Below the pieces are notes generated by a model, which was not told where the DNA came from, did not search any database, and saw only the letters and a list, made by a program, of their open reading frames with translations. Shown one piece after another: positions 1 through 64,000 of a stretch of DNA of 64,000 bases; positions within the stretch are counted from its first letter, which is position 1, and each line of letters begins with the position of its first letter. The DNA is from Patescibacteria group bacterium. Its GTDB lineage: Bacteria; Patescibacteriota; WWE3; UBA101185; UBA10185. The stretch spans positions 90,486 through 154,485 of the forward strand of contig BPJL01000001.1 of the NCBI GenBank assembly GCA_026004595.1. The letters are read 5' to 3'. A program made the translations under genes and the position numbers.

Positions 1-190
1 ACGGCTTATCTCTGCCGTGCAATAGCCTTAAAATATCTTCCTTTTTATAACGCCTATCTTTTCTCTGACCAAAACGAACGGACTGAAGTATACCCTTTTT
101 ATCCCACTGACGCAGGGTGTTTGGATGAACGCTAAGCAATTTACTTGCCTGCGAAAGAGTCAACAGTTGTGGAATCGTTTGATCAATCAT
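1..190 (-). CDS. Excisionase/MerR-type helix-turn-helix DNA-binding protein (N-terminal part; gene runs off window start)
   Basis: Reverse-strand translation from ATG (rc of 188-190) gives MIDQTIPQLLTLSQASKLLSVHPNTLRQWDKKGILQSVRFGQRKDRRYKKEDIL. This is the classic excisionase/MerR-like HTH pattern. It is divergent from the ORF at 212. Confidence 0.5.
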   Translation of the reverse strand, partial: MIDQTIPQLLTLSQASKLLSVHPNTLRQWDKKGILQSVRFGQRKDRRYKKEDILRLLHGRDKP

Positions 191-211
191 AATTGATAGA
201 CAACTCACTAT

Positions 212-1444
212 TTGTTAACATTAGATTACAATAAGCAACAACTTGTTGCAAGTATGAAAAAAAATATGAAGATAAAAAATAGTAAATTCTTCAAGCAGAA
301 AAGCTACGCAACTTGGCAGTTATTTCTTCTTAAATCTCTGCTTCTTGAACCAGATGAAGCAGATGAAATTGAAACTAATTTGGAACTCTATACCTATCCC
401 GCTAAACAAAAGTTCGAACCTTTTAACGAAAGAATGGTGCTAGCAATGCTTCTTGAACTGGCAGAAAACTTTGGAATGGAAATAAGAGGCTTGATTACGG
501 AAGGGGCATTGAGTTACGACGATCCTGATAAACGGCTACAAGTAATATCCACGATAGAAAATAGCAGCGAACCCTTATATCAGAAGGCATTAAAAGGTGG
601 GCTTGATGCAAAACATATCAGCACATTACTCAATAGCAACCTGGAATATCGTGACGACATCCTTGATAGTAAATTCACCCTCTATTTAAAATTCAACGAC
701 AGCAAAAAGGAGATAACTAGACTTCTAAACCACCTGACAGCGCTTTTTATGCTTGGGAAAATCGAGAAACATGGTCAATTTCTCCAACACACTACCTATA
801 CTTATGAGTATCAAAAGGCGACTTTTCTCAAAAATATTTCCTCTTATATTGCTCGGTTTGGTAAGAATTTGGATCTCAAAGAAAGTAAAGACGCAAAGAT
901 CTTCGGCAAAGATACCACTAAGGTTAACTTCCTAGAAACTTTATTAGGGTTAGAAAAAGAAGGGTATATAACAATCATTGGGATCAGCCCTATCAATTTC
1001 GATATACCCCAGCATAGTAAGACAAAACAAGAAGCTATCGTGTCGCTTACTGTCAGCGACGACTTAGCACAAACAGCTCAGTTAGCCAGACCCGACAATG
1101 AGGTTTTCACCTGGGGAAAACTAAAAATTGATATGACAAAGGGGATTATGCAGTATAAAAGCGGGAAAGCAAAAGAAATCTCACCCTCGCAAGATGAAAT
1201 CAAACTCCTAGTTCTTCTGATGCAGACAAATCGAATCGTAAAATACTCCGAAATAGCCAAAAAACTAGATATGAACTGCCAGATGGCAGACCCTGCAGAA
1301 GTCGCCAGGGCAGTGCAGTATCTGCGAAGAAATATTGTCCCCATTCTTGAAGGTGTGGGCATGACTAGGAGAGAAATCCAAAACATGATCATTTCCAAAA
1401 GGAATATCGGCTATAAACTTCGTCGCTCCACTTCTTCCTTATAA
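212..1444 (+). CDS. Hypothetical protein with a C-terminal OmpR/CadC-like winged-helix DNA-binding domain
   Basis: C-terminus reads VQYLRRNIVPILEGVGMTRREIQNMIISKRNIGYKL and resembles trans_reg_C winged helix. The N-terminal 330 aa have no recognisable family. Located inside the putative integrated element. Confidence 0.4.
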   Translation: MLTLDYNKQQLVASMKKNMKIKNSKFFKQKSYATWQLFLLKSLLLEPDEADEIETNLELYTYPAKQKFEPFNERMVLAMLLELAENFGMEIRGLITEGALSYDDPDKRLQVISTIENSSEPLYQKALKGGLDAKHISTLLNSNLEYRDDILDSKFTLYLKFNDSKKEITRLLNHLTALFMLGKIEKHGQFLQHTTYTYEYQKATFLKNISSYIARFGKNLDLKESKDAKIFGKDTTKVNFLETLLGLEKEGYITIIGISPINFDIPQHSKTKQEAIVSLTVSDDLAQTAQLARPDNEVFTWGKLKIDMTKGIMQYKSGKAKEISPSQDEIKLLVLLMQTNRIVKYSEIAKKLDMNCQMADPAEVARAVQYLRRNIVPILEGVGMTRREIQNMIISKRNIGYKLRRSTSSL

Positions 1445-1533
1445 AAATCACAAAAAGGTCGTAAAAGAATCCGTGGCAACTTGCTGTCGCCTTAGTAAGA
1501 ATATGAGTAGTTATCAAAACGATAATTATCACT

Positions 1534-1785
1534 ATGACACAGCAAGAATTAAACGAGAATTACTACCAGACAAGTGATCTATCGCTTGCCACTACCCTCT
1601 CTTTATTCTGCCCCATTGAAAACATTGAGCGCTCCAATCCCCGTAAAGCTGTGTTCCTCTTCCGAAAAACTCCTGAGCTAGAAAAGTTAGTTGATCAGTA
1701 TTTCCGAAATGAAATCAAAATCTCACCACAAGTTTATTTCAACCAGTTACGGGTCATTAAAGCCCGTCTGTATGCCAACGAATAA
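1534..1785 (+). CDS. DUF5659-like small protein
   Basis: 83 aa. Pattern YYQTSDLSLATTLSLF...RKAVFLFRKTPELEKLVDQYF matches the DUF5659 fold that is common in phage and CPR accessory regions. Confidence 0.4.
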   Translation: MTQQELNENYYQTSDLSLATTLSLFCPIENIERSNPRKAVFLFRKTPELEKLVDQYFRNEIKISPQVYFNQLRVIKARLYANE

Positions 1786-1920
1786 TAACTATGATAAGCA
1801 GACAACTTTTATTAGAGCTAAAAACAATTCTTGAAGAAGATTACAGATTAAACTTTACATTTGAGGAGATAACGGAAATTGGCACAGCTCTTTTAAGGTT
1901 CGTCGAAACTCTATTAAAAG

Positions 1921-2322
1921 TTGAGGCTAAATACAACAATGAAAAAAAGGAACACTAATTTCAATTGGAATAAGGCAATCATTTACGACGGCTTACTTGG
2001 CGAGATTTCCCCCGTTGATTGGCAGACACTTACTGCTCTGGTTGCCTTTGTAGATGGACAAGGTAGATGCAGACCGTCATTAGAAGACCTTTGTGCTGTC
2101 TTGGGGTTAGCCAACATTGCCAGCGCAAGCAAACGACTAAGCAAGTTGGAAAAGAAAACTTTTGAAGGACTACCAGTAGTCACTATCAGGCGAGGTAAAA
2201 AGCAAAACGATAAAGGGGTATGGGTATTTACTAATAACCAATACCAGCTACACCCAGCCATACTAGCTGTCTTTAATCTCTCTCCCGCAAGGAAAAGCTA
2301 CCAAATGAGAGAGACAAGCTGA
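1921..2322 (+). CDS. Putative winged-helix DNA-binding protein (replication-initiator-like HTH)
   Basis: ISPVDWQTLTALVAFVDGQGRCRPSLEDLCAVLGLANIASASKRLSKLEK looks like an HTH/winged-helix segment followed by a basic region. Element-associated. Confidence 0.35.
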   Translation: MRLNTTMKKRNTNFNWNKAIIYDGLLGEISPVDWQTLTALVAFVDGQGRCRPSLEDLCAVLGLANIASASKRLSKLEKKTFEGLPVVTIRRGKKQNDKGVWVFTNNQYQLHPAILAVFNLSPARKSYQMRETS

Positions 2323-2349
2323 AGTTAAATAAACTTAATTTGAATAACT

Positions 2350-2748
2350 ATGATAACCATCGATGACATAACAATAAAAATAAGGATGCTCAACCGTCCC
2401 TGGCTTTTAGCCCAAGCAACAGTTATTTTCTCCGACATTATCGAAACAAAAGGTTGGAAGATACTGCGCTCCACTAAAATGCACGAACGATTTCAAGAAG
2501 AGATTTGGATTCAAGCCCCCAGCTTTTCAAAAGGAGCAATAAACGGTAAAGAAGTCTGGGATGAAATTATATGGATCAATGATAGAAGGCTTTACGAACA
2601 AATTGAGGAGAAAATCTATAACGCCTTCTTTGCAAAACGCAATAAAGAAAACGGTGAACAAGGCGTAGCCGAAGCGAGGAAACAAAAAGAAGAAATTGAT
2701 GTTCCAGTAAATCTTGAAGATATCGATATTGACAAAATACCACTATGA
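2350..2748 (+). CDS. SpoVG-like family protein (tentative)
   Basis: The N-terminal 90 aa loosely follow the SpoVG pattern (ITIDDITIKIR...AQATVIFSD...ILRS...). Followed by an acidic/Lys-rich tail. Weak, similarity judged by eye only. Confidence 0.25.
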   Translation: MITIDDITIKIRMLNRPWLLAQATVIFSDIIETKGWKILRSTKMHERFQEEIWIQAPSFSKGAINGKEVWDEIIWINDRRLYEQIEEKIYNAFFAKRNKENGEQGVAEARKQKEEIDVPVNLEDIDIDKIPL

Positions 2749-3200
2749 AAAACACAAAGATACTTTTTATAAGGCTTTATATAGGGACTCTATATAGCAA
2801 CTTTATTGTTCCTTTAAGGGGAAGTAACTATACACAGTTACTATATGGTGATCTTAAGAAGAGATTAGGTTTTTTCTTTGGACAAATACGCTGGCTCGCT
2901 TGGCAAGAACACACAAACGGACTAGTGCAGATTTCGAGCAGAATTAGGGCAACCTTTGAAGCCGATGAACTTGACCAAAACTTGACTGAAACTTGGCTGG
3001 GAACACTTCTCCAACTTTTCTCTAATACTTCCTCAAAAATAGCATCGGATGTCATCAGAATTTCATTGGTTTATCATCAAAAAATTACCACCAAAATACC
3101 ACTGAAATACCACCAGAAATTAGGACATATAAACAAAGTTTGCAAGCAAAATCAAAGAAAGGAATATCAATATAACTTGTCATCTCTTGATATTACTTAA
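2745..3200 (+). CDS. Hypothetical protein
   Basis: 151-aa ORF. Its start overlaps the previous stop (ATGA), suggesting translational coupling. No recognisable domain. Confidence 0.3.
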   Translation: MKNTKILFIRLYIGTLYSNFIVPLRGSNYTQLLYGDLKKRLGFFFGQIRWLAWQEHTNGLVQISSRIRATFEADELDQNLTETWLGTLLQLFSNTSSKIASDVIRISLVYHQKITTKIPLKYHQKLGHINKVCKQNQRKEYQYNLSSLDIT

Positions 3201-3215
3201 CAGTTTATTTATGTT

Positions 3216-4850
3216 GTGTTGCTAACGAAAAAACCTATGAAAACCGTCATATTCTGCCGAGTCAGCAGCAAAGAACAGGAAGAAACAGGTTACTCCCTAC
3301 CTGCTCAGGAGAAATTCTTGAGGGAGTATGCTGATAAACAGGGTTTGGAAGTCACTAAAGTATTTGCAATCTCCGAGTCAGCAGCAGGTAAAGTCCAGAG
3401 GAAAACCTTCAATGAGATGATCGAGTATGTCAGAAAGAAAAACATTTGCTCCATTGTCGTTGAGACAACAGACAGACTTACCAGAAACTTCTCCGATGTG
3501 CCAATTATCGACCAGTGGATTATGGAAAACGAAGAACACCAAATCCACTTGGCAAAAGAAGCCTGTGTGTTACACAATTCCTCCCGTTCCCACGAATGGT
3601 TTATGTGGCGGGTTAAGGTAGCCACAGCCGAGTATTATGTCCGTCTCCTTTCTGAGAATGTCAAAAAGGGTCAAAAAGAAAAACTGGCACAAGGCTGGAT
3701 ACCAACAAAACCGCCAATTGGATACAAAACTGTTGGTGAAACAGGACATAAAATTCATATTATTGACGAGGCAACCGCACCTTTGATCAGAAAGATGTTT
3801 GAGTATTATGCTTCAGGGCAGTTCTCAATCAAACGGCTTGTTATGACAATGTATAGAGAGGGGCTGCGCTCTCCACAAGGAAATAAGATCGTCAATAGCC
3901 GAATCCACTCCCTACTGCGTGATCCTTTTTATATTGGTAAAATAAGATGGAACGATGAAATCTATGACGGCAAACACGAACCTTTAATTAGTAAAGAAAT
4001 ATTTGATAAAGTTCAAGCATTACTTGTGAGTAAAACTACACCCAAATATAACAAGCACGACTACCTTTTCAAAGGCTTAATCCGCTGTGCAGGCTGTGAT
4101 GGTTTAATTACTTGGGAAGTTCATAAAGGACATCGCTATGGACACTGCAACCATTATCACAACTGTACCAAAACCAAATGGGTTAAAGAACCAGAGATTG
4201 AAGAACAACTTTTATCGGGCTTTGACAACCTGAAACTCAAAAACAGCCGTATTGTCGAATGGTTAAAGAAAGCGCTCAAAGAAAGTCACCAGGACGAGAT
4301 TACCTACCACAATAGTACTGTCGGCGAGCTTGAAGCCCGCTACGAGGCGATTCAGAAGCGAATGGACAAGTTATACGATGACAAGCTGGATGAAAAGATT
4401 ACACCCGACTTTTACAGCAGGAAATTCAAGCAGTATTCAGAAGAAAAGGATGAAATTGCCGAAAGCATCAAAAGGCACTCTACCGCCAGCACAGGCTACT
4501 TAAACTTGGGTATTAACCTTTATGAACTCTCCCAGCGAGCCAAAGAGATTTACCTTAAAGCCAAAGAAAAAGGTATGATGGATGAGCAAAAAAGCCTTAT
4601 CAGACTGGTATTTGCCAAGTTAATCCTGGATGAGGACAAATTAAGTTGGGAATACTCCAAAGCCTTTAAAATCCTCTCTGAAGCGGTTGACGAGACTAAT
4701 AGTTCGAAAGTGGTAAAAATTGACGAATTTGAAAAAGGAAAATTCGAACCTACGAAAAAGAGCGATGTTACGGGACAAAAGGACTCTTTGTTGCCCTCTC
4801 GTCCCATCTGGCTCCCCCGGGTGGACTCGAACCACCAACCTGCCGGTTAA
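3216..4850 (+). CDS. Large serine recombinase (serine integrase)
   Basis: N-terminal resolvase catalytic domain (VIFCRVSSKEQEETGYSLPAQE...). Recombinase domain. Zinc-ribbon (CAGCDGLITWEVHKGHRYGHCNHYHNC). Coiled-coil C-terminus. The 3-prime end overlaps tRNA-Asn. Confidence 0.85.
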   Translation: MLLTKKPMKTVIFCRVSSKEQEETGYSLPAQEKFLREYADKQGLEVTKVFAISESAAGKVQRKTFNEMIEYVRKKNICSIVVETTDRLTRNFSDVPIIDQWIMENEEHQIHLAKEACVLHNSSRSHEWFMWRVKVATAEYYVRLLSENVKKGQKEKLAQGWIPTKPPIGYKTVGETGHKIHIIDEATAPLIRKMFEYYASGQFSIKRLVMTMYREGLRSPQGNKIVNSRIHSLLRDPFYIGKIRWNDEIYDGKHEPLISKEIFDKVQALLVSKTTPKYNKHDYLFKGLIRCAGCDGLITWEVHKGHRYGHCNHYHNCTKTKWVKEPEIEEQLLSGFDNLKLKNSRIVEWLKKALKESHQDEITYHNSTVGELEARYEAIQKRMDKLYDDKLDEKITPDFYSRKFKQYSEEKDEIAESIKRHSTASTGYLNLGINLYELSQRAKEIYLKAKEKGMMDEQKSLIRLVFAKLILDEDKLSWEYSKAFKILSEAVDETNSSKVVKIDEFEKGKFEPTKKSDVTGQKDSLLPSRPIWLPRVDSNHQPAG

Positions 4851-4883
4851 CAGCCGGACGCTCTACCATTGAGCTACAGGGGA
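4809..4883 (-). tRNA. tRNA-Asn (anticodon GTT)
   Basis: Reverse complement folds as a 75-nt cloverleaf TCCCCTG TA GCTC AATGGTA GAGC G TCCGG CTGTTAA CCGGC ... GGTGGTTCGAGTCCACC CGGGGGA G CCA. Very similar to E. coli tRNA-Asn. CCA is encoded. Confidence 0.85.
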
Positions 4884-4902
4884 ACGAAGCACAAAAATAC
4901 TA

Positions 4903-5820
4903 TCACATCGTTTTTGGCGGTTCAATGAGTGATTGTGGACTTTCTGGACTCGGTTCCGTTTTCTTCTTTATATCTCTCTTTATCTCCAAAAGCACCAAAA
5001 AGGCAATCAGCAAATTAACAAACATAAACCAGAACGGCACAACTGCAACTAAATTCAAAAAGCCTAGCACAACATCCATCAAAATCGGCAAAGTCATGGC
5101 ATGAAGACCAATTCTCAATGCTTTTTTAAAATCCACCGCAACCTTCATCAATCTGCTAATCCCGAAAATCAGCCCCCCAACTATTGCTATGTAAATGCCC
5201 CGAAACACAGCGTAGTACACAACCGCTCCCGAGAATGTAAACAAGATGATAGCTAGGGGAATCATCCAAGCCGCCAATACGCGAGCGTTTCTGGTTGCCG
5301 CCAAAATTTTAGACTTGTCCAAAGTAGTGTCGGGCATGTCCTTCAAGGGCAAGACATCCGGCTCTCCAGCTTTTCTTACAAGTATGTTTTTTTCATTAAC
5401 TAAAATCATTGTGTCATAGTTCTTAATATCTGCGACTGTTCCATTCTTATCTAAAACTACTAGGTTTTTCGGCATAGTTTCCTGTTCAGGACGTATGGTG
5501 TTTTCCATTTCGGTTTTCGGGAGTTCAAAAATCAATGGAAGGGGTTTATTAACTTCCCATTCTCCGCCTTTTATTGTGAAAACCAAATCTTCGGGGAAGG
5601 ATTTTTCAAGTTCATTCAACGTTTTATCTACATACTGCCTAGCCCTTGGCCCTTCTATCAGATAAGTTCCAGCAGAAGTTATGGTGGCCGCAATAAGTAC
5701 CAAAACCGCGTAATACTTGATTGAAAAATCAAATTTCGTTTTAAAAATCTCCAGATAATATTTCGGAGAAACTATGCTTTTATAGGCGATATAAAAGAAT
5801 GCCTTGATTTTTTTCACCAT
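4903..5820 (-). CDS. Hypothetical polytopic membrane protein (possibly DUF1189-like)
   Basis: 305 aa. One N-terminal TM segment, a soluble middle region, and 4-5 C-terminal TM segments. Confidence 0.35.
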   Translation of the reverse strand: MVKKIKAFFYIAYKSIVSPKYYLEIFKTKFDFSIKYYAVLVLIAATITSAGTYLIEGPRARQYVDKTLNELEKSFPEDLVFTIKGGEWEVNKPLPLIFELPKTEMENTIRPEQETMPKNLVVLDKNGTVADIKNYDTMILVNEKNILVRKAGEPDVLPLKDMPDTTLDKSKILAATRNARVLAAWMIPLAIILFTFSGAVVYYAVFRGIYIAIVGGLIFGISRLMKVAVDFKKALRIGLHAMTLPILMDVVLGFLNLVAVVPFWFMFVNLLIAFLVLLEIKRDIKKKTEPSPESPQSLIEPPKTM

Positions 5821-5917
5821 AGTATTTTAGCATAGGACAGTTTGAGTTTCTGTTTGATAGCCGATCTGCTGGCTCTAAGTTGACTCTCCAACATATATAG
5901 ACTATTATCTATCTGTT

Positions 5918-6196
5918 ATGTCGGAAATACCTTGTGTAAAATGCTTCAGCACCCTTGGTGTTGGCTCTCGCATGAGAATATTTGAATACCTAAGAAAAGC
6001 CGGGAAAGCCACTGTTGGCGAAATTGTTGATGTTGTAAAGCTGACCCAGCCGACGATTTCCTACCACCTAAAGGAAATGAAGACAGCGGGCTTGTTGGAA
6101 AATGAAAAATTTGGAAAAGAGGTCATGTATCGTATCAGAAAAAAGTGTCCTTCACGCAACGAGGATTGTATTTTAAGCAAACTAAAATTTTCCTAA
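5918..6196 (+). CDS. ArsR/SmtB-family transcriptional regulator, Cys-rich (candidate suf regulator)
   Basis: HTH LTQPTISYHLKEMKTAGLL. N-terminal CVKC and C-terminal CPSRNEDC cysteine pairs. Sits directly upstream of sufCBDSU. Confidence 0.65.
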   Translation: MSEIPCVKCFSTLGVGSRMRIFEYLRKAGKATVGEIVDVVKLTQPTISYHLKEMKTAGLLENEKFGKEVMYRIRKKCPSRNEDCILSKLKFS

Positions 6197-6963
6197 TGAA
6201 AAACTCTCTTGAAATAGAAAACTTAAGGGTCACGGTGGACGAGAAAGAGATTTTGACCGGTGTTGATTTAAAAATAAAACCAAAAGAAGTTCATGCGCTG
6301 ATGGGCAGAAATGGTTCGGGAAAAAGCACTCTTGCCCAAACATTAATGGGAAACCCGATCTATAAAGTTGTTGAGGGTTCCGCGAAAATTTATGGCAAGG
6401 AGATTTTGAACCTTGAGCCTACCGAACGAGCCCAATTAGGTCTTTTTTTGTCTTTTCAATACCCCAGCGAAATACCTGGGGTAAGAGTGTATAGCTACCT
6501 TCGTATGCTTTACAACAAATCGCACGAGCAAAAACTATCTCCGAAAATGTTCAAAGAACTTTTGCAAGAAAATATGAAACTTTTGGAAATGGATGATTCT
6601 TTTGCCGATCGTTTTTTGAACGAGGGTTTTTCTGGCGGAGAGAAAAAAAGAATGGAGATGCTTCAAATGATGATGTTGGAACCTAAAGTGGTAATTCTTG
6701 ATGAAGTGGACAGCGGCCTAGACATTGACGCTATAAAAATCGTTTCAAAAGCAGTAAATAATTTGATGGAGAGAAACGGCACATCTGTACTATTAATAAC
6801 CCACTACTCCCGCATACTAAACCACATCAAGCCCGATTTCGTTCACATCATGCTGGACGGAAAAATAATAAAGACGGGCGGAGAGGAAGTGGCGCAGAAT
6901 CTTGAAGAGTACGGCTATAGCCAAGCAGAGCTTGTTTCTCCCACAGTTAAAGATGAAGAATAG
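6196..6963 (+). CDS. sufC: Fe-S cluster assembly ATPase SufC
   Basis: Walker [13 protein letters not shown] signature [12 protein letters not shown]. The start is placed at the internal ATG at 6196 after the ArsR stop. Confidence 0.9.
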
Positions 6964-8362
6964 GCGGTTGAAGGATATAAGAGAAACCTACGCCTCAAAA
7001 TACGGCTTTAGTATGCCCGAAAAGCCGATATTAAAGGCAAAAAGAGGCTTATCCGAAGATGTGGTTAGACAGATATCGCAAAGCAAAGGAGAGCCAAAGT
7101 GGATGCTTGAATATAGATTAAAAGCTTTAGAGGCATTCAACAAAAAACCTATGCCAATGTGGGGTGCCGATCTTTCCAAAATTGATTTTCAGGACATTTT
7201 TTATTTTGTAAAACCTTCTGATGAGGAAAAAAGAACTTGGGAAGATGTTCCCGAAGAAATAAAAATAACTTTTGACAGACTGGGCGTACCTCAAGCTGAG
7301 AGAGAATATCTTGCCGGGGTAAAGGCTCAGTATGATTCTGAAGTTGCGTATTCATCTTTGATAAGTGACATTGAAGATAAAGGTGTAATTTTTTCTTCAA
7401 CCGATGAAGCCTTAAGAAAACACCCCGAAATTTTCAAAGAGTATTTTGGAAAAGTTGTGCCTTTTGCCGATAATAAATTTTCTGCGTTGAACAGCGCGGT
7501 TTGGTCCGGTGGATCTTTTGTCTATGTTCCGAAAGGAGTGACCGTGAGCCGCCCTCTTCAGGCGTATTTTAGAATTAATGCTCAAAGCATGGGACAGTTT
7601 GAGAGGACATTAATTATTGTTGAAGAGGGGGCTTTTGCTCATTATGTGGAGGGGTGTACAGCACCTGTGTATTCCTCAGATTCTTTGCATGCGGCAGTAG
7701 TTGAAGTTATAGTCAAGCCCGGAGCCAGATTTAGATACACAACCATTCAGAACTGGTCTGATAATGTTTACAACCTTGTTACCAAAAGGGCTCGTGTTGA
7801 AAAAGATGCCGTAATGGAATGGGTTGATGGGAACCTCGGATCAAAAAAGACGATGAAATACCCCTCATGCTATCTGGTTGGGGAAGGCGCTAAGGGAGAA
7901 GTTTTGTCCATTGCTTATGCATCTAAAGGTCAACATCAAGACGCTGGGGGAAAGATGATTCACGCCGCCCCCAACACATCCTCCCGCATAATTTCTAAAT
8001 CTGTGAGTTTGAGAGGAGGGAGAACCAGCTATCGTGGTTTGGTTGACATAACTCCGGCAGCCCCCAACTCAAAATCAAGAGTGGAGTGCGATGCTCTGAT
8101 ACTTGATCCACTTTCTGCCACTGATACATTTCCAACTATGAGAATTAACGAAAGCTCCGCAAATGTTGAACATGAAGCAACAGTCAGCAAAATTGGCGAA
8201 GAAAAGCTTTTTTATTTGACAAGCCGAGGTTTAACTGAAAGCGAGGCAATGAGCCTGATAGTTTCGGGTTTCATTGAGCCGATTGTAAAAGAGCTTCCGA
8301 TGGAATACGCGGTTGAACTTAACAGACTGATTGAGCTTGAAATGGAAGGAAGTGTAGGATGA
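6953..8362 (+). CDS. sufB: Fe-S cluster assembly protein SufB
   Basis: Conserved SufB core ([25 protein letters not shown]...RYTTIQNWS...). ATG at 6953 overlaps the sufC stop. Confidence 0.9.
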
Positions 8363-8937
8363 AAACCCTGTTGTTAAAAGAAAAAGAAAATATGATTTTC
8401 TTCCCAGAGGAAGACACCCAATACGTTATGTTTCTTAGAAGTTCTTCAACCACGCTGGAAGTTAATTTTGAAAAAGAAGGCGTATCATGCGAAGTACTAA
8501 TTTTAGGGAAGATAAAAAAGGGAAATTCGGTGGTTCTTAACACTATTGCCCACCATCTTGTTCCCAACACTTCATGCTTAACAACTTATCACGCAGTGTT
8601 GGAAGACTCTTCTTCATCTGATTACACGGGCAAAATAATAATTGCAGAGAAGGCTTTTCAAACCACCTCATATTTGAATAATAAAACTTTAGTTGCTGGA
8701 GAGAATGTTAAGAATATATCCAAACCCGAGCTTGAAATAGAATCCGACGACGTTAAAGCTTCTCATGGTTCAAGCACCGGAAGAATAAGGGAAGAAGATA
8801 TTTTTTATCTAATCAGCAGGGGTCTCTCGAGAAAAGAAGCCGAAGAAATAATAATTGAAGGCTTTTTTGAGAATGTGTTATCTAAAATAATGGATGAGGA
8901 GGTTAGGGAAAAAGTTCGCGCCGAGGTAAAATACTGA
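8359..8937 (+). CDS. sufD: Fe-S cluster assembly protein SufD (short form)
   Basis: Position in the operon. C-terminal SufBD helix motif ([29 protein letters not shown]). Start overlaps the sufB stop (ATGA). Ends with TGA immediately before sufS. Confidence 0.7.
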
Positions 8938-8939
8938 CC

Positions 8940-10160
8940 ATGAACGTAAAAGAAATTAAAAAAGACTTTCCAATACTGAAGAAAAAAATAGGGGCGAATG
9001 ATCTAGTTTATCTTGATAATGCTGCAACTTCGCAGAAGCCTGTGCAAGTCATTGAGGCGATAAAAGATTTTTATGAAAACCACAATGCTAATGTGCACAG
9101 AGGTATTCACACATTGAGCGAAGAAGCATCGGATATGTATGAAGATGCCCGTGCTGTAGTCGCCGCTTTTTTAGGCGCTGCGCATCCCGAAGAAATAGTT
9201 TTTACCCGCGGTGCTACTGAGTCATTGAACATGGCTGCTTTTTCATGGGGTAATAAAAATTTGAAAAAAGGAGATAAAATCCTTCTTACCGTTTTTGAAC
9301 ACCATAGTAACCTTGTTCCTTGGCAGATCGTGGCGAAAAATACTGGTGCGGAACTGATGTACATAAAAACAGGCGCACAAGGGGAAATTGACATGGCAGA
9401 GTACGAGAAGAACCTCAGTCCTGAGGTAAAAATCGTATGTATTGCCCATGCATCCAATGTTTTTGGCACGGTGCTGGATATAAAGGAAATGACAAGGAAA
9501 GCTCATGCAGTTGGTGCTGTGGTTTGTGTTGATGGGGCTCAATCGGCTCCCCATATTCCGGTGAATGTTCAGAGTTTGGGTTGTGATTTTTACGCCTTTT
9601 CAGCGCACAAAATGCTGGGGCCGATGGGAGTGGGTGTTTTATACACAAAGAAGAATTTAATGGAAAACATGATACCTTGTCAGTTTGGGGGAGGAATGAT
9701 AAGTGAGGTATCGCATAAATCGGCCGAGTGGGCATCCCCTCCTGAAAAATTTGAAGCCGGTACCCCCGATGTTGCGGGGGCGATAGGATTGTCAGCCGCC
9801 GTAAAATATTTGGAAAAAATTGGAATGGAAGAAGTAAGAAAGCACGAAGTTGAGCTTAACAAGTACACTATAGAAAAGTTACAGAGTGTGGAAGGAATAA
9901 AGATAATCGGTCCGAAGGATCCTGTGAAAAGAACCGGTTTGGTATCTTTTTATTCGGAAAAAGTCCACGCGCATGACATTGCATCTGTGTTGAATTCATC
10001 CGGCGTTGCGGTAAGATCGGGGCACCATTGCGCAATGCCTTTGCATACAGAGTTGGGAATAGCGGCGACAGTAAGGGCGTCCTATTATATTTATAATGAC
10101 CATTCCGATATTGATAAATTGGTTGAAGGAGTAAAAAAGGCCCTAAAAATGCTTTCTTAA
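8940..10160 (+). CDS. sufS: Cysteine desulfurase SufS
   Basis: Class V aminotransferase. PLP-lysine motif SAHKMLGPMGVGVLY. Catalytic Cys loop RSGHHCAMPLH. Confidence 0.9.
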   Translation: MNVKEIKKDFPILKKKIGANDLVYLDNAATSQKPVQVIEAIKDFYENHNANVHRGIHTLSEEASDMYEDARAVVAAFLGAAHPEEIVFTRGATESLNMAAFSWGNKNLKKGDKILLTVFEHHSNLVPWQIVAKNTGAELMYIKTGAQGEIDMAEYEKNLSPEVKIVCIAHASNVFGTVLDIKEMTRKAHAVGAVVCVDGAQSAPHIPVNVQSLGCDFYAFSAHKMLGPMGVGVLYTKKNLMENMIPCQFGGGMISEVSHKSAEWASPPEKFEAGTPDVAGAIGLSAAVKYLEKIGMEEVRKHEVELNKYTIEKLQSVEGIKIIGPKDPVKRTGLVSFYSEKVHAHDIASVLNSSGVAVRSGHHCAMPLHTELGIAATVRASYYIYNDHSDIDKLVEGVKKALKMLS

Positions 10161-10163
10161 CGT

Positions 10164-10538
10164 ATGTTGGATCTATATAGAGAAGAAATTATGGATATAT
10201 ATAAAAACCCTTCTAGAAAAGGAAGACTTTCTGATGCAAATGTAACAACAGCAAAGAAAAATCCCATGTGCGGAGATGACATAAGTGTACAAATGAAAGT
10301 TGAAAAAGGCGTAATAAAAGACGCAAAATTTGACGGAAGCGCTTGTTTGGTAAGTATTGTCGCAAGTGAAGTATTGCTTGATTTTTTGGTTGGAAAATCC
10401 TTAAAAGAAGCAAAGAGCGTGACCAAAGAAAAGCTACTGGATATGTTAAAGTTAAATTTGACAACTACCCGTGTAGGATGCGCAACTTTGGCTTTGACAG
10501 CGATCCAGAAGGCTATAGAAGAACATGAAGAAAAATAA
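10164..10538 (+). CDS. sufU: SufU/IscU-like sulfur acceptor scaffold
   Basis: NifU N-terminal-like motifs: PMCGDD, DGSACLVS, VGCATLAL. Confidence 0.8.
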   Translation: MLDLYREEIMDIYKNPSRKGRLSDANVTTAKKNPMCGDDISVQMKVEKGVIKDAKFDGSACLVSIVASEVLLDFLVGKSLKEAKSVTKEKLLDMLKLNLTTTRVGCATLALTAIQKAIEEHEEK

Positions 10539-10758
10539 TAACGAGATAAAAATTAACAAAGAATATAACTTAGCCGAGCTAGTTTATAAGTACCCGCAGA
10601 CCGAAGAAGTATTGATGGATTATGGTCTGCATTGCGCTGGATGTATAGCCAGTTCCTTTGACACAATTGAAGCTGGGGCAAAAGTACATGGAATGACGGA
10701 CGAAGAAATTGAGGAAATGCTTGAAAGAGTAAACGAAGTAATAAATTTTAATGAATAA
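10525..10758 (+). CDS. DUF1858 (hybrid-cluster-protein-associated redox disulfide) domain protein
   Basis: LVYKYPQTEEVLMDYGLHCAGCIASSFDTIEAGAKVHG matches the DUF1858 CxxC signature. Confidence 0.6.
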   Translation: MKKNNNEIKINKEYNLAELVYKYPQTEEVLMDYGLHCAGCIASSFDTIEAGAKVHGMTDEEIEEMLERVNEVINFNE

Positions 10759-10768
10759 AGGAGTATTT

Positions 10769-10993
10769 ATGAAAATTTCAAGAGTGGAAATTGACAGAAA
10801 CTTATGTGTTGGTTCAGCTACATGTGTGGTTATAGCGCCCGATGCTTTTGAACTAGACGGCGACGGAATATCAATTTTTAAAAAAGACGGCTTAACAGTA
10901 GATGCTGAAACCGTGCTCAAGGCTGCAAAATCGTGTCCCACTCAGGCAATAAGCGTTTTTGATGAAAGAGGTAGAAGGATCTGGCCTGAGTGA
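10769..10993 (+). CDS. Small single-cluster 4Fe-4S ferredoxin
   Basis: Cysteine spacing DRNLCVGSATC....AAKSCPTQAISV is typical of Fer4_13/15 ferredoxins. Start is taken at the internal ATG. Confidence 0.6.
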   Translation: MKISRVEIDRNLCVGSATCVVIAPDAFELDGDGISIFKKDGLTVDAETVLKAAKSCPTQAISVFDERGRRIWPE

Positions 10994-11014
10994 GAGCAGT
11001 GTTAAAATAGGTTT

Positions 11015-11353
11015 ATGAAATACCAAATTATGTCAGACAATATGTCCGTGTCTCCTAGTATGGTAACGTTGGTAAAGACAAAATTTAACAGAATATCCAA
11101 AAGATTTTCAGATGTTGATGAAGACGCAAAGTTTGCGCGTGTCGTATTAAACACGGCGCCCAATGAAATGTTTGAGGTCAAAGCTAACGTTGTGATTGCG
11201 GGAAAAGAATACTTTTCGGATGAAACGGAATACAATTTTGAAACCGCAGTGGTGAATACTGTTGAAGAGATATTGCAAATGATAGAAAAGGACAAGGAAA
11301 TTCAAGATAAAAAGGCGTTAAAAGAGGAAATTGACTTGGTTGAGGGAGTATAA
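11015..11353 (+). CDS. hpf: Ribosome hibernation promoting factor (HPF/RaiA family)
   Basis: About 110 aa. Pattern VTLVKTKFNRISKRFSD...ARVVLNTAPNEMFEVKANVVIAGKEYFSDETEYNFETAVVNTVEEI follows HPF/YfiA. Confidence 0.55.
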   Translation: MKYQIMSDNMSVSPSMVTLVKTKFNRISKRFSDVDEDAKFARVVLNTAPNEMFEVKANVVIAGKEYFSDETEYNFETAVVNTVEEILQMIEKDKEIQDKKALKEEIDLVEGV

Positions 11354-11451
11354 TAACCTACACATATATTTTTGGGTCTTGCTGTAGATTTAACACGAAG
11401 GAAATGTACCTGAAGGCTGAAGCCGACCTTGTAAAAAATATTATTGCGTTG

Positions 11452-11527
11452 GGGTGATTAGCTCAATTGGCAGAGCTCTCGTCTTATACACGAGCGGTTC
11501 CTGGTTCGATCCCAGGATCACCCACCA
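11452..11527 (+). tRNA. tRNA-Ile (anticodon TAT, reads AUA)
   Basis: 76-nt cloverleaf GGGTGAT TA GCTC AATTGGCA GAGC T CTCGT CTTATAC ACGAG CGGTT CCTGG TTCGATC CCAGG ATCACCC A CCA. The anticodon loop gives UAU. Confidence 0.8.
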
Positions 11528-12794
11528 AAATCTTTTCTTCTCTAACACCTCTCTTTAATATCCGCCACCAACCACGGATTTTCTTGGTAGATATTATGGC
11601 TAGAATAGGCAGATAAAGTATGAGTAGTAGTGTGTGAGTCAACTGCCATCCGAAAACGGAGAAGTAGAAATATAGGTTGAATGTTAGAACTGTAAAAACG
11701 TAGAACCAAGGTTTTCTTGATTTGGTAAGAAGCCCCATCATGGGAATTATTAATATGATAAAGTCGGCGGGCATTGTGTGCGGGGTAAGGATGAGGCAGA
11801 TTAATAGACAGAAGTAGTATATATAGGATCCATGATAGTATTTGTCTTTCCTTTTAATTAGTAGGAAAGCAATAATAAACTGAGTAATCAAAGCGATCGT
11901 AAATATTATAAAGAGACTTTGAAAAGGTGAATTCAGCCCCCCGCTCAATTCTGATATCACGGAGTAGATATCCAACCCGTACTTATATGCCATTCCAAAA
12001 CTATTCGGGACAGCAACATAGTCTTTTAACAAAAAAATGTATTGAATGATGTGATCCTTTGTTATTAACAGGCTGTTGAGAAAAGTTAGTATAAAAAGGC
12101 CGACAAACGAACTAAGGATAAATTTTCTCTTATCCTCATATATTGCGTAGATGAGAATGATGAAAGGCAAGTATTGATACTTCAAAATTAGCAGAGAAGA
12201 AAGCAACCCAAGTTTCACCGATTTTTTCTGGGCAAAGGCAATGTACATTTCCACCATAACCCAGAATATCAGCGCGCCTATCTGGGCGAGATGCACACTT
12301 GCATAAATCGGGTAGAAAGATGATACAAAAACTGTTGTCCAGGATAAAAATTTTATTCTGTGAAATCTGTAAAGTCTATAAATTGCGAAGAGTATTATAA
12401 TTAAAGATATCGAGTGGGCGGCAATCTCTGCGTATGAGGGTTGAAATAGCAGGAAGGGTATGTGCAGTACAGCCCCTAAAGGAGGGGTTACATAAGCCAT
12501 GAACCCCATTTCATTTTTTAATTTCTCATTGAATAACTGTCGTTGTCTTGTGTACTGTACCTCAGGATTGTATAAATTTTGCCTATTATTTATCAGTAAG
12601 TCCGCACCTGTGTAAAAGGAATAAAAATCGGTAGCCTTGCTCTCAAACGCGGAATACGTGATGTGGACAAAAAAAACTGTGGAAAAAAGTATGATAGCGG
12701 CGTGCGAGCCAAGTTTCTTGTTATCTACTTCCCACACCCATTTGATAAGCGCTGATTTCACTTTGTCTACTATGTTTCTTGTGATTGTTGCCAC
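11484..12794 (-). CDS. Polytopic membrane glycosyltransferase, GT-C fold (DUF2029/GT87-like)
   Basis: 436 aa with more than 10 TM helices and large loops. General GT-C/DUF2029 architecture. The last 14 codons run antisense through tRNA-Ile, so the true stop may be artefactual. Confidence 0.45.
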   Translation of the reverse strand: MATITRNIVDKVKSALIKWVWEVDNKKLGSHAAIILFSTVFFVHITYSAFESKATDFYSFYTGADLLINNRQNLYNPEVQYTRQRQLFNEKLKNEMGFMAYVTPPLGAVLHIPFLLFQPSYAEIAAHSISLIIILFAIYRLYRFHRIKFLSWTTVFVSSFYPIYASVHLAQIGALIFWVMVEMYIAFAQKKSVKLGLLSSLLILKYQYLPFIILIYAIYEDKRKFILSSFVGLFILTFLNSLLITKDHIIQYIFLLKDYVAVPNSFGMAYKYGLDIYSVISELSGGLNSPFQSLFIIFTIALITQFIIAFLLIKRKDKYYHGSYIYYFCLLICLILTPHTMPADFIILIIPMMGLLTKSRKPWFYVFTVLTFNLYFYFSVFGWQLTHTLLLILYLPILAIISTKKIRGWWRILKRGVREEKILVGDPGIEPGTARV

Positions 12795-12828
12795 TGAATA
12801 AGTATAGCAATTTTAGATTTGGCCAAAA

Positions 12829-13704
12829 TTAAAGAGTTTCCAACTCGGTCTTTTCCTGATCTCCTGCTCTCTGTACATATTGTAAGTATCTTTCTGTAGT
12901 TGATATTCTTTTATGACCTGCAACTTTTGACAAAAAAATGATGCTCACGCCCGAAGCCAAATGGTGAGCAACGAATGTGTGTCTCAGATCATTTACTTTT
13001 GCATTTTCCACACCCGCTAGTTTGAAATATCTATCGATGGTTGACCTTATATTTCTTATCAAAAGAGGGTTTCCGGTTTTCGTGACAAACAAATACTCGG
13101 AGCCCTTGATATTATTTCTTTCTTCTCTCATATATCTATTGATAGCATCAATGACGGCTTTATTCAGAGGGATGTTCCTTGCCTCTTTGTTGTTTTTCTT
13201 AGGCACAAATAAATTTCCGGTCGCGCCGGTTAATGTCAGATGCTCAATTTTTATTTCAGATAATTCAGAGATTGTAACTCCGGTTTGAAGCAACATTTCT
13301 ATCATGGCGTAGGTCCTAAGATCATTTCTTGTGGCGTCTCTCAAAGCACGGTACTCCATTCTTGTGAGAATTCTCGGTGCCTTGTTTTCGAGCTTTGGGT
13401 GCCTTAGACCAAGAGAAATATTTTCGGTAATGTGTCCCTCGGTGTGCAGATATTTAATAAATGTTCTGGTCGCATTCGTTTTTCTTGATACAGACTTAGG
13501 AGTGTAATCAGCAGCTGAAAGCTTTTTCATAAAACTTTCTAAATGCGCAAGTTTGATTTCATTTACCAGGTTTATTCCCATTTCCGAAAGATGGGATAAT
13601 AGCTGCTCTATATCCTTGCTATAAGCTACAACCGTAGCCTCAGACTTGCCGTCTTTTCTTAATTTTTCTACAAAGTTTTTGTGCGCAGTTTGAAGGTTTA
13701 ACAT
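12829..13704 (-). CDS. Tyrosine recombinase XerC/XerD family
   Basis: C-terminal catalytic motifs LRHTFVAHHLASG and GHKRISTTERY. N-terminal SAM-like core-binding domain. Confidence 0.8.
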   Translation of the reverse strand: MLNLQTAHKNFVEKLRKDGKSEATVVAYSKDIEQLLSHLSEMGINLVNEIKLAHLESFMKKLSAADYTPKSVSRKTNATRTFIKYLHTEGHITENISLGLRHPKLENKAPRILTRMEYRALRDATRNDLRTYAMIEMLLQTGVTISELSEIKIEHLTLTGATGNLFVPKKNNKEARNIPLNKAVIDAINRYMREERNNIKGSEYLFVTKTGNPLLIRNIRSTIDRYFKLAGVENAKVNDLRHTFVAHHLASGVSIIFLSKVAGHKRISTTERYLQYVQRAGDQEKTELETL

Positions 13705-13727
13705 AATTTTATTATGGCTCCTTTTGT

Positions 13728-14237
13728 TTGTGCAGTGTTATTTTGGGATTTCTAGAGAAACAAGAATATTCAATAGGCGAAACCCTATGGGGCATATTAG
13801 CACTTGCCTTGCCAGCTGTCAATTTATTGACTATCATCGGTTTGATGATTAGAAGCAGTGTCCGTGCAAAGATCTTAATTTCAGTTGTTTTCATTGTGAT
13901 GTCGGCCAATTTCATAAAGTCAACCTTAGATGCGCTTGCCGGCCGAAAAAGGTTTGATGAAGCCCAGAAGCGGGAGCGAGAGCTTGTCCAAGAGAGAGAC
14001 TTGCTGAAACGCCAACTAGAGTACAAAAGGACCCAAGAGTATATAGAGGAAAGTGCCAGAAACGAATTAAACCTGATAAAGCCGGGCGAAAAGGTATATG
14101 TTCTTGAAAATTCAGCTCAGGGAGAAACAGACGGACAATACTATTGGGGGCAAACGGATGCTGAGGGAGTTGTGGCTGCCGCTGCTGATGAGGAAAAGTA
14201 TCCGAATTGGTATTATTGGTACAAGCTGTTTTTTTGA
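13728..14237 (+). CDS. Septum formation initiator FtsB/DivIC-like
   Basis: TM helix then coiled-coil with the signature LLKRQLEYKRTQEYIEESARNELNLIKPGEKVYVL. Confidence 0.6.
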   Translation: MCSVILGFLEKQEYSIGETLWGILALALPAVNLLTIIGLMIRSSVRAKILISVVFIVMSANFIKSTLDALAGRKRFDEAQKRERELVQERDLLKRQLEYKRTQEYIEESARNELNLIKPGEKVYVLENSAQGETDGQYYWGQTDAEGVVAAAADEEKYPNWYYWYKLFF

Positions 14238-14276
14238 CAACAACGCTATTATCTGTTAGATTTTTAACCGTATTGA

Positions 14277-14350
14277 CGCGGGGTGGAGGAATGGCACCTC
14301 ACCGGGCTCATAATCCGGGGGTCCTGGTTCGAGTCCAGGCCCCGCAACCA
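14277..14350 (+). tRNA. Initiator tRNA-fMet (anticodon CAT)
   Basis: CGCGGGGTGGAGG...CCGGGCTCATAATCCGG...CCCCGCAACCA. Closely parallels E. coli tRNA-fMet, including the C1-A72 mismatch and G-rich anticodon stem. CCA is encoded. Confidence 0.85.
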
Positions 14351-14401
14351 ATATTTATTCCCAGAAACATTGATCATGTGTATAATCCTGATAGGAATTT
14401 T

Positions 14402-14478
14402 GCCAACATAGCTCAGTAGGTTAGAGCGGTCGTTTCATAAGCGACAGGTCCCTGGTTCGATCCCAGGTGTTGGCACCA
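14402..14478 (+). tRNA. tRNA-Met (anticodon CAT, elongator; tRNA-Ile2/LAU not excluded)
   Basis: 77-nt cloverleaf GCCAACA TA GCTC AGTAGGTTA GAGC G GTCGT TTCATAA GCGAC AGGTC CCTGG TTCGATC CCAGG TGTTGGC A CCA. Confidence 0.75.
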
Positions 14479-14553
14479 TTTGAACCTTTAACTAAAGAAA
14501 AAAACAGCCTTTTGTGATAAATTTATCCTAGTCATTATTGCCTGGAGATTTTT

Positions 14554-15555
14554 ATGAAAAAAAGAATTTTAACGGGAGACAATACGACGGGCCGACTTCA
14601 TTTGGGCCATTACGTGGGGTCACTTGAAAACAGAGTGAAATTGCAGGATTCATATGAGACTTTTGTTATTTTAGCCGATGCCCACTCTCTAGCTTACCCC
14701 AAGTATATCGGCCAACCCGATCTTATCTCCGATTCAATACTTCAGGTGGCGATAGATAATCTTTCAGTTGGTCTGGCTCCTGAAAAGGTGACTCTTTTTG
14801 CCGAGTCAACCGTTCCAGAGATTTATGAGATCGCTCTTCTGCTATCAATGCTTGTCCCATACCCAAGAATATTGAGGAACCCGACAATAAAGGATGAAAT
14901 AAGAGAGAAGGAGCTAGGAGACAACTATTCAATGGGGTTTCTAAATTTTCCGATAATGATGGCTTCGGACATTTTGTCTGTAAGGGCTGATCTTGTTCCG
15001 GTTGGAGAGGACCAAGAACCGCACCTTGAGCTAACAAGGGAAATTGTTCGCAAATTTAATAGTACGTATGGCGAGGTTTTTAAAGAGCCCGAGGCTATGA
15101 TAGGGAGAGTGGCCCGTCTGGTGGGGTTGGATGGTAGCACAAAAATGACGAAAAGTCTCAATAACGCCATTTTTTTAAGCGATGATGAAAAAACCGTTCG
15201 TCAGAAGGTTTTGAAAATGTATACCGACCCCAATCGCCTCCATCCGACAGACCCTGGGAAAGTAGAGGGCAACCCAGTTTTTATATACCACGACGCTTTT
15301 AATGATAATAAAGAAGAGGTGGAGGATTTAAAAAAGAGATATGTTGTGGGAAGAGTCGGAGATGTTGAAGTAAAGGAAAGACTTATTGTTGCCATAGAAA
15401 AATTTTTGGCGCCGATCAGAGAGAGAAGGGCGAAGTACGAAGCTGATCTGGACACGGTTCATGGGATTTTGATTGAAGGTGCAAAGAGAACAAGAAAAGA
15501 GGCCGCCGAGACCTTAAATCTTGTCCGAGAGAAGATGAAGCTTCCAAGGTTTTAA
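14554..15555 (+). CDS. trpS: Tryptophanyl-tRNA synthetase
   Basis: Class I HIGH motif (TGRLHLGHY) and KMSKS-like motif (KMTKSLNN). TrpRS-sized at 333 aa. Confidence 0.9.
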
Positions 15556-15573
15556 TGTATAATTCACACGCTT

Positions 15574-17439
15574 ATGACAAAGACCTCCGTTTCAAAAGAT
15601 GGCAATAAAAACAAAAAAAGTGTTTCGATCCCCTTTTTGGGGGAAATGAATTCCGGCAGTCCCTGGGGTAATGTATTCTTTTATCTGTTTCTGCTGTTTA
15701 TATTTTTCATGATTTTCGGAGGAGTTGGGGGGCTATCTCAAAAGCCTGAGCAGATCGGTATTAATGAAATGGTAAAGCTGATTCAAGATGAAAAAGTGCA
15801 GGACATTGTTGTTGCTGGAGACAAAATCGAGATACAACTTAGAGACGGTACTAAATTAGCTACCGAAAAAGAAAGCAACATAAGTTTTGATGAGATTTTA
15901 ACGAATAATAAAATAGACAGATCAAAAATTGCCGGGGACGTAAAGGTTGAACGTAGAATAACTTTTGAGCAAATACTCACCCCCCTTCTTATGTTTGGGT
16001 TTCCTCTTCTAATCTTGTTTTTCATTTTTAGACAAATGAGAACTGCTAATAGCGATATAACTTCGTTTGGAAAAAGCCGAGCGCGACTCTTCAAAAAAGG
16101 GCAGACGCAGATTACGTTTGATGATGTTGCTGGTAATCAAGAGGCCAAGACCGAGATGATGGAGATAGTAGATTTTTTGAAAAATCCGGATAAATATAGA
16201 AAACTTGGGGCGAGAATTCCCAAAGGAATTTTATTGGTAGGTCCATCAGGTGTAGGAAAGACTTTGTTGGCTAAGGCGATTGCCGGTGAGGCTAACGTTC
16301 CTTTCTATTCCGTTGCGGGAAGTGAGTTTATGGAGATGTTGGTGGGAGTCGGTTCTTCTAGGGTGCGAGATTTATTCAATGTTGCGAGAAGTAACCAGCC
16401 AAGCCTTATCTTCATAGATGAAATTGATGCTATTGGAAGGCAGAGGGGTATGGGTATTGGCGGGGGACACGACGAAAGAGAGCAAACATTAAATCAGATT
16501 CTTATTGAAATGGATGGTTTCGATACCAGAACCTATGTCATAGTTTTGGCTGCTACTAATAGACCCGATATGCTTGATCCCGCTTTAATAAGACCGGGGA
16601 GATTTGATCGCCGTATTACCGTAATGCTTCCTGATCTTAAGGATAGGGAGGCGATAATAAGAATCCACATGAAAGACAAGCCGGTTTCCGAAGAGGTAAA
16701 AATAGAGCAAATAGCGAGAAAGACCGTTGGTTTCAGCGGAGCCGACATTGAAAATATGATGAATGAAGCGGCAATACTAGCCGCCCGTGCGAATAAAGCT
16801 GAAATTGATCAGAAGGATATTGAGGAGGCAGCTCTAAAAGTCACTTTGGGGTCTGAAAGGAAGACCCTGCAATCTGAGGAAGAAAGAAAAATGACGGCTT
16901 ACCACGAAGCTGGTCATGCTCTTGTTTCCGCTTTTGTTAAAGATATGGATCCTGTGTATAGGGTTTCAATTATAGCTCGTGGCGCTTCGTTGGGGCATAC
17001 AAGCTTTCCTCCCGAACGTGATCGTTATAACGAAACACGGACGCGCTTGAACTCAATAATCTGCACAATGTTGGGGGGACGCGCCGCCGAGGAAATAGTA
17101 TTTGGGGAGCTTACTGTTGGAGCTGCTGACGATATTGCCAAGGCTACTGATATTGCTCGAAAGATGGTGTCTGAATGGGGGATGAGTTCTTTAGGTCCTG
17201 TCTCTTACGATATAGGTACAGGACAATTTTGGCTCGCTCGTGGTATTGAGGAGGGGAACAAGGTTAGTGAGGACATGGCCGCCAAGATAGATGCCGAAGT
17301 TCAAAGGATTGTTCACGACGCTTTTGAGAAAGCAAAGGAAGTGCTTAAGGAGCACCGAGAGAAGCTTGATAAGGTAGCAGGAAAACTTCTGGAAAAAGAA
17401 ACCATTGATGGGGAAGAATTTAAGGCCTTAATCTCATAG
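15574..17439 (+). CDS. ftsH: ATP-dependent zinc metalloprotease FtsH
   Basis: TM anchor. AAA+ Walker [12 protein letters not shown]. Zinc motif HEAGHAL. Confidence 0.95.
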
Positions 17440-17443
17440 CTCC

Positions 17444-18226
17444 ATGCTTACTGATTCCCATTGTCATCTGAAAGATTCTAGTTATGGTAAATCTCCGAAA
17501 GAGATAGTTGAGGATGGTAAAAAGCAAGATGTTTCTCTTTTTATAAATATAGCTACCTCTTTGAACGACAGTTATGTCTCATCAGATATCTGCGGAGAAA
17601 TTTCTGAAGTCTTTGGTACTGTGGGTATTTATCCTCATAGCGATTTAGGACAAGATATTTCTTCGGTTTCTAGTCTGCTTGAAAAAATAATTGACTGCAA
17701 CAGGAAAATTGTCGGCATTGGAGAGTGTGGTATAGATTTGTCCGATAACAAACCGGCTAGAGAGCTAAAGGAGCAGAAAGAGCTTTTTGTTTCTCACATA
17801 GAACTTAGCTTAAAGAAGGACAAAGTCCTTGTCATTCACAACAGAAATGCTGATGAAGTTGTTCTAGATATCCTTTCTGGATACGTTGGTAGGGGATTGA
17901 GAGCTGTCGCTCATTGTTTTTCTTCAGACTGGGAGATCGCTAAAAAATTTTTGGATCTTGGGATTTACATATCTTTTTCAGGAATGATAACTTATCCCTC
18001 TAGACACGGTCTGAGGGAGGTAGTAAAAAATGTTCCCGATGACATGTTTTTAATAGAAACCGACTCTCCATGGCTTCCCCCTCAAGGTCATCGAGGTGAA
18101 TTGAACTATCCCAAATATGTTAAAATTGTTGCTGAAAAGGTCTCACAGGTAAAGGAAAAACCCTATCTGACCGTGGCCTCCCTTTCAACCGAAAACGCCT
18201 GCAGACTCTTCAAAATTAATTTATGA
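17444..18226 (+). CDS. tatD: TatD-family metal-dependent hydrolase/DNase
   Basis: N-terminal DSHCHL and conserved TatD histidines/acidic residues (GECGID, ETDSP). Confidence 0.8.
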   Translation: MLTDSHCHLKDSSYGKSPKEIVEDGKKQDVSLFINIATSLNDSYVSSDICGEISEVFGTVGIYPHSDLGQDISSVSSLLEKIIDCNRKIVGIGECGIDLSDNKPARELKEQKELFVSHIELSLKKDKVLVIHNRNADEVVLDILSGYVGRGLRAVAHCFSSDWEIAKKFLDLGIYISFSGMITYPSRHGLREVVKNVPDDMFLIETDSPWLPPQGHRGELNYPKYVKIVAEKVSQVKEKPYLTVASLSTENACRLFKINL

Positions 18227-19767
18227 TAGCTTCATTTGTAGAGAAACACGATAAGACTGTTCACAGGATACTGGAAATGACTCTCGGGCTCACGACCTGG
18301 ACTCTCCTGACTTCGCCCATTTGGCTGGGGTTGCTTTACCCTCCGGCAATAGTGTACATGCTCACTTTTTTTACAGTATACTGGAGCTATCTTGCCGCAA
18401 AACATACATTAGGATTGTTTCTCGGATATAGAAAGTACAAAGAGGAAATTGAAGTTGATTGGGCTGCAGAGTTCAACAAAATAGATTTTTCATCTCTTCC
18501 CGATCCGGCTACCCTGCCTGAAAGCAAGGATAAATTAAAACACTTAATTCTCATACCAGCTGTAAACGAACCGGCTGATGTATTAAGGGCAAGCATAGAC
18601 AGCATTTTTAACCAAACATATGATACCAAGAAGATCACCCTTGTCTATACGCTTGAAGAAAAATATGCCGTGGAAACGGAAAGAAATATTAGGGAAATTA
18701 TTGGCGATCGTGAAAGCAGATTAGAAAGATTTCTAGTATATGTTCATCCACGAGGTATAGAAGGGGAGGCAGTTGGAGCGGCGGCTGCGAACCGAACGTG
18801 GGGTGCAAGAAACGCTGTGGGAAGGCTCAGATCGGAAGGGGAGAACATAAGAAATTACGTTTTTAGTACCATAGATGCGGATCACGTACTTCACCCGCAG
18901 TATATTGCCAGATTATCTCATCTTTATTTAACAACTCCTAGGAGGGACAATCACTACTATTCAACAGCAGTACATTTGTTCAATAATAATCTCTGGAGAG
19001 TTCCGGTTATGATGCGAATTGAGGCCAATGCAGTTACCATGGGGAGTTTGTCTGACTGGAGCGCCACAAAGGGAGTATTGAAAGACAGCTTTTCATCTTA
19101 TTCGGCGTCTCTCCAAACTTTAATAGATGCTGATTATTGGGATGTTACTTTAGGGGTAGATGACACTATTTTTTACTGGAGGGCTTTTTTCAAAAGAGAT
19201 GGAGATTTTGATGGAGTACCTCATTATATACCTTATTCGGCAGACGCTGTGGAAGGAAAGAATTTTATTGATTCTCATGTTAGGTTATACAAACAGCTTC
19301 TTAGGTGGGGGTGGGGAGCAATAGATTTTCCTTTGTCGGTAAAAGAGTTTCTGAAAAATAAAAAGATTGCTCTAAGTAAGAAAATAGGATGGGTGCTGAA
19401 GCATTTTGAAAGGAGAGTGATACTTGTAAATATAGTTTTTCTGATAACTTTTGGTTTTGGATTGGTTACTCTAGTGAACCCGTATGTTAAGCAATCTAAC
19501 TTTGCCTACAGCCTTCCCGATATTATGAGTCTTATACTTACTATTACACTTGTGTTTCTTGTGCCAGCCACTTTTTTCAGAATGGGGCTTGTTGCTCCCA
19601 TGCCAGAAAATTGGCCGGTGTGGAGGAGAGTTCTAGTACTTTTGGAAGGTCCTCTGATAATGCTTAACCTTTTGACGTACTCATTTTTTCCATGGGTTCA
19701 GGCGCAGACCAAAATGCTCCTTGGACAAAAAATGAAGGATCTTTACCACACCCCTAAGGTGAGGTAG
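18223..19767 (+). CDS. Processive family-2 glycosyltransferase (cellulose/chitin-synthase-like membrane GT2)
   Basis: N- and C-terminal TM helices flank a GT-A domain with D,D motifs (STIDADH) and the processive QxxRW motif (QLLRWGWG). Confidence 0.6.
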   Translation: MIASFVEKHDKTVHRILEMTLGLTTWTLLTSPIWLGLLYPPAIVYMLTFFTVYWSYLAAKHTLGLFLGYRKYKEEIEVDWAAEFNKIDFSSLPDPATLPESKDKLKHLILIPAVNEPADVLRASIDSIFNQTYDTKKITLVYTLEEKYAVETERNIREIIGDRESRLERFLVYVHPRGIEGEAVGAAAANRTWGARNAVGRLRSEGENIRNYVFSTIDADHVLHPQYIARLSHLYLTTPRRDNHYYSTAVHLFNNNLWRVPVMMRIEANAVTMGSLSDWSATKGVLKDSFSSYSASLQTLIDADYWDVTLGVDDTIFYWRAFFKRDGDFDGVPHYIPYSADAVEGKNFIDSHVRLYKQLLRWGWGAIDFPLSVKEFLKNKKIALSKKIGWVLKHFERRVILVNIVFLITFGFGLVTLVNPYVKQSNFAYSLPDIMSLILTITLVFLVPATFFRMGLVAPMPENWPVWRRVLVLLEGPLIMLNLLTYSFFPWVQAQTKMLLGQKMKDLYHTPKVR

Positions 19768-19778
19768 AAGTATATATA

Positions 19779-21284
19779 GTGAATATTACGGCTAGAGCAA
19801 AAAAATATTGGGCTGTTTTCATGGCAGGAAGAAGGGGCGGAATAGCCCCATTTTTCTTTCTTAATTTTCTGTTGGCTGTTTTGCAGGCGCTCTATATTTT
19901 ATCCAGATTTAAGTATATAAACCAGGAAGTTCCTTTTTGGTTTGGTAAACATTGGGGGGAGTACCAACTGGCACCGAAACAATATTTGTATTACATTCCA
20001 ATGCTTAGTGGAGGACTGACTTTTATCGCCTCACTCTTAAGGTATATAAATCGTCTATATTTGAGGTATTTTGATGAGCTCTTGTCCTACTTTGTTACTT
20101 CAATTAACGTTTTTTTATTCTATTCAATTTTTTTTATCATACAGTCTGCGTCCCTTCCATTCCCCCCGCTTGTTCCCGCGAAATTTCTGTTGCTGGCACC
20201 ACCTTTTATCCTATCTTTTTTAATTGTGTATTTTGCTCTGCCCTATGTTATAGATTTGGCACACAAGAAGCGTCTGGTTACTGACCCCAAGGTTCATACA
20301 CACCCTGCAATGATATTGTCGGGGCCGAGCGCAAGGGGAGGCGGTCTTGTTTACGCTTTAGTATTTTTGCTGGTCAGCGTAGTTTTTGTTGGGATAAACA
20401 GGCAGTTTTTCGGTATATATCTATCGGTTTTCATGTTAGCAATATTGGGGATAATGGATGACTATCAGAACACCCACCCATTGTCGGAGTTCAGAGTCCT
20501 GGAGAACCCATTCTTAAGGCTCACCCTTCTATTTTTGTGCGTTTTGCCTCTTTTAGTTTCTGGGTCTGTCGTAAGTACAATAAGCATCCCCTTTAATGGT
20601 TTTATGCAACTGGACACCATGAAGATTTCGCTAGGTTCCATTACGGTTCCGGTTATTTCCGCCGTTCTAACAGTAATATGGGTTGTGTGGTTAATGAATG
20701 CTCTTTCGTGGTCAAATGGGATTGATGGGCAATATGCAGGCGTGATAGGAATTTCCTCTATTTTTGTAGCAATTCTTGCGTTGAGGTTTTCGAACATTCA
20801 ACCTATTCATAAGAGTATAGCGGTGATGGCTGCAATAAGTGCTGGGGCGGCTTTCGGTTTTACAAAATACACCTGGCACCCCTCTAAAATAATGTGGGGT
20901 TTTGGAGCAATGTCGGCCGGCTTGGTAATCGCGGCTTTATCAATAATTGTTCAGACCAAGGTTTTAGTTTCAGTTCTTTTTATCCTAATCCCCTTTTTGG
21001 ATGCTCTAGTTACTTTCTTCAGGAGACTTTTGCAGGGAAAGAACCCGTTAACTGGGGATCGCGGTCACCTTCACCACTTGCTACTAGACAGGGGATGGAG
21101 TGTGCAGAAAATTGCCCGTTTTTATTGGTTCACGGCCTTTATTTTTGGATTGATAGGATTGCTGTCGCCTGAGAAACACCTCGTAAAATTGTCCCTTACA
21201 ATTATAGGAGCGGTTGGTTTTTTTATCGCCCTGTTGAACTTAAAATCACTAGGACAGAAAAAAATGACACTAAGATCTGAGTAA
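19779..21284 (+). CDS. Polyprenyl-phosphate N-acetylhexosamine-1-phosphate transferase (MraY/WecA, GT4 family) with N-terminal membrane extension
   Basis: MraY/WecA signature NALSWSNGIDGQ. C-terminal GDRGHLHHLLLDRG. About 11 TM helices. An extra ~150-aa N-terminal hydrophobic region. Confidence 0.6.
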   Translation: MNITARAKKYWAVFMAGRRGGIAPFFFLNFLLAVLQALYILSRFKYINQEVPFWFGKHWGEYQLAPKQYLYYIPMLSGGLTFIASLLRYINRLYLRYFDELLSYFVTSINVFLFYSIFFIIQSASLPFPPLVPAKFLLLAPPFILSFLIVYFALPYVIDLAHKKRLVTDPKVHTHPAMILSGPSARGGGLVYALVFLLVSVVFVGINRQFFGIYLSVFMLAILGIMDDYQNTHPLSEFRVLENPFLRLTLLFLCVLPLLVSGSVVSTISIPFNGFMQLDTMKISLGSITVPVISAVLTVIWVVWLMNALSWSNGIDGQYAGVIGISSIFVAILALRFSNIQPIHKSIAVMAAISAGAAFGFTKYTWHPSKIMWGFGAMSAGLVIAALSIIVQTKVLVSVLFILIPFLDALVTFFRRLLQGKNPLTGDRGHLHHLLLDRGWSVQKIARFYWFTAFIFGLIGLLSPEKHLVKLSLTIIGAVGFFIALLNLKSLGQKKMTLRSE

Positions 21285-21732
21285 TTATTCCCCAAGGCAG
21301 GGGTGATTGAAATTGAAGAGTCGCCTGGATCTGATTATTTATTTTTAATATTCCGTTGATATTCTTTAGATAAAGTGTGAGACCGCTCATTAGATCGGGC
21401 AAAACGCCTCCTATTCCACAAAGCAAAAATCTTAATGCCAGAGGAGGGTTGTTTAGAAGCCACAAAGCATACAACACAAATGCTGTTCCTGTGGCTACAG
21501 CTAGTGTAAGCTCTCCTGCAACCGCTAAGGGTCTCCATCCGGTGACACGTTCGCCTTCCTCAGTATATGAGAAAAAATCCCAATGCGGCACCATATCTCC
21601 AAGGTAGTGCATTCCTACTGAAATGGGAAATGCAACAAAGGGATCTTTTACTACTGAAGCTACCGCTATTCCTACAAGTGTATGGGGTGTGAGTAACATA
21701 ACAAGATAGAATTGTAATTGAAAATTTAGCAA
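21223..21732 (-). CDS. Membrane-bound metal-dependent hydrolase-like protein (YdjM/DUF457-like)
   Basis: Small polytopic protein with His/Asp-containing TM motifs (LTPHTL...GMHYLGDMVPHWDF). Confidence 0.35.
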   Translation of the reverse strand: MLNFQLQFYLVMLLTPHTLVGIAVASVVKDPFVAFPISVGMHYLGDMVPHWDFFSYTEEGERVTGWRPLAVAGELTLAVATGTAFVLYALWLLNNPPLALRFLLCGIGGVLPDLMSGLTLYLKNINGILKINNQIQATLQFQSPLPWGIITQILVSFFSVLVILSSTGR

Positions 21733-21887
21733 CCTTCAACCTTGGCAGGTAATAAGTGAAAAGAATCTTGATAATTTATGTGATATTTGTGTATTTTTAA
21801 GTATAAGATGCGTACATAGTTACGCCATAAATAATAAGTAAGTATTTTTGGAGGTTAGGGGCGTTAGATTGGCGAGGTGTTGAAAAA

Positions 21888-22556
21888 ATGAGGTTTTTGC
21901 TAGTAGTTCCTCAGGATTTTCAGGGGGAGCCTGTTCCTGGGATGTTACATAAATATGGAGTGTGCGATATCTCTTCCGATCCTAAGGAGACAGTATTTCT
22001 GTGCGATTGTAACGAATATGACGCTTTAATTTTAAGTGCCTCTCTAGAGTTTGAGGATTGTGAAAGTTTATGTAGGGAAATTAGGGGCCAAAATGACAAT
22101 CTTCCTATAGTACGCCTCTCTACAAAACCGAATTACGAGGAGAAAATTAAGTTGTTGAATTCGGGTGTTGATATTTATATATCTTCAGCTGTTGGAGCCG
22201 AAGAATTCTATGCTGAGTTATCTGTATTCCTCCGTCGTAACAACAGATCCAAGATCCAGGACCCAATCACATTTAAAGGATTTTCATTCAGCATATTGAA
22301 CCGTACGTTGTTTTATGGCAAGGAACCTGTTTTTTTGCGGCGGAAGGAATACGAGCTTCTTGAATATCTCTTTATAAATATAGGAAAGGTTCTTTCAAAA
22401 GAAACTCTTTTGGAACATATTTGGGAGGATGGACTGGATGTAGAATCAAACACACTCGAGGTTCACATTAGAAATATAAGGAACAAACTAAAGCAGTATA
22501 CCAGCGAAGAAATCATCCGGACAATTAAAGGATTTGGCTATATTATTCCAGCTTGA
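21888..22556 (+). CDS. OmpR-family winged-helix regulator with degenerate (pseudo-)receiver domain
   Basis: C-terminal trans_reg_C (LRRKEYELLEYLF...LEVHIRNIRNKL...GFGYII). The N-terminal receiver-like fold has no phospho-acceptor Asp (LILSASL in place of DLxLxDxxLP) and no conserved Lys. Confidence 0.6.
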   Translation: MRFLLVVPQDFQGEPVPGMLHKYGVCDISSDPKETVFLCDCNEYDALILSASLEFEDCESLCREIRGQNDNLPIVRLSTKPNYEEKIKLLNSGVDIYISSAVGAEEFYAELSVFLRRNNRSKIQDPITFKGFSFSILNRTLFYGKEPVFLRRKEYELLEYLFINIGKVLSKETLLEHIWEDGLDVESNTLEVHIRNIRNKLKQYTSEEIIRTIKGFGYIIPA

Positions 22557-22589
22557 GAAATAGGTAAAAAAGCAATATCATTCATTATA

Positions 22590-23534
22590 ATGATTTATTT
22601 ATTTTATCAGCTCATCAGAACCGCCCGCCCTCGCCAATGGTTGAAAAACCTCAGCCTTTTCGCGGCTCCGGTTTTTGCTGGAAGGCTCTTTGAGAGAGAT
22701 ACCTTTTCCTTGACCCTTTACGCTTTTGTGTCTTTCTGCTTGTTATCTTCTGCAAGCTATTTCGTAAATGATATTATTGACGCCCCAAAGGATAAACTTC
22801 ACCCGATAAAAAAGAACCGCCCCATTGCTTCAGGAAGACTATCTCCGCTTTTGGCCCTTATTGTCGCTTTGCTGTTTGCCTCAACCTCACTTTTTATTGG
22901 GTTTAGAATTGTTGGCACCTATTTTGGATTTTCCCTAGTTTTTTATATGATTCTTCAGGCGTCATACTCTCTTTACTTCCGAAATGTGATCATCATGGAC
23001 TCTCTGGTAGTGGCTACTGGTTTTGTTCTTAGGGTTTTCGCGGGGGGTTTGGCGTCTTACACTTCCATTTCCAGTTGGCTTGCTTTGACGACCATAGGAA
23101 TTTCGCTTCTGTTGGCGTTTGGAAAGAGAAGATCGGAGAAGACAATTTTGGCAAAGTATCACTTACCCCAAGAAGAAATTGAAACCAGGAAAACTTTAAG
23201 ACACTACCCCGATAACCTTCTGGATAGCATGATATCCATGTCGGCAGCCTACACAATAATCACATATTCCCTTTTTGTTTTTCAGATTTCACCAAGTGGG
23301 GCCAACGACACTCTTTTGAGAATACTTCCGTCGATTCTTAAAAGTCCTAAGTGGATGATGTTAACCATACCTTTGGTGATTTATGGGGTGGCAAGATATC
23401 TGTATGTTATATACGAAAAAGGAGAGGCCGAATCTCCTGAAAGAGTGTTGCTATCCGATAAACCTTTGCTTTTCATTGTTATATTTTGGGGAATATTGAC
23501 GATGTTTTTTGTTTATTTAGTTCCCGATTTCTAA
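22590..23534 (+). CDS. UbiA-family prenyltransferase, decaprenyl-phosphate phosphoribosyltransferase-like
   Basis: N-terminal RPRQWLKNLSLFAAPVFAG and Asp-rich NDIIDAPKDKLHPIKKNRPIASG motifs, typical of DPPR synthase-type UbiA enzymes. 8-9 TM helices. Confidence 0.6.
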   Translation: MIYLFYQLIRTARPRQWLKNLSLFAAPVFAGRLFERDTFSLTLYAFVSFCLLSSASYFVNDIIDAPKDKLHPIKKNRPIASGRLSPLLALIVALLFASTSLFIGFRIVGTYFGFSLVFYMILQASYSLYFRNVIIMDSLVVATGFVLRVFAGGLASYTSISSWLALTTIGISLLLAFGKRRSEKTILAKYHLPQEEIETRKTLRHYPDNLLDSMISMSAAYTIITYSLFVFQISPSGANDTLLRILPSILKSPKWMMLTIPLVIYGVARYLYVIYEKGEAESPERVLLSDKPLLFIVIFWGILTMFFVYLVPDF

Positions 23535-23807
23535 ATCTCCGACTCCGGCTGACTCTGCGGCCTCTTTTGCCATCTCTATTTCTACTTGCTTTATTATCTC
23601 TTGTAGTTCGATGGGAAGAGTTTCATTGGCTGCGGAGTTTTCTCGAAATGTTTCAACAGCGCGGTCTTGTGCCGACAGAACTTCGGAAGTTCCACTAGCG
23701 GTCGGGTTAAATCCCGCCATGGTTATAGCAACTATGGGTACAATAAGAAGCAGGGCAAGAATAGAAAAAAGGCCTGTGTTGACGAAAAGTTTATTCATAA
23801 ATTTCAT
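23517..23807 (-). CDS. Small secreted/membrane-anchored hypothetical protein
   Basis: 96 aa. N-terminal hydrophobic helix followed by an acidic soluble region. Confidence 0.3.
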   Translation of the reverse strand: MKFMNKLFVNTGLFSILALLLIVPIVAITMAGFNPTASGTSEVLSAQDRAVETFRENSAANETLPIELQEIIKQVEIEMAKEAAESAGVGDLEIGN

Positions 23808-23808
23808 A

Positions 23809-24369
23809 CTATTCTGTATTTACCTCCAGAAAAGTTACGTTTTGGTCAAACCTATCCTCCTCATTTGAAGATTTTATTTCATTTTCAATGTCAGAGACGA
23901 ATAGAATTGTGGCAATTACGGCAACCGCAAGAGTAATGTAAAAAACAAATGGATAACTTAATGAATATACTGAAAGCGCACCTGTTACTATTGTCATCAA
24001 ATAAGCATAAGAAATCCATATCGCACCTTTTGTGTACAAGTCGAGAGAATTTTGGACAAGCCCCTGCATTCTCAACGAAAAAAGAGTAGCTGTGAGCTTC
24101 GGGGTTATGTGGGTGTCATGAAAAACGTGGGCTCTTATTAAGAAGAATGCCAGACTTATGGCTAAAACTACGGTCATAGCAAGTAGCGAATAGGAATTAA
24201 CTTGCAAATACTGGTCTTTTCCCTCAAAAATAAAACCTCTTTTGGTCAGCTCAAAGGGAACTTCGAAATACATAGCTAAAAGCACTATTGAAATGATTCT
24301 TGCGGACAAGAGAACTATTGCCGGGATTATGGCTTGATCTATCAGTTTAATTAACAGTTTAGAAAACAT
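23809..24369 (-). CDS. Hypothetical polytopic membrane protein
   Basis: 186 aa with about 5 TM helices. Immediately upstream of the preceding small ORF on the same strand. Confidence 0.3.
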   Translation of the reverse strand: MFSKLLIKLIDQAIIPAIVLLSARIISIVLLAMYFEVPFELTKRGFIFEGKDQYLQVNSYSLLAMTVVLAISLAFFLIRAHVFHDTHITPKLTATLFSLRMQGLVQNSLDLYTKGAIWISYAYLMTIVTGALSVYSLSYPFVFYITLAVAVIATILFVSDIENEIKSSNEEDRFDQNVTFLEVNTE

Positions 24370-24423
24370 ATATGATCAGCCTTCCGGGAAAGATTTGGGC
24401 AGGCTTGATATGATAATACTACC

Positions 24424-25722
24424 ATGAATTTTGTTGCGTCAACAAAACATTTGCTTTCTAAACCTTTTCTCTTGATATATTCGTTCGTGGTTTTTGCCAT
24501 TCCATTAATATTTTCACAGAACACAGGGGAGTTTTATGAGTTTCCCAAGATTACTTTCTTTTACACTTTGGGTGCGTTTATTTTTGCTTTGTATATTTCA
24601 GACACAATAATCTGGCCTAGAAAAAATATCCGCCTACCCCTAGTGGTAGTTTTGTTTGCAGTTTCTTTTGCTGTTTCAACACTAGTTTCATCTCACCCTT
24701 ACACATCGGTATTTGGCTATTATTCAAGGTTTGCAGACTCACTATTATTTTATTTGGCTGTTCTATGTTTTTACTACATTGCTATGAACGTTTTGTCCAA
24801 GAAAGATATAGGATTGCTGTTTAATGTTGCACACTTTGGTTCGGTGATTCTTTTTCTCTTTGCCTTGGGGCAGTATTTTTCTTTATTCACATTTTTATGG
24901 GGAGGCCAGTTGCAGGAAAGAGTGTTTTCAACCTTAGGACAGCCTAATTGGTACGCCCAGTATCTTACTATGCTATTGGGAATTTCAATGTTTGAGTTTC
25001 TTTTCAAGGGAAGAAAAGTATATCTCCTCTTCTGTTTTGTGCAGTTCTTTTCCTTGTGGCTAACATTCTCTATGTCGGGGTTGGCAGGATTTATTTTAAC
25101 TATCTTTTCTTACTTTTATTTGTTCCTTTTCGGAAAGGAGAAAATCGAGGGCAGAAAAAATTTTTTATTTAGAGTGGCGGCAGTTTTAGCACTAGTTTTC
25201 GTTGTATCGCTTTTGTTTCCCGGAATTTTTAGGGCAAAACTTAGAGACATGATTACTGATTTCAGAAAAGTTGTCGGGGGAAATTTTTTGGTGTATGCCC
25301 AAAATGTAACTGAAACAAATCAAATATCAGATCCCGGTTATATAAGATCAGGTTTATGGAGAGGAACAGTGGATATGATAATTTCGAATCCCAAAATATT
25401 TATCCTCGGGTCTGGTCCGGAAACCTTTCCGTACTATTTTCAAAAGTTCAGACCGTTAAGTTTGAATTATTCGTCTGAGTGGAATTTCGTTTTTAACAAG
25501 CCTCACAATTATTATCTAGAGATTTGGGCGGAGCAGGGGATCTTGGGTATTATCTCTTATCTGCTTTTTCTTATTTTCGTGTTAAAAAAAGTTGACGCCA
25601 AGTATCGGGGTGCCGTAATTGCTTTTGCAGTTACCAATTTTTTTGGGTGGCCGACGGTAACCACATTCGTTATTTTTTGGTTGATTGTTTCGACGATAGG
25701 AGCGAAAAATGAAACTTTTTAA
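24424..25722 (+). CDS. O-antigen ligase/polymerase family membrane protein (Wzy_C domain)
   Basis: About 12 TM helices. Wzy_C-type periplasmic loop motif NKPHNYYLEIWAEQGILG. Confidence 0.6.
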   Translation: MNFVASTKHLLSKPFLLIYSFVVFAIPLIFSQNTGEFYEFPKITFFYTLGAFIFALYISDTIIWPRKNIRLPLVVVLFAVSFAVSTLVSSHPYTSVFGYYSRFADSLLFYLAVLCFYYIAMNVLSKKDIGLLFNVAHFGSVILFLFALGQYFSLFTFLWGGQLQERVFSTLGQPNWYAQYLTMLLGISMFEFLFKGRKVYLLFCFVQFFSLWLTFSMSGLAGFILTIFSYFYLFLFGKEKIEGRKNFLFRVAAVLALVFVVSLLFPGIFRAKLRDMITDFRKVVGGNFLVYAQNVTETNQISDPGYIRSGLWRGTVDMIISNPKIFILGSGPETFPYYFQKFRPLSLNYSSEWNFVFNKPHNYYLEIWAEQGILGIISYLLFLIFVLKKVDAKYRGAVIAFAVTNFFGWPTVTTFVIFWLIVSTIGAKNETF

Positions 25723-26308
25723 AATTATATTGCTGACAGGAGTGTGGGCATTTACTTTAATTGTAATTATGTATGTTGACAGAATTTACACAGCCGATAA
25801 GTCTGCTGTTCAGGCCGTCGATTTACTTGAAAGTATGGAATACGAAAAGGCCTTGGTAAAAGCTGATGAGGCCTTGGAACTTAATCCACAAGAACCATCT
25901 TATTACAGAACCCGGGCTTTGATCTACCTCGCCAAGTATGTATTGGAAGATGATACACAGGATTCGCTCGGGTATAAGGAAAAAGCTTATGAGGATGTAG
26001 TCAAGTCTATGGAGCTAAATCCTGACAACCTTGTGACTAAGAGAAACCTTGCCCCCCTTTTTTACTTTCTTGCAATTCAAAATGTTAATTCTATGGCGGG
26101 GAAGGACAACCACGACCCCAAATTTATTGATGTAGCAACTGCCTATTTTGAAGATTTGAAGAATGAGTATTCTCACGATGCTGGGGTAGTTACACTTGTT
26201 GCTGGATACGAAAGGAAGCTCGGTTTGCAGGAGAGGTACGAAGAGAGCAGAGGGATGATTAGGAGTTTGAGGCCAGATTTATTGGAGTGGCACCAATCAT
26301 TCAACTAG
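25709..26308 (+). CDS. Membrane-anchored TPR-like repeat protein
   Basis: N-terminal TM helix then helical-repeat sequence (ALVKADEALELNPQEPSYYRTRALIYL...). Confidence 0.35.
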   Translation: MKLFKIILLTGVWAFTLIVIMYVDRIYTADKSAVQAVDLLESMEYEKALVKADEALELNPQEPSYYRTRALIYLAKYVLEDDTQDSLGYKEKAYEDVVKSMELNPDNLVTKRNLAPLFYFLAIQNVNSMAGKDNHDPKFIDVATAYFEDLKNEYSHDAGVVTLVAGYERKLGLQERYEESRGMIRSLRPDLLEWHQSFN

Positions 26309-27490
26309 CTCAATATACTCAGCTGAAACCCACCCCTCGGCTGATTCCGAAACTTTAATTTTTACCCAGTTCGTTTGTTGTTCAAGAACCGGGTAGGTTC
26401 CGCCCTGATCCACACGTGTGATTTCAGTTCCGTTTAGACTCGGCTCGTTTCTCACTCGCAGCCAGCCGGTAGGCGTGGCCTTTATCTTGGCTTGTTTTCC
26501 GATTACCGCCTCGCCCAAAAGTGTTTCCAAGGTTGTTCTCGCTTCTTTAGTAAGGCCTACGCCGTCGGCCGTCCTGCCAAGGTATCCAATTTTGCTGTTG
26601 GGTTTGACTAATGCCAGCTCTTCCTTAGAGGTGATCGGTTTTCCCTCTGCATTGAAAAGATCGCCTTTGTACGAAAGGAAAAGATCGAAGAAAGGCTCTT
26701 TGTTTTCGCCCGTGCCCTCTATGTTAAGACCCTTGTTCTTGTTGACGTAAACTACCGCTTTTGCCCATTCTTCAGGATTTGCCGTTACGACATTGTTGCC
26801 GGAGGAAAGATCGTATATGTTTTTGGAACCCTCAAACGTTGATATTTTTTGAGGAACGGGCGATGGAAAAAGTTTGAAAGTGGCATTTAAGGTATATCCC
26901 TTTTGTATTGAAATTCGGGTTGAGAGTATTTCAAATCCTGGTATGGATACTTTTAGTTCGTAGTCACCATCGCTTATATTGTTTGCAAGGTATGGAGTCA
27001 CTGCTTCAACATCCGAATTGTCTATGAATACTTTTGCTCCAGAAGGCTCGCTGATTACTCTTAATACATTTCCAGAGGTATCTTTTTCAAACCAAAGTTC
27101 CCAACCAGAACTAAAGGTGTCCGATACACCAAGGTCGCGGGATATTGCTACATAGTGGATTTTTCCTCCCTCGTTTGGCAAAAAATTTATGGAGGTTTGG
27201 TATTGCCTGGATGCGTTTCTAATGGAGATTTTGTTGTTGCCCGGGGTAATATTATCTGCTGTGTAGGGGGTTTTTCCGACAAATTTGTCGTTTATATAGA
27301 CGTCTGCTTGTTCTCCGATGCTGGTTATGTTTATGCCTGACTTTGCCTTAAGCTTATCGATGTTTCTTACGATATACCCGCCAAAAAATACTATAAGACC
27401 TACGCCTACAATACCTAAAAAGTAGAGAAGAGCATTAGGCAGTGATTTTTCCTTGCTGGCAATGGTAGATATCGGCATGGAATGATACAT
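26297..27490 (-). CDS. PEGA-domain surface protein with C-terminal bacterial SH3 domain
   Basis: N-terminal TM anchor. Repeated PEGA-like segments (VYINDKFVGKTPYT; KVFIDNSDVEAVTPY). C-terminal SH3b-like (WLRVRNEPSLNGTEITRVDQGGTYPVL...WVKI). Confidence 0.5.
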   Translation of the reverse strand: MYHSMPISTIASKEKSLPNALLYFLGIVGVGLIVFFGGYIVRNIDKLKAKSGINITSIGEQADVYINDKFVGKTPYTADNITPGNNKISIRNASRQYQTSINFLPNEGGKIHYVAISRDLGVSDTFSSGWELWFEKDTSGNVLRVISEPSGAKVFIDNSDVEAVTPYLANNISDGDYELKVSIPGFEILSTRISIQKGYTLNATFKLFPSPVPQKISTFEGSKNIYDLSSGNNVVTANPEEWAKAVVYVNKNKGLNIEGTGENKEPFFDLFLSYKGDLFNAEGKPITSKEELALVKPNSKIGYLGRTADGVGLTKEARTTLETLLGEAVIGKQAKIKATPTGWLRVRNEPSLNGTEITRVDQGGTYPVLEQQTNWVKIKVSESAEGWVSAEYIELVE

Positions 27491-27522
27491 AAATTATCAC
27501 GGCAATGGTAAAATAGCAACAT

Positions 27523-27597
<75 letters not shown>

Positions 27598-27746
27598 CGA
27601 AAAATTCGACGGACTTTCGTCCGGCGAAGTTTTTGTAGGCTTGGTAGGAAGAAGAATCTTGCAAAGCGGTTCGACTTTTGATGCTATAGTGAGCGGAGCG
27701 AGCTATAGCTCAAATGGAACGTTCTCGAGCGGAGCGAGAGGTTGTT

Positions 27747-27765
27747 ATTCCCGCCCAGGCCTCCA
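27747..27765 (+). repeat. 19-bp direct repeat of the tRNA-Cys 3-prime end (att-like scar)
   Basis: ATTCCCGCCCAGGCCTCCA at 27579..27597 (inside tRNA-Cys) is repeated exactly at 27747..27765. The upstream sequence of the second copy cannot fold as a tRNA. Confidence 0.7.
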
Positions 27766-27805
27766 AAATTTCGGTGTGCGAAAGCGCTCGGGCATAATTT
27801 TTTAA

Positions 27806-29644
27806 ATGACATCGCAAGAGATACTAGAAAAATATATAAACTTTTTTATAGAAAGAGGACACAAGCAAATACCGAATGTGTCTCTGGTTCCCGAAGGAGA
27901 CTCGACACTACTTTTTGTAAATTCCGGAATGTTTCCTCTGGTTCCGTATTTGTCCGGAGAACCCCACCCACTTGGAAAAAGGCTTGTAAATGTGCAAAGG
28001 TCGTTGAGATTTGAAGATCTAGAAGAAGTTGGGGAAACAATCAGGCACACTGTTGCTTTTCATATGTTGGGCAATTGGTCTTTAGGTGATTATTTTAAGG
28101 AAGAGCAGCTGCCATGGATTTTTGAATTTTTTATTGATGTTTTGAAGCTGGATCCGAATAAATTATTCTCTACCGTTTTCGCTGGAGACGAGTACGCGCC
28201 GAGAGATCAGGAGTCCATTGACATACTAAAGATGGTTTATAAGAAATATGGTATTGATGCTCAAGAGGGAGAGCGTATTTTTCCCTGCGGTAAAAAAGAC
28301 AACTGGTGGCAAAGAGGCGATGCTGTGGGTGAATTGGGAGGCCCGGACAGCGAGGTGTACTACTATCTCGGCGAGGGTGACGGGATAGGCAGGTCCCCCG
28401 CAGAAAATCCCGATGAGTTTTTGGAAATCGGCAATTCTGTTTTTATGCAGTATAAAAAAACAGAAGACGGCTGGGTTCCCCTTTCGCAAAAAAATGTGGA
28501 TTTTGGAGGCGGTTTGGAAAGAATTGCTATGGTTGCGCAAAGGAGAAAAGACATATTTGAAACAGACAATTTTCTGCCGATTGTTAAAAAGGTGGAAGAG
28601 CTGTCAAAAAGAGGTTACGATTCAGATTTTAGAACAAGAAAGGCAATGCGTGTGCTCTCGGACCATATGAGGGCATCGTGTCTATTGATTATGGACAGTG
28701 TTGCTCCCGGAAACAAGGATCAAGGTTACGTTCTAAGAAGGCTTATTCGCAGAATGGTGCGGGTGGGAAAGACTTTGGGGATAGAAAAGAACCTATCAGT
28801 TTCTCTAGTCGATGCGGTAGTTGAAGCTTTAGGGTGGTTGTATCCGAGATTGCAGGAAGACAGCGGGAGGATAAAATCGGTTTTTGATGAAGAAGAGGAC
28901 AAATTTAGGAAAACTTTGAATAGAGGTTCTGCGTATGTGGAAAAGGTATTATCAAGGCTTAGCGAAGCTGATATGAAAAAAAAGAGCCCCGCCGACTGGG
29001 CTAAAATATCGTTTGATCTATTCCAGTCGGTTGGGTACCCGCAGGAAACATTTTTGATAGATTTGGAAGATAGGAAAATTCCTCTAGATGTGAAAGAATT
29101 TCAGAATGAGTTTCAGAGAATATTTGATTCCCATCAGGAAAAATCTAGATCCGGGGCAGAGGTAAAGTTTAAAGGTGGTTTGGCAGACCACAGCGATATT
29201 GTGGTTAGATACCATACAGCTACCCACCTTCTTCAAGCTGCATTAAGAGAAGTTTTAGGAGAGCATGTAGGGCAATTGGGCAGCAATATAACGTCCGAGA
29301 GATTGCGCTTTGACTTTTCTCATCATGGTAGAAAAATGACAGATGAGGAAGTGGTCAAGGTTCAGGAGATTGTTAATTCGAGGATAAGGTCGTCCCTGCC
29401 TGTAAACTTTGTTGTTATGTCCAAGAACGAGGCGCAGAATGCTGGAGCGCTTTATATGAAGCATGAGAGCTATCCTAGTGAGGTAAAGGTGTATTACATA
29501 GGAAAGGATTTACCTAGCGCTGTTAGTAAAGAGATGTGCGGCGGCCCCCACGTTTCTAACACCAACGAACTCGGTAAGTTTGAAATATACAAGCAAGAAA
29601 GCATAGGAGAAGGAAAGCTTAGGCTCTACGCACGTTTAATATGA
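27806..29644 (+). CDS. alaS: Alanyl-tRNA synthetase (catalytic, tRNA-recognition and editing domains; no C-Ala domain)
   Basis: Class II motifs (FVNSGM, HMLGNWSLGDYFK). Editing-domain HxxxH...CGGPH. 612 aa is shorter than canonical AlaRS. Confidence 0.9.
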   Translation: MTSQEILEKYINFFIERGHKQIPNVSLVPEGDSTLLFVNSGMFPLVPYLSGEPHPLGKRLVNVQRSLRFEDLEEVGETIRHTVAFHMLGNWSLGDYFKEEQLPWIFEFFIDVLKLDPNKLFSTVFAGDEYAPRDQESIDILKMVYKKYGIDAQEGERIFPCGKKDNWWQRGDAVGELGGPDSEVYYYLGEGDGIGRSPAENPDEFLEIGNSVFMQYKKTEDGWVPLSQKNVDFGGGLERIAMVAQRRKDIFETDNFLPIVKKVEELSKRGYDSDFRTRKAMRVLSDHMRASCLLIMDSVAPGNKDQGYVLRRLIRRMVRVGKTLGIEKNLSVSLVDAVVEALGWLYPRLQEDSGRIKSVFDEEEDKFRKTLNRGSAYVEKVLSRLSEADMKKKSPADWAKISFDLFQSVGYPQETFLIDLEDRKIPLDVKEFQNEFQRIFDSHQEKSRSGAEVKFKGGLADHSDIVVRYHTATHLLQAALREVLGEHVGQLGSNITSERLRFDFSHHGRKMTDEEVVKVQEIVNSRIRSSLPVNFVVMSKNEAQNAGALYMKHESYPSEVKVYYIGKDLPSAVSKEMCGGPHVSNTNELGKFEIYKQESIGEGKLRLYARLI

Positions 29645-29649
29645 GCTGT

Positions 29650-29675
29650 TGACACTCTCCGATTCTGAGTGCTAT
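29650..29675 (+). promoter_or_regulatory. CIRCE-like HrcA operator overlapping a sigma-70-type promoter of groES/groEL
   Basis: TTGACA (29649-29654) and TATAAAT (29673-29679). Inverted repeat CACTC-N9-GAGTGCTA resembles TTAGCACTC-N9-GAGTGCTAA. Confidence 0.5.
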
Positions 29676-29730
29676 AAATTTGTACGAATGTAAAACAAAT
29701 GTAGTTATTTATTTTTGCAAGGGAGGTTTT

Positions 29731-30048
29731 ATGGCAACAAACACAACAAAAAGCAACACAAAGCTAAAACCACTATCGGATTATTTACTAATTGAGCCCG
29801 TTGAGAAGGATACAACCCTTCCTTCGGGAATCGTGATTCCCGACACAGCAAAGGAAAAACCTCTTGAAGGAAAAGTAATTGCTGTAGGTCCGGGAAAAAG
29901 AGATGATTCGGGGAACAGGGTTCCTATGGAAATAAAAGTCGGGGATACCGTAATGTATAAAAAATGGGGCGGAACGGAAATAAAGTTAGATGGCAAGGAC
30001 ATGCTTCTTGTAAGGGAAGAAGATATCCTGGCCATAATTGAAGATTAA
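29731..30048 (+). CDS. groES: Co-chaperonin GroES
   Basis: About 105 aa with Cpn10 pattern (KPLSDYLLIEPVE...GIVIPDTAKEKP..GKVIAVGPG). RBS GGGAGG lies 7 nt upstream of ATG 29731. Confidence 0.9.
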   Translation: MATNTTKSNTKLKPLSDYLLIEPVEKDTTLPSGIVIPDTAKEKPLEGKVIAVGPGKRDDSGNRVPMEIKVGDTVMYKKWGGTEIKLDGKDMLLVREEDILAIIED

Positions 30049-30063
30049 AGGAGGAAAAAGTAT

Positions 30064-31704
30064 ATGGCTGCTAAAAATATAATTTATGGAGATGCCGCCC
30101 GAATGAAGCTTAAGGCGGGTGTGGACAAATTGGCTAAGGCGGTTTCTACAACCCTTGGTCCTAAAGGAGGAAATGTAGCTCTAGAAAAGAGTTGGGGGAC
30201 ACCTTCAGTTGTCCATGACGGAGTTACAGTTGCTAAGGAGATCGAATTAGAGGACAAGTTCGAAAACATGGGGGCGCAAATAGTTAAGGAAGCGGCTTCT
30301 AAGACCAACGATGTTGCCGGGGACGGCACCACAACTGCGACGGTTCTAGCCCAAGCAGTTGTAGAGGCGGGATTGAAGAATATTTCAGCCGGCGCCAATG
30401 CTATGATGGTCAAAAGAGGATTGGAAAAGGCCACTGACGCTGTAGTAGAAGAGATCAAAAACATGGCCAAGAAAATCTCCAGTAAGGAAGAAAGAGTTCA
30501 AGTCGCGACTATAGCAGCACAGAGCGAGGAAATAGGAAAAATAATTGCTGATGCTATGGAAAAGGTTGGTGAGCAAGGTGTCATCACGGTTGATGAATCC
30601 AAAGGTTTTGACATAGAGCTTGAGTACAAGGAAGGAATGCAATTTGACAAAGGCTACTCTTCCCCTTATTTCGTCACGAACGCTGAAAAGATGGAGGCAG
30701 TAATTGAAGAGCCCTACATTCTGATTACCGATTCCAAAATATCGGGTATGCAGGACCTCCTCCCAATGCTTGAAAGTTTTGTCAAGGTTTCCAAAAACCT
30801 TGTGATAATAGCTGACGATGTTGAAGGAGAAGCTCTGGCAACTTTAGTGGTCAACAAGTTAAGGGGAATTCTTAACGTTTTGGCTGTAAAGGCTCCGGGT
30901 TTTGGTGACAGGCGAAAGGCTATGATGGAAGATATTGCCATTCTGACTGGGGCAAGCTTTATAAGCCAAGAAACGGGCAGAAAGCTTGATTCTGTAACTA
31001 TTGATGACTTGGGGAGAGCCGACAGAGTAATAGCTGATAAAGACAACACAACTATAGTAGGAGGAAAAGGTGATGCTAAAGAATTGCAGGAGAGGATCAA
31101 GCAGATAAAGACCCAGATTGAGCAGACAAGTTCCGATTATGACAAAGACAAGATGAAGGAAAGGTTAGCAAAGCTTAGCGGCGGGGTTGCGGTTATAAAG
31201 GTTGGGGCGGCCACGGAAGCTGAATTGAAGGAATTAAAGCTAAGGGTGGAAGACGCTGTTAATGCTACAAAGGCTGCTGTGGAAGAGGGTATAGTGCCGG
31301 GAGGAGGGGTTACCTTCCTTAATGTAAGAAAGGCTATTCACAAACTTCAGTTAGAAGGTGATGAAAGGACAGGTGCAAAAATTCTTGAAGATGCTCTTGA
31401 AAAGCCGGCCCGTTTGCTTATTAGAAACACGGGGGCAGACGATGGGAAAGTTCTTGCTGAAATTGAGAGAAGATCTGCAGAAGAGAAGAACCAAAACATT
31501 GGCTACAATGTTGTGAAAATGGCCTTTGTAGATATGGTATTAGACGGAATAATTGATCCGGCTAAAGTTACGAGGAGCGCTCTTCAGAATGCAGTTTCTG
31601 CGGCTACAATGATTTTGACCACCGAATGTCTTGTTGCTGAGGCTCCAAAGAAAGAGGAACACACAGCCGCCAATCCCGGTATGGGAATGGATGATATGAT
31701 GTAA
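30064..31704 (+). CDS. groEL: Chaperonin GroEL
   Basis: Canonical GroEL sequence ([12 protein letters not shown]...[12 protein letters not shown]...). C-terminal GMGMDDMM tail. Confidence 0.97.
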
Positions 31705-31726
31705 GGCCTCTCACGATAAGCGAGAA

Positions 31727-31759
31727 AAGAAAAGGGGGCGCTTTTAAGCGCCCCCTTTT
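31727..31759. terminator. Bidirectional rho-independent terminator between convergent groEL and hsp20
   Basis: GC-rich hairpin AAAAGGGGGCGC-ttttaa-GCGCCCCCTTTT flanked by A/T runs on both strands. Confidence 0.6.
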
Positions 31760-31776
31760 CATTCCCGCCATGGGAA

Positions 31777-32208
31777 TTATTTTTTCTTAATTTCTAGTTT
31801 TCGGGGTTTTTCTGCCTCGGTTTTGGGAATGGTGACTTTTACGACACCATTTTCAATTTCGGCACTTGCCCCCTCTGCATCAACTACTCTAGGCAAGGAG
31901 GTACTGTAGGTAAAGGAAGTTTGCCTTGTTGATTTGTAAACAGCTTTCTTTTTCTTTTTCTCTTCTTCAGATTCGGTCTGCTCAGCTTTTATTGTCAGAA
32001 TATTACCCTCTAAGGTGACTTCAAGGTTCTCTTCCTTTATGCCCGGTACCTGCGCTTCCACGACTATGGCGTCGTCAGTTTCGTAAATATCCATCCCCGA
32101 AGGTGTTTCAGTAATCTCTTCCCACCTAGGGAATGAAGGCCAAAAGTCATCTCCGAAGACGGATGGCAGTCCCCATTTATTCCATTTGACTATTGCCATA
32201 ATCCTCAC
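31777..32208 (-). CDS. Small heat-shock protein, Hsp20/alpha-crystallin family
   Basis: ACD core (DIYETDDAIVVEAQVPGIKEENLEVTLEGNILTIKAE) and C-terminal IxI-like tail. Confidence 0.85.
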   Translation of the reverse strand: MRIMAIVKWNKWGLPSVFGDDFWPSFPRWEEITETPSGMDIYETDDAIVVEAQVPGIKEENLEVTLEGNILTIKAEQTESEEEKKKKKAVYKSTRQTSFTYSTSLPRVVDAEGASAEIENGVVKVTIPKTEAEKPRKLEIKKK

Positions 32209-32248
32209 CTCCTCTCGTTTATCAGTATAATAGTGAGAGTGCTAATAG

Positions 32249-33118
32249 TCAAGATATTTTTAGTTTTTTGAGAATGTTTTTGTAGGATTCGAGGATTCTT
32301 CGAGAATTATCGTTTTTGTTGAAATGTATTATGTGCTTACCCAACACTTCGGTTGTGATTTTCTTTCTCATATAATGCAGCTGAGCTTCTCTTGCCATAT
32401 TTTCGAGCAGAGAAAATAAAAGGCCGGACGACGACTCGCTCCTTCCCTCAGTGTAATTGATGCGAAAATTTGGGTAGTAGTCCATAACCCAATTGTTCTG
32501 GCTTATAAACTTAAAATATGTATCGCCTTTGTTAACTATTGGTTGGATCATTACTATGTCCGAGGCAATGAAAATATTTCTTTTTTCCTTTTCCCATTGC
32601 ATTTTAGATTCATCTAGGAAAAGATTAGTGCAAAAGCTGCCTGGCTGGCCGTCGAATTGTGGGTGTTTATTTAATATTTTCAAAATTAGGGCGACAAACC
32701 CTCGGGTTATCCATAAGCGGTTCCTTTTGGTTATGAGCATCAAGTCAATGTCAGAATTTTTTTCTGGATTGTAGGCGGCTAATGAACCCGTTATCGCAAT
32801 CATTCTAACCCAAGGAATGCCGCCCAGAAATTTTAAGAGCGGGGTGTTTTCTTCTATTATCTTTTTGGAGAGTTTCTGTTTCGACAGCCAATTAGTGTAT
32901 TTTTCACCCAGTATTTCATACTTTCCATATATTTTTCTTGCCCACCTGTCTTTTATTAGTTTATTGAGAGCAGTTTTTAGTTTTTTACTGTTTGATGGAG
33001 AATCAGCTATCAAGTAAGTGCCTATTTGAAAGAAGCTCATGGGGTAATGAAACAAGGCTCTGTAAGCAAGGGTTCGTTTTATTGCGGATTCTACTCCTTT
33101 TCCGGTTCTTTTCGGCAT
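32249..33118 (-). CDS. Pol-beta-superfamily nucleotidyltransferase-fold protein of unknown specificity
   Basis: Motif GSLAAYNPEKNSDIDLMLI (GS...DxD) is typical of minimal nucleotidyltransferases such as KNTase/GlnE-type. About 170 aa of unknown C-terminal domain. Confidence 0.4.
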   Translation of the reverse strand: MPKRTGKGVESAIKRTLAYRALFHYPMSFFQIGTYLIADSPSNSKKLKTALNKLIKDRWARKIYGKYEILGEKYTNWLSKQKLSKKIIEENTPLLKFLGGIPWVRMIAITGSLAAYNPEKNSDIDLMLITKRNRLWITRGFVALILKILNKHPQFDGQPGSFCTNLFLDESKMQWEKEKRNIFIASDIVMIQPIVNKGDTYFKFISQNNWVMDYYPNFRINYTEGRSESSSGLLFSLLENMAREAQLHYMRKKITTEVLGKHIIHFNKNDNSRRILESYKNILKKLKIS

Positions 33119-33122
33119 TCTA

Positions 33123-33536
33123 TTACCCTTGCTTGTACATGTACTTATCTAATGCTTTGTTTACCAGAAGATCGGCATCGGTATTTTTCTCTCTCGGCAC
33201 ATGCTTAAATTCTATATGTTCAAATTTTTCAGCAAGTTCGGCCACTTTTTGAAAGAGGGGTTTTAGGCCGGCATTTTTTACCTTATATTCTCTGTTAAGC
33301 TGTTTCACTATCAATTCGCTGTCAAGATAACATATCAAATTGGCAATTTTTCTTTCTATTGCCGCTTTCAAGCCTTCTAGAACAGCTGTGTACTCTGCTT
33401 GATTATTTGTTGTTTCACCAATGTACACGCCCATCTCATATATTTTTTCCTTTCTCTCGTTTCTAATTACAATTCCTATTCCTGCAGGTCCGGGGTTTCC
33501 TCTGGCGCCCCCGTCTGTGTTTAATTGGTAAGTCAT
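33123..33536 (-). CDS. rnhA: Ribonuclease HI
   Basis: RNase H type 1 catalytic residues in context (TDGGARGNPGPAGIG...NNQAEYTAVLEGL...YLDSELIV...TDADLLVN). Confidence 0.8.
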   Translation of the reverse strand: MTYQLNTDGGARGNPGPAGIGIVIRNERKEKIYEMGVYIGETTNNQAEYTAVLEGLKAAIERKIANLICYLDSELIVKQLNREYKVKNAGLKPLFQKVAELAEKFEHIEFKHVPREKNTDADLLVNKALDKYMYKQG

Positions 33537-34138
33537 TTGATGTATTCCTTAAAAGAAAATTTTAATAATGAGAAAGCTAATCCTATTAACAACCCGCTGA
33601 ATAAGTAATTTGGGAGGGGTCTTTGGTCTCTTTTGACGACGGGTTCTTCAGAAATCGGCAGCACCTTGATGTTTTCGTCAGAGGCATTTGTTATTTTCTC
33701 CCCAGCTTCCAAGAAACGCTTGGAAAGAGAATCATAGATTTTGAGAGTTTTCTCGTTGTTGTAATCCGCTACAGCTAGTGAAACCACCTGCGGGCCTTTT
33801 TTATACACTTTGTAGGTTCTTGAGAGCTTTCTTAGGTTGTTGTCCGTAACGGCAAGTTTTAAGTCACCCAACACTGCGCTTTTTATGTTTTCACTTTCAA
33901 GCAAGGCAATTGCCGTATTTGTGTAGGATTGGGCGGTTTGCTGGGCGTAATACCCCTCATAAGTAAAAAACTCGTTGCTTGGTTTATCAGCAACTCTTCC
34001 TATAAAGTAATACCCCTCGGCTACGTATTTTCCCGGTATAAAAGTGGCTATAATGCCCAAAATGCCTCCGGAAACCGTCAAGATCAGTAGTTCTTTTTTT
34101 CGTGTGTTTAGTTTTTTTAAGATTTCCCTTAATTCCAT
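33533..34138 (-). CDS. Wzz/chain-length-determinant-like (PCP) bitopic membrane protein (tentative)
   Basis: 201 aa with N- and C-terminal TM helices around a soluble central domain, as in short polysaccharide co-polymerases. Confidence 0.3.
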   Translation of the reverse strand: MELREILKKLNTRKKELLILTVSGGILGIIATFIPGKYVAEGYYFIGRVADKPSNEFFTYEGYYAQQTAQSYTNTAIALLESENIKSAVLGDLKLAVTDNNLRKLSRTYKVYKKGPQVVSLAVADYNNEKTLKIYDSLSKRFLEAGEKITNASDENIKVLPISEEPVVKRDQRPLPNYLFSGLLIGLAFSLLKFSFKEYIK

Positions 34139-34241
34139 CTGTATTTCCGCAGCGGGTCCACGGTCTATTGAATTATATCATTGTACCGCCCGTCCCTTTT
34201 TGGTTATACTTATAGCCAGAATTTGTTAAGAAACTGCCCTA

Positions 34242-37200
34242 ATGGTCAAAAATCAGTCCATTAAAAAAAATTCGCTAGTTCCGACAATTTTGGTCAGCGG
34301 AGGCGCGGGATTTGTCGGTTCTCATCTTGTTGAGGCACTGCTTTCCAACGGTGCGAGAGTTCTGGTATTGGATAATTTTAACACTGGAAAAGAAATTCAC
34401 GTAAAGCATCTTCTCGCTAATCCGAACTTTGCTCTCTTTAATGTGGATATAAATGAAGGACTTCCGCCTGAGATAGAGAGTGTTGATTATGTTTTTCACA
34501 TGGCCGGGTTAGAAGATTATATGTACAGCGGCGAAGATCCAACTCTTGACACTTTGCTGACAAACTCGCTCGGTACTAAGAATCTTCTCGATCTAGTTAA
34601 ACGCTCGGAGGCGAAGTTTGTTCTTATATCTACAATAGATGTGTATCAGGGGAGAATGTCGCAGGACGAGCTGGGAAAATATTTTGGTCTCTCAAAGCCT
34701 GAAGAAAACAAGTTCAGCTTGATTGAAGCGAAAAGGTTTGCCGAGGCAGTAGTTTGGGAATACTACAAAAAATATGATTTGGATGTTCGGATTGTTCGTC
34801 TTCCAGAAGTATACGGACCAAGAATGAATCTTGACTCAAGTGGGGCACTAGGAATTTTTATAAAAGCATTGCTTGATGGAAGGAATATTGAGGTTAGCAA
34901 TGACGGTGTTGAAAAAGAGTACTATCTTTATGTATCGGATGCGGTGAGCGGAATTTTAAGATCAATGTTCAACCAAGGGACAAAGGGAGGTATTTATTCT
35001 CTGGTACCTGATTCTCCGATAACCCAACTGGAGATTGCCTATCTTCTAAAGAGCTTGGCTGATGGAAACATTGCTATTACCTTCAAGAGCTCGGGGTTCT
35101 CTCTTCCTTTCAGAGGTCCCGCACCTGATACATATAATCTTAAGGATTTGGGTTGGAAGCCACGTATTGGTTTGAAGGCCGGGATAATAGACACTCTTAA
35201 GTCTTTTGGCTACACGGTAAATAGGAATACATTCAAGCCCGCGAGATATGTTGAAGAAAAACTTGTGGCAAAAGGTGTGCAGACAACAACGGTTAAACCG
35301 TCTGAAAATACACCTCCTGCAACTGCGCCGGTAACCTCCATTTATCCTGCGGACATGGCCACTCTTTACGCAAGGAATTATGTAAATAAGGAGAGGAAAC
35401 CACGAAAGAAAATAGATTTGGGATTTCTTTTCAGGCATAAAGGTGTAAAAGAGAGCAAGGAAAAAAGGGCAAAGACTGTCTTCTCCAATTCTAAGTTTTA
35501 TATTGCAACCGCAATTTTTATTTCCGCCATTCTTGTGTTTCTCATAAACCCACTTTTTAATTTATATTCCAATGTTAGTTCAGGTGTTACCGCTTTAAAT
35601 AACATAGAAAAGGCAGGGTATAGTTTAAATTTGGAAGAGCTTTCCAAAAACTCGGCGCTTGCCTCTCGTAAATTTGAAACAGCAACCAAAAATCTCTCAG
35701 ATTTAAAATGGCTTTTTTCGCTTTCAGGTAAATCTCCGGAGTACATAAGCTATTTTAGAATGTTAAACTCTCTAAAGAATTTTTCCGAATCGGTTGGCTA
35801 CTTAGCAAAATCGGCAGCTCCCCTTGAGGGAATGTGGGAAATACTTAGACCGGATACTCAGGATGTTCTTACCAAAGATATAATTGACAACGCAAAATTT
35901 GAAATAGGACAGGCTCAAAAACTTCTTTACCTAGCTGAGGCAGATTTTGGCGGGGTTGATAAAGTGCACATTCCCGAAAAATACAGAAAACATGCTGACA
36001 ACTATGAAAAATATATTTTAATTCTTCAACAAAATTTGAGTCTTACAACAAAAATCATAAGTGATGTAGCCAATGTTTTAGGTGTTGAGAAGGAAACGAC
36101 CTATATAATATGGTTTCAAAACTCAAACGAACTGCGTCCGACCGGAGGCTTTATCGGTTCTTATGGCTTGTTAACCTTTGATAAAGGAAAAATAAAAGAT
36201 CTAAAGATAGATGATATTTATAATCCTGACGGACAGATAAAATTAAGAGATATAAAAGTAGATGCCCCCGAAGTCATTTCCAGATATTTGCAGGAGGATA
36301 GATTGTTTTTAAGAAATTCCAATTGGGATCCAGATTTTCCAACAGCGGCGGGAGTCTTTGGCAATCTTTTTTACAGGATAGACGGCCAGGGTGTAGATGG
36401 TTACATAGCCGTGGACCTAAAGTTTGTTGAAGGGATACTACGTGCTACAGGACCGGTGTATCTTGCGGCATACAACGAGGAAATAAATACTGATAATCTT
36501 TACGAGAGAACGCAGTTCCACAGCGATTTTAATTACACCGAAGGATCCAACCAGAAAAAGTCATTTTTGACAGTTTTAGGTAGCAAACTTTTGGATAAGG
36601 TATTTTCTCTTCCAAAAGATAAAATACCAGATCTTCTTAACGAAATACAAAAGTCTTTGGACGAAAAGCACCTTCTTGTTTATCTTTCAAACGGAGCAAT
36701 AAACGAAGTTTTGAAGGAGAAAAATTGGAATGGACAGGTGGTTCCTGTTGAGGGGGATTATTTATATGTTGTTAACTCCAATCTTGGAGGAACAAAAGCT
36801 AATTATTTTGTTAAGAATTATATTGATTACGAAATAAGTTCCATGACAAGAGACGGGGTGTTGAGAGCTGTGCTTAAGCTGACCTATACCCATACCGGAG
36901 ATTCCATGGCTTGGCCTGGGGGGCCCTACAAAGATCATATAAGGGTGTTAGTCCAAAAAGGCGCCAAACTCACTGGAGCGGAATACATAGGGACCGATGG
37001 TTTATCAGAGAATGTGATGGAGAAAATATCTTTATCGCAATCAAATGGCTACGACGTGATGTCCTATGATTTGGTCCTGAACCCAAAGGAGACAGCCACT
37101 CTCATTATAAAGTACGATCTTGCCGAGAAGCTGAATATAACCAAGGATCGCGCTTCCTATTCATTATATGTTCAGAAACAGCCGGGGACAGACGCAGATC

Positions 37201-37337
37201 CTTTCAACTTTACCTTTAACGCTCCATTTGGCATGCAAATAACTAAGGCGAGCAAAGGACTGGACATATTGGATAATAAAATAGTGTCTTTATCCGAACT
37301 TAGAAATGATAAGAATTACTTTATAGAGTTGCGCTGA
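34242..37337 (+). CDS. Fusion protein: NAD-dependent sugar epimerase/dehydratase (SDR) + TM segment + DUF4012 domain
   Basis: N-terminal Rossmann motif VSGGAGFVGSHLVEAL and extended-SDR features (~330 aa). Then a TM helix (IATAIFISAILVFLINPLF). A ~650-aa C-terminal domain carries the DUF4012-type motif ELRPTGGFIGSYGLLTF. Confidence 0.6.
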   Translation: MVKNQSIKKNSLVPTILVSGGAGFVGSHLVEALLSNGARVLVLDNFNTGKEIHVKHLLANPNFALFNVDINEGLPPEIESVDYVFHMAGLEDYMYSGEDPTLDTLLTNSLGTKNLLDLVKRSEAKFVLISTIDVYQGRMSQDELGKYFGLSKPEENKFSLIEAKRFAEAVVWEYYKKYDLDVRIVRLPEVYGPRMNLDSSGALGIFIKALLDGRNIEVSNDGVEKEYYLYVSDAVSGILRSMFNQGTKGGIYSLVPDSPITQLEIAYLLKSLADGNIAITFKSSGFSLPFRGPAPDTYNLKDLGWKPRIGLKAGIIDTLKSFGYTVNRNTFKPARYVEEKLVAKGVQTTTVKPSENTPPATAPVTSIYPADMATLYARNYVNKERKPRKKIDLGFLFRHKGVKESKEKRAKTVFSNSKFYIATAIFISAILVFLINPLFNLYSNVSSGVTALNNIEKAGYSLNLEELSKNSALASRKFETATKNLSDLKWLFSLSGKSPEYISYFRMLNSLKNFSESVGYLAKSAAPLEGMWEILRPDTQDVLTKDIIDNAKFEIGQAQKLLYLAEADFGGVDKVHIPEKYRKHADNYEKYILILQQNLSLTTKIISDVANVLGVEKETTYIIWFQNSNELRPTGGFIGSYGLLTFDKGKIKDLKIDDIYNPDGQIKLRDIKVDAPEVISRYLQEDRLFLRNSNWDPDFPTAAGVFGNLFYRIDGQGVDGYIAVDLKFVEGILRATGPVYLAAYNEEINTDNLYERTQFHSDFNYTEGSNQKKSFLTVLGSKLLDKVFSLPKDKIPDLLNEIQKSLDEKHLLVYLSNGAINEVLKEKNWNGQVVPVEGDYLYVVNSNLGGTKANYFVKNYIDYEISSMTRDGVLRAVLKLTYTHTGDSMAWPGGPYKDHIRVLVQKGAKLTGAEYIGTDGLSENVMEKISLSQSNGYDVMSYDLVLNPKETATLIIKYDLAEKLNITKDRASYSLYVQKQPGTDADPFNFTFNAPFGMQITKASKGLDILDNKIVSLSELRNDKNYFIELR

Positions 37338-37351
37338 TATAATAATAACAA

Positions 37352-39049
37352 ATGCCTTTAGCAGACATGCCCCAATCTCATAAACAGCACGCTGTCCCAC
37401 AGAATGTTATGAGTGTGGAATTTAAGCTTATCGGTGATCTCACAATGAGACAATTCGCGTACGTTTTCATTGCCGGGGTTCTTGCCTACCTTTCGTATGT
37501 ATTTTTTGTGGGTATTTTCAGATGGCCTTTGGTTTTTCTTATTGCATTTGGCGGAATCGGTTTTGCTTTTATTCCTGTACAGGAAAGGGGAATGGACGAG
37601 TGGATTATTAATTTTTTTAGGGCGATGTATTCTCCGACCCAGCGTATTTGGAGAAAGCAGCCTACGATACCAACCGCCTTTAGTTATGATAATCTCGCTG
37701 TTGTAAGACAAGAGCTTATAACACTTGCGCCTACCTCCAGTCGTAGAAAGCTTGAGGAATATCTTAAATATCAGGCCGGTGGTGAGGAAGTAGACCCGTT
37801 GGATATACCAGAAAGGGAGTATGCTCAAAAAGTTAGGGATGCTTTCCCTGGTGCCAGGAAGAAAAGCGAGGCAACTTCTACCGCGTTTTCAAGAAGTTCT
37901 TTCGGTCCCGCAATCGGTGTGCAGCCTACAGCCGTAACAACAATAGAAGGAGAAGCCATTCAGGAAGAAGAAGTTGTTACGCCGGTTTCTGTTGAAGTTA
38001 GTGCAGGTGAAGAGGTCGGTGTTGCAGCCAAGATTCCACAAGCCGAGGAACCAACTGTTCAAAAAGCGGAAGTTTCGGTTCAAACAGGTATTCAAAGAAG
38101 TAAGGACGCCGGTCTTTTTCATTTATTCAAGGCGAAAGAAGCTCAGAAGGCTAGGGAAGAGGCGCGAGCCGCCAAATTGGAAGATGGTGCCCCCCGTCTT
38201 TCTGCCCCATCTTCTAAGGCGTCGTCTATACCTCTTAAGCCGCTAACACCCGATATGCACTCTGGGCGAAGGTTTGTAAATCTACTGCCTTCAGAAGGCG
38301 AACTTATCCTTCCTATTAGAGGAGAGAGGGTGCTTAGAACTTCAGAAGAAATTTCTGTTGAAGAGACAATAAATGAAAAGGCAAGAAAGCTGCAGGAGTT
38401 GCTTAGGAGGATAAAGGAGGAAGAGGGGATTAAATCTGCCAAAGTTGTTGTAGCCCCAGTTTCGGTTGCCCAAAAGGAAGAACAGCGAGCTCAGGAGGTT
38501 CACGATGAGGCCAAAGATGTTGTTGATAAGCTTAAGATTCAGAGCGAAGAAATTAACGAAGAGATTAGAAGGCTTAAGAGAAATATTGAGTCAACCCACA
38601 CGCTCGGTTCCGCGTCCGAAACTCAAACAAGACTGTTGCAGGAGCTTGAGACCAAGAAACAGGCTGTTGAGGAAAGCTACCGTGTGCTTAGCCAAGGGAT
38701 CCAGAGTTTGAAATCAGAACCGAGAGAGAAAGTGGGAGCTGCTTCGGATATGATAAGAGACACATACCCAACAGAAAAAATTAGTCCTAATACTCTCCAT
38801 GGCGTGGTTAAAGACGCCAATGGAAAAGTACTGACTAATGTATTGTTAATAGTAAAGAATGAAGAAGATGAGCCGGTGAGAGCGCTAAAGACCGACAGCT
38901 TAGGAAGATTTGAGCTTCTGTCCGCACTGAACAATGGGAAATATACCATTGAAGTTAAGCCTTCAGATGAGCAAAAATTGTCGTTTGAAAAAATTTCTGT
39001 AGAATTAAAAGGTGATGTGGTTCCTCCTTTTGTAATATTGGGCAAATAG
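37352..39049 (+). CDS. PrgI-family (VirB3-like) T4SS membrane protein with long coiled-coil/low-complexity extension and C-terminal CarboxypepD_reg-like beta-sandwich domain
   Basis: N-terminus EFKLIGDLTMRQFAYVFIAGVLAYLSYVFFVG plus a second TM matches the PrgI family. Residues ~150-480 are Ala/Glu/Lys-rich with heptad-like stretches. The C-terminus GVVKDANGKVLTNVLLIVKNEEDEPVRALKTDSLGRFELLSALNNGKYTIEV is an Ig-like regulatory fold. Confidence 0.55.
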   Translation: MPLADMPQSHKQHAVPQNVMSVEFKLIGDLTMRQFAYVFIAGVLAYLSYVFFVGIFRWPLVFLIAFGGIGFAFIPVQERGMDEWIINFFRAMYSPTQRIWRKQPTIPTAFSYDNLAVVRQELITLAPTSSRRKLEEYLKYQAGGEEVDPLDIPEREYAQKVRDAFPGARKKSEATSTAFSRSSFGPAIGVQPTAVTTIEGEAIQEEEVVTPVSVEVSAGEEVGVAAKIPQAEEPTVQKAEVSVQTGIQRSKDAGLFHLFKAKEAQKAREEARAAKLEDGAPRLSAPSSKASSIPLKPLTPDMHSGRRFVNLLPSEGELILPIRGERVLRTSEEISVEETINEKARKLQELLRRIKEEEGIKSAKVVVAPVSVAQKEEQRAQEVHDEAKDVVDKLKIQSEEINEEIRRLKRNIESTHTLGSASETQTRLLQELETKKQAVEESYRVLSQGIQSLKSEPREKVGAASDMIRDTYPTEKISPNTLHGVVKDANGKVLTNVLLIVKNEEDEPVRALKTDSLGRFELLSALNNGKYTIEVKPSDEQKLSFEKISVELKGDVVPPFVILGK

Positions 39050-39050
39050 T

Positions 39051-39752
39051 ATGACAAACCAAAACATACCGGCAACTCAAGATCATCTCGATATTATGGA
39101 TATAAGAGATAACTTTGTTATTCTCAAGAATGGAGGTGTATGTGCGGTTCTACAGACTACGGCGGTCAATTTTGACCTTCTTTCGGAGATGGAGCAGGAT
39201 GCAATCATTGCGGCATTTTCTATGTTATTGAATTCAATAACATTTCCTATACAAGTTGTTATCAGATCAAGAAGGTTGGATATTTCTAAATATTTGGAAA
39301 AAGTATATAGAGTAGAAAGCAAACTGGCTGATCCTTTATTGAAACATCAGGCCTCCGCGTATAGAAAATTTGTTCAGGATGTGATAAAGAAGAACGATGT
39401 TCTGGACAAGAGATTTTATGTTGTTATTCCTACAAGTGTTGCTGAAAAAGCGCAACCGGGTTCAGGGCCGTTCGACTGGCTTATGAGACTGACGGGACAG
39501 CACAACAAGAGGGTTTCGTTTAATATTGAAAAGGCTCTCAACGACGGAAAGATAGAATTATCACCTAAAATTGATCACGTAATAAAAGAATTCAATAGAC
39601 TGGGAATCAAGACAAAGCAACTTACTACACAAGACTTAGTGGAGCTTTATTTTGATATTTATAATCCGACCTCTATCCATGGTCAAAGGATTAGGACGGG
39701 GGTTGATGATTATACGACGGCGATAGTAAACCCCGCAATCATTGAGGAGTAA
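39051..39752 (+). CDS. T4SS VirB4-family protein, N-terminal domain encoded as a separate polypeptide (Tn916 Orf16-like N-region)
   Basis: DIMDIRDNFVILKNGGVCAVLQTTAVNFDLLSEMEQDAIIAAFSMLLNS matches the first conserved block of Orf16/TcpF-type VirB4. In Orf16 this block precedes the block found at the start of the next ORF. The gene ends at TAA one nt before the next ATG, which has its own SD (GAGGAG). Confidence 0.5.
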   Translation: MTNQNIPATQDHLDIMDIRDNFVILKNGGVCAVLQTTAVNFDLLSEMEQDAIIAAFSMLLNSITFPIQVVIRSRRLDISKYLEKVYRVESKLADPLLKHQASAYRKFVQDVIKKNDVLDKRFYVVIPTSVAEKAQPGSGPFDWLMRLTGQHNKRVSFNIEKALNDGKIELSPKIDHVIKEFNRLGIKTKQLTTQDLVELYFDIYNPTSIHGQRIRTGVDDYTTAIVNPAIIEE

Positions 39753-39753
39753 T

Positions 39754-41862
39754 ATGGCGTTAAATCTTTTTACAATGTTTTCAAATCAACCGAAACCTAA
39801 GAAGCAGGATAAGCAACCGAAGCCCGGAGAAAAGACACCGGCGGAGGTGCTGGCGGAAGGAATGCTGAATGTCAGGGACATTATCGCACCCTCCGCTATA
39901 GAAATTGACTTTAACCATATAAGAATCGGAAATGTGTATTTCAGGACGCTGTTCGTTTCAGGATATCCAAGATTTGTCGGCGCAAACTGGTTGTCTCCGA
40001 TTATCAATTTTGAACATACACTGGATGTTTCTATGTTTTATTATCCTGTGAAATCTAAGGTAATTCTTGATGATTTAAGGAGAAAAATCACCGAGCTTGA
40101 AGCGACAACCATGACCAATATTGAGAAGGGAAAGATTGTTGATCCTGTTGTAGCCGCGGCGTTGGAAGATGCCAAAGCTCTTCAAGAACAACTGGTTAAG
40201 GGAGTTGAAAAATATTTTCAATTCTCTTTTTACATAACCATATCCGCCGAAACTGAGGAAGAGCTTGAGTCCATTTCTTCCAAGCTGGAAAGTACGCTTG
40301 GCGCCCTGCTTCTTATATCCAAGGTAGCTTCCCTTCAGATGGAAGAGGCTTTTCAGTCCTCAATACCTACGGGTATGGATAAACTGTTGGTTACGAGAAA
40401 TATGGACACGACAAGTTTGGCCACAACATTTCCGTTTACCTCGTCTGATCTGACTATGGAGGAGGGAATAATGTATGGGATCAACAGGCACAATGGTTCA
40501 TTGGTCATATTCGATAGGTTCTCTCTAGAAAATGCAAACTCGGTTGTTTTCGCAAAATCAGGCTCAGGAAAATCATATTTTGTTAAGCTTGAGGCACTCA
40601 GGCTTTTGGTATTTGGCGCAGAGGTGATGATTATAGATCCGGAGGAGGAATACAAAACTTTGTGCGAGGCTGTAGGGGGTAATTATATCGATTTTTCTGC
40701 CAACTCACCGCATAAGATAAATCCTTTTGATCTTTCGGGCGTTGCAGTGGAGGGAGAAAACGAGCTAGGACAGAAGCTCATTGGCCTTATAACACTGTTG
40801 AAGCTTATGCTTGGTGGGTTGACAGCAGCCGAAGAAGCCATTCTCGATCGCGCCCTCATTGAAACGTACAGAATTAAAGGGATTACCACCGACCCTGATA
40901 CCCAATCCGGCATAGAGCCTCCTGTCATGGAGGATTTATACAAGGTGTTGTTGGGGGCTTCTGAACCTGAAGCAAAGGGAATGGCCGAAAGACTTGAGAG
41001 ATTTATCAAGGGCTCTATGACGGGAATCTTTGATTCCCAATCCAATATTAACTTGGACAGCAAGATGACGGTTTTCTCGACGAAACACTTAGAGGAGGCT
41101 CTAAGGCCTATCGCCTTTTATTTAATACTTGATTTTGTTTGGACTAGAATAAGAAAGGATTTGAGAAAGAGGATATTAATTGTTGAAGAGGCTTGGTATT
41201 TGATGCAAAACGAAGATAGTGCAAGATTTATTTACGGAATTGCGAAACGAGCTAGAAAATATTATCTAGGTCTTACAACGATATCGCAGGATGTTGACGA
41301 TTTCTTGTCGTCTGAATACGGAAAGGCGATTGTTACGAACTCATCAATACAAATATTGTTGAAACAACACCCGGCGGGCATAGATAAAGTTGCCGAAACC
41401 TTCTATCTCTCCGAAGGAGAAAAGAGGCTGTTGTTGGCGGCTGCTGTAGGAGAAGGGCTGTTTTTTGCAGGTTCGAATCATGTGGCGATAAAGATAATGG
41501 CGTCAGAGGCTGAACATAAGCTTATAACCACGAACCCCGAAGAGTTGCTTAGGTTGCGTGAGCAGGGATTGATAAAAACGCCGGGGAAAGACAAACCCAA
41601 ACCACCTGAAATTCCATCTACACAAAAACCATCTCCTTTGGTAGAAACCCCGTCTGTTTATAGTACACCCACAATTACGGATACAACCGCATCACTGAAA
41701 GAGCCGGAGAAAAAAGAGGACGAGAAGGGCTTTTCCGAAGTTCAATCGAAAGAACCCACAAGTGAAGATATACTCAGATCTGTCGAGTCAATGTCAAAAG
41801 GGCCGGGAACCATAGATCTTAACCAAGAAAGTTCACTCCAGCAACCCGCTCCCGCAGAATAA
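39754..41862 (+). CDS. T4SS ATPase VirB4/TraC/TrbE family (CagE_TrbE_VirB)
   Basis: N-region IAPSAIEIDFNHIRIGNVYFRTLFVSGYPRFVGANWLSPII. Walker A FAKSGSGKS. Walker B ILIVEEAW. C-terminal Pro/Thr-rich tail. The ATG at 39754 is preferred over the TTG at 39742. Confidence 0.8.
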   Translation: MALNLFTMFSNQPKPKKQDKQPKPGEKTPAEVLAEGMLNVRDIIAPSAIEIDFNHIRIGNVYFRTLFVSGYPRFVGANWLSPIINFEHTLDVSMFYYPVKSKVILDDLRRKITELEATTMTNIEKGKIVDPVVAAALEDAKALQEQLVKGVEKYFQFSFYITISAETEEELESISSKLESTLGALLLISKVASLQMEEAFQSSIPTGMDKLLVTRNMDTTSLATTFPFTSSDLTMEEGIMYGINRHNGSLVIFDRFSLENANSVVFAKSGSGKSYFVKLEALRLLVFGAEVMIIDPEEEYKTLCEAVGGNYIDFSANSPHKINPFDLSGVAVEGENELGQKLIGLITLLKLMLGGLTAAEEAILDRALIETYRIKGITTDPDTQSGIEPPVMEDLYKVLLGASEPEAKGMAERLERFIKGSMTGIFDSQSNINLDSKMTVFSTKHLEEALRPIAFYLILDFVWTRIRKDLRKRILIVEEAWYLMQNEDSARFIYGIAKRARKYYLGLTTISQDVDDFLSSEYGKAIVTNSSIQILLKQHPAGIDKVAETFYLSEGEKRLLLAAAVGEGLFFAGSNHVAIKIMASEAEHKLITTNPEELLRLREQGLIKTPGKDKPKPPEIPSTQKPSPLVETPSVYSTPTITDTTASLKEPEKKEDEKGFSEVQSKEPTSEDILRSVESMSKGPGTIDLNQESSLQQPAPAE

Positions 41863-41865
41863 ACT

Positions 41866-42978
41866 TTACAGTTGTATTGGCATGATAATATGCAGAAAGT
41901 CTTCTTCGTTTTCGGTTTTGAATATGCAGGCAGAGTTATTTGAGTTTGCCTCAATTATTATTTTCTCGCCCCGTACGTTGTTTAGAAAATCCAAAAGGTA
42001 TTTTGAGCTAAAAGCTATTTCCAACATATCTCCGTCTACTTCTGCGGAAATTTCGCTTTCATGAGTTCCCACCTCGTTGTTTAGAGAAGAAATTTTTATA
42101 ACACCTTCAGGATCAATTCGTATTTTGAGTGTGTTGCTGGAGCCCTCTTTTACGAATACTGTAGTCAGTCTTACCGCGTCTAGAAAATCGGAAGATGAGA
42201 AAGAGGCTTTTACGGCAGCTGTTGTCGGTATTATTTTTTTATAATCGGGATACTGCCCATCGATTATTCTGGTGGCGATGGTGGTGTCTTCAGCCGAGAA
42301 AAGGGCGAGGTTCTCATCTTCGCTTAAAGTCATTTTTACCGGGCTCTCGGAAGAAGCGAAAATTTTGCTCACCTCCGCAAGAGTTTTTGATGGGATCAGG
42401 GCAGTGAATTTTTTGGCTTTTGAAGACCCCGTCTTAATGGTTCTCTCAGATAGCCTGAAGCCATCAGTTGAGGCGAGTGTCATTTTACCGTTGTCGTAGG
42501 CGATATAGACACCTGTAAATATGGGTCTGCTTTCGTCTAGTGACGATGCGAAGCATACCAAAGATACTGCGGTGGCGAATATTTTTGGGTCGAGTTCGAG
42601 TGAGGTTCCCTTTACAGGCATAGTTGGAAGTTCGGGGAAATCCTTGGCGTCCGTACCGTTTATCTTTGACTTTGTTTTTTCGGATTTGATATTGAGAATA
42701 TCGTTGTCTAAATTCACTTCGATGGTTGAGGGTGGAAGGTTTGCAACTAATTCTTTCAATATCTTGGCCGGGATGGTTATGGTTCCTTCCTTTTCTACGG
42801 AGGCGTTTACGTATGTAGTAATGGCAGTTTCCAGATTGGTAGCCGCCAGTTTTATCCTCCCATTTTCGGTTGATAAAAGCACATTTGAGAGTATAGGGAG
42901 AGATCCTTTGGCTGGTACAGCTCTGGTAGTAATTTGTAGCCCCCTATTTAAGTTTTCCTGTAGGCAAGAAAATTTCAT
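41866..42978 (-). CDS. dnaN: DNA polymerase III beta sliding clamp
   Basis: Three-domain beta-clamp pattern. N-terminus MKFSCLQENLNRGLQITTRAV...LPILSNVLL. Confidence 0.9.
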   Translation of the reverse strand: MKFSCLQENLNRGLQITTRAVPAKGSLPILSNVLLSTENGRIKLAATNLETAITTYVNASVEKEGTITIPAKILKELVANLPPSTIEVNLDNDILNIKSEKTKSKINGTDAKDFPELPTMPVKGTSLELDPKIFATAVSLVCFASSLDESRPIFTGVYIAYDNGKMTLASTDGFRLSERTIKTGSSKAKKFTALIPSKTLAEVSKIFASSESPVKMTLSEDENLALFSAEDTTIATRIIDGQYPDYKKIIPTTAAVKASFSSSDFLDAVRLTTVFVKEGSSNTLKIRIDPEGVIKISSLNNEVGTHESEISAEVDGDMLEIAFSSKYLLDFLNNVRGEKIIIEANSNNSACIFKTENEEDFLHIIMPIQL

Positions 42979-43430
42979 TGTCTTTTGAGTTTTAAAGTAA
43001 CCCGCCTATCCCGTCCTTCTCCAATACTTTCTGAGATTATATCGTCATATTCTGAAACGAACATATGTATTTGTCTTCTTTCCCAAGGATCCATCGGAGG
43101 CAGTTCAACATCTTTTTGAAAAAAACGAACTCTATCTATGTAGCTCCTGGCCATGTTTTGAATCTTTTCAGTTCTTTGGTCTCTGTAGCCGTTTATGTCG
43201 ATGATTACTGTGACTTGTTCTCCAGTCTGTCTTAAAACCGTCAAATGCAAAATGCTTTGAAGCGCGTCAAGTGATTGTCCTCTGTGCCCTATCAAAAAAT
43301 TTAGGTTGTTGCCTTTTATAACAACTTCGTAAACCTTATCTCCCTTGTCGTTGATTTCGTAAACCGGCTCTATTTTCATAAAGCCGAAGATGTTTTCTAA
43401 TGTGTTTTGAATTATATCCTGAGGTTTCAT
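42975..43430 (-). CDS. jag: Jag/KhpB RNA-binding protein (KH + R3H domains)
   Basis: KH-like segment and R3H motif (IGHRGQSLDALQSIL). Located downstream of yidC as in the conserved rnpA-yidC-jag cluster. Confidence 0.75.
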   Translation of the reverse strand: MKPQDIIQNTLENIFGFMKIEPVYEINDKGDKVYEVVIKGNNLNFLIGHRGQSLDALQSILHLTVLRQTGEQVTVIIDINGYRDQRTEKIQNMARSYIDRVRFFQKDVELPPMDPWERRQIHMFVSEYDDIISESIGEGRDRRVTLKLKRQ

Positions 43431-43456
43431 TTTTGCTGCTCTCTTTCGTAGAAATT

Positions 43457-44242
43457 CTATCTTTTCGTTTTCGCAAAACCCAGTTTTTTAACCCAGGGTT
43501 CTAGCCCTCCCCACCCTGTGAAAAAGTACGTTTGCACTATTTGGAACAAGGTTGAAACAGCTATGTATATCATAACACCTGAAGGCAAGGTTAGGCCGAA
43601 AAAGAAAAACATAAGCGGCATGATATACAGATTTTGTTTTTGCATAGACTGTATAATGTCGTCAGTTTTCCCAGGTGTTTTCTTGACTGCTTTTTCACTT
43701 ATCTTGGAGTAGGGCATCATCATTTTTGTAGCCAAAAATTGCAATATTACCGATAGGATCACGATTATTAAATATGGGTCAGGTTTGGCCAGATCTAGGT
43801 ATAAAAATCGGGTATTAATGGTTTCTTGTGAATCAATGCGAAAGTTTTGGAAATATATGCGGTTGTTAAGGTCATCTATTCCGGAACCGTTAGTCATTAT
43901 AATTACCGATTTGTAAACCGCGATCATAAACACAATAGTGATTATTGTTGTAAGGCATCCCGAAGCGGGGTTTATTCCGTGCTTTCTCATAAGTTCCATT
44001 TGCATTTGTGCCATTTTCTTTTGATCATGTTTGTATTTTTCTTTTATTTTCTCTATTTCGGGTTGTACGTCACGCTGTTTTTTGCTCATTTTTATAGAAG
44101 GCAGGGTAACAGGTATCATGACCGCTTTTACTATGATTGTGAATAGAATTATGGCCAGGCCAAGGTTGCCTATAAATGCGTATATGATAACCAAAACGTT
44201 AAATATTGGATTAAGTATTGCCGCATCCCAAATTGCCGTCAT
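43457..44242 (-). CDS. yidC: Membrane protein insertase YidC (short Gram-positive/Oxa1-like form)
   Basis: Five-TM core with conserved YidC segments (QPEIEKIKEKYK...MQMELMRKHGINP). Confidence 0.85.
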   Translation of the reverse strand: MTAIWDAAILNPIFNVLVIIYAFIGNLGLAIILFTIIVKAVMIPVTLPSIKMSKKQRDVQPEIEKIKEKYKHDQKKMAQMQMELMRKHGINPASGCLTTIITIVFMIAVYKSVIIMTNGSGIDDLNNRIYFQNFRIDSQETINTRFLYLDLAKPDPYLIIVILSVILQFLATKMMMPYSKISEKAVKKTPGKTDDIIQSMQKQNLYIMPLMFFFFGLTLPSGVMIYIAVSTLFQIVQTYFFTGWGGLEPWVKKLGFAKTKR

Positions 44243-44248
44243 AAGTAT

Positions 44249-44464
44249 TTATTTTACAGGATCGTAACCTCCTTTTGAAAACGGATTACATCTTACCAGT
44301 CTTTTGATTCCCATGATAGTGCCTTTTACCGCGCCATATTTTTCTACAGCCTCATATGTATAATCTGAACAGCTGGGGGTAAAACGGCAAGTATTTATTC
44401 CGAAGTTACCTGGGCTGAGAAACCTTTTGTAGATTTTTATTAAAATCAGTATAAATCTCCTCAT
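44249..44464 (-). CDS. yidD: Membrane protein insertion efficiency factor YidD
   Basis: Signature [36 protein letters not shown]...RCNPF. Confidence 0.8.
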
Positions 44465-44753
44465 AAGTTTTATCCGATACTGAAAATTTTGGATAAACAG
44501 AAATCCAGCAGTTTTGGGGAATGAAGTTTAGGTTTTTCCTAATAGCTTCCCTAAACAGGCGTTTTACTTTGTTTCTTGCAGTAGCCTTTTTACTAAACTT
44601 GTTTGAAACCACCACACCCGCTTTTGTCGGCCCCATGTAGTTATCTGGTTTCAATACATAAGCAAAGAAAGTATCCCCCTCTATTTTCTGTCCATATTTT
44701 TTGGTTATCTTGTACTCAAAAGGTGTGGAAATACGGTTCTCTTTTTTCAGCAT
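44406..44753 (-). CDS. rnpA: RNase P protein component
   Basis: RnpA RNR-like motif region ([18 protein letters not shown]). Lies between rpmH and yidD. Confidence 0.8.
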
Positions 44754-44758
44754 GAAAT

Positions 44759-44917
44759 TTACTTGCCTTTATATGAAACCGCAAGTCTCTTTCTTCCTCT
44801 GAGCCTTCTTCTTTTTAGCACGTTAATTCCGTTTTTTGTTGCGGTTCTGTTCCTGAAACCGTGTTTGCGGACCCTTTTAACTTTTTTTGGTTGCCATGTT
44901 CTTTTTGTTTTTGGCAT
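44759..44917 (-). CDS. rpmH: 50S ribosomal protein L34
   Basis: [47 protein letters not shown] is canonical L34. Start placed at the internal ATG (44915-44917). Confidence 0.85.
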
Positions 44918-45012
44918 AACATTTACCTCGACAGGGATTATATCGGTTTTTGGGCGTGTTTTCAAGAAGTTTGGGAATTGGCAATTATGTTAATTTTTTG
45001 TATATTCAACCA

Positions 45013-45363
45013 ATGAACGAAATAAAACCCGAAATTATGTATGAAGATTTTGCTAAGTTAGATATTCGCGCGGGAACAGTAGTGTCAGCCGAGAGAGTAG
45101 AGGGGTCAGAAAAGCTCATTAAGCTCCTTGTGGATTTTGGTCCTCATCTAGGTCAGAAACAGATTCTGACAGGGCTTCTTAAGTGGTACGAACCCAAGGA
45201 ATTTGTTGGGTTCCAGACAATATTTATCCTCAATCTTCCTCCCCGAAAAATGATGGGATTGACCTCGGAAGGCATGATTTTGGCGCTCGGACTTTCCGAT
45301 GACCAAAAACCGACCCTGTTAAAACCCAAAAGGAAAGTTAAAAACGGAGAAGGTGTTCGTTAG
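45013..45363 (+). CDS. tRNA-binding domain protein (CsaA/Trbp111/EMAPII-like OB fold)
   Basis: LDIRAGTVVSAERVEGSEKLIKLLVDFG...ILTGLLKWY matches the Myf/tRNA_bind domain. Confidence 0.6.
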   Translation: MNEIKPEIMYEDFAKLDIRAGTVVSAERVEGSEKLIKLLVDFGPHLGQKQILTGLLKWYEPKEFVGFQTIFILNLPPRKMMGLTSEGMILALGLSDDQKPTLLKPKRKVKNGEGVR

Positions 45364-46571
45364 TGAAATCCAAGACATATTACATAAAAACTTATGGCTG
45401 TCAGGCGAATACTGCGGATTCGGGCACAATAGCTGGAATTCTTGAAGCAGTTGGTTTTGAGCCGCTCGCTATTCCCAAATTCAAGACTGAAAAAGAGGAA
45501 CTTCAATATGTAATGAAAAACACCGACCTTTTTATTATAAATTCCTGCTCTGTCCGCCAGAAAAGCGAAGACAAGGTTTACGGCATAGGCAAGGTGGTAA
45601 AGGAAGCTGAAGAGATCTACAACCAAAAGCCTTTCATAGTTCTCGCGGGATGCATGGTTGGGAGCGTGACCGGAGAAAGACAAAGATACGAATTTTCTCA
45701 GTTAAAAAGAAAAACCCCTTGGGTAGATTTGTACATGAACCCGCTTCAAGTAAGCGAATTGCCATTATTGTTGAAAAGAGAAGGAATCTTAGGCGACTGG
45801 GCAAAAAATAGAATAAAAAATATTGTTGGTGGAGTAAAAGATACGAGCACTCACGCTTTTGTAAATATTTCCCAGGGTTGTGATAATTTCTGTTCTTTTT
45901 GCGTTGTTCCTTACGCGCGGGGGAGGGAAGTGTCGCGCCCTAAAGAGGATATATTTAGGGATGTTCGTCGATTGGTAAAAAAAGGAGCCACAGAAATAAC
46001 TCTTTGCGGCCAAAATGTAAATTCTTGGGGGCTGTCGGTCAAAGAAAAGTTTCACCTTCGTGCGGGAAGCGATCATAAATTGCCTTTTGCCTCGTTATTA
46101 CGGGAAATTCATGACATTCCAGAAATTAAAAAAATCAGTTTTGTATCGTCAAATCCCTTTGATTTCACTAAGGACCTGATAGAGACGTTAAAACTGCCTA
46201 AAATAGATAATTACGTACATATAGCCGTGCAGTCAGGAAATAACGACGTTCTCCAAAGGATGAACCGCCGCCACACCGTTGAGGATTTTACCGATCTAAT
46301 AAATCAAATTAAAAAAGTTAAAAAAAATATTGAAATCGGAACAGATTTGATTGTGGGCTTTCCGGGTGAAACGCGTGAACAATTTATGGACACGGTTCAG
46401 CTTGTAAAAAAGGTAAAATTTTCAGTTTGTTACATAGCTATGTACTCACCTAGAAAAGGAACTTACGCTGAAAAGACATTTGATGACGATGTCCCTCAAA
46501 AAGAAAAGAAATATCGTCATGATCTTCTTACAAAAGTGTGGCTTGCCACAAAAAGGAAGCAACCCCTATGA
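45363..46571 (+). CDS. miaB: MiaB-like tRNA methylthiotransferase (MTTase N-domain + radical SAM; no TRAM domain)
   Basis: N-terminal Cys triad (YGCQAN, NSC, AGC). Radical-SAM CDNFCSFC. Adjacent to miaA. Confidence 0.7.
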   Translation: MKSKTYYIKTYGCQANTADSGTIAGILEAVGFEPLAIPKFKTEKEELQYVMKNTDLFIINSCSVRQKSEDKVYGIGKVVKEAEEIYNQKPFIVLAGCMVGSVTGERQRYEFSQLKRKTPWVDLYMNPLQVSELPLLLKREGILGDWAKNRIKNIVGGVKDTSTHAFVNISQGCDNFCSFCVVPYARGREVSRPKEDIFRDVRRLVKKGATEITLCGQNVNSWGLSVKEKFHLRAGSDHKLPFASLLREIHDIPEIKKISFVSSNPFDFTKDLIETLKLPKIDNYVHIAVQSGNNDVLQRMNRRHTVEDFTDLINQIKKVKKNIEIGTDLIVGFPGETREQFMDTVQLVKKVKFSVCYIAMYSPRKGTYAEKTFDDDVPQKEKKYRHDLLTKVWLATKRKQPL

Positions 46572-47500
46572 AAGTTTTTGCAATTGTGGGACCAACATCA
46601 ACCGGCAAAACTTCTCTATCCTTAGATCTTTGCAGAAGGTTAAACGGAGAAATTATCTCTGCCGATTCCCGGCAGGTCTATAAGCATATGGATGTGGGGA
46701 CGGGGAAAATTCCTTTAGATACGAAGACGAAAATTGAAAAAGGAAAAGGTTTTTGGGACTTTGCGGGTGTTCGGGTTTGGGGATACGATCTAGTGTCCCC
46801 CGATCAGTATTTTTCTTCATACGATTTTGCCAAATATGCGCTGGAGAAGTTGACCGAAGTTTTGGGCAGGGGCAAAAACGTATTTATTGTTGGAGGCACT
46901 GGATTCTACGTAGATGCGGTAACTGGAAGAATTGATTTGAATAGCAACGTAAAACCCGATTTTGAGCTCCGTTCCCGCCTAGAAAAAATGACTTTGGAGG
47001 AATTGTGGGCTCTTTTGACGTCGTTAAACCTAAAGGTTTATGAAAAGATAGATAAAAATAATCCAGTCAGACTGATTCGAGCTATTGAGAAGGAAAAGGC
47101 CGGGGAAAACCGTGCCACTCCCCTACCCCGCCCCGATGCAGAATTTATTTACATAGGTCTCACCGGCTCCCGTGATCTTTTGTATTCACGGGCGGACAGA
47201 TGGGCGGAGTTAGTGTGGCGAAAAGGATTAATTCCAGAAACCGAAAAACTTTTGGCAATGAATTTCGGCTCCTATCCTCCCCTGCGCGGACTTGTCTATA
47301 AAAGTGCGGTGTCCTTCATAAAAAAAGAAATTGGCGAGGCCGAAGCAGTGCAAAAAATAAAATTCGACCTGCACGCTTATATCAGAAGACAACAAACTTG
47401 GTTCAAAAAAAATAAAGATATCAAGTGGTTTGATATTACCAGCGATTCTTACATAGAAAATGTGTATAATTTTGTAAAGGAGAAAATTAAAAATGGATAA
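46568..47500 (+). CDS. miaA: tRNA dimethylallyltransferase
   Basis: P-loop IVGPTSTGKTSLS. MiaA/IPT core (ISADSRQVYKHMDVGTGK). Confidence 0.85.
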   Translation: MKVFAIVGPTSTGKTSLSLDLCRRLNGEIISADSRQVYKHMDVGTGKIPLDTKTKIEKGKGFWDFAGVRVWGYDLVSPDQYFSSYDFAKYALEKLTEVLGRGKNVFIVGGTGFYVDAVTGRIDLNSNVKPDFELRSRLEKMTLEELWALLTSLNLKVYEKIDKNNPVRLIRAIEKEKAGENRATPLPRPDAEFIYIGLTGSRDLLYSRADRWAELVWRKGLIPETEKLLAMNFGSYPPLRGLVYKSAVSFIKKEIGEAEAVQKIKFDLHAYIRRQQTWFKKNKDIKWFDITSDSYIENVYNFVKEKIKNG

Positions 47501-48482
47501 ACAGGTTGTGATTTCTTTTAAGACGATTTTACTCACCTTTGCTGTTGCGCTCGCTGGTTATGTGATTTACCGCTTAGGGTCTGTGATAGGAATATTGGCT
47601 ATTGCTACTCTTTTGGCCATTTCTTTAGAGTCAGCTGTAAATTATTTCATGAATCTAACCGTATTTAACAAGCCTTTGAAGAGAAGTGCGGCTGTATTAA
47701 TTTCTTATGGGCTGCTGCTTTTTGTAATGATAATTGTTGGAACGATTGGAGTTCCTCCCGTCATAAATCAATTCCAAAAAATGATTGTCGGAATTTCGCA
47801 GATAGGTCATGAGCTTAATTTGGGAGAGGATTTTAACCTTCAAATTAGCGATTTTCTTCCGCAGGCTGCAAATGTATCCTCACAGGTACTTTCAGTTACA
47901 ATTTCACTTTTTTCTAACGTGGCTGCCATATTTAGCGTCTTCGTGCTATCTATTTATATGTCTTTGGACTGGAAGAATATTAAGAAGCGCTTCATTTCGT
48001 TGTTTCCCGAGCATTTAGAAGATGAGGTTGAGGATACCTTAAGTGAAGTTGAGAAAAATGTTGGGCACTGGGTGAAGGGGCAGTTGATATTAATGATAGT
48101 TGTCGGCCTTGCCTCTTTTCTCGGGCTTTTATTATTGGATGTAAAGTATCCGCTCGCTTTGGGGATGATCGCCGGTTTGTTGGAGATAGTTCCGATGATA
48201 GGCCCTGTTCTGTCGGCGGTTATCGCGGCGATAATCGGTTTTGCTGATGCGCCGATAAAGGGTGTGGGGGTTGTTGCTCTTTTCATAATTATTCAGCAGC
48301 TTGAGAACAACCTACTTGTCCCGAAAATTATGCAGAAGGTTTCAGGCTTTAGCCCGATAATAATTTTGTTGGCTTTGCTTATTGGATCGGAATTTTTTGG
48401 AATAATGGGAGCTATAGTAGCAGTTCCTTCAACAATGATAATTTCAATAATTTTGAAAAGGACGCTTGGTCGTACAGTTTGA
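47493..48482 (+). CDS. AI-2E family transporter (PerM/UPF0118)
   Basis: Eight-TM protein with conserved LLEIVPMIGPVLSAVIAAIIGF segment. Confidence 0.8.
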   Translation: MDKQVVISFKTILLTFAVALAGYVIYRLGSVIGILAIATLLAISLESAVNYFMNLTVFNKPLKRSAAVLISYGLLLFVMIIVGTIGVPPVINQFQKMIVGISQIGHELNLGEDFNLQISDFLPQAANVSSQVLSVTISLFSNVAAIFSVFVLSIYMSLDWKNIKKRFISLFPEHLEDEVEDTLSEVEKNVGHWVKGQLILMIVVGLASFLGLLLLDVKYPLALGMIAGLLEIVPMIGPVLSAVIAAIIGFADAPIKGVGVVALFIIIQQLENNLLVPKIMQKVSGFSPIIILLALLIGSEFFGIMGAIVAVPSTMIISIILKRTLGRTV

Positions 48483-48487
48483 GTTTT

Positions 48488-48823
48488 ACACGGGAAGCGA
48501 GTAAGCCAGATTCTGTTCGCCCGCAAAGCGGGTTGCGAATCATCTATCTACGCCCCATCTTCGTGCCTCGTCGAGCAGACTGGTAGCGGCACATTCGTGG
48601 GTTGCTGAGGGGTGGGATTGCCCGTTTCACCCTGTTTCATGGCAAGAAGCTTTAGAAACAGGCTCGTCTCTGTTGCTCTCGGAGCGCGTGCTCGCCCTCC
48701 GTTCCTTCGCCCTTTCGGGCTGGGACACCAGAACTTACGTTTCGGAGATTGCCCTCCGTCCCCCTGCTCTACACAGTCTGGACTTTCCTGACCAGAAGGC
48801 CCGATCCGCCTGCTTCCCGTGTC
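48488..48823 (-). ncRNA. rnpB: RNase P RNA (bacterial type A)
   Basis: Reverse strand carries P4 AGGAAAGTCC, ACAGGGTGAAACGGG, GAGCAACAGAGA and ACAGAATCTGGCTTA. P1 pairing CGGGAAGC/GCTTCCCG. A GC-rich island in AT-rich surroundings. Confidence 0.8.
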
Positions 48824-48973
48824 CGTATTTTACCACCTTTAAAAACTAAAAGATGGTTCCATCTTCTGCAAATAAGCGGCCTTGTGTACTGGATGAAAAG
48901 TGATCCGAAAAGACAAATTTTATGTATTCAGGGCGGTTGTCGATAAGCAACAAGCATGTGATATTATTACTCC

Positions 48974-50044
48974 ATGACTGAGCCACCTGATCCTGAAAAA
49001 TTTCATGTTTTAACTCCGGCCGCGAAAAAACGTTTGATTTTCGCCGGTTTATTTTTTGTCTTGATAGTTTTGCCTTTTCTTTTGAGGTCATATTATCGTG
49101 TAGCCATTAACAGGCCGTCTCAATCCGGTAAAGAAGTTAACATTGAAATAAAGCGCGGTTCAAGTGTGGCGGATATTGCAAAGCAGCTGCAGGCGGCAGG
49201 GGCGATTAACTCTGATTTTTTGTTTAATATTTATGTTTATACGGGAAAGCTGGGGAGCAAAATCCAAGCCGGAACTTATACCCTTCCTGCGGGTTCTAAT
49301 TTAAAACAGGTTGTAGAAATAATTCAGTATGGTACCAACGATGTAAAAATGACTTTCATTGAGGGTTGGCGTGTTGAGGAATATGCGCGATATGCCACTT
49401 CTCGACTCAACAATGTGGATTTTCGTGACTTTATTGAGCTGGCGAAAGAAAGAGAGGGATATTTGTTTCCCGATACTTATTTTGTTAACAAGGATATTCA
49501 GGAAGAGGAGCTTGTGGAAATTCTATCTGACAATTTTGCGGCAAAAACACAGGATCTTCTTACTGAAATTAATTTGCAAAAAGCGGGGCTTACAAAAGAT
49601 CAGGCGATAATATTTGCGTCAATGGTTGAGAGAGAAATTCACACCGAAGAGGATAGACCGATCGTGGCTGGGATACTTCTTAAGAGATGGAGGCAAGGCA
49701 TGAAGCTCGATGTAGATGCAACTACTCAATATGTGGCATCTCTTGTGGATGTTTGCCGGAAGCCTGATCATTGCCTTCCAAACTATGATGAAACAAAAGA
49801 TTTTGACTGGTGGCCTAAAATTCTTTCGCAGGACGATCTTGAGCTGGACAGTCCCTACAATACAAGAAAAAATCCGGGGCTTCCTCCCGCTCCGATTTCA
49901 AACCCCGGCCTAAGTGCAATAAAAGCTGTGCTTTTTGCCCAGGAAAGCCCGTATTATTTTTATCTGACAGATAAAGAAGGTATAACTCACTATGCTTCGA
50001 CATTGGAACAGCATAACGCTAACGTGAGCAGGTATCTTCAATAA
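48974..50044 (+). CDS. mltG: Endolytic murein transglycosylase MltG (YceG family)
   Basis: N-terminal TM anchor and YceG-like domain (GSSVADIAKQLQAAGAINS...GTYTLPAGSNLKQVVEII). Confidence 0.8.
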   Translation: MTEPPDPEKFHVLTPAAKKRLIFAGLFFVLIVLPFLLRSYYRVAINRPSQSGKEVNIEIKRGSSVADIAKQLQAAGAINSDFLFNIYVYTGKLGSKIQAGTYTLPAGSNLKQVVEIIQYGTNDVKMTFIEGWRVEEYARYATSRLNNVDFRDFIELAKEREGYLFPDTYFVNKDIQEEELVEILSDNFAAKTQDLLTEINLQKAGLTKDQAIIFASMVEREIHTEEDRPIVAGILLKRWRQGMKLDVDATTQYVASLVDVCRKPDHCLPNYDETKDFDWWPKILSQDDLELDSPYNTRKNPGLPPAPISNPGLSAIKAVLFAQESPYYFYLTDKEGITHYASTLEQHNANVSRYLQ

Positions 50045-50457
50045 GATGCGGGGTGTGCGCTCTCGTTTTCAAGAGCTCTCTGTACCATTTGTCTTGTAAT
50101 TTTTAAGCCCAAAATCTTAACTATTTGTTCGTTAATAAGAACAGGCGCTCCAAAAATTTTGCACATTTTCAGTGCTACTACAGGGTGTGCGTTTACATCA
50201 ACGCATATTCCGTTTCGTTTGAAAGTGATGTACGAATAAAATACATCGTCTTGGTATCGGTATATCTTGGCGCAAACGACTCTGGTTTTTAATGCATTGA
50301 GAATATGGTTGCACAAAGTTTTGAAATCGGGGTAAGCAAAGTTTGATTCATCTTTTAGTTCGAGCGGAACTAGAGTTTGGGGATTTTTGCAAAGTAGGTA
50401 GGTGATTTTCTTATCTTTTTCGGATATTGTTGTGATATATTTGGCTTTCTTGTACAT
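50038..50457 (-). CDS. Bifunctional nuclease (BFN/DUF151) domain protein
   Basis: GICVDVNAHPVVALKMCKIFGAPVLINEQIVKILGLKI matches the DUF151 DNase/RNase core. Confidence 0.45.
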   Translation of the reverse strand: MYKKAKYITTISEKDKKITYLLCKNPQTLVPLELKDESNFAYPDFKTLCNHILNALKTRVVCAKIYRYQDDVFYSYITFKRNGICVDVNAHPVVALKMCKIFGAPVLINEQIVKILGLKITRQMVQRALENESAHPASY

Positions 50458-50498
50458 TTCCTTGATGATAGAATATAGCTGTATAATTTACCTACCCT

Positions 50499-50924
50499 AT
50501 GCAACTGCTCAAAGACATATACAATAGCGCCGAAGATCTTAGAGGGCGAAAACTCCTAACAATCACAGCAGTACTAACCCTTATCTTTTTCGGCATAGGA
50601 ATTTTCATCGGGTATCTTAACAACAGATTGTTAAACCAAAATGAAAATAATCCCGCCGTCACGCTCCCGCCGCCGGTTGTGGATACTTCAACCACCTTCT
50701 TCGGGAAGATCTCCTATGTAAATCCTGATTACTACCCCGGCGAAGAGATATCTTACGTTCTAACGGATGCGTCGGGAAAAGACATAGTTCTTCTGAAGGC
50801 TGATGACGACAAGCTTTCTCTTGCTGAGGGGCTGACTGCAAAAGTTAAGGGCAAGGAAATGGTTTCTAAAGCGGGAACCAAGTATCTTATGGTTAAGGAG
50901 GTCATAATAAATGCCTCAAATTGA
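50499..50924 (+). CDS. Hypothetical membrane-anchored protein upstream of ftsE
   Basis: 141 aa. One TM helix then a Pro-rich linker and a soluble domain. Ends 14 nt into ftsE. Confidence 0.3.
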   Translation: MQLLKDIYNSAEDLRGRKLLTITAVLTLIFFGIGIFIGYLNNRLLNQNENNPAVTLPPPVVDTSTTFFGKISYVNPDYYPGEEISYVLTDASGKDIVLLKADDDKLSLAEGLTAKVKGKEMVSKAGTKYLMVKEVIINASN

Positions 50925-51597
50925 GTTTATAAACGTTTCTAAAGAGTTCGAGCCAGGCAAAAAAGTGTTAGATGATGTTATATTCAGGGTTGAACCGGGA
51001 GAGTTCGTTTTTTTGGTAGGTCCTTCGGGGGCCGGGAAAACGACGATAATAAAGCTTCTTACAAAGGAAGAAACTCCCGATACCGGAGATATTTTGTTTA
51101 ATGACGAGAGTATATTAAGCATTCCGAAAGAAGCCATTCCTAATTTGAGAAGGAAGATAGGTGTAGTTTTTCAGGATTTCAGATTGTTGGAGTCTAGAAA
51201 TGTTTTTGATAATGTAGCTGTGGCCTTGGAAGTTGTAGATTCAAGCTCGGAAGAAATAAAAAGCATAGTGCCCAATGTGTTGAACCTTGTTGGTTTAAGT
51301 GACAAAATGTTCAAGTATCCAAAACAGTTATCAGGCGGAGAAAAACAGAAAGTAGCAATTGCCCGTGCTTTAGCTCATGAGCCCGATGTTATTCTTGCCG
51401 ACGAGCCTACGGGAATGATTGACCCCGATTCAATTGAAGAGGTGCTTGAGATTTTGGAAAAAATAAACTCATTAGGTACCACCATAATTATGGCTACACA
51501 CGACCAAGAAATAGTAAATACTATGAAAAAAAGAGTTATACGCATCGAAAAAGGGAAAGTAGTTTCAGACAAGAAGGGAGGAAAATATCGTGCCTAA
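50911..51597 (+). CDS. ftsE: Cell division ATP-binding protein FtsE
   Basis: ABC ATPase with Walker A GPSGAGKTT, signature LSGGEKQKVAIARAL and Walker B ILADEPTG. Followed by ftsX. Confidence 0.9.
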   Translation: MPQIEFINVSKEFEPGKKVLDDVIFRVEPGEFVFLVGPSGAGKTTIIKLLTKEETPDTGDILFNDESILSIPKEAIPNLRRKIGVVFQDFRLLESRNVFDNVAVALEVVDSSSEEIKSIVPNVLNLVGLSDKMFKYPKQLSGGEKQKVAIARALAHEPDVILADEPTGMIDPDSIEEVLEILEKINSLGTTIIMATHDQEIVNTMKKRVIRIEKGKVVSDKKGGKYRA

Positions 51598-52477
51598 AAG
51601 TTGGTCGGCCTTTATGGCCAATGTGAAAAAAGAAAAATTGCTTAGCGCCTCGAATATAATGATTATGACCGTGACCTTTGTTCTTCTTGGTCTTCTAATT
51701 TATATTGTTGTTTTGTCCCAAACGTCATTGAGATATTTGGAAGACCAGGCTCAAGTTACCATATTCTTCAAAGACGATTTTACGGAAGATAAGATACTTG
51801 AGTTTAAAGATAATTTATCTAGGGACAAGAGGGTATCCGATCTTGTTTATGTTTCAAAGGAAGAGGCTCTGCGAATATTCAGGGAAATTAATAAGGATGA
51901 GCCGGTTCTTCTGGAGTCAGTATCGGCCAACATACTACCCGCTAGTTTGGAGATTCGTTCAAGAAATATTTCGGATTTGAAGCCTTTGGCTGACGAGCTG
52001 AAAATAATGGACGGGGTTGAGGAGGTCAGGTATTTTGAAGATGTGGTCTCAAGATTTAAGTTGTGGAGCACTGTTGTGTATGTAGTTGGATCTTTGTTGG
52101 TTCTAATGTTTTTGATGATTTCTTATTCTGTAGTTATAGCCGCGTTGAGAACTACTATAAATTCAAAAGGCGAGGAATTTGAAATTATGAAGATTGTTGG
52201 AGCTTCGGACGAATATGTCAAGACCCCGTTAATACATCAAGGTGTGTACTACGGTTTATTTTCGTCTCTCATAGCTTCAGTGGTAATGATTTTACTTGGG
52301 GTTGCTATCACACTGCTGCGCATATTCCCGAAAGGTTTGGGGCTGGGATTTTTGCCGGGTGTTTTTATAACACCTTGGGTTTTTTCAATCATCCTGGCAA
52401 TAATCCTTTTAGTCTCTGGTTACTTGCTAGGTTATCTGGGGAGCTCCGCTGCCATCAAAAAGTATTTGAATTATTAA
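51590..52477 (+). CDS. ftsX: Cell division permease FtsX
   Basis: N-terminal TM, periplasmic domain and three C-terminal TMs. Confidence 0.8.
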   Translation: MPKSWSAFMANVKKEKLLSASNIMIMTVTFVLLGLLIYIVVLSQTSLRYLEDQAQVTIFFKDDFTEDKILEFKDNLSRDKRVSDLVYVSKEEALRIFREINKDEPVLLESVSANILPASLEIRSRNISDLKPLADELKIMDGVEEVRYFEDVVSRFKLWSTVVYVVGSLLVLMFLMISYSVVIAALRTTINSKGEEFEIMKIVGASDEYVKTPLIHQGVYYGLFSSLIASVVMILLGVAITLLRIFPKGLGLGFLPGVFITPWVFSIILAIILLVSGYLLGYLGSSAAIKKYLNY

Positions 52478-52480
52478 CTT

Positions 52481-53719
52481 ATGTTTGGCAAGAAAATTCT
52501 TTTTTGGGCTCTGCCTGTAATACTTATTCTCATACCCTTGGTAATTACACTGGGGCAGGATCCTATTGTTAAAGAGGATGTTGATGAGCTTGAGGAGAAA
52601 ATAGAAAAGTACGAGAAGAAAATAAGCGAGCTTCAGGGACGCGCAAAGACATTGGCCAACGAGATTGAATACATAGACAACCAGATAAGCCTTACCGAGC
52701 TAAGAATTCAAAACTCCATTGCCAAAATCAATAAGACCGAGGAAGCGATAAGAAAATTGGCCGGAGACATTGAGGATCTGAAAGAAAGGATCGCCAAACT
52801 TGAAAAGTCAATAGATCATCAGGAAGATGTGCTGGCGGCTAGAATGCGTGAAAGATACAAGTCAGGAGAAGACAACCCCATTCTTGTGATTTTTGGATCC
52901 GGTTCACTTGATGCCGCGGTGCAAAAAGTTGAGTATCTTAATGCAATGGCAAGGTACGACAACAAACTTTTGGTTGAAATGAGCAATACCAAAGACAGGT
53001 ACGATATGCAGAAGAACCTTTTTGAGCAAAAGAAGGAAGAAGAAGAAAAACTTAAGATCCAGCTTCTAAACGAAAAAGCCAACCTTGATACGTATAAAGG
53101 GAACTTGGTAAGCCAAGAGGAGGAAAAAGAACGCCTTTTAGAGATCACCCAAAACGACGAGGAAAAATACCAAAAGCTTCTTGAGGAAGCGCAAAGAGAG
53201 TTATACCAAATTATTGGGGCGGCCAGCGCACTTGTAAATACCAAATCGAGGGAGGTTAAACAGGGAGAACTTATAGGAATTCAAGGCAACACAGGATACT
53301 CATTTGGCGCCCACCTTCATTTTGGTGTGTACAGATACTCCTCATTGAAAGAGATAAGTGGGTGGAATTGGTATTACTCTAACTATGTTGATCCATTAAA
53401 GATGCTGGAGAGCAAAACAGTTTATTGGAATACGGGGTGCGAATCTGCTGGAAACAAGAAAGTAGGGAAAGGAGATTGGGAATGGCCGATGTCCAATCCA
53501 ACCATTTCGCAGGGATTTGGCGTGACGTGCTGGTCGCCAATATACTACGGAGGAAAGGTACACCCCGCCATTGACATGTACGGGCCCGCAAATTCCCCGG
53601 TTTACGCGGTGGAGAGCGGGGATGCGTATTTTTGCAGAAATTGTCTAGGTGACGGCGGAAACGGAGTGTTTATATTCCACGACGACAATTACATGACTGT
53701 TTATTGGCACTTGAAGTAA
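52481..53719 (+). CDS. M23 family metallopeptidase with N-terminal coiled-coil (EnvC/PcsB-like FtsEX partner)
   Basis: Signal/TM, ~230-aa coiled coil, then LytM/M23 motifs (GIQGNTGYSFGAHLHFGVY; HPAIDM). Confidence 0.8.
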   Translation: MFGKKILFWALPVILILIPLVITLGQDPIVKEDVDELEEKIEKYEKKISELQGRAKTLANEIEYIDNQISLTELRIQNSIAKINKTEEAIRKLAGDIEDLKERIAKLEKSIDHQEDVLAARMRERYKSGEDNPILVIFGSGSLDAAVQKVEYLNAMARYDNKLLVEMSNTKDRYDMQKNLFEQKKEEEEKLKIQLLNEKANLDTYKGNLVSQEEEKERLLEITQNDEEKYQKLLEEAQRELYQIIGAASALVNTKSREVKQGELIGIQGNTGYSFGAHLHFGVYRYSSLKEISGWNWYYSNYVDPLKMLESKTVYWNTGCESAGNKKVGKGDWEWPMSNPTISQGFGVTCWSPIYYGGKVHPAIDMYGPANSPVYAVESGDAYFCRNCLGDGGNGVFIFHDDNYMTVYWHLK

Positions 53720-53777
53720 TTTCTATTCTTCATAGACACAACTTCTACCCCCAAGCTTCTTAAAAAGGCATATTTAT

Positions 53778-54350
53778 TTGATGAGGAAACATTGCATCGC
53801 AGTTTTGGTTATGCTTTTTCCGATCTTATGCAGGGCGGATGGCTATTCTGGTTATTGCGTATATCCTGGTAGTTTTGTACAGGTTGATATTTCTAAAGCT
53901 GTCAAAGTAAAAGATGGTTACACGGTAGCGGCCCGTTCTGAACATTCCATTATTGAGCTGTACAAAGGAAACAGCGCTGAAGCAGATATTTCGGACTCGG
54001 CCCCCGGCGGAAGAGTATATTTGTCTTCTCTTAAATATGTGAAGATTTTGGGTATAAGCGGCCCTTATTTAACAGTGCTTTTTGAAGTTTTTGACGAGAA
54101 AGGAAGTAAAATTGCGCAAATGGAATCGGGCAAAATTTGCAATCTTAAGTGGTTAAAAGAGAAACATGGGACACCATCTCGATATTTTCTTGAAAAAGAG
54201 AAACCGAAGGTGGATTTTGCTATATTGGATGCGCCTACAGCTTTGAGCTCAAAATTTTTTTTCTTTTGCCTCAGTTGTTTAATAGCTGGCATTTTTACGG
54301 GTTTCATTGTTTCTAAAATGATAGAATACGATGGTGAAAAAAATACTTAG
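53778..54350 (+). CDS. Hypothetical secreted protein with C-terminal TM anchor
   Basis: Signal-peptide-like N-terminus. 190 aa. C-terminal hydrophobic helix. Confidence 0.3.
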   Translation: MMRKHCIAVLVMLFPILCRADGYSGYCVYPGSFVQVDISKAVKVKDGYTVAARSEHSIIELYKGNSAEADISDSAPGGRVYLSSLKYVKILGISGPYLTVLFEVFDEKGSKIAQMESGKICNLKWLKEKHGTPSRYFLEKEKPKVDFAILDAPTALSSKFFFFCLSCLIAGIFTGFIVSKMIEYDGEKNT

Positions 54351-54705
54351 ATGGATGCCGTCAATTATTGTGATGGCGGCAATATATGCGCTTTCTTCTG
54401 TGCCCGGTCCTGAGATTGACGCGGTTGGCCTTGGGGATGAGAGGTACCACATAAACGGGCATTTTTTCCTTTTCGTCGTTTTGTGCATTTCCTATTACTA
54501 CGCTACAGGACGAATTGCGCTTTCCGTTGTCATGACGGCTATATTTGGGATCTTTGATGAAATTCACCAGACATTCACCCCGTTTAGAAGCGCCAGCTCT
54601 TTTGACATTTGGGTAGATATTTTCGGGGGGATTATAGGAGGGTTTATTTCATGGAAGTTTTGGCGTCCAATATCTCAGAAACTCAAAAACTTGCTCAAGA
54701 AATAG
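54331..54705 (+). CDS. VanZ-like family membrane protein
   Basis: Four TM helices. Motif FDEIHQTFTPFRSASSFDIWVD is typical of VanZ/RDD-like proteins. Confidence 0.5.
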   Translation: MVKKILRWMPSIIVMAAIYALSSVPGPEIDAVGLGDERYHINGHFFLFVVLCISYYYATGRIALSVVMTAIFGIFDEIHQTFTPFRSASSFDIWVDIFGGIIGGFISWKFWRPISQKLKNLLKK

Positions 54706-55101
54706 CCTCAAAGCTGAAGCCTGGGGATGTGGTAGCTTTGTACGGGGATTTGGGATCGGGAAAAACGACTTTTGTTTCTATGGCGGCGAAGGCCTTAGGT
54801 TTTTCAGCGAGAGTACAGAGCCCGACATTTGTCATTTCCAGAATTTACCAAAAACCATGATTATGATTCGGGTATAAAAAATATTCACCACATCGACCTT
54901 TATCGAGTGCAAGATAAAAAAGAAGTTGTGGATTTGGGATTGGAAGAATATTTTGCGCAAACAAATTCAATTGTGTTTATTGAATGGCCCGAAGCGGCTG
55001 AAAGTATTTTGCCCAAGAGGGTAATAAAGATATATTTTGAGATTGTGGATGAAGACACCAAGGAGGATATATGTACAAAATTTATATTGATTCCAGATTA
55101 A
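54651..55101 (+). pseudogene. tsaE: tsaE (t6A tRNA threonylcarbamoyladenosine protein TsaE/YjeE) interrupted by a 1-nt frameshift in an A5 run
   Basis: Frame 1 gives MEVLASNISETQKLAQEIASKLKPGDVVALYGDLGSGKTTFVSMAAKALGFSARVQSPTFVISRIYQKP-stop. The +1 frame continues NHDYDSGIKNIHHIDLYRVQDKKEVVDLGLEEYF...IEWPE. The junction lies in CCAAAAACC at ~54852. Confidence 0.65.
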
Positions 55102-55350
55102 GAAAAGAAACCAAAGCAGTTCTCTATAAAAAGAGATTCCTATTTTGGTTAAAAAAAGATCTTTTAGTTGTTCAGGGTGATCCTGCAGATGCGCTATCCG
55201 AAATTCTGACTAGAAATGGTTTAAAGCCGAAGGATGTTGCTTTTGTTTGAGGCTTGGCCGGGACCCGGTTCTTACACCGGATTGAAGATGGGTTTCTCGG
55301 CTGTCAACGTTTTCAGATGGGTTTTTTGGGGGAGAACTCGCCCATAAACT
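55071..55350 (+). pseudogene. tsaB: tsaB-like remnant (TsaB/YeaZ N-terminal fragment with multiple frame disruptions)
   Basis: Good SD (AAGGAGG) then MYKIYIDSRLRKETKAVLY...VVQGDPADALSE, stop. Frame shifts to ILTRNGLKPKDVAFV, stop. Shifts again to PGPGSYTGLKMGFSAVNVF (the GPGSFTGLRIG motif), then stops after ~30 aa. No full-length YeaZ fold. Confidence 0.45.
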
Positions 55351-55417
55351 GCCCCCTTCCAAAATATGGATCTGAACCAAACATCACACCGCCTAAGGCC
55401 AAAAAGGAGTATAATAG

Positions 55418-56380
55418 TTGAATATGAACATTATAGTGACAGGGGCCGCAGGCTTTATTGGTTCGCATCTTTCCGAAAGATTAAAAAGTTTAGGTCACGG
55501 TGTTATTGGTGTGGACAATTTTAATTCTTATTACACCCCAACGCTCAAAAAGTTAAATGCTGATGACTTGGAAGTTAAGGGTGTGCGTATAGAGAAAAGA
55601 GATCTTGTTTCGGATTCTATGTCTGATTTGTTAGAGGGCATTGAGGTCATTTTTCACCTTGCGGCTCAACCGGGCATCTCAGCGGTAACCCCCTTTGAGC
55701 ATTACCTAAATAATAATATAGTTGCTACCAACAATCTTTTGAAGGAAGCCAAAAAATCCAAAGTGAAAATGTTTATAAACATAGCTACTTCTTCGGTCTA
55801 TGGCGCACACGCAACAGGAAATGAAACTGCCGAAACCAAACCTACTTCTTACTACGGCGTAACAAAGTTGGCGGCCGAACAATTGGTCTTGGCGGCCAAC
55901 AGGGATGAAGGATTCCCGGCCGCTTCTGCCAGATTATTTTCAGTTTACGGTGAAAGAGAAAGGCCCGAAAAACTATACATGAAACTTATTGACTCCATTT
56001 TAAACGACAAGCCTTTTCCAATTCGCGAAGGAAGTCAGGAGCATATTAGAAGCTATACTTATGTTGGTGACATAGTAGACGGGCTTGTTTTAATCATGGA
56101 GAACTTTGACAAATGCGTTGGTGAAATATTTAATTTGGGAACTGAGCAGGCGATCACAACAGGGGAAGGTATAAGAATTGTAGAGGAGCTGATAGGCAAA
56201 AAAGCTATTTTTAATGTTCAACCCAGAAGACCTGGGGAGCAATCTGAAACCCATGCTAACATAGACAAGGCCCGCCGTATTTTGGGGTATAATCCGACTA
56301 CAGCTCCTCGCGACGGCTTGAAAAAGGAAGTGGATTGGTTCAAAGAAAAAATATGGAAAAAGATAGAACTATATCAATAG
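55418..56380 (+). CDS. NAD-dependent sugar epimerase/dehydratase (UDP-glucose 4-epimerase / UDP-glucuronate decarboxylase-like SDR)
   Basis: Rossmann VTGAAGFIGSHLSERL. Catalytic YxxxK (YGVTKLAAE). Extended SDR. Confidence 0.8.
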   Translation: MNMNIIVTGAAGFIGSHLSERLKSLGHGVIGVDNFNSYYTPTLKKLNADDLEVKGVRIEKRDLVSDSMSDLLEGIEVIFHLAAQPGISAVTPFEHYLNNNIVATNNLLKEAKKSKVKMFINIATSSVYGAHATGNETAETKPTSYYGVTKLAAEQLVLAANRDEGFPAASARLFSVYGERERPEKLYMKLIDSILNDKPFPIREGSQEHIRSYTYVGDIVDGLVLIMENFDKCVGEIFNLGTEQAITTGEGIRIVEELIGKKAIFNVQPRRPGEQSETHANIDKARRILGYNPTTAPRDGLKKEVDWFKEKIWKKIELYQ

Positions 56381-57333
56381 TAATACCCTGCTACAACGAA
56401 GAAAAAAATATAAATAAGACAATTGAGGGTTTGTTGGAATTGCAGGACAGGATCGGAGAGAAATTTGAAATAATTGCGGTCAATGATGGGAGTAAAGACG
56501 GAACGTGGGATGTTATTTGCGAATATTCTGAAAAATACCCCAATGTTATAGGTATAAACCTCATGACCAATTTCGGGCAGAGCGCTGCATATATGGCGGG
56601 TTTTGACATTTCCACCGGGGAATATATCATCACAGTTTCTGCTGATATGGAAATCCCCCTTGAGAATGTTGGGAAAGTTATTGAATATCTTGACGAGGGC
56701 TATGATTTTGTAAATACCCATCGGGTAGGGAGATGGGGGGATGAAAAGGCCGGGCGTCAGGTTAAGAGCGGGTTGGCAAACAAAATAATTGGAAAGATCT
56801 CCGGCGTTCACATGCAGGATAGAGGCTCGGGTATGAAGGGATTCAAACGAGTGCTGGTGGAGAACCTGCGTTTGTACGGAGAAATGCATCGTTTTATCCC
56901 CGACTACGTAAAAATGTACGGAGCCAAGATGATTGAGTTTGAAGTTGAGTTTAAAGACAGAGAATACGGCCAATCTTATTACAAGGGGCATAAAAGAACT
57001 GTAAAAGTTCTTTTGGATTTGGTTACGTTATTTTTCATGCTTTACTTTTCTACCAAACCTTTTAAAGCAATGCCCGGCCGCTTATTTGGATTTGCAGGTG
57101 CAATTATAGCCGGGTTGGGGGGTTTAGGCGCCTTCTATTTGTTGATTCTGAAAATAATGGGGCAGAGCATAGGGAGCAGACCTTTGCTGATTTTGTCGGT
57201 GTTGTTGATTATTGTAGGGATACAATCAATGATGACGGGAATGCTTGGGGAGTTAAATATGAGAACATATTTTGAGTCCTCTGGGAGAAAGACTTATATT
57301 GTAAGACAGATAAAAGGGAATAAGGTAGAATAA
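56353..57333 (+). CDS. GT2 polyprenyl-phosphate sugar synthase (DPM1/GtrB/ArnC-like) with two C-terminal TM helices
   Basis: GT-A motifs (SIVIPCYNEEKNI; AVNDGSKDGT; DADME) and a C-terminal TM pair. Confidence 0.75.
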   Translation: MEKDRTISIVIPCYNEEKNINKTIEGLLELQDRIGEKFEIIAVNDGSKDGTWDVICEYSEKYPNVIGINLMTNFGQSAAYMAGFDISTGEYIITVSADMEIPLENVGKVIEYLDEGYDFVNTHRVGRWGDEKAGRQVKSGLANKIIGKISGVHMQDRGSGMKGFKRVLVENLRLYGEMHRFIPDYVKMYGAKMIEFEVEFKDREYGQSYYKGHKRTVKVLLDLVTLFFMLYFSTKPFKAMPGRLFGFAGAIIAGLGGLGAFYLLILKIMGQSIGSRPLLILSVLLIIVGIQSMMTGMLGELNMRTYFESSGRKTYIVRQIKGNKVE

Positions 57334-57404
57334 CATAATTGCTTTTTCAACTGCCTTGAGATAGCATAGATGGATATCAATTTGTTTATTGTTAGGAGGT
57401 GTTT

Positions 57405-58142
57405 ATGGAAAAAACTAAAGGTTCAAACATAGTTCAGCTTATTTTGATAGCCCTGCTCGTAGGTGCAGCTTTTTACATCGGAAGTTTGTCTTCAAAAGTT
57501 GATAGATTGGAAAAAATGGGAAAGGAAGCCGCAAAGCCGACTAATGAAGTGGCCGTCGGAGCCGCCTTTGATTCTGTATCTTTAGCTTCGTCTTTGGGCA
57601 TAGATGCCAATTCATTTAAAACTTGTGTTGATAATAAAGAAACTAAAGCGCGAGTTGAGGAAGAGGAAAACTGGGGAAAGAAAGCGGGTGTTTCCGGAAC
57701 CCCGGGAATTATAATGTACGATACTAAAACCGGAAAATCCATATTTATACCAGGAGCGGTAGACTTGGAGACAATGCAGAACTTTATGGACAGTTTGATT
57801 GCTAACAAAAGCGTTAAGCTTGGTAATCAGGAGTTTAAGCCCGAGGTGATTAGTGACCTTAAATCAATGGTGGACCAGGATTATTTTAGAGGTGAAAAAA
57901 CCGCACGGGTACAGCTATTTGAGTACTCAGACTACGATTGTCCTTTTTGCAAGAGAGTCCACCCCACTCTGAAATCTCTTTTAGAGAATAATCCAGGTGA
58001 GGTTGTTTGGATTTACAGACAGTTTCCTCTGACGCAGTTACATCCTGAAGCAAGGATTAAATCTGAAGCAGCCTTGTGCGCAGGAAAGGTTGGTGGAAAC
58101 GATGCCTTTTGGGCTTATTCTGATGCGTTGCTAACGGAATAA
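57405..58142 (+). CDS. DsbA-like thioredoxin-fold disulfide oxidoreductase, membrane-anchored
   Basis: N-terminal TM. Thioredoxin fold with CPFC active site (YSDYDCPFCKRVHP). Confidence 0.7.
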   Translation: MEKTKGSNIVQLILIALLVGAAFYIGSLSSKVDRLEKMGKEAAKPTNEVAVGAAFDSVSLASSLGIDANSFKTCVDNKETKARVEEEENWGKKAGVSGTPGIIMYDTKTGKSIFIPGAVDLETMQNFMDSLIANKSVKLGNQEFKPEVISDLKSMVDQDYFRGEKTARVQLFEYSDYDCPFCKRVHPTLKSLLENNPGEVVWIYRQFPLTQLHPEARIKSEAALCAGKVGGNDAFWAYSDALLTE

Positions 58143-58147
58143 CTTGT

Positions 58148-58540
58148 TTGATTTTTGCGGGGGTGAAAGCCCCCGCTTTGTTTATTATGTCTATCAAATA
58201 TGTTAATGCGATAAAGGTTTTAGCGGTTATAGGTGTAGGGTTGGCGCTTTATCTTTATATAAATTACCTCAACCAACCGGTTACCACAATTTGCACTATC
58301 AACAGCAAAGTAAATTGCGATGCGGTTATCAGCGGAGAGGTAGCCACTACTCTAGGCGTACCGACGGCTCTTTATGGGTTGGTTGGGTATATGGTAATTT
58401 TGATAGCGGCATCTTTGAAAAAAGGAGAAGCTGATGTTTGGGACGTCTCTTTTTGGAACATTGTTTTGTTTAAGAATCACTTTCATAGAAGTTTTTTCAG
58501 CTTGGGGTTTATTGTCCGGTGTGTGCGTTGTGCCAGCTAG
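58148..58540 (+). CDS. VKOR-family (vitamin K epoxide reductase-like) DsbB analogue, apparently truncated just after its CXXC
   Basis: Loop cysteines and motif TICTINSKVNCDAVISGEVATTLGVPTALYGLVGY match VKOR. The ORF stops 3 aa after CVRC, and the usual following TM helix is missing. Confidence 0.45.
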   Translation: MIFAGVKAPALFIMSIKYVNAIKVLAVIGVGLALYLYINYLNQPVTTICTINSKVNCDAVISGEVATTLGVPTALYGLVGYMVILIAASLKKGEADVWDVSFWNIVLFKNHFHRSFFSLGFIVRCVRCAS

Positions 58541-58603
58541 ATATGGTGGCATTGTTGATACTTTCGTATCTGGTGTTGAGGCGAAAAGGGATGCCCAAGC
58601 CTG

Positions 58604-59371
58604 TTGAAAACTCTGCGTAGTAATTTCCGTTATCTGATTTGTATAATAAAACTCATGTTTGGAAACTACCCAGTTAATGATGATTGGGTTTTCTTTTGGC
58701 AGGTAAAAGCTTTCTCAGAGGGAATATTTAAGTTAAATGCAGAGCTTGATCCATCTTTTGTGGTGCAGGGGGTTCTTGGTCTTTTCTGGTCAAAAATATT
58801 TGGGTTAAGTTATATTTCCCTGCAGATTTTGACTTTTCTATTATCTCTAGGAACTGCATTTTTCGTTTATCATATTATCCGAATACAAGGATCAAAAAAG
58901 GCTATTGCTATCCTTGGGGCATTAACTCTATTTTTCAACCCTCTTTTTTTTGCATCTTCTTTTACTTTTATGACAGATAACTATCTTTTATTTTTCCTTT
59001 CGGCTGCAAGCTATTTTTTTATTCGTTATCTTAAGATGGACTCTTACAAAGATTTGTTTGTGAGTTCCCTTTTCGGTTTCTTGGCTGCCATGACAAGACA
59101 GAATGGAGCTTTAATTTTTGTTCCTATGATTGTACTTGGTTTTACAGCGCCAAAGGATAAAATCAAAAAAATATTGGTACCGACGATTTTTCTAGTCATT
59201 TCTATCTTTGGGTCTTTTGTTTGGCCAAGATTTGGGGTGAATAAACGTTTCGTTGAGATAGAGGATTTTACCGTGCGTTTGTCTACTCTTTTGTATGCTC
59301 CGCAGTATTTGGTGATTTTTTTATCTCCTGTATTAATGGGGTTTACGTTGGAGTTGAGGGGGAAAAATTAG
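58604..59371 (+). CDS. GT-C fold glycosyltransferase (PMT/ArnT-like), N-terminal part
   Basis: Polytopic. First-loop acidic DD motif (YPVNDDWVFFW). Continues in the +1 frame into the next ORF. Confidence 0.45.
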   Translation: MKTLRSNFRYLICIIKLMFGNYPVNDDWVFFWQVKAFSEGIFKLNAELDPSFVVQGVLGLFWSKIFGLSYISLQILTFLLSLGTAFFVYHIIRIQGSKKAIAILGALTLFFNPLFFASSFTFMTDNYLLFFLSAASYFFIRYLKMDSYKDLFVSSLFGFLAAMTRQNGALIFVPMIVLGFTAPKDKIKKILVPTIFLVISIFGSFVWPRFGVNKRFVEIEDFTVRLSTLLYAPQYLVIFLSPVLMGFTLELRGKN

Positions 59372-59414
59372 AAGGGCTTTTTATGTTGCAACGGTTTTCC
59401 TTTTTGCATATTTA

Positions 59415-59900
59415 TTGTTTGTTACTGACATCTTTCCTATGGGCAATGTTTTGTATCTAGAAGAGCTATATTCAAAATCGGATTTCAGATCAAATTTCAG
59501 CATTTTTGACAACATTTTTGCTAAATTATTTTTTTCCATTCTGTGGGGCATGGCGTTTGCAAAGGGTACGGTACTTATGTACGAGAAGACAAAGAAAGGA
59601 GGCAGGCTGTTCGAGCTAACCGCACAGGAGGCTTTTGTAGCTGTTTCTGCGTCTATAAATTTCGCTGTGTTACTTGTTCCCTCTGACATATACGATAGAT
59701 ATCTTCTACCGACGTTTCTGTTTTTGCTGATATTTTTGCTGGGTAAATTAGCAAAAGATGCGAAATCGCCGGGAGTTTATCCTTATATTAGTATAGCGAT
59801 GTTGGTTATTATATCAGTATTTTTGCAGTGGGATTTTTCAGCCAGAAACAGGTTGATGTGGAAGCAGGTGGAGGACTTAAGACAGTTAACCCGGCTTTAG
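59415..59900 (+). CDS. GT-C fold glycosyltransferase, C-terminal part (likely same gene as 58604..59371, separated by a frameshift)
   Basis: TM-rich ORF starting at TTG. Its reading frame is open back to 59358 (GGKIRRAFYVATVFLFAYLLF...), overlapping the previous ORF across a GGGGGAAAAA run. Confidence 0.35.
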   Translation: MFVTDIFPMGNVLYLEELYSKSDFRSNFSIFDNIFAKLFFSILWGMAFAKGTVLMYEKTKKGGRLFELTAQEAFVAVSASINFAVLLVPSDIYDRYLLPTFLFLLIFLLGKLAKDAKSPGVYPYISIAMLVIISVFLQWDFSARNRLMWKQVEDLRQLTRL

Positions 59901-60364
59901 CACAAGTATAAATTTTAATGACACATATATTAATCACACTGTTATTCGCGAGACCCGAGATTTTACAGGTCTTGAGCCACGACGTGGGAGTTTTGAGCCG
60001 GTATGTTTTATTCAGGATTATACAACTGAGACTTTAAGCTGGTTTTTTGGCAAGATTGAGGGGCTGTCAAACATGTTATCTACCAAAGGCCTGACAAATC
60101 CTAAACCGCCGACGGTGAGGAAGAAAAATTTACCTAGAATTAAAAACAATCTGGATAAGCTTATATATAATGAAGAGTATTTTTCACCGATATACGGTCT
60201 AATTGGGAAGAAAGCATATGTAGGAAGCTTCTGTGTAGATTCAATGAGAGATTAAATTTAAAACTTGAACTCTAGGTAGAAGTTTCAGCAATTTTTATCT
60301 GCTAATCGAAAATACCGCTCAAGTGAAAGATTTGAGTGTTGCTCTGGAACAAAATAGAAACACT

Positions 60365-60766
60365 TTACAGAAGACTGGCTCTTTTGTTTTCACCTATTTT
60401 TAAGAGTTTTGCTGTACCTTCGCCCCTTCCTGCGCCATTTTGGTCAACAAGCAATAAGTATAAACTGTCTTTTTCCGGCCATAGATTGTACGGATTATTT
60501 TTTGCGGAATCGGGGGTTGACTTTACCCTTAAATATTCTTCCCAATATGTTGTACCTAAATCCCTCCTCAAAACACCCGCGTAGTCAGTTCCTTTGTAGA
60601 TCGGAAGGTTCATACTTGGTCTTTGGACGAGTGTATATTCAAAATTATTGCCAACAACCACTTTTTTGATTTGATCATTTTTGTAAAGCGGGGTTTGGCC
60701 GCCGTCATTTTTATCACTTCCAAAGAACTTGCATATATACCTGATTACGCTTAAACAAATAGACAT
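60365..60766 (-). CDS. Hypothetical protein
   Basis: 133-aa ORF with no recognisable motif. Divergent from the next ORF. Confidence 0.2.
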   Translation of the reverse strand: MSICLSVIRYICKFFGSDKNDGGQTPLYKNDQIKKVVVGNNFEYTLVQRPSMNLPIYKGTDYAGVLRRDLGTTYWEEYLRVKSTPDSAKNNPYNLWPEKDSLYLLLVDQNGAGRGEGTAKLLKIGENKRASLL

Positions 60767-60815
60767 TGATTGTCCACATTTTCAAGACTTGGTTACTACT
60801 TTATACTTATAGTTA

Positions 60816-61406
60816 ATGCCACCGATTTTTAATAAAAATTCTTCAATAGCATCAGCTGTTTCATATGTTACTCCGACTTTTGACCCAGAAGCTCTCAAAA
60901 ATGTCAAAAGTAAGGTTGATTTAGACAGGTACATTTTGAGGCAGACACAGGGGGAGTCGGTTTTGCTCACAGAAGCTTACGACATACCATCATTGATGTA
61001 TATCACCAACGTAATATACAGTTCCTCGCCTGAATTGGTGCTTGTAACAAAAGATGGTTTGAAAGTTCAGATTTTTGATTTTACATCAGATCCGGTAATA
61101 AGACCTTCCGAAATTATTACATCATTTTCAATATTAAATAAGGAAATCCCTGAAGGTAAATCAGAGCAAGATATTAGAATAAATATTCAGGAAATATGGG
61201 AAAGAGAAACATCAGAAGATGTTTTACAAAAGCTTTATATCTGTTTGAAAAACATTCTAAAACAATCCCCCGAAACAACTAAAACAACCTTAATTGGTAA
61301 AGAACCGGTAGTTTTATTTTTACTTACCCAACATATTTTAGCTACTAGAACTAAAGAGTTATGGTACCAAAGTGATTTAGATTCAAAACCAGTGAGGATA
61401 TATTAG
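60816..61406 (+). CDS. Hypothetical protein (possibly co-transcribed with the downstream helicase)
   Basis: 196-aa ORF ending 1 nt before the helicase start codon. Confidence 0.3.
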   Translation: MPPIFNKNSSIASAVSYVTPTFDPEALKNVKSKVDLDRYILRQTQGESVLLTEAYDIPSLMYITNVIYSSSPELVLVTKDGLKVQIFDFTSDPVIRPSEIITSFSILNKEIPEGKSEQDIRINIQEIWERETSEDVLQKLYICLKNILKQSPETTKTTLIGKEPVVLFLLTQHILATRTKELWYQSDLDSKPVRIY

Positions 61407-61407
61407 T

Positions 61408-63546
61408 ATGGCAATTCCTTACCAAAGACGAGATGAAGGTCAATATCACGAGGCTAAGGCGCCGGAAGAGGCATTAAAAGGTTTGGATTACCCTGTTGTA
61501 GAAAATAGAGAAAAGATAATGGAAGTAGCACGAGAGCATGTCAATTTTGTACTTGTTGGGGAAACAGGTTCCGGTAAAACAACATGTTTGCCAATAATGT
61601 TAATGGAGATAAAGGGGGAACTAGGCTTAGAAGGAAAGATAGCAGTTACCCAACCTAGACGTGTTGCTGCAAGAAGTGTTGCTAAAAGAGTGTCTGATCT
61701 TATGGGTTGCGAGGTTGGACAAGATGTCGGTTATCAGGTGCGGTTTGAAGATCATACAACAGAAGGTACTGAGATCAACTTTATGACTGACGGTATTTTG
61801 CTTAGAAAAATGCAATTTGATCCCCTACTAAAAGACTATTCTATTGTTATGGTAGATGAGGCGCACGAGCGAAGCTTGAATATTGATCTTTGTTTAGGTT
61901 TACTCAAAAACGCAAACAATAAAAGAGCGAAAGCAGGAATGGAACCTATTAGAATCGCTGTTACTTCAGCCACAATTGAGCGTGAAAAGTTTGCAAAATA
62001 CTTTGGTAATGGAGAATCAGGTAATTCTATAGAGGTACCAGGAAAAATGTATCCAGTACAAGTTTTCTATGAAACACAAAATCCTAGAGATTTTATGCAA
62101 GCAGGTGCAGAAAAGGTGAAACAAATAGTTGAAAGTGGGGATCCCGGTGACATTTTGGTTTTTATGCCTGGTAAAGAAGAGATAGATAGAACCATCGAAG
62201 ACATTGAAAAGTTAATAGACCCAGATTCAGTTGAGATTATTAGACTCCACGCGGATATGTCTCCGGAAGACCAAGATCGTATTTTTCATCCTAATAGTAG
62301 AAGAAAGATAATAGTCTCGACAAATATTGCTGAGACATCCGTAACGGTTCCGGGTGTGAGACATGTTGTTGACTCTGGGTATATTAAACAGATTGAGTTC
62401 GATGCCGAAACTGGTATAGAGCAGCTTGTGTTACGACCGCATGCGTTGAGTGGTTTAGAACAAAGAAAAGGACGTGCAGGAAGAATCGCACCTGGTAAAT
62501 GTTACCGATTATTTGCTGAAGATAGTTTAAAGGAACGTTTACAGTATCAAACCCCGGAAATACAAAGATCGGAATTGGCTCACGTTGTACTGACAATGAA
62601 GAAAATTGGTATAGATGATGTTGAAGGTTTCGATTTCATTGATCCCCCAGAAGCATCATCTCTCCATCAAGCTATTGAGACACTCAAAACTTTGGGTGCT
62701 TTAGACCAACACGGTAATCTTACTGAAACTGGGGATTTAATGGCAGAACTAGGTTTAGAACCAAAGTTAGGAAGAATGGTCATTGAAGCACATAAGCATG
62801 GTTGTGTAGAGGATATATGTACTATTGCCGCCTTCTTTGGTGGGAAAAAATTATTTGTAAGACCAAGGGAAAAAGAAAAAGAAGCTGATCTAGCACACGC
62901 ACAGTTTAAAGATGAAAACTCAGATTTTATTTCATATCTTAATGTTTGGGATGCTTATGTACAGAATGGTTATAGAGATCAGTGGGCAAGAGAAAACTTC
63001 TTGAACGGTAGAGTTCTGGACGAGACCAGGAAAGTCCGTTACGAGCTTCTTAGGGTTTTACGACGAAATGGTATTTTGGTAAATGGTAATGGAAATGGCG
63101 GAGTCCACGAACATGACAAAGAAGCTATTGGAAAAGCTGTAACAGCAGGTTTAATTGGTGGACTAATGGAATATGACAGGAGGTATTCTTTTAGGAAAAT
63201 AGATGGAACTGAAAATGGTATTTATATTCACCCATCATCATCAACATTTGGCATTAGTGATTCCCGTTTTTTACTGGTTTCGGCTGAGATATTTAAGAAT
63301 CCGCAGGGAAAAATATACGCTAGCAATTGCCAAATGGTTAAACCCGAATGGATTCCAGAAGTTGCTCCTCAACTTGTTGTGCCTGAATCACCTTATGGTG
63401 CAAGATATGATTCAAAAACGGATGCGGTGGTTAGGGACATTGCTCTTAGGCTGAAAGGAAGCATCAACGATACCGTAGTTGGTAAACGCAGAGAAGTAGT
63501 TGAAGGTCCTGAGGCAGTAAAAGTTTTTGCGGGACGCATTAGTTAG
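61408..63546 (+). CDS. ATP-dependent DEAH-box RNA helicase, HrpA/HrpB-like
   Basis: Walker A GETGSGKTT. DEAH (VMVDEAHERS). Helicase C motifs (QRKGRAGR). HA2 and OB-fold-like C-terminal region. Confidence 0.8.
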   Translation: MAIPYQRRDEGQYHEAKAPEEALKGLDYPVVENREKIMEVAREHVNFVLVGETGSGKTTCLPIMLMEIKGELGLEGKIAVTQPRRVAARSVAKRVSDLMGCEVGQDVGYQVRFEDHTTEGTEINFMTDGILLRKMQFDPLLKDYSIVMVDEAHERSLNIDLCLGLLKNANNKRAKAGMEPIRIAVTSATIEREKFAKYFGNGESGNSIEVPGKMYPVQVFYETQNPRDFMQAGAEKVKQIVESGDPGDILVFMPGKEEIDRTIEDIEKLIDPDSVEIIRLHADMSPEDQDRIFHPNSRRKIIVSTNIAETSVTVPGVRHVVDSGYIKQIEFDAETGIEQLVLRPHALSGLEQRKGRAGRIAPGKCYRLFAEDSLKERLQYQTPEIQRSELAHVVLTMKKIGIDDVEGFDFIDPPEASSLHQAIETLKTLGALDQHGNLTETGDLMAELGLEPKLGRMVIEAHKHGCVEDICTIAAFFGGKKLFVRPREKEKEADLAHAQFKDENSDFISYLNVWDAYVQNGYRDQWARENFLNGRVLDETRKVRYELLRVLRRNGILVNGNGNGGVHEHDKEAIGKAVTAGLIGGLMEYDRRYSFRKIDGTENGIYIHPSSSTFGISDSRFLLVSAEIFKNPQGKIYASNCQMVKPEWIPEVAPQLVVPESPYGARYDSKTDAVVRDIALRLKGSINDTVVGKRREVVEGPEAVKVFAGRIS

Positions 63547-63661
63547 GGAAGAAGTTCCGCTATCAGAGGCGCTAAAATCCATTATCGAAAAAGAATAAAC
63601 AGGAAGTTGCCCGTTTAAACGATTTATGGCGTCGAGCCGAAGGAAATTTTGAGGGTTAAAT

Positions 63662-64000
63662 ATGGAAAAAGAGTTTTCTAATGAAGATTTAAGTCAATTT
63701 TATAGAGAAAGGCTAGAAGGTGCTGGTGTGTCGTCAGCAGCAGCTTTAACTAAAGCAGTTGAAGCAGGTACTATCGATATTTCTTTGGATATTTCTAAAA
63801 TAGTTTCTCCTGAAAGACAACAGGAAATTCTTAAGAACAGCCCAGATAGTGTTGAAGTAGGAGAAAAAACTTATGGTGTTAACTATACCTACGAAGCTTA
63901 CTATAAAAAGCATGTGGCAAGTATTACTATTCCGATGGAGGAAATTTTTGAAGTTGAATATATACCTGCGCTACCATCTGGTAGAACCCTTGTTGTAAAA
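63662..64000 (+). CDS. Hypothetical protein (5-prime part; runs off window end)
   Basis: Open frame from ATG 63662 (MEKEFSNEDLSQFYRERLEGAGV...) with no stop before position 64000. Confidence 0.3.
   Translation, partial: MEKEFSNEDLSQFYRERLEGAGVSSAAALTKAVEAGTIDISLDISKIVSPERQQEILKNSPDSVEVGEKTYGVNYTYEAYYKKHVASITIPMEEIFEVEYIPALPSGRTLVVK

Follow-up and report, generated by a model that had tools for sequence, protein, structure and literature searches.

The window, a 64-kb stretch of DNA, belongs to a WWE3 (Patescibacteria) chromosome and carries an origin-proximal prgI-trsD-virB4 cluster beside dnaN; the features given with coordinates below all lie on the forward strand. A gene encoding a 1031 aa fusion of an NAD-dependent epimerase with a DUF4012 domain (34242..37337; Pfam Epimerase E 1.6e-32, DUF4012 E 7.6e-27) ends 14 nt before that of a PrgI-family, VirB3-like membrane protein (37352..39049). 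The Pfam match of the latter to PF12666 covers residues 15-99 and lies above the gathering score with 40 bits against a cutoff of 27. At 565 aa the PrgI-like protein is unusually long, and a CarboxypepD_reg domain is found C-terminally at residues 481-550. After a gap of 1 nt (TAG-T-ATG) follows ORF1, encoding a TrsD/TraD-like protein of 233 aa (39051..39752, with ATG at 39051 and TAA at 39750-39752), and then ORF2, encoding a VirB4-type ATPase of 702 aa (39754..41862). We place the ORF2 start at the ATG at 39754; the mechanical ORF list puts it at an upstream TTG at 39742.

The junction between both genes reads attGAGGAGTAAtATGgcg and consists of the ORF1 stop, a 1-nt spacer and the ORF2 start (TAA-T-ATG, 39750..39756), which puts ORF2 in frame +1 with respect to ORF1. 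A Shine-Dalgarno-like (SD-like) GAGGAG (39744..39749) is formed by the two Glu codons that end ORF1, and its 3' end is situated 4 nt before the ORF2 ATG. A preceding sequence-only reading had proposed that a VirB4 ATPase is encoded here as two consecutive polypeptides, and its coordinates, its TAA-T-ATG junction and the change of frame all agree with ours. The peptide blocks it quoted are present at ORF1 residues 17-62 and from ORF2 residue 44 onward. The GAGGAG motif it named is likewise there, although the distance of 7 nt it gave is only approximate. For comparison we used 67 other genomes in which both genes are readable, nearly all of them labelled WWE3 or other Patescibacteria, which gives 68 loci including the window.

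Profile searches relate ORF1 to the N-terminus of VirB4, as it aligns to positions 108-233 of 894 in NCBIfam VirB4_plasma (E 2.6e-10) and to positions 19-200 of 792 in NCBIfam VirB4_CagE (E 0.0025). It also matches the NCBIfam TrsD/TraD family NF041427 with E 1.2e-8, a match that recurs in all 25 proteins of a set comprising ORF1 and 24 aligned orthologues, with E values down to 8e-10. Its score of 35 bits stays far below the curated NF041427 cutoff of 200, and ORF1 is a TrsD homologue, not a family member at the NCBI threshold. Like TrsD-type proteins it is small, is homologous to the N-terminus of VirB4 and has its gene right before virB4, an adjacency found in 68/68 loci. In the local Pfam library ORF1 had no significant match (TraC_F_IV reached E 0.046); its homologues are assigned PF26593 in their precomputed annotation, and 'TraC-like domain-containing' is the name given by one source. 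While searching PDB chains by sequence with the ORF1 profile gave nothing meaningful, VirB4 was recovered by fold search: the top 14 PDB matches of the ORF1 model in Foldseek were all R388 TrwK/VirB4 (E 1e-4 to 3e-3, probability 0.98-1.0), with the model being of moderate quality (mean pLDDT 61) and TM-scores to TrwK being low (0.33-0.41). ORF1 corresponds to the initial section of the VirB4 N-terminal domain, detached from the rest. It has 676 homologues, the best 120 of which are 229-235 aa in length, and stand-alone homologues of about 233 aa number in the hundreds. Among the best 150 cluster representatives with the ORF1 domain, the ATPase is also present in only one.

ORF2 is a VirB4 by its match to the CD1110-family model NF045971, which covers positions 180-735 of 752 at 383.8 bits against a cutoff of 325 (E 1.6e-114), and Pfam P-loop_TraG is matched at 105.7 bits against a cutoff of 25.8 (E 2.9e-30). 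The protein starts at position ~180 of the CD1110 profile, 238 of TIGR00929 and 282 of VirB4_plasma. Lacking the first ~180-240 positions of single-chain VirB4, it takes up the N-terminal domain in its second part, continues with the P-loop ATPase domain and ends in a C-terminal tail of ~100 aa that is disordered. A complete N-terminal domain on one chain is thus not found in ORF2, the missing part being supplied by ORF1. These profile matches agree with the earlier assignment of ORF1 to the N-terminal block of VirB4 and of ORF2 to the remainder with the ATPase. The attribution to the Tn916-Orf16/TcpF type could not be confirmed, with no TcpF match for ORF1, a weak one for ORF2 (E 1.8e-5) and CD1110 appearing, weakly, in only 4/25 orthologues. 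Walker A is GSGKS at ORF2 residues 270-274 (40561..40575), and GSGKS or GAGKS is seen in 67/68 loci. The Walker B region, ILIVEEAW at residues 474-481 (41173..41196), has Glu where Asp is usual in the canonical hhhhDE, and 62 of the 64 loci with a matched Walker B motif share this EEAW. With EEAW in place of DEAW in Walker B, ATPase competence of ORF2 is no more than assumed here.

A fused relative allows both halves to be placed on one chain. This 787-aa single-chain VirB4 (P0191), labelled 'Patescibacteria group bacterium' and accompanied by 787-aa members on four further contigs, covers positions 3-735 of 752 in the CD1110 model. Its residues 10-204 align to ORF1 with 42 % identity and residues 213-768 to ORF2 with 63 % identity, so that ORF1 and ORF2 tile it collinearly and without overlap, leaving a gap of only 8 residues. 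As the halves tile the fused protein in this manner, they are complementary and not redundant. What the fused protein does not have are the sequences flanking the break. The C-terminal tail of ORF1, GQRIRTGVDDYTTAIVNPAIIEE (residues 211-233; 39681..39749), is highly conserved in the split proteins, with invariant columns at G211, Q212, R215, D220, Y221, T223, A224, V226, P228 and E233; it finds no counterpart in P0191, where the alignment stops at ORF1 residue 210. Conserved terminal extensions absent from the fused relative also occur on the ORF2 side of the break at residues 1-9 and 27-43.

The sequence-only reading missed that the arrangement as such has already been described, the small protein being a TrsD/TraD-like component of type IV secretion systems (T4SS; NF041427; PMC12102498). 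According to Quinonero-Coronel et al. (2025), Patescibacteria contain 2,272 homologues of TrsD, with virB4 adjoining in 1,664 cases, and TrsD has remote homology to the N-terminus of VirB4 (PMC12102498). Patescibacterial virB4 is located near dnaN/rnpA/rpmH, and TrsD is essential in S. epibionticum (PMC12102498; PMC10633639), as is the T4SS of Southlakia epibionticum (Wang et al. 2023, PMC10633639). The window is an instance of this system: it shares with it the phylum-level clade, the combination of PrgI/VirB3, a TrsD homologue and VirB4, the dnaN/rnpA/rpmH location and the lack of a relaxase (PMC12102498, PMC10633639). The evolved split is therefore already known and not a new kind of system. 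The published survey differs from our analysis in that it lists TrsD with 'remote homology', without spelling out that the adjacent VirB4 lacks the corresponding region (PMC12102498). We found no mention of WWE3 in the main text of that survey, TrsD is not mentioned in the main text of Guglielmini et al. 2014 (PMC4027160), and the pELF and pNP40 papers have no bearing on the split.

In another reading, ORF1 acts independently as a T4SS accessory protein and does no more than resemble the VirB4 N-terminus, for instance owing to an old duplication, while ORF2 is a VirB4 sufficient by itself. This would be in line with the literature handling TrsD as a separate T4SS component with no function assigned and with Gracilibacteria TrsD homologues that do not adjoin virB4 (PMC12102498). 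Many other Patescibacteria TrsD-like proteins furthermore carry long, disordered Q/P/S/T-rich tails unrelated to VirB4, which suggests roles beyond simply completing VirB4. Against this, ORF2 begins at position ~180-280 on every full-length VirB4 profile. An ORF1-like region is missing from ORF2, as BLAST of ORF1 against P0191 returns residues 10-204 only, and the two products tile P0191 without overlap. We regard an independent accessory role of ORF1 as improbable.

The split was found at the same place in 68/68 evaluable loci, including the closed genome CP006914. The ORF1 stop is TAA in 54, TAG in 9 and TGA in 5 loci. The spacer measures between -1 and 65 nt and is no longer than 9 nt in 60/68 loci, 1 nt being the commonest state (21/68). 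These data bear on the idea that a programmed +1 frameshift or stop readthrough yields a full-length VirB4, stimulated by an upstream SD-like element as in prfB. The GAGGAG right before the stop and the +1 frame of ORF2 in the window would fit such recoding, but no slippery codon precedes the stop, ORF2 starts with ATG in 68/68 loci, and its frame relative to ORF1 is 0, +1 or +2 in 19, 30 and 19 loci. Given these varied frames, the spacers of up to 65 nt and the occasional extra in-frame stops, no single recoding mechanism could be conserved; programmed recoding is rejected on comparative grounds and appears very improbable. An indel from sequencing or assembly, or a frameshift that recently turned a single-chain virB4 into a pseudogene, would in a single sequence look just like two ORFs in different frames 1 nt apart, but is refuted by the comparative data and has next to no probability, with the same break in 67/67 other evaluable genomes at differing stops, spacers and frames, both halves remaining highly conserved (67-92 % identity between ORF1 and its homologues) and conserved terminal extensions on each side of the break. 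The proposal that the split has evolved and is no random frameshift is thereby supported by all 67 other evaluable genomes, the collinear fused relative and the hundreds of stand-alone homologues.

The end of ORF1 also carries a signature in its codon usage. The penultimate Glu codon is GAG in 52/62 loci, whereas in the rest of ORF1 GAG makes up 331/896 of the Glu codons (Fisher p = 5e-13, a value that overstates independence since the 68 loci are phylogenetically related). This bias indicates selection on an SD within the last two ORF1 codons. Translational coupling of ORF1 and ORF2, which the sequence-only reading also suggested, is plausible in view of the short spacers and the SD-like GAGGA.

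Several known systems resemble the locus. The staphylococcal pGO1/pSK41 pairs TrsD/TraD and TrsE/TraE (MPF-FATA, pGO1 subclass; NF041427) likewise combine a small cytoplasmic homologue of the VirB4 N-terminus with a shortened VirB4 ATPase; the gene of the small protein directly precedes that of the ATPase and follows a VirB3-like gene. They differ in the distance of ORF1 from the family cutoff given above and in belonging to a plasmid tra operon, whereas the cluster in the window lies in a housekeeping chromosomal region next to dnaN, and neither a relaxase nor a coupling protein was found near it. Single-chain VirB4 proteins (R388 TrwK, PDB 8RTB/7O42; the CD1110 family; P0191) are tiled collinearly by ORF1 and ORF2, the ORF1 fold matches TrwK, and the Walker A motif and ATPase-domain profiles are intact in ORF2. 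Here, by contrast, the chain is broken inside the N-terminal domain, conserved terminal peptides are added at the break, and Walker B is EEAW instead of the DEAW of P0191.

The same breakpoint is met on a megaplasmid of Pontibacillus sp. ALD_SL1, where a small ORF (WP_207531476) is followed by a VirB4 ATPase (WP_207531477). ORF1 residues 3-223 align to 35-257 of the 274-aa Pontibacillus protein with 33 % identity, and ORF2 residues 31-603 to 22-611 of the 621-aa VirB4 with 39 % identity. The ORF1 tail is partly kept, up to DDYTT; Walker B is the canonical DEAW, and the gene before the small ORF is annotated only as hypothetical. Bacillus thuringiensis pBMB68 displays the same gene order with an annotated PrgI, a 227-aa ORF and a 632-aa DUF87 ATPase (WP_044798571/WP_044798573), but carries a relaxase and VirD4 and is conjugative. 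Unlike the pair in the window, both of these Firmicute pairs reside on plasmids, and the annotation of their small ORFs goes no further than hypothetical protein.

Through sequence comparison, this analysis establishes the homology of each half to VirB4, the collinearity with the fused relative and the conserved break. The locus very probably represents a chromosomal WWE3 T4SS core of prgI, a trsD-like gene and virB4, with a VirB4 motor made of two polypeptides, either as the outcome of an ancient gene fission or because a split state was retained, in common with some Firmicute MPF-FATA systems. The ORF1 and ORF2 products would then reassemble non-covalently into a VirB4-like protomer, in which ORF1 may supply the membrane-proximal surface contacting the PrgI/VirB3-like protein, by analogy with the VirB4 N-terminal domain in the R388 structure. 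The conserved extensions flanking the break (ORF1 211-233; ORF2 1-9 and 27-43) may act as docking elements. Because of the 1-nt spacers and the ORF2 SD inside the last ORF1 codons, the three genes are probably translated together and initiate in a coupled manner.

In a more tentative reading, which we consider somewhat less likely than not, TrsD-type proteins in general might be a detached membrane-proximal VirB4 subdomain instead of accessory factors, going back to a single ancient fission that the T4SS of Patescibacteria has in common with some of the MPF-FATA systems of Firmicutes. The break peptides would then form the reassembly interface, and detachment might permit regulated or sub-stoichiometric docking of the ATPase on PrgI/VirB3 as well as the appending of long disordered tails to the detached piece in other Patescibacteria. 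If true, TrsD, for which the literature lists no function, would thereby receive one. The split itself already lets TrsD be interpreted structurally, as the piece of VirB4 at its N-terminus, which bears on models of the T4SS essential for epibiotic growth in Patescibacteria. For gene callers and annotators, it follows that two-ORF virB4 loci should not be flagged as pseudogenes.

A Pfam scan covering about three dozen larger ORFs in the 64-kb window revealed neither a relaxase nor a type IV coupling protein, the two genes that accompany the cluster in conjugative MPF-FATA systems, which agrees with PMC12102498. VirB6 and a VirB2 pilin array were not found in the window either. By analogy with Southlakia, the machine probably serves an epibiotic lifestyle and not conjugation. 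Its gene neighbourhood is widely shared: the PrgI-like gene lies directly upstream of the ORF1/ORF2 pair in 67/68 loci, and dnaN is syntenic with the split pair in 52/68. In one locus the PrgI-like and TrsD-like genes appear to be fused in frame. The epimerase/DUF4012 gene is positioned 5' of the PrgI-like gene in 41/68 loci and is a frequent syntenic neighbour rather than a recognised part of the T4SS.

In the window, ORF1 (39051–39752, plus strand, 233 aa) ends in ...NPAIIEE-TAA, and ORF2 (702 aa) runs from an ATG at 39754, one base past this stop and in the +1 frame, to 41862. A GAGGAG (39744–39749), made up of the two Glu codons that close ORF1, has its 3' end 4 nt from the ORF2 ATG. The two consecutive ORFs in different frames with a GAGGAG ahead of the second, as described in the sequence-only reading, are present. 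The junction between the preceding PrgI-like gene (37352–39049) and ORF1, TAG-T-ATG, has the identical 1-nt geometry.

Judged by its profile matches, ORF2 is a VirB4-type ATPase, scoring 383.8 bits against the NCBIfam CD1110-family VirB4 model (cutoff 325) and matching Pfam P-loop_TraG with an E value of 2.9e-30. Its matches to full-length VirB4 models begin only at position ~180 (CD1110), 238 (TIGR00929) and 282 (VirB4_plasma). ORF1 was found to match VirB4_plasma at positions 108–233 of 894 (E 2.6e-10), TIGR00929 at 19–200 of 792 (E 0.0025) and the TrsD/TraD family model (E 1.2e-8), with the VirB4_plasma and TrsD/TraD matches recurring in all 25 aligned ORF1 orthologues; the N-terminal VirB4 positions missing from ORF2 are those matched by ORF1. 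A Foldseek search of the PDB with the ORF1 AlphaFold model (mean pLDDT 61) returned R388 TrwK/VirB4 chains as all top 14 hits (probability 0.98–1.0). The Walker B motif of ORF2 (residues 474–481, window 41173–41196) reads ILIVEEAW, with Glu for the canonical Asp.

The most direct evidence on the two ORFs is P0191, a single-chain 787-aa protein labeled ‘Patescibacteria group bacterium’, which was recovered when 1.84 billion cluster representatives were searched exhaustively by profile and covers positions 3–735 of 752 of the CD1110 model. Members of 787 aa occur on four further contigs, and among the best 150 representatives P0191 is the only one in which the ATPase is present. Since ORF1 residues 9–210 align to its residues 10–204 (42 % identity, E 4e-50) and ORF2 residues 44–599 to its residues 213–768 (63 % identity), the two proteins tile a single-chain VirB4 without overlap, and are thus complementary halves rather than a duplicate next to a complete protein. 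Profiles, fold search and tiling agree with the earlier assignment of ORF1 as the VirB4 N-terminal block and ORF2 as the remainder.

Among 676 database homologues of ORF1, the best 120 are all stand-alone proteins of 229–235 aa with 67–92 % identity, mostly labeled candidate division WWE3 or Patescibacteria. Scanning one genome per species yielded 70 loci, including the closed genome CP006914 (RAAC2_WWE3_1), and the junction was counted over the 68 loci with both genes readable, the window among them. A split at the matching position, which the earlier reading had suggested looking for in related genomes, is found in all 68. ORF1 stops at TAA (54), TAG (9) or TGA (5), the spacer ranges from −1 to 65 nt with a mode of 1 nt (≤9 nt in 60 of 68), the relative frame of ORF2 is 0, +1 or +2 in 19, 30 and 19 loci, and ORF2 starts with ATG throughout. 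This variety at a constant break rules out a sequencing frameshift as cause of the split and, together with the universal ATG, conserved programmed recoding, while supporting the proposed evolved split. In 62 of the 64 loci with a matched Walker B motif this motif contains EEAW; P0191 and a Pontibacillus VirB4 carry DEAW.

At the penultimate Glu of ORF1, 52 of 62 loci use GAG, compared to 37 % of ORF1 Glu codons elsewhere (Fisher p=5e-13, the loci not being independent). As this bias fits selection for a Shine-Dalgarno-like GAGGA serving ORF2, translational coupling of both ORFs is plausible. Relative to P0191, both proteins also possess additional conserved termini at the break: the ORF1 tail (residues 211–233) with ten invariant positions, and an ORF2 N-terminus that begins with the conserved motif M-x-L-N-[LI]-F, separated by a variable basic linker from a conserved KTPAxxLAEGMxNVRD segment, ahead of the region shared with P0191. 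We propose these termini as candidate reassembly elements.

A tblastn search of plasmids detected homologues in Bacillus, Clostridium, other Firmicutes and haloarchaea. A Pontibacillus megaplasmid encodes a 621-aa CD1110-family VirB4 whose start is overlapped by the ORF of a 274-aa ‘hypothetical protein’. The breakpoint is shared, with ORF1 3–223 corresponding to 35–257 of the smaller protein and ORF2 31–603 to 22–611 of the VirB4. In a conjugative cluster on B. thuringiensis pBMB68, PrgI is followed by an ORF of 227 aa and then by a DUF87 ATPase of 632 aa. Because of this matching arrangement on Firmicute plasmids, the split is old and common to part of the MPF-FATA class. On the Haloarcula pelagica plasmid NZ_CP126164, a 556-aa hypothetical ORF (locus positions 4977–6647) features an N-terminal ORF1-like region (23 % identity, E 2e-6); as a 761-aa hypothetical ORF succeeds it, archaeal plasmids may hold the TrsD-like/VirB4 arrangement too. 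Many others of the 150 best representatives measure 300–700 aa, their TrsD-like domain being followed by a Gln/Pro/Ser/Thr-rich low-complexity tail. In many Patescibacteria TrsD-like proteins outside WWE3 this C-terminal tail has 100–470 aa and an ATPase domain is absent (for example P0241, P0223 and P0185, among representatives P0123–P0269).

The two consecutive polypeptides are the known TrsD-VirB4 pair, since Quinonero-Coronel et al. 2025 (PMC12102498) already describe this type IV secretion system (T4SS), and a split virB4 is ordinary for the phylum. Their survey reports VirB4 in 2,417 of 3,035 Patescibacteria genomes as a clade nested in MPF-FATA, 2,272 TrsD homologues of which 1,664 adjoin virB4, an essential TrsD homologue in S. 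epibionticum, T4SS loci often near dnaN, rnpA and rpmH, and a lack of relaxases. This T4SS was shown by Wang et al. 2023 (PMC10633639) to be essential for epibiotic growth. Added here are only the explicit demonstration that precisely the part corresponding to TrsD is missing from the adjacent VirB4, the fused Patescibacteria counterpart, the breakpoint in common with a Firmicute plasmid and the junction statistics.

Over 34242–41862 the gene order is an epimerase-DUF4012 fusion (34242–37337, 1031 aa, NAD-dependent sugar epimerase plus DUF4012), the PrgI-like gene 14 nt downstream, ORF1 and ORF2, with dnaN, jag, yidC, yidD, rnpA and rpmH convergent with ORF2. Of the 68 loci, 67 have the PrgI-like gene upstream and 52 have dnaN downstream. 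A scan of about three dozen of the window's larger ORFs revealed no relaxase, VirD4, VirB6 or pilin. The PrgI-like (VirB3-like) protein has 565 aa, several times the typical PrgI length; its long middle region is charged and of low complexity, and a CarboxypepD_reg domain occupies residues 481–550 towards the C-terminus. As the epimerase-DUF4012 gene is syntenic in 41 of 68 loci, it may be connected with the T4SS cluster or with the cell envelope. In one low-coverage MAG (JBAZBO010000012, locus positions 4423–6681) the PrgI/VirB3-like gene reads in frame into the TrsD-like gene, a Tyr codon replacing its stop to give a 752-aa VirB3-like/VirB4-N-terminus fusion, which may be genuine or stem from a base error; for Patescibacteria, no VirB3-VirB4 fusions are reported in the 2025 survey (PMC12102498). 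Finally, a large serine recombinase ORF (3216–4850, Resolvase and Recombinase domains) overlaps with its end the opposite-strand tRNA-Asn gene (4809–4883), a possible boundary of an integrated element.
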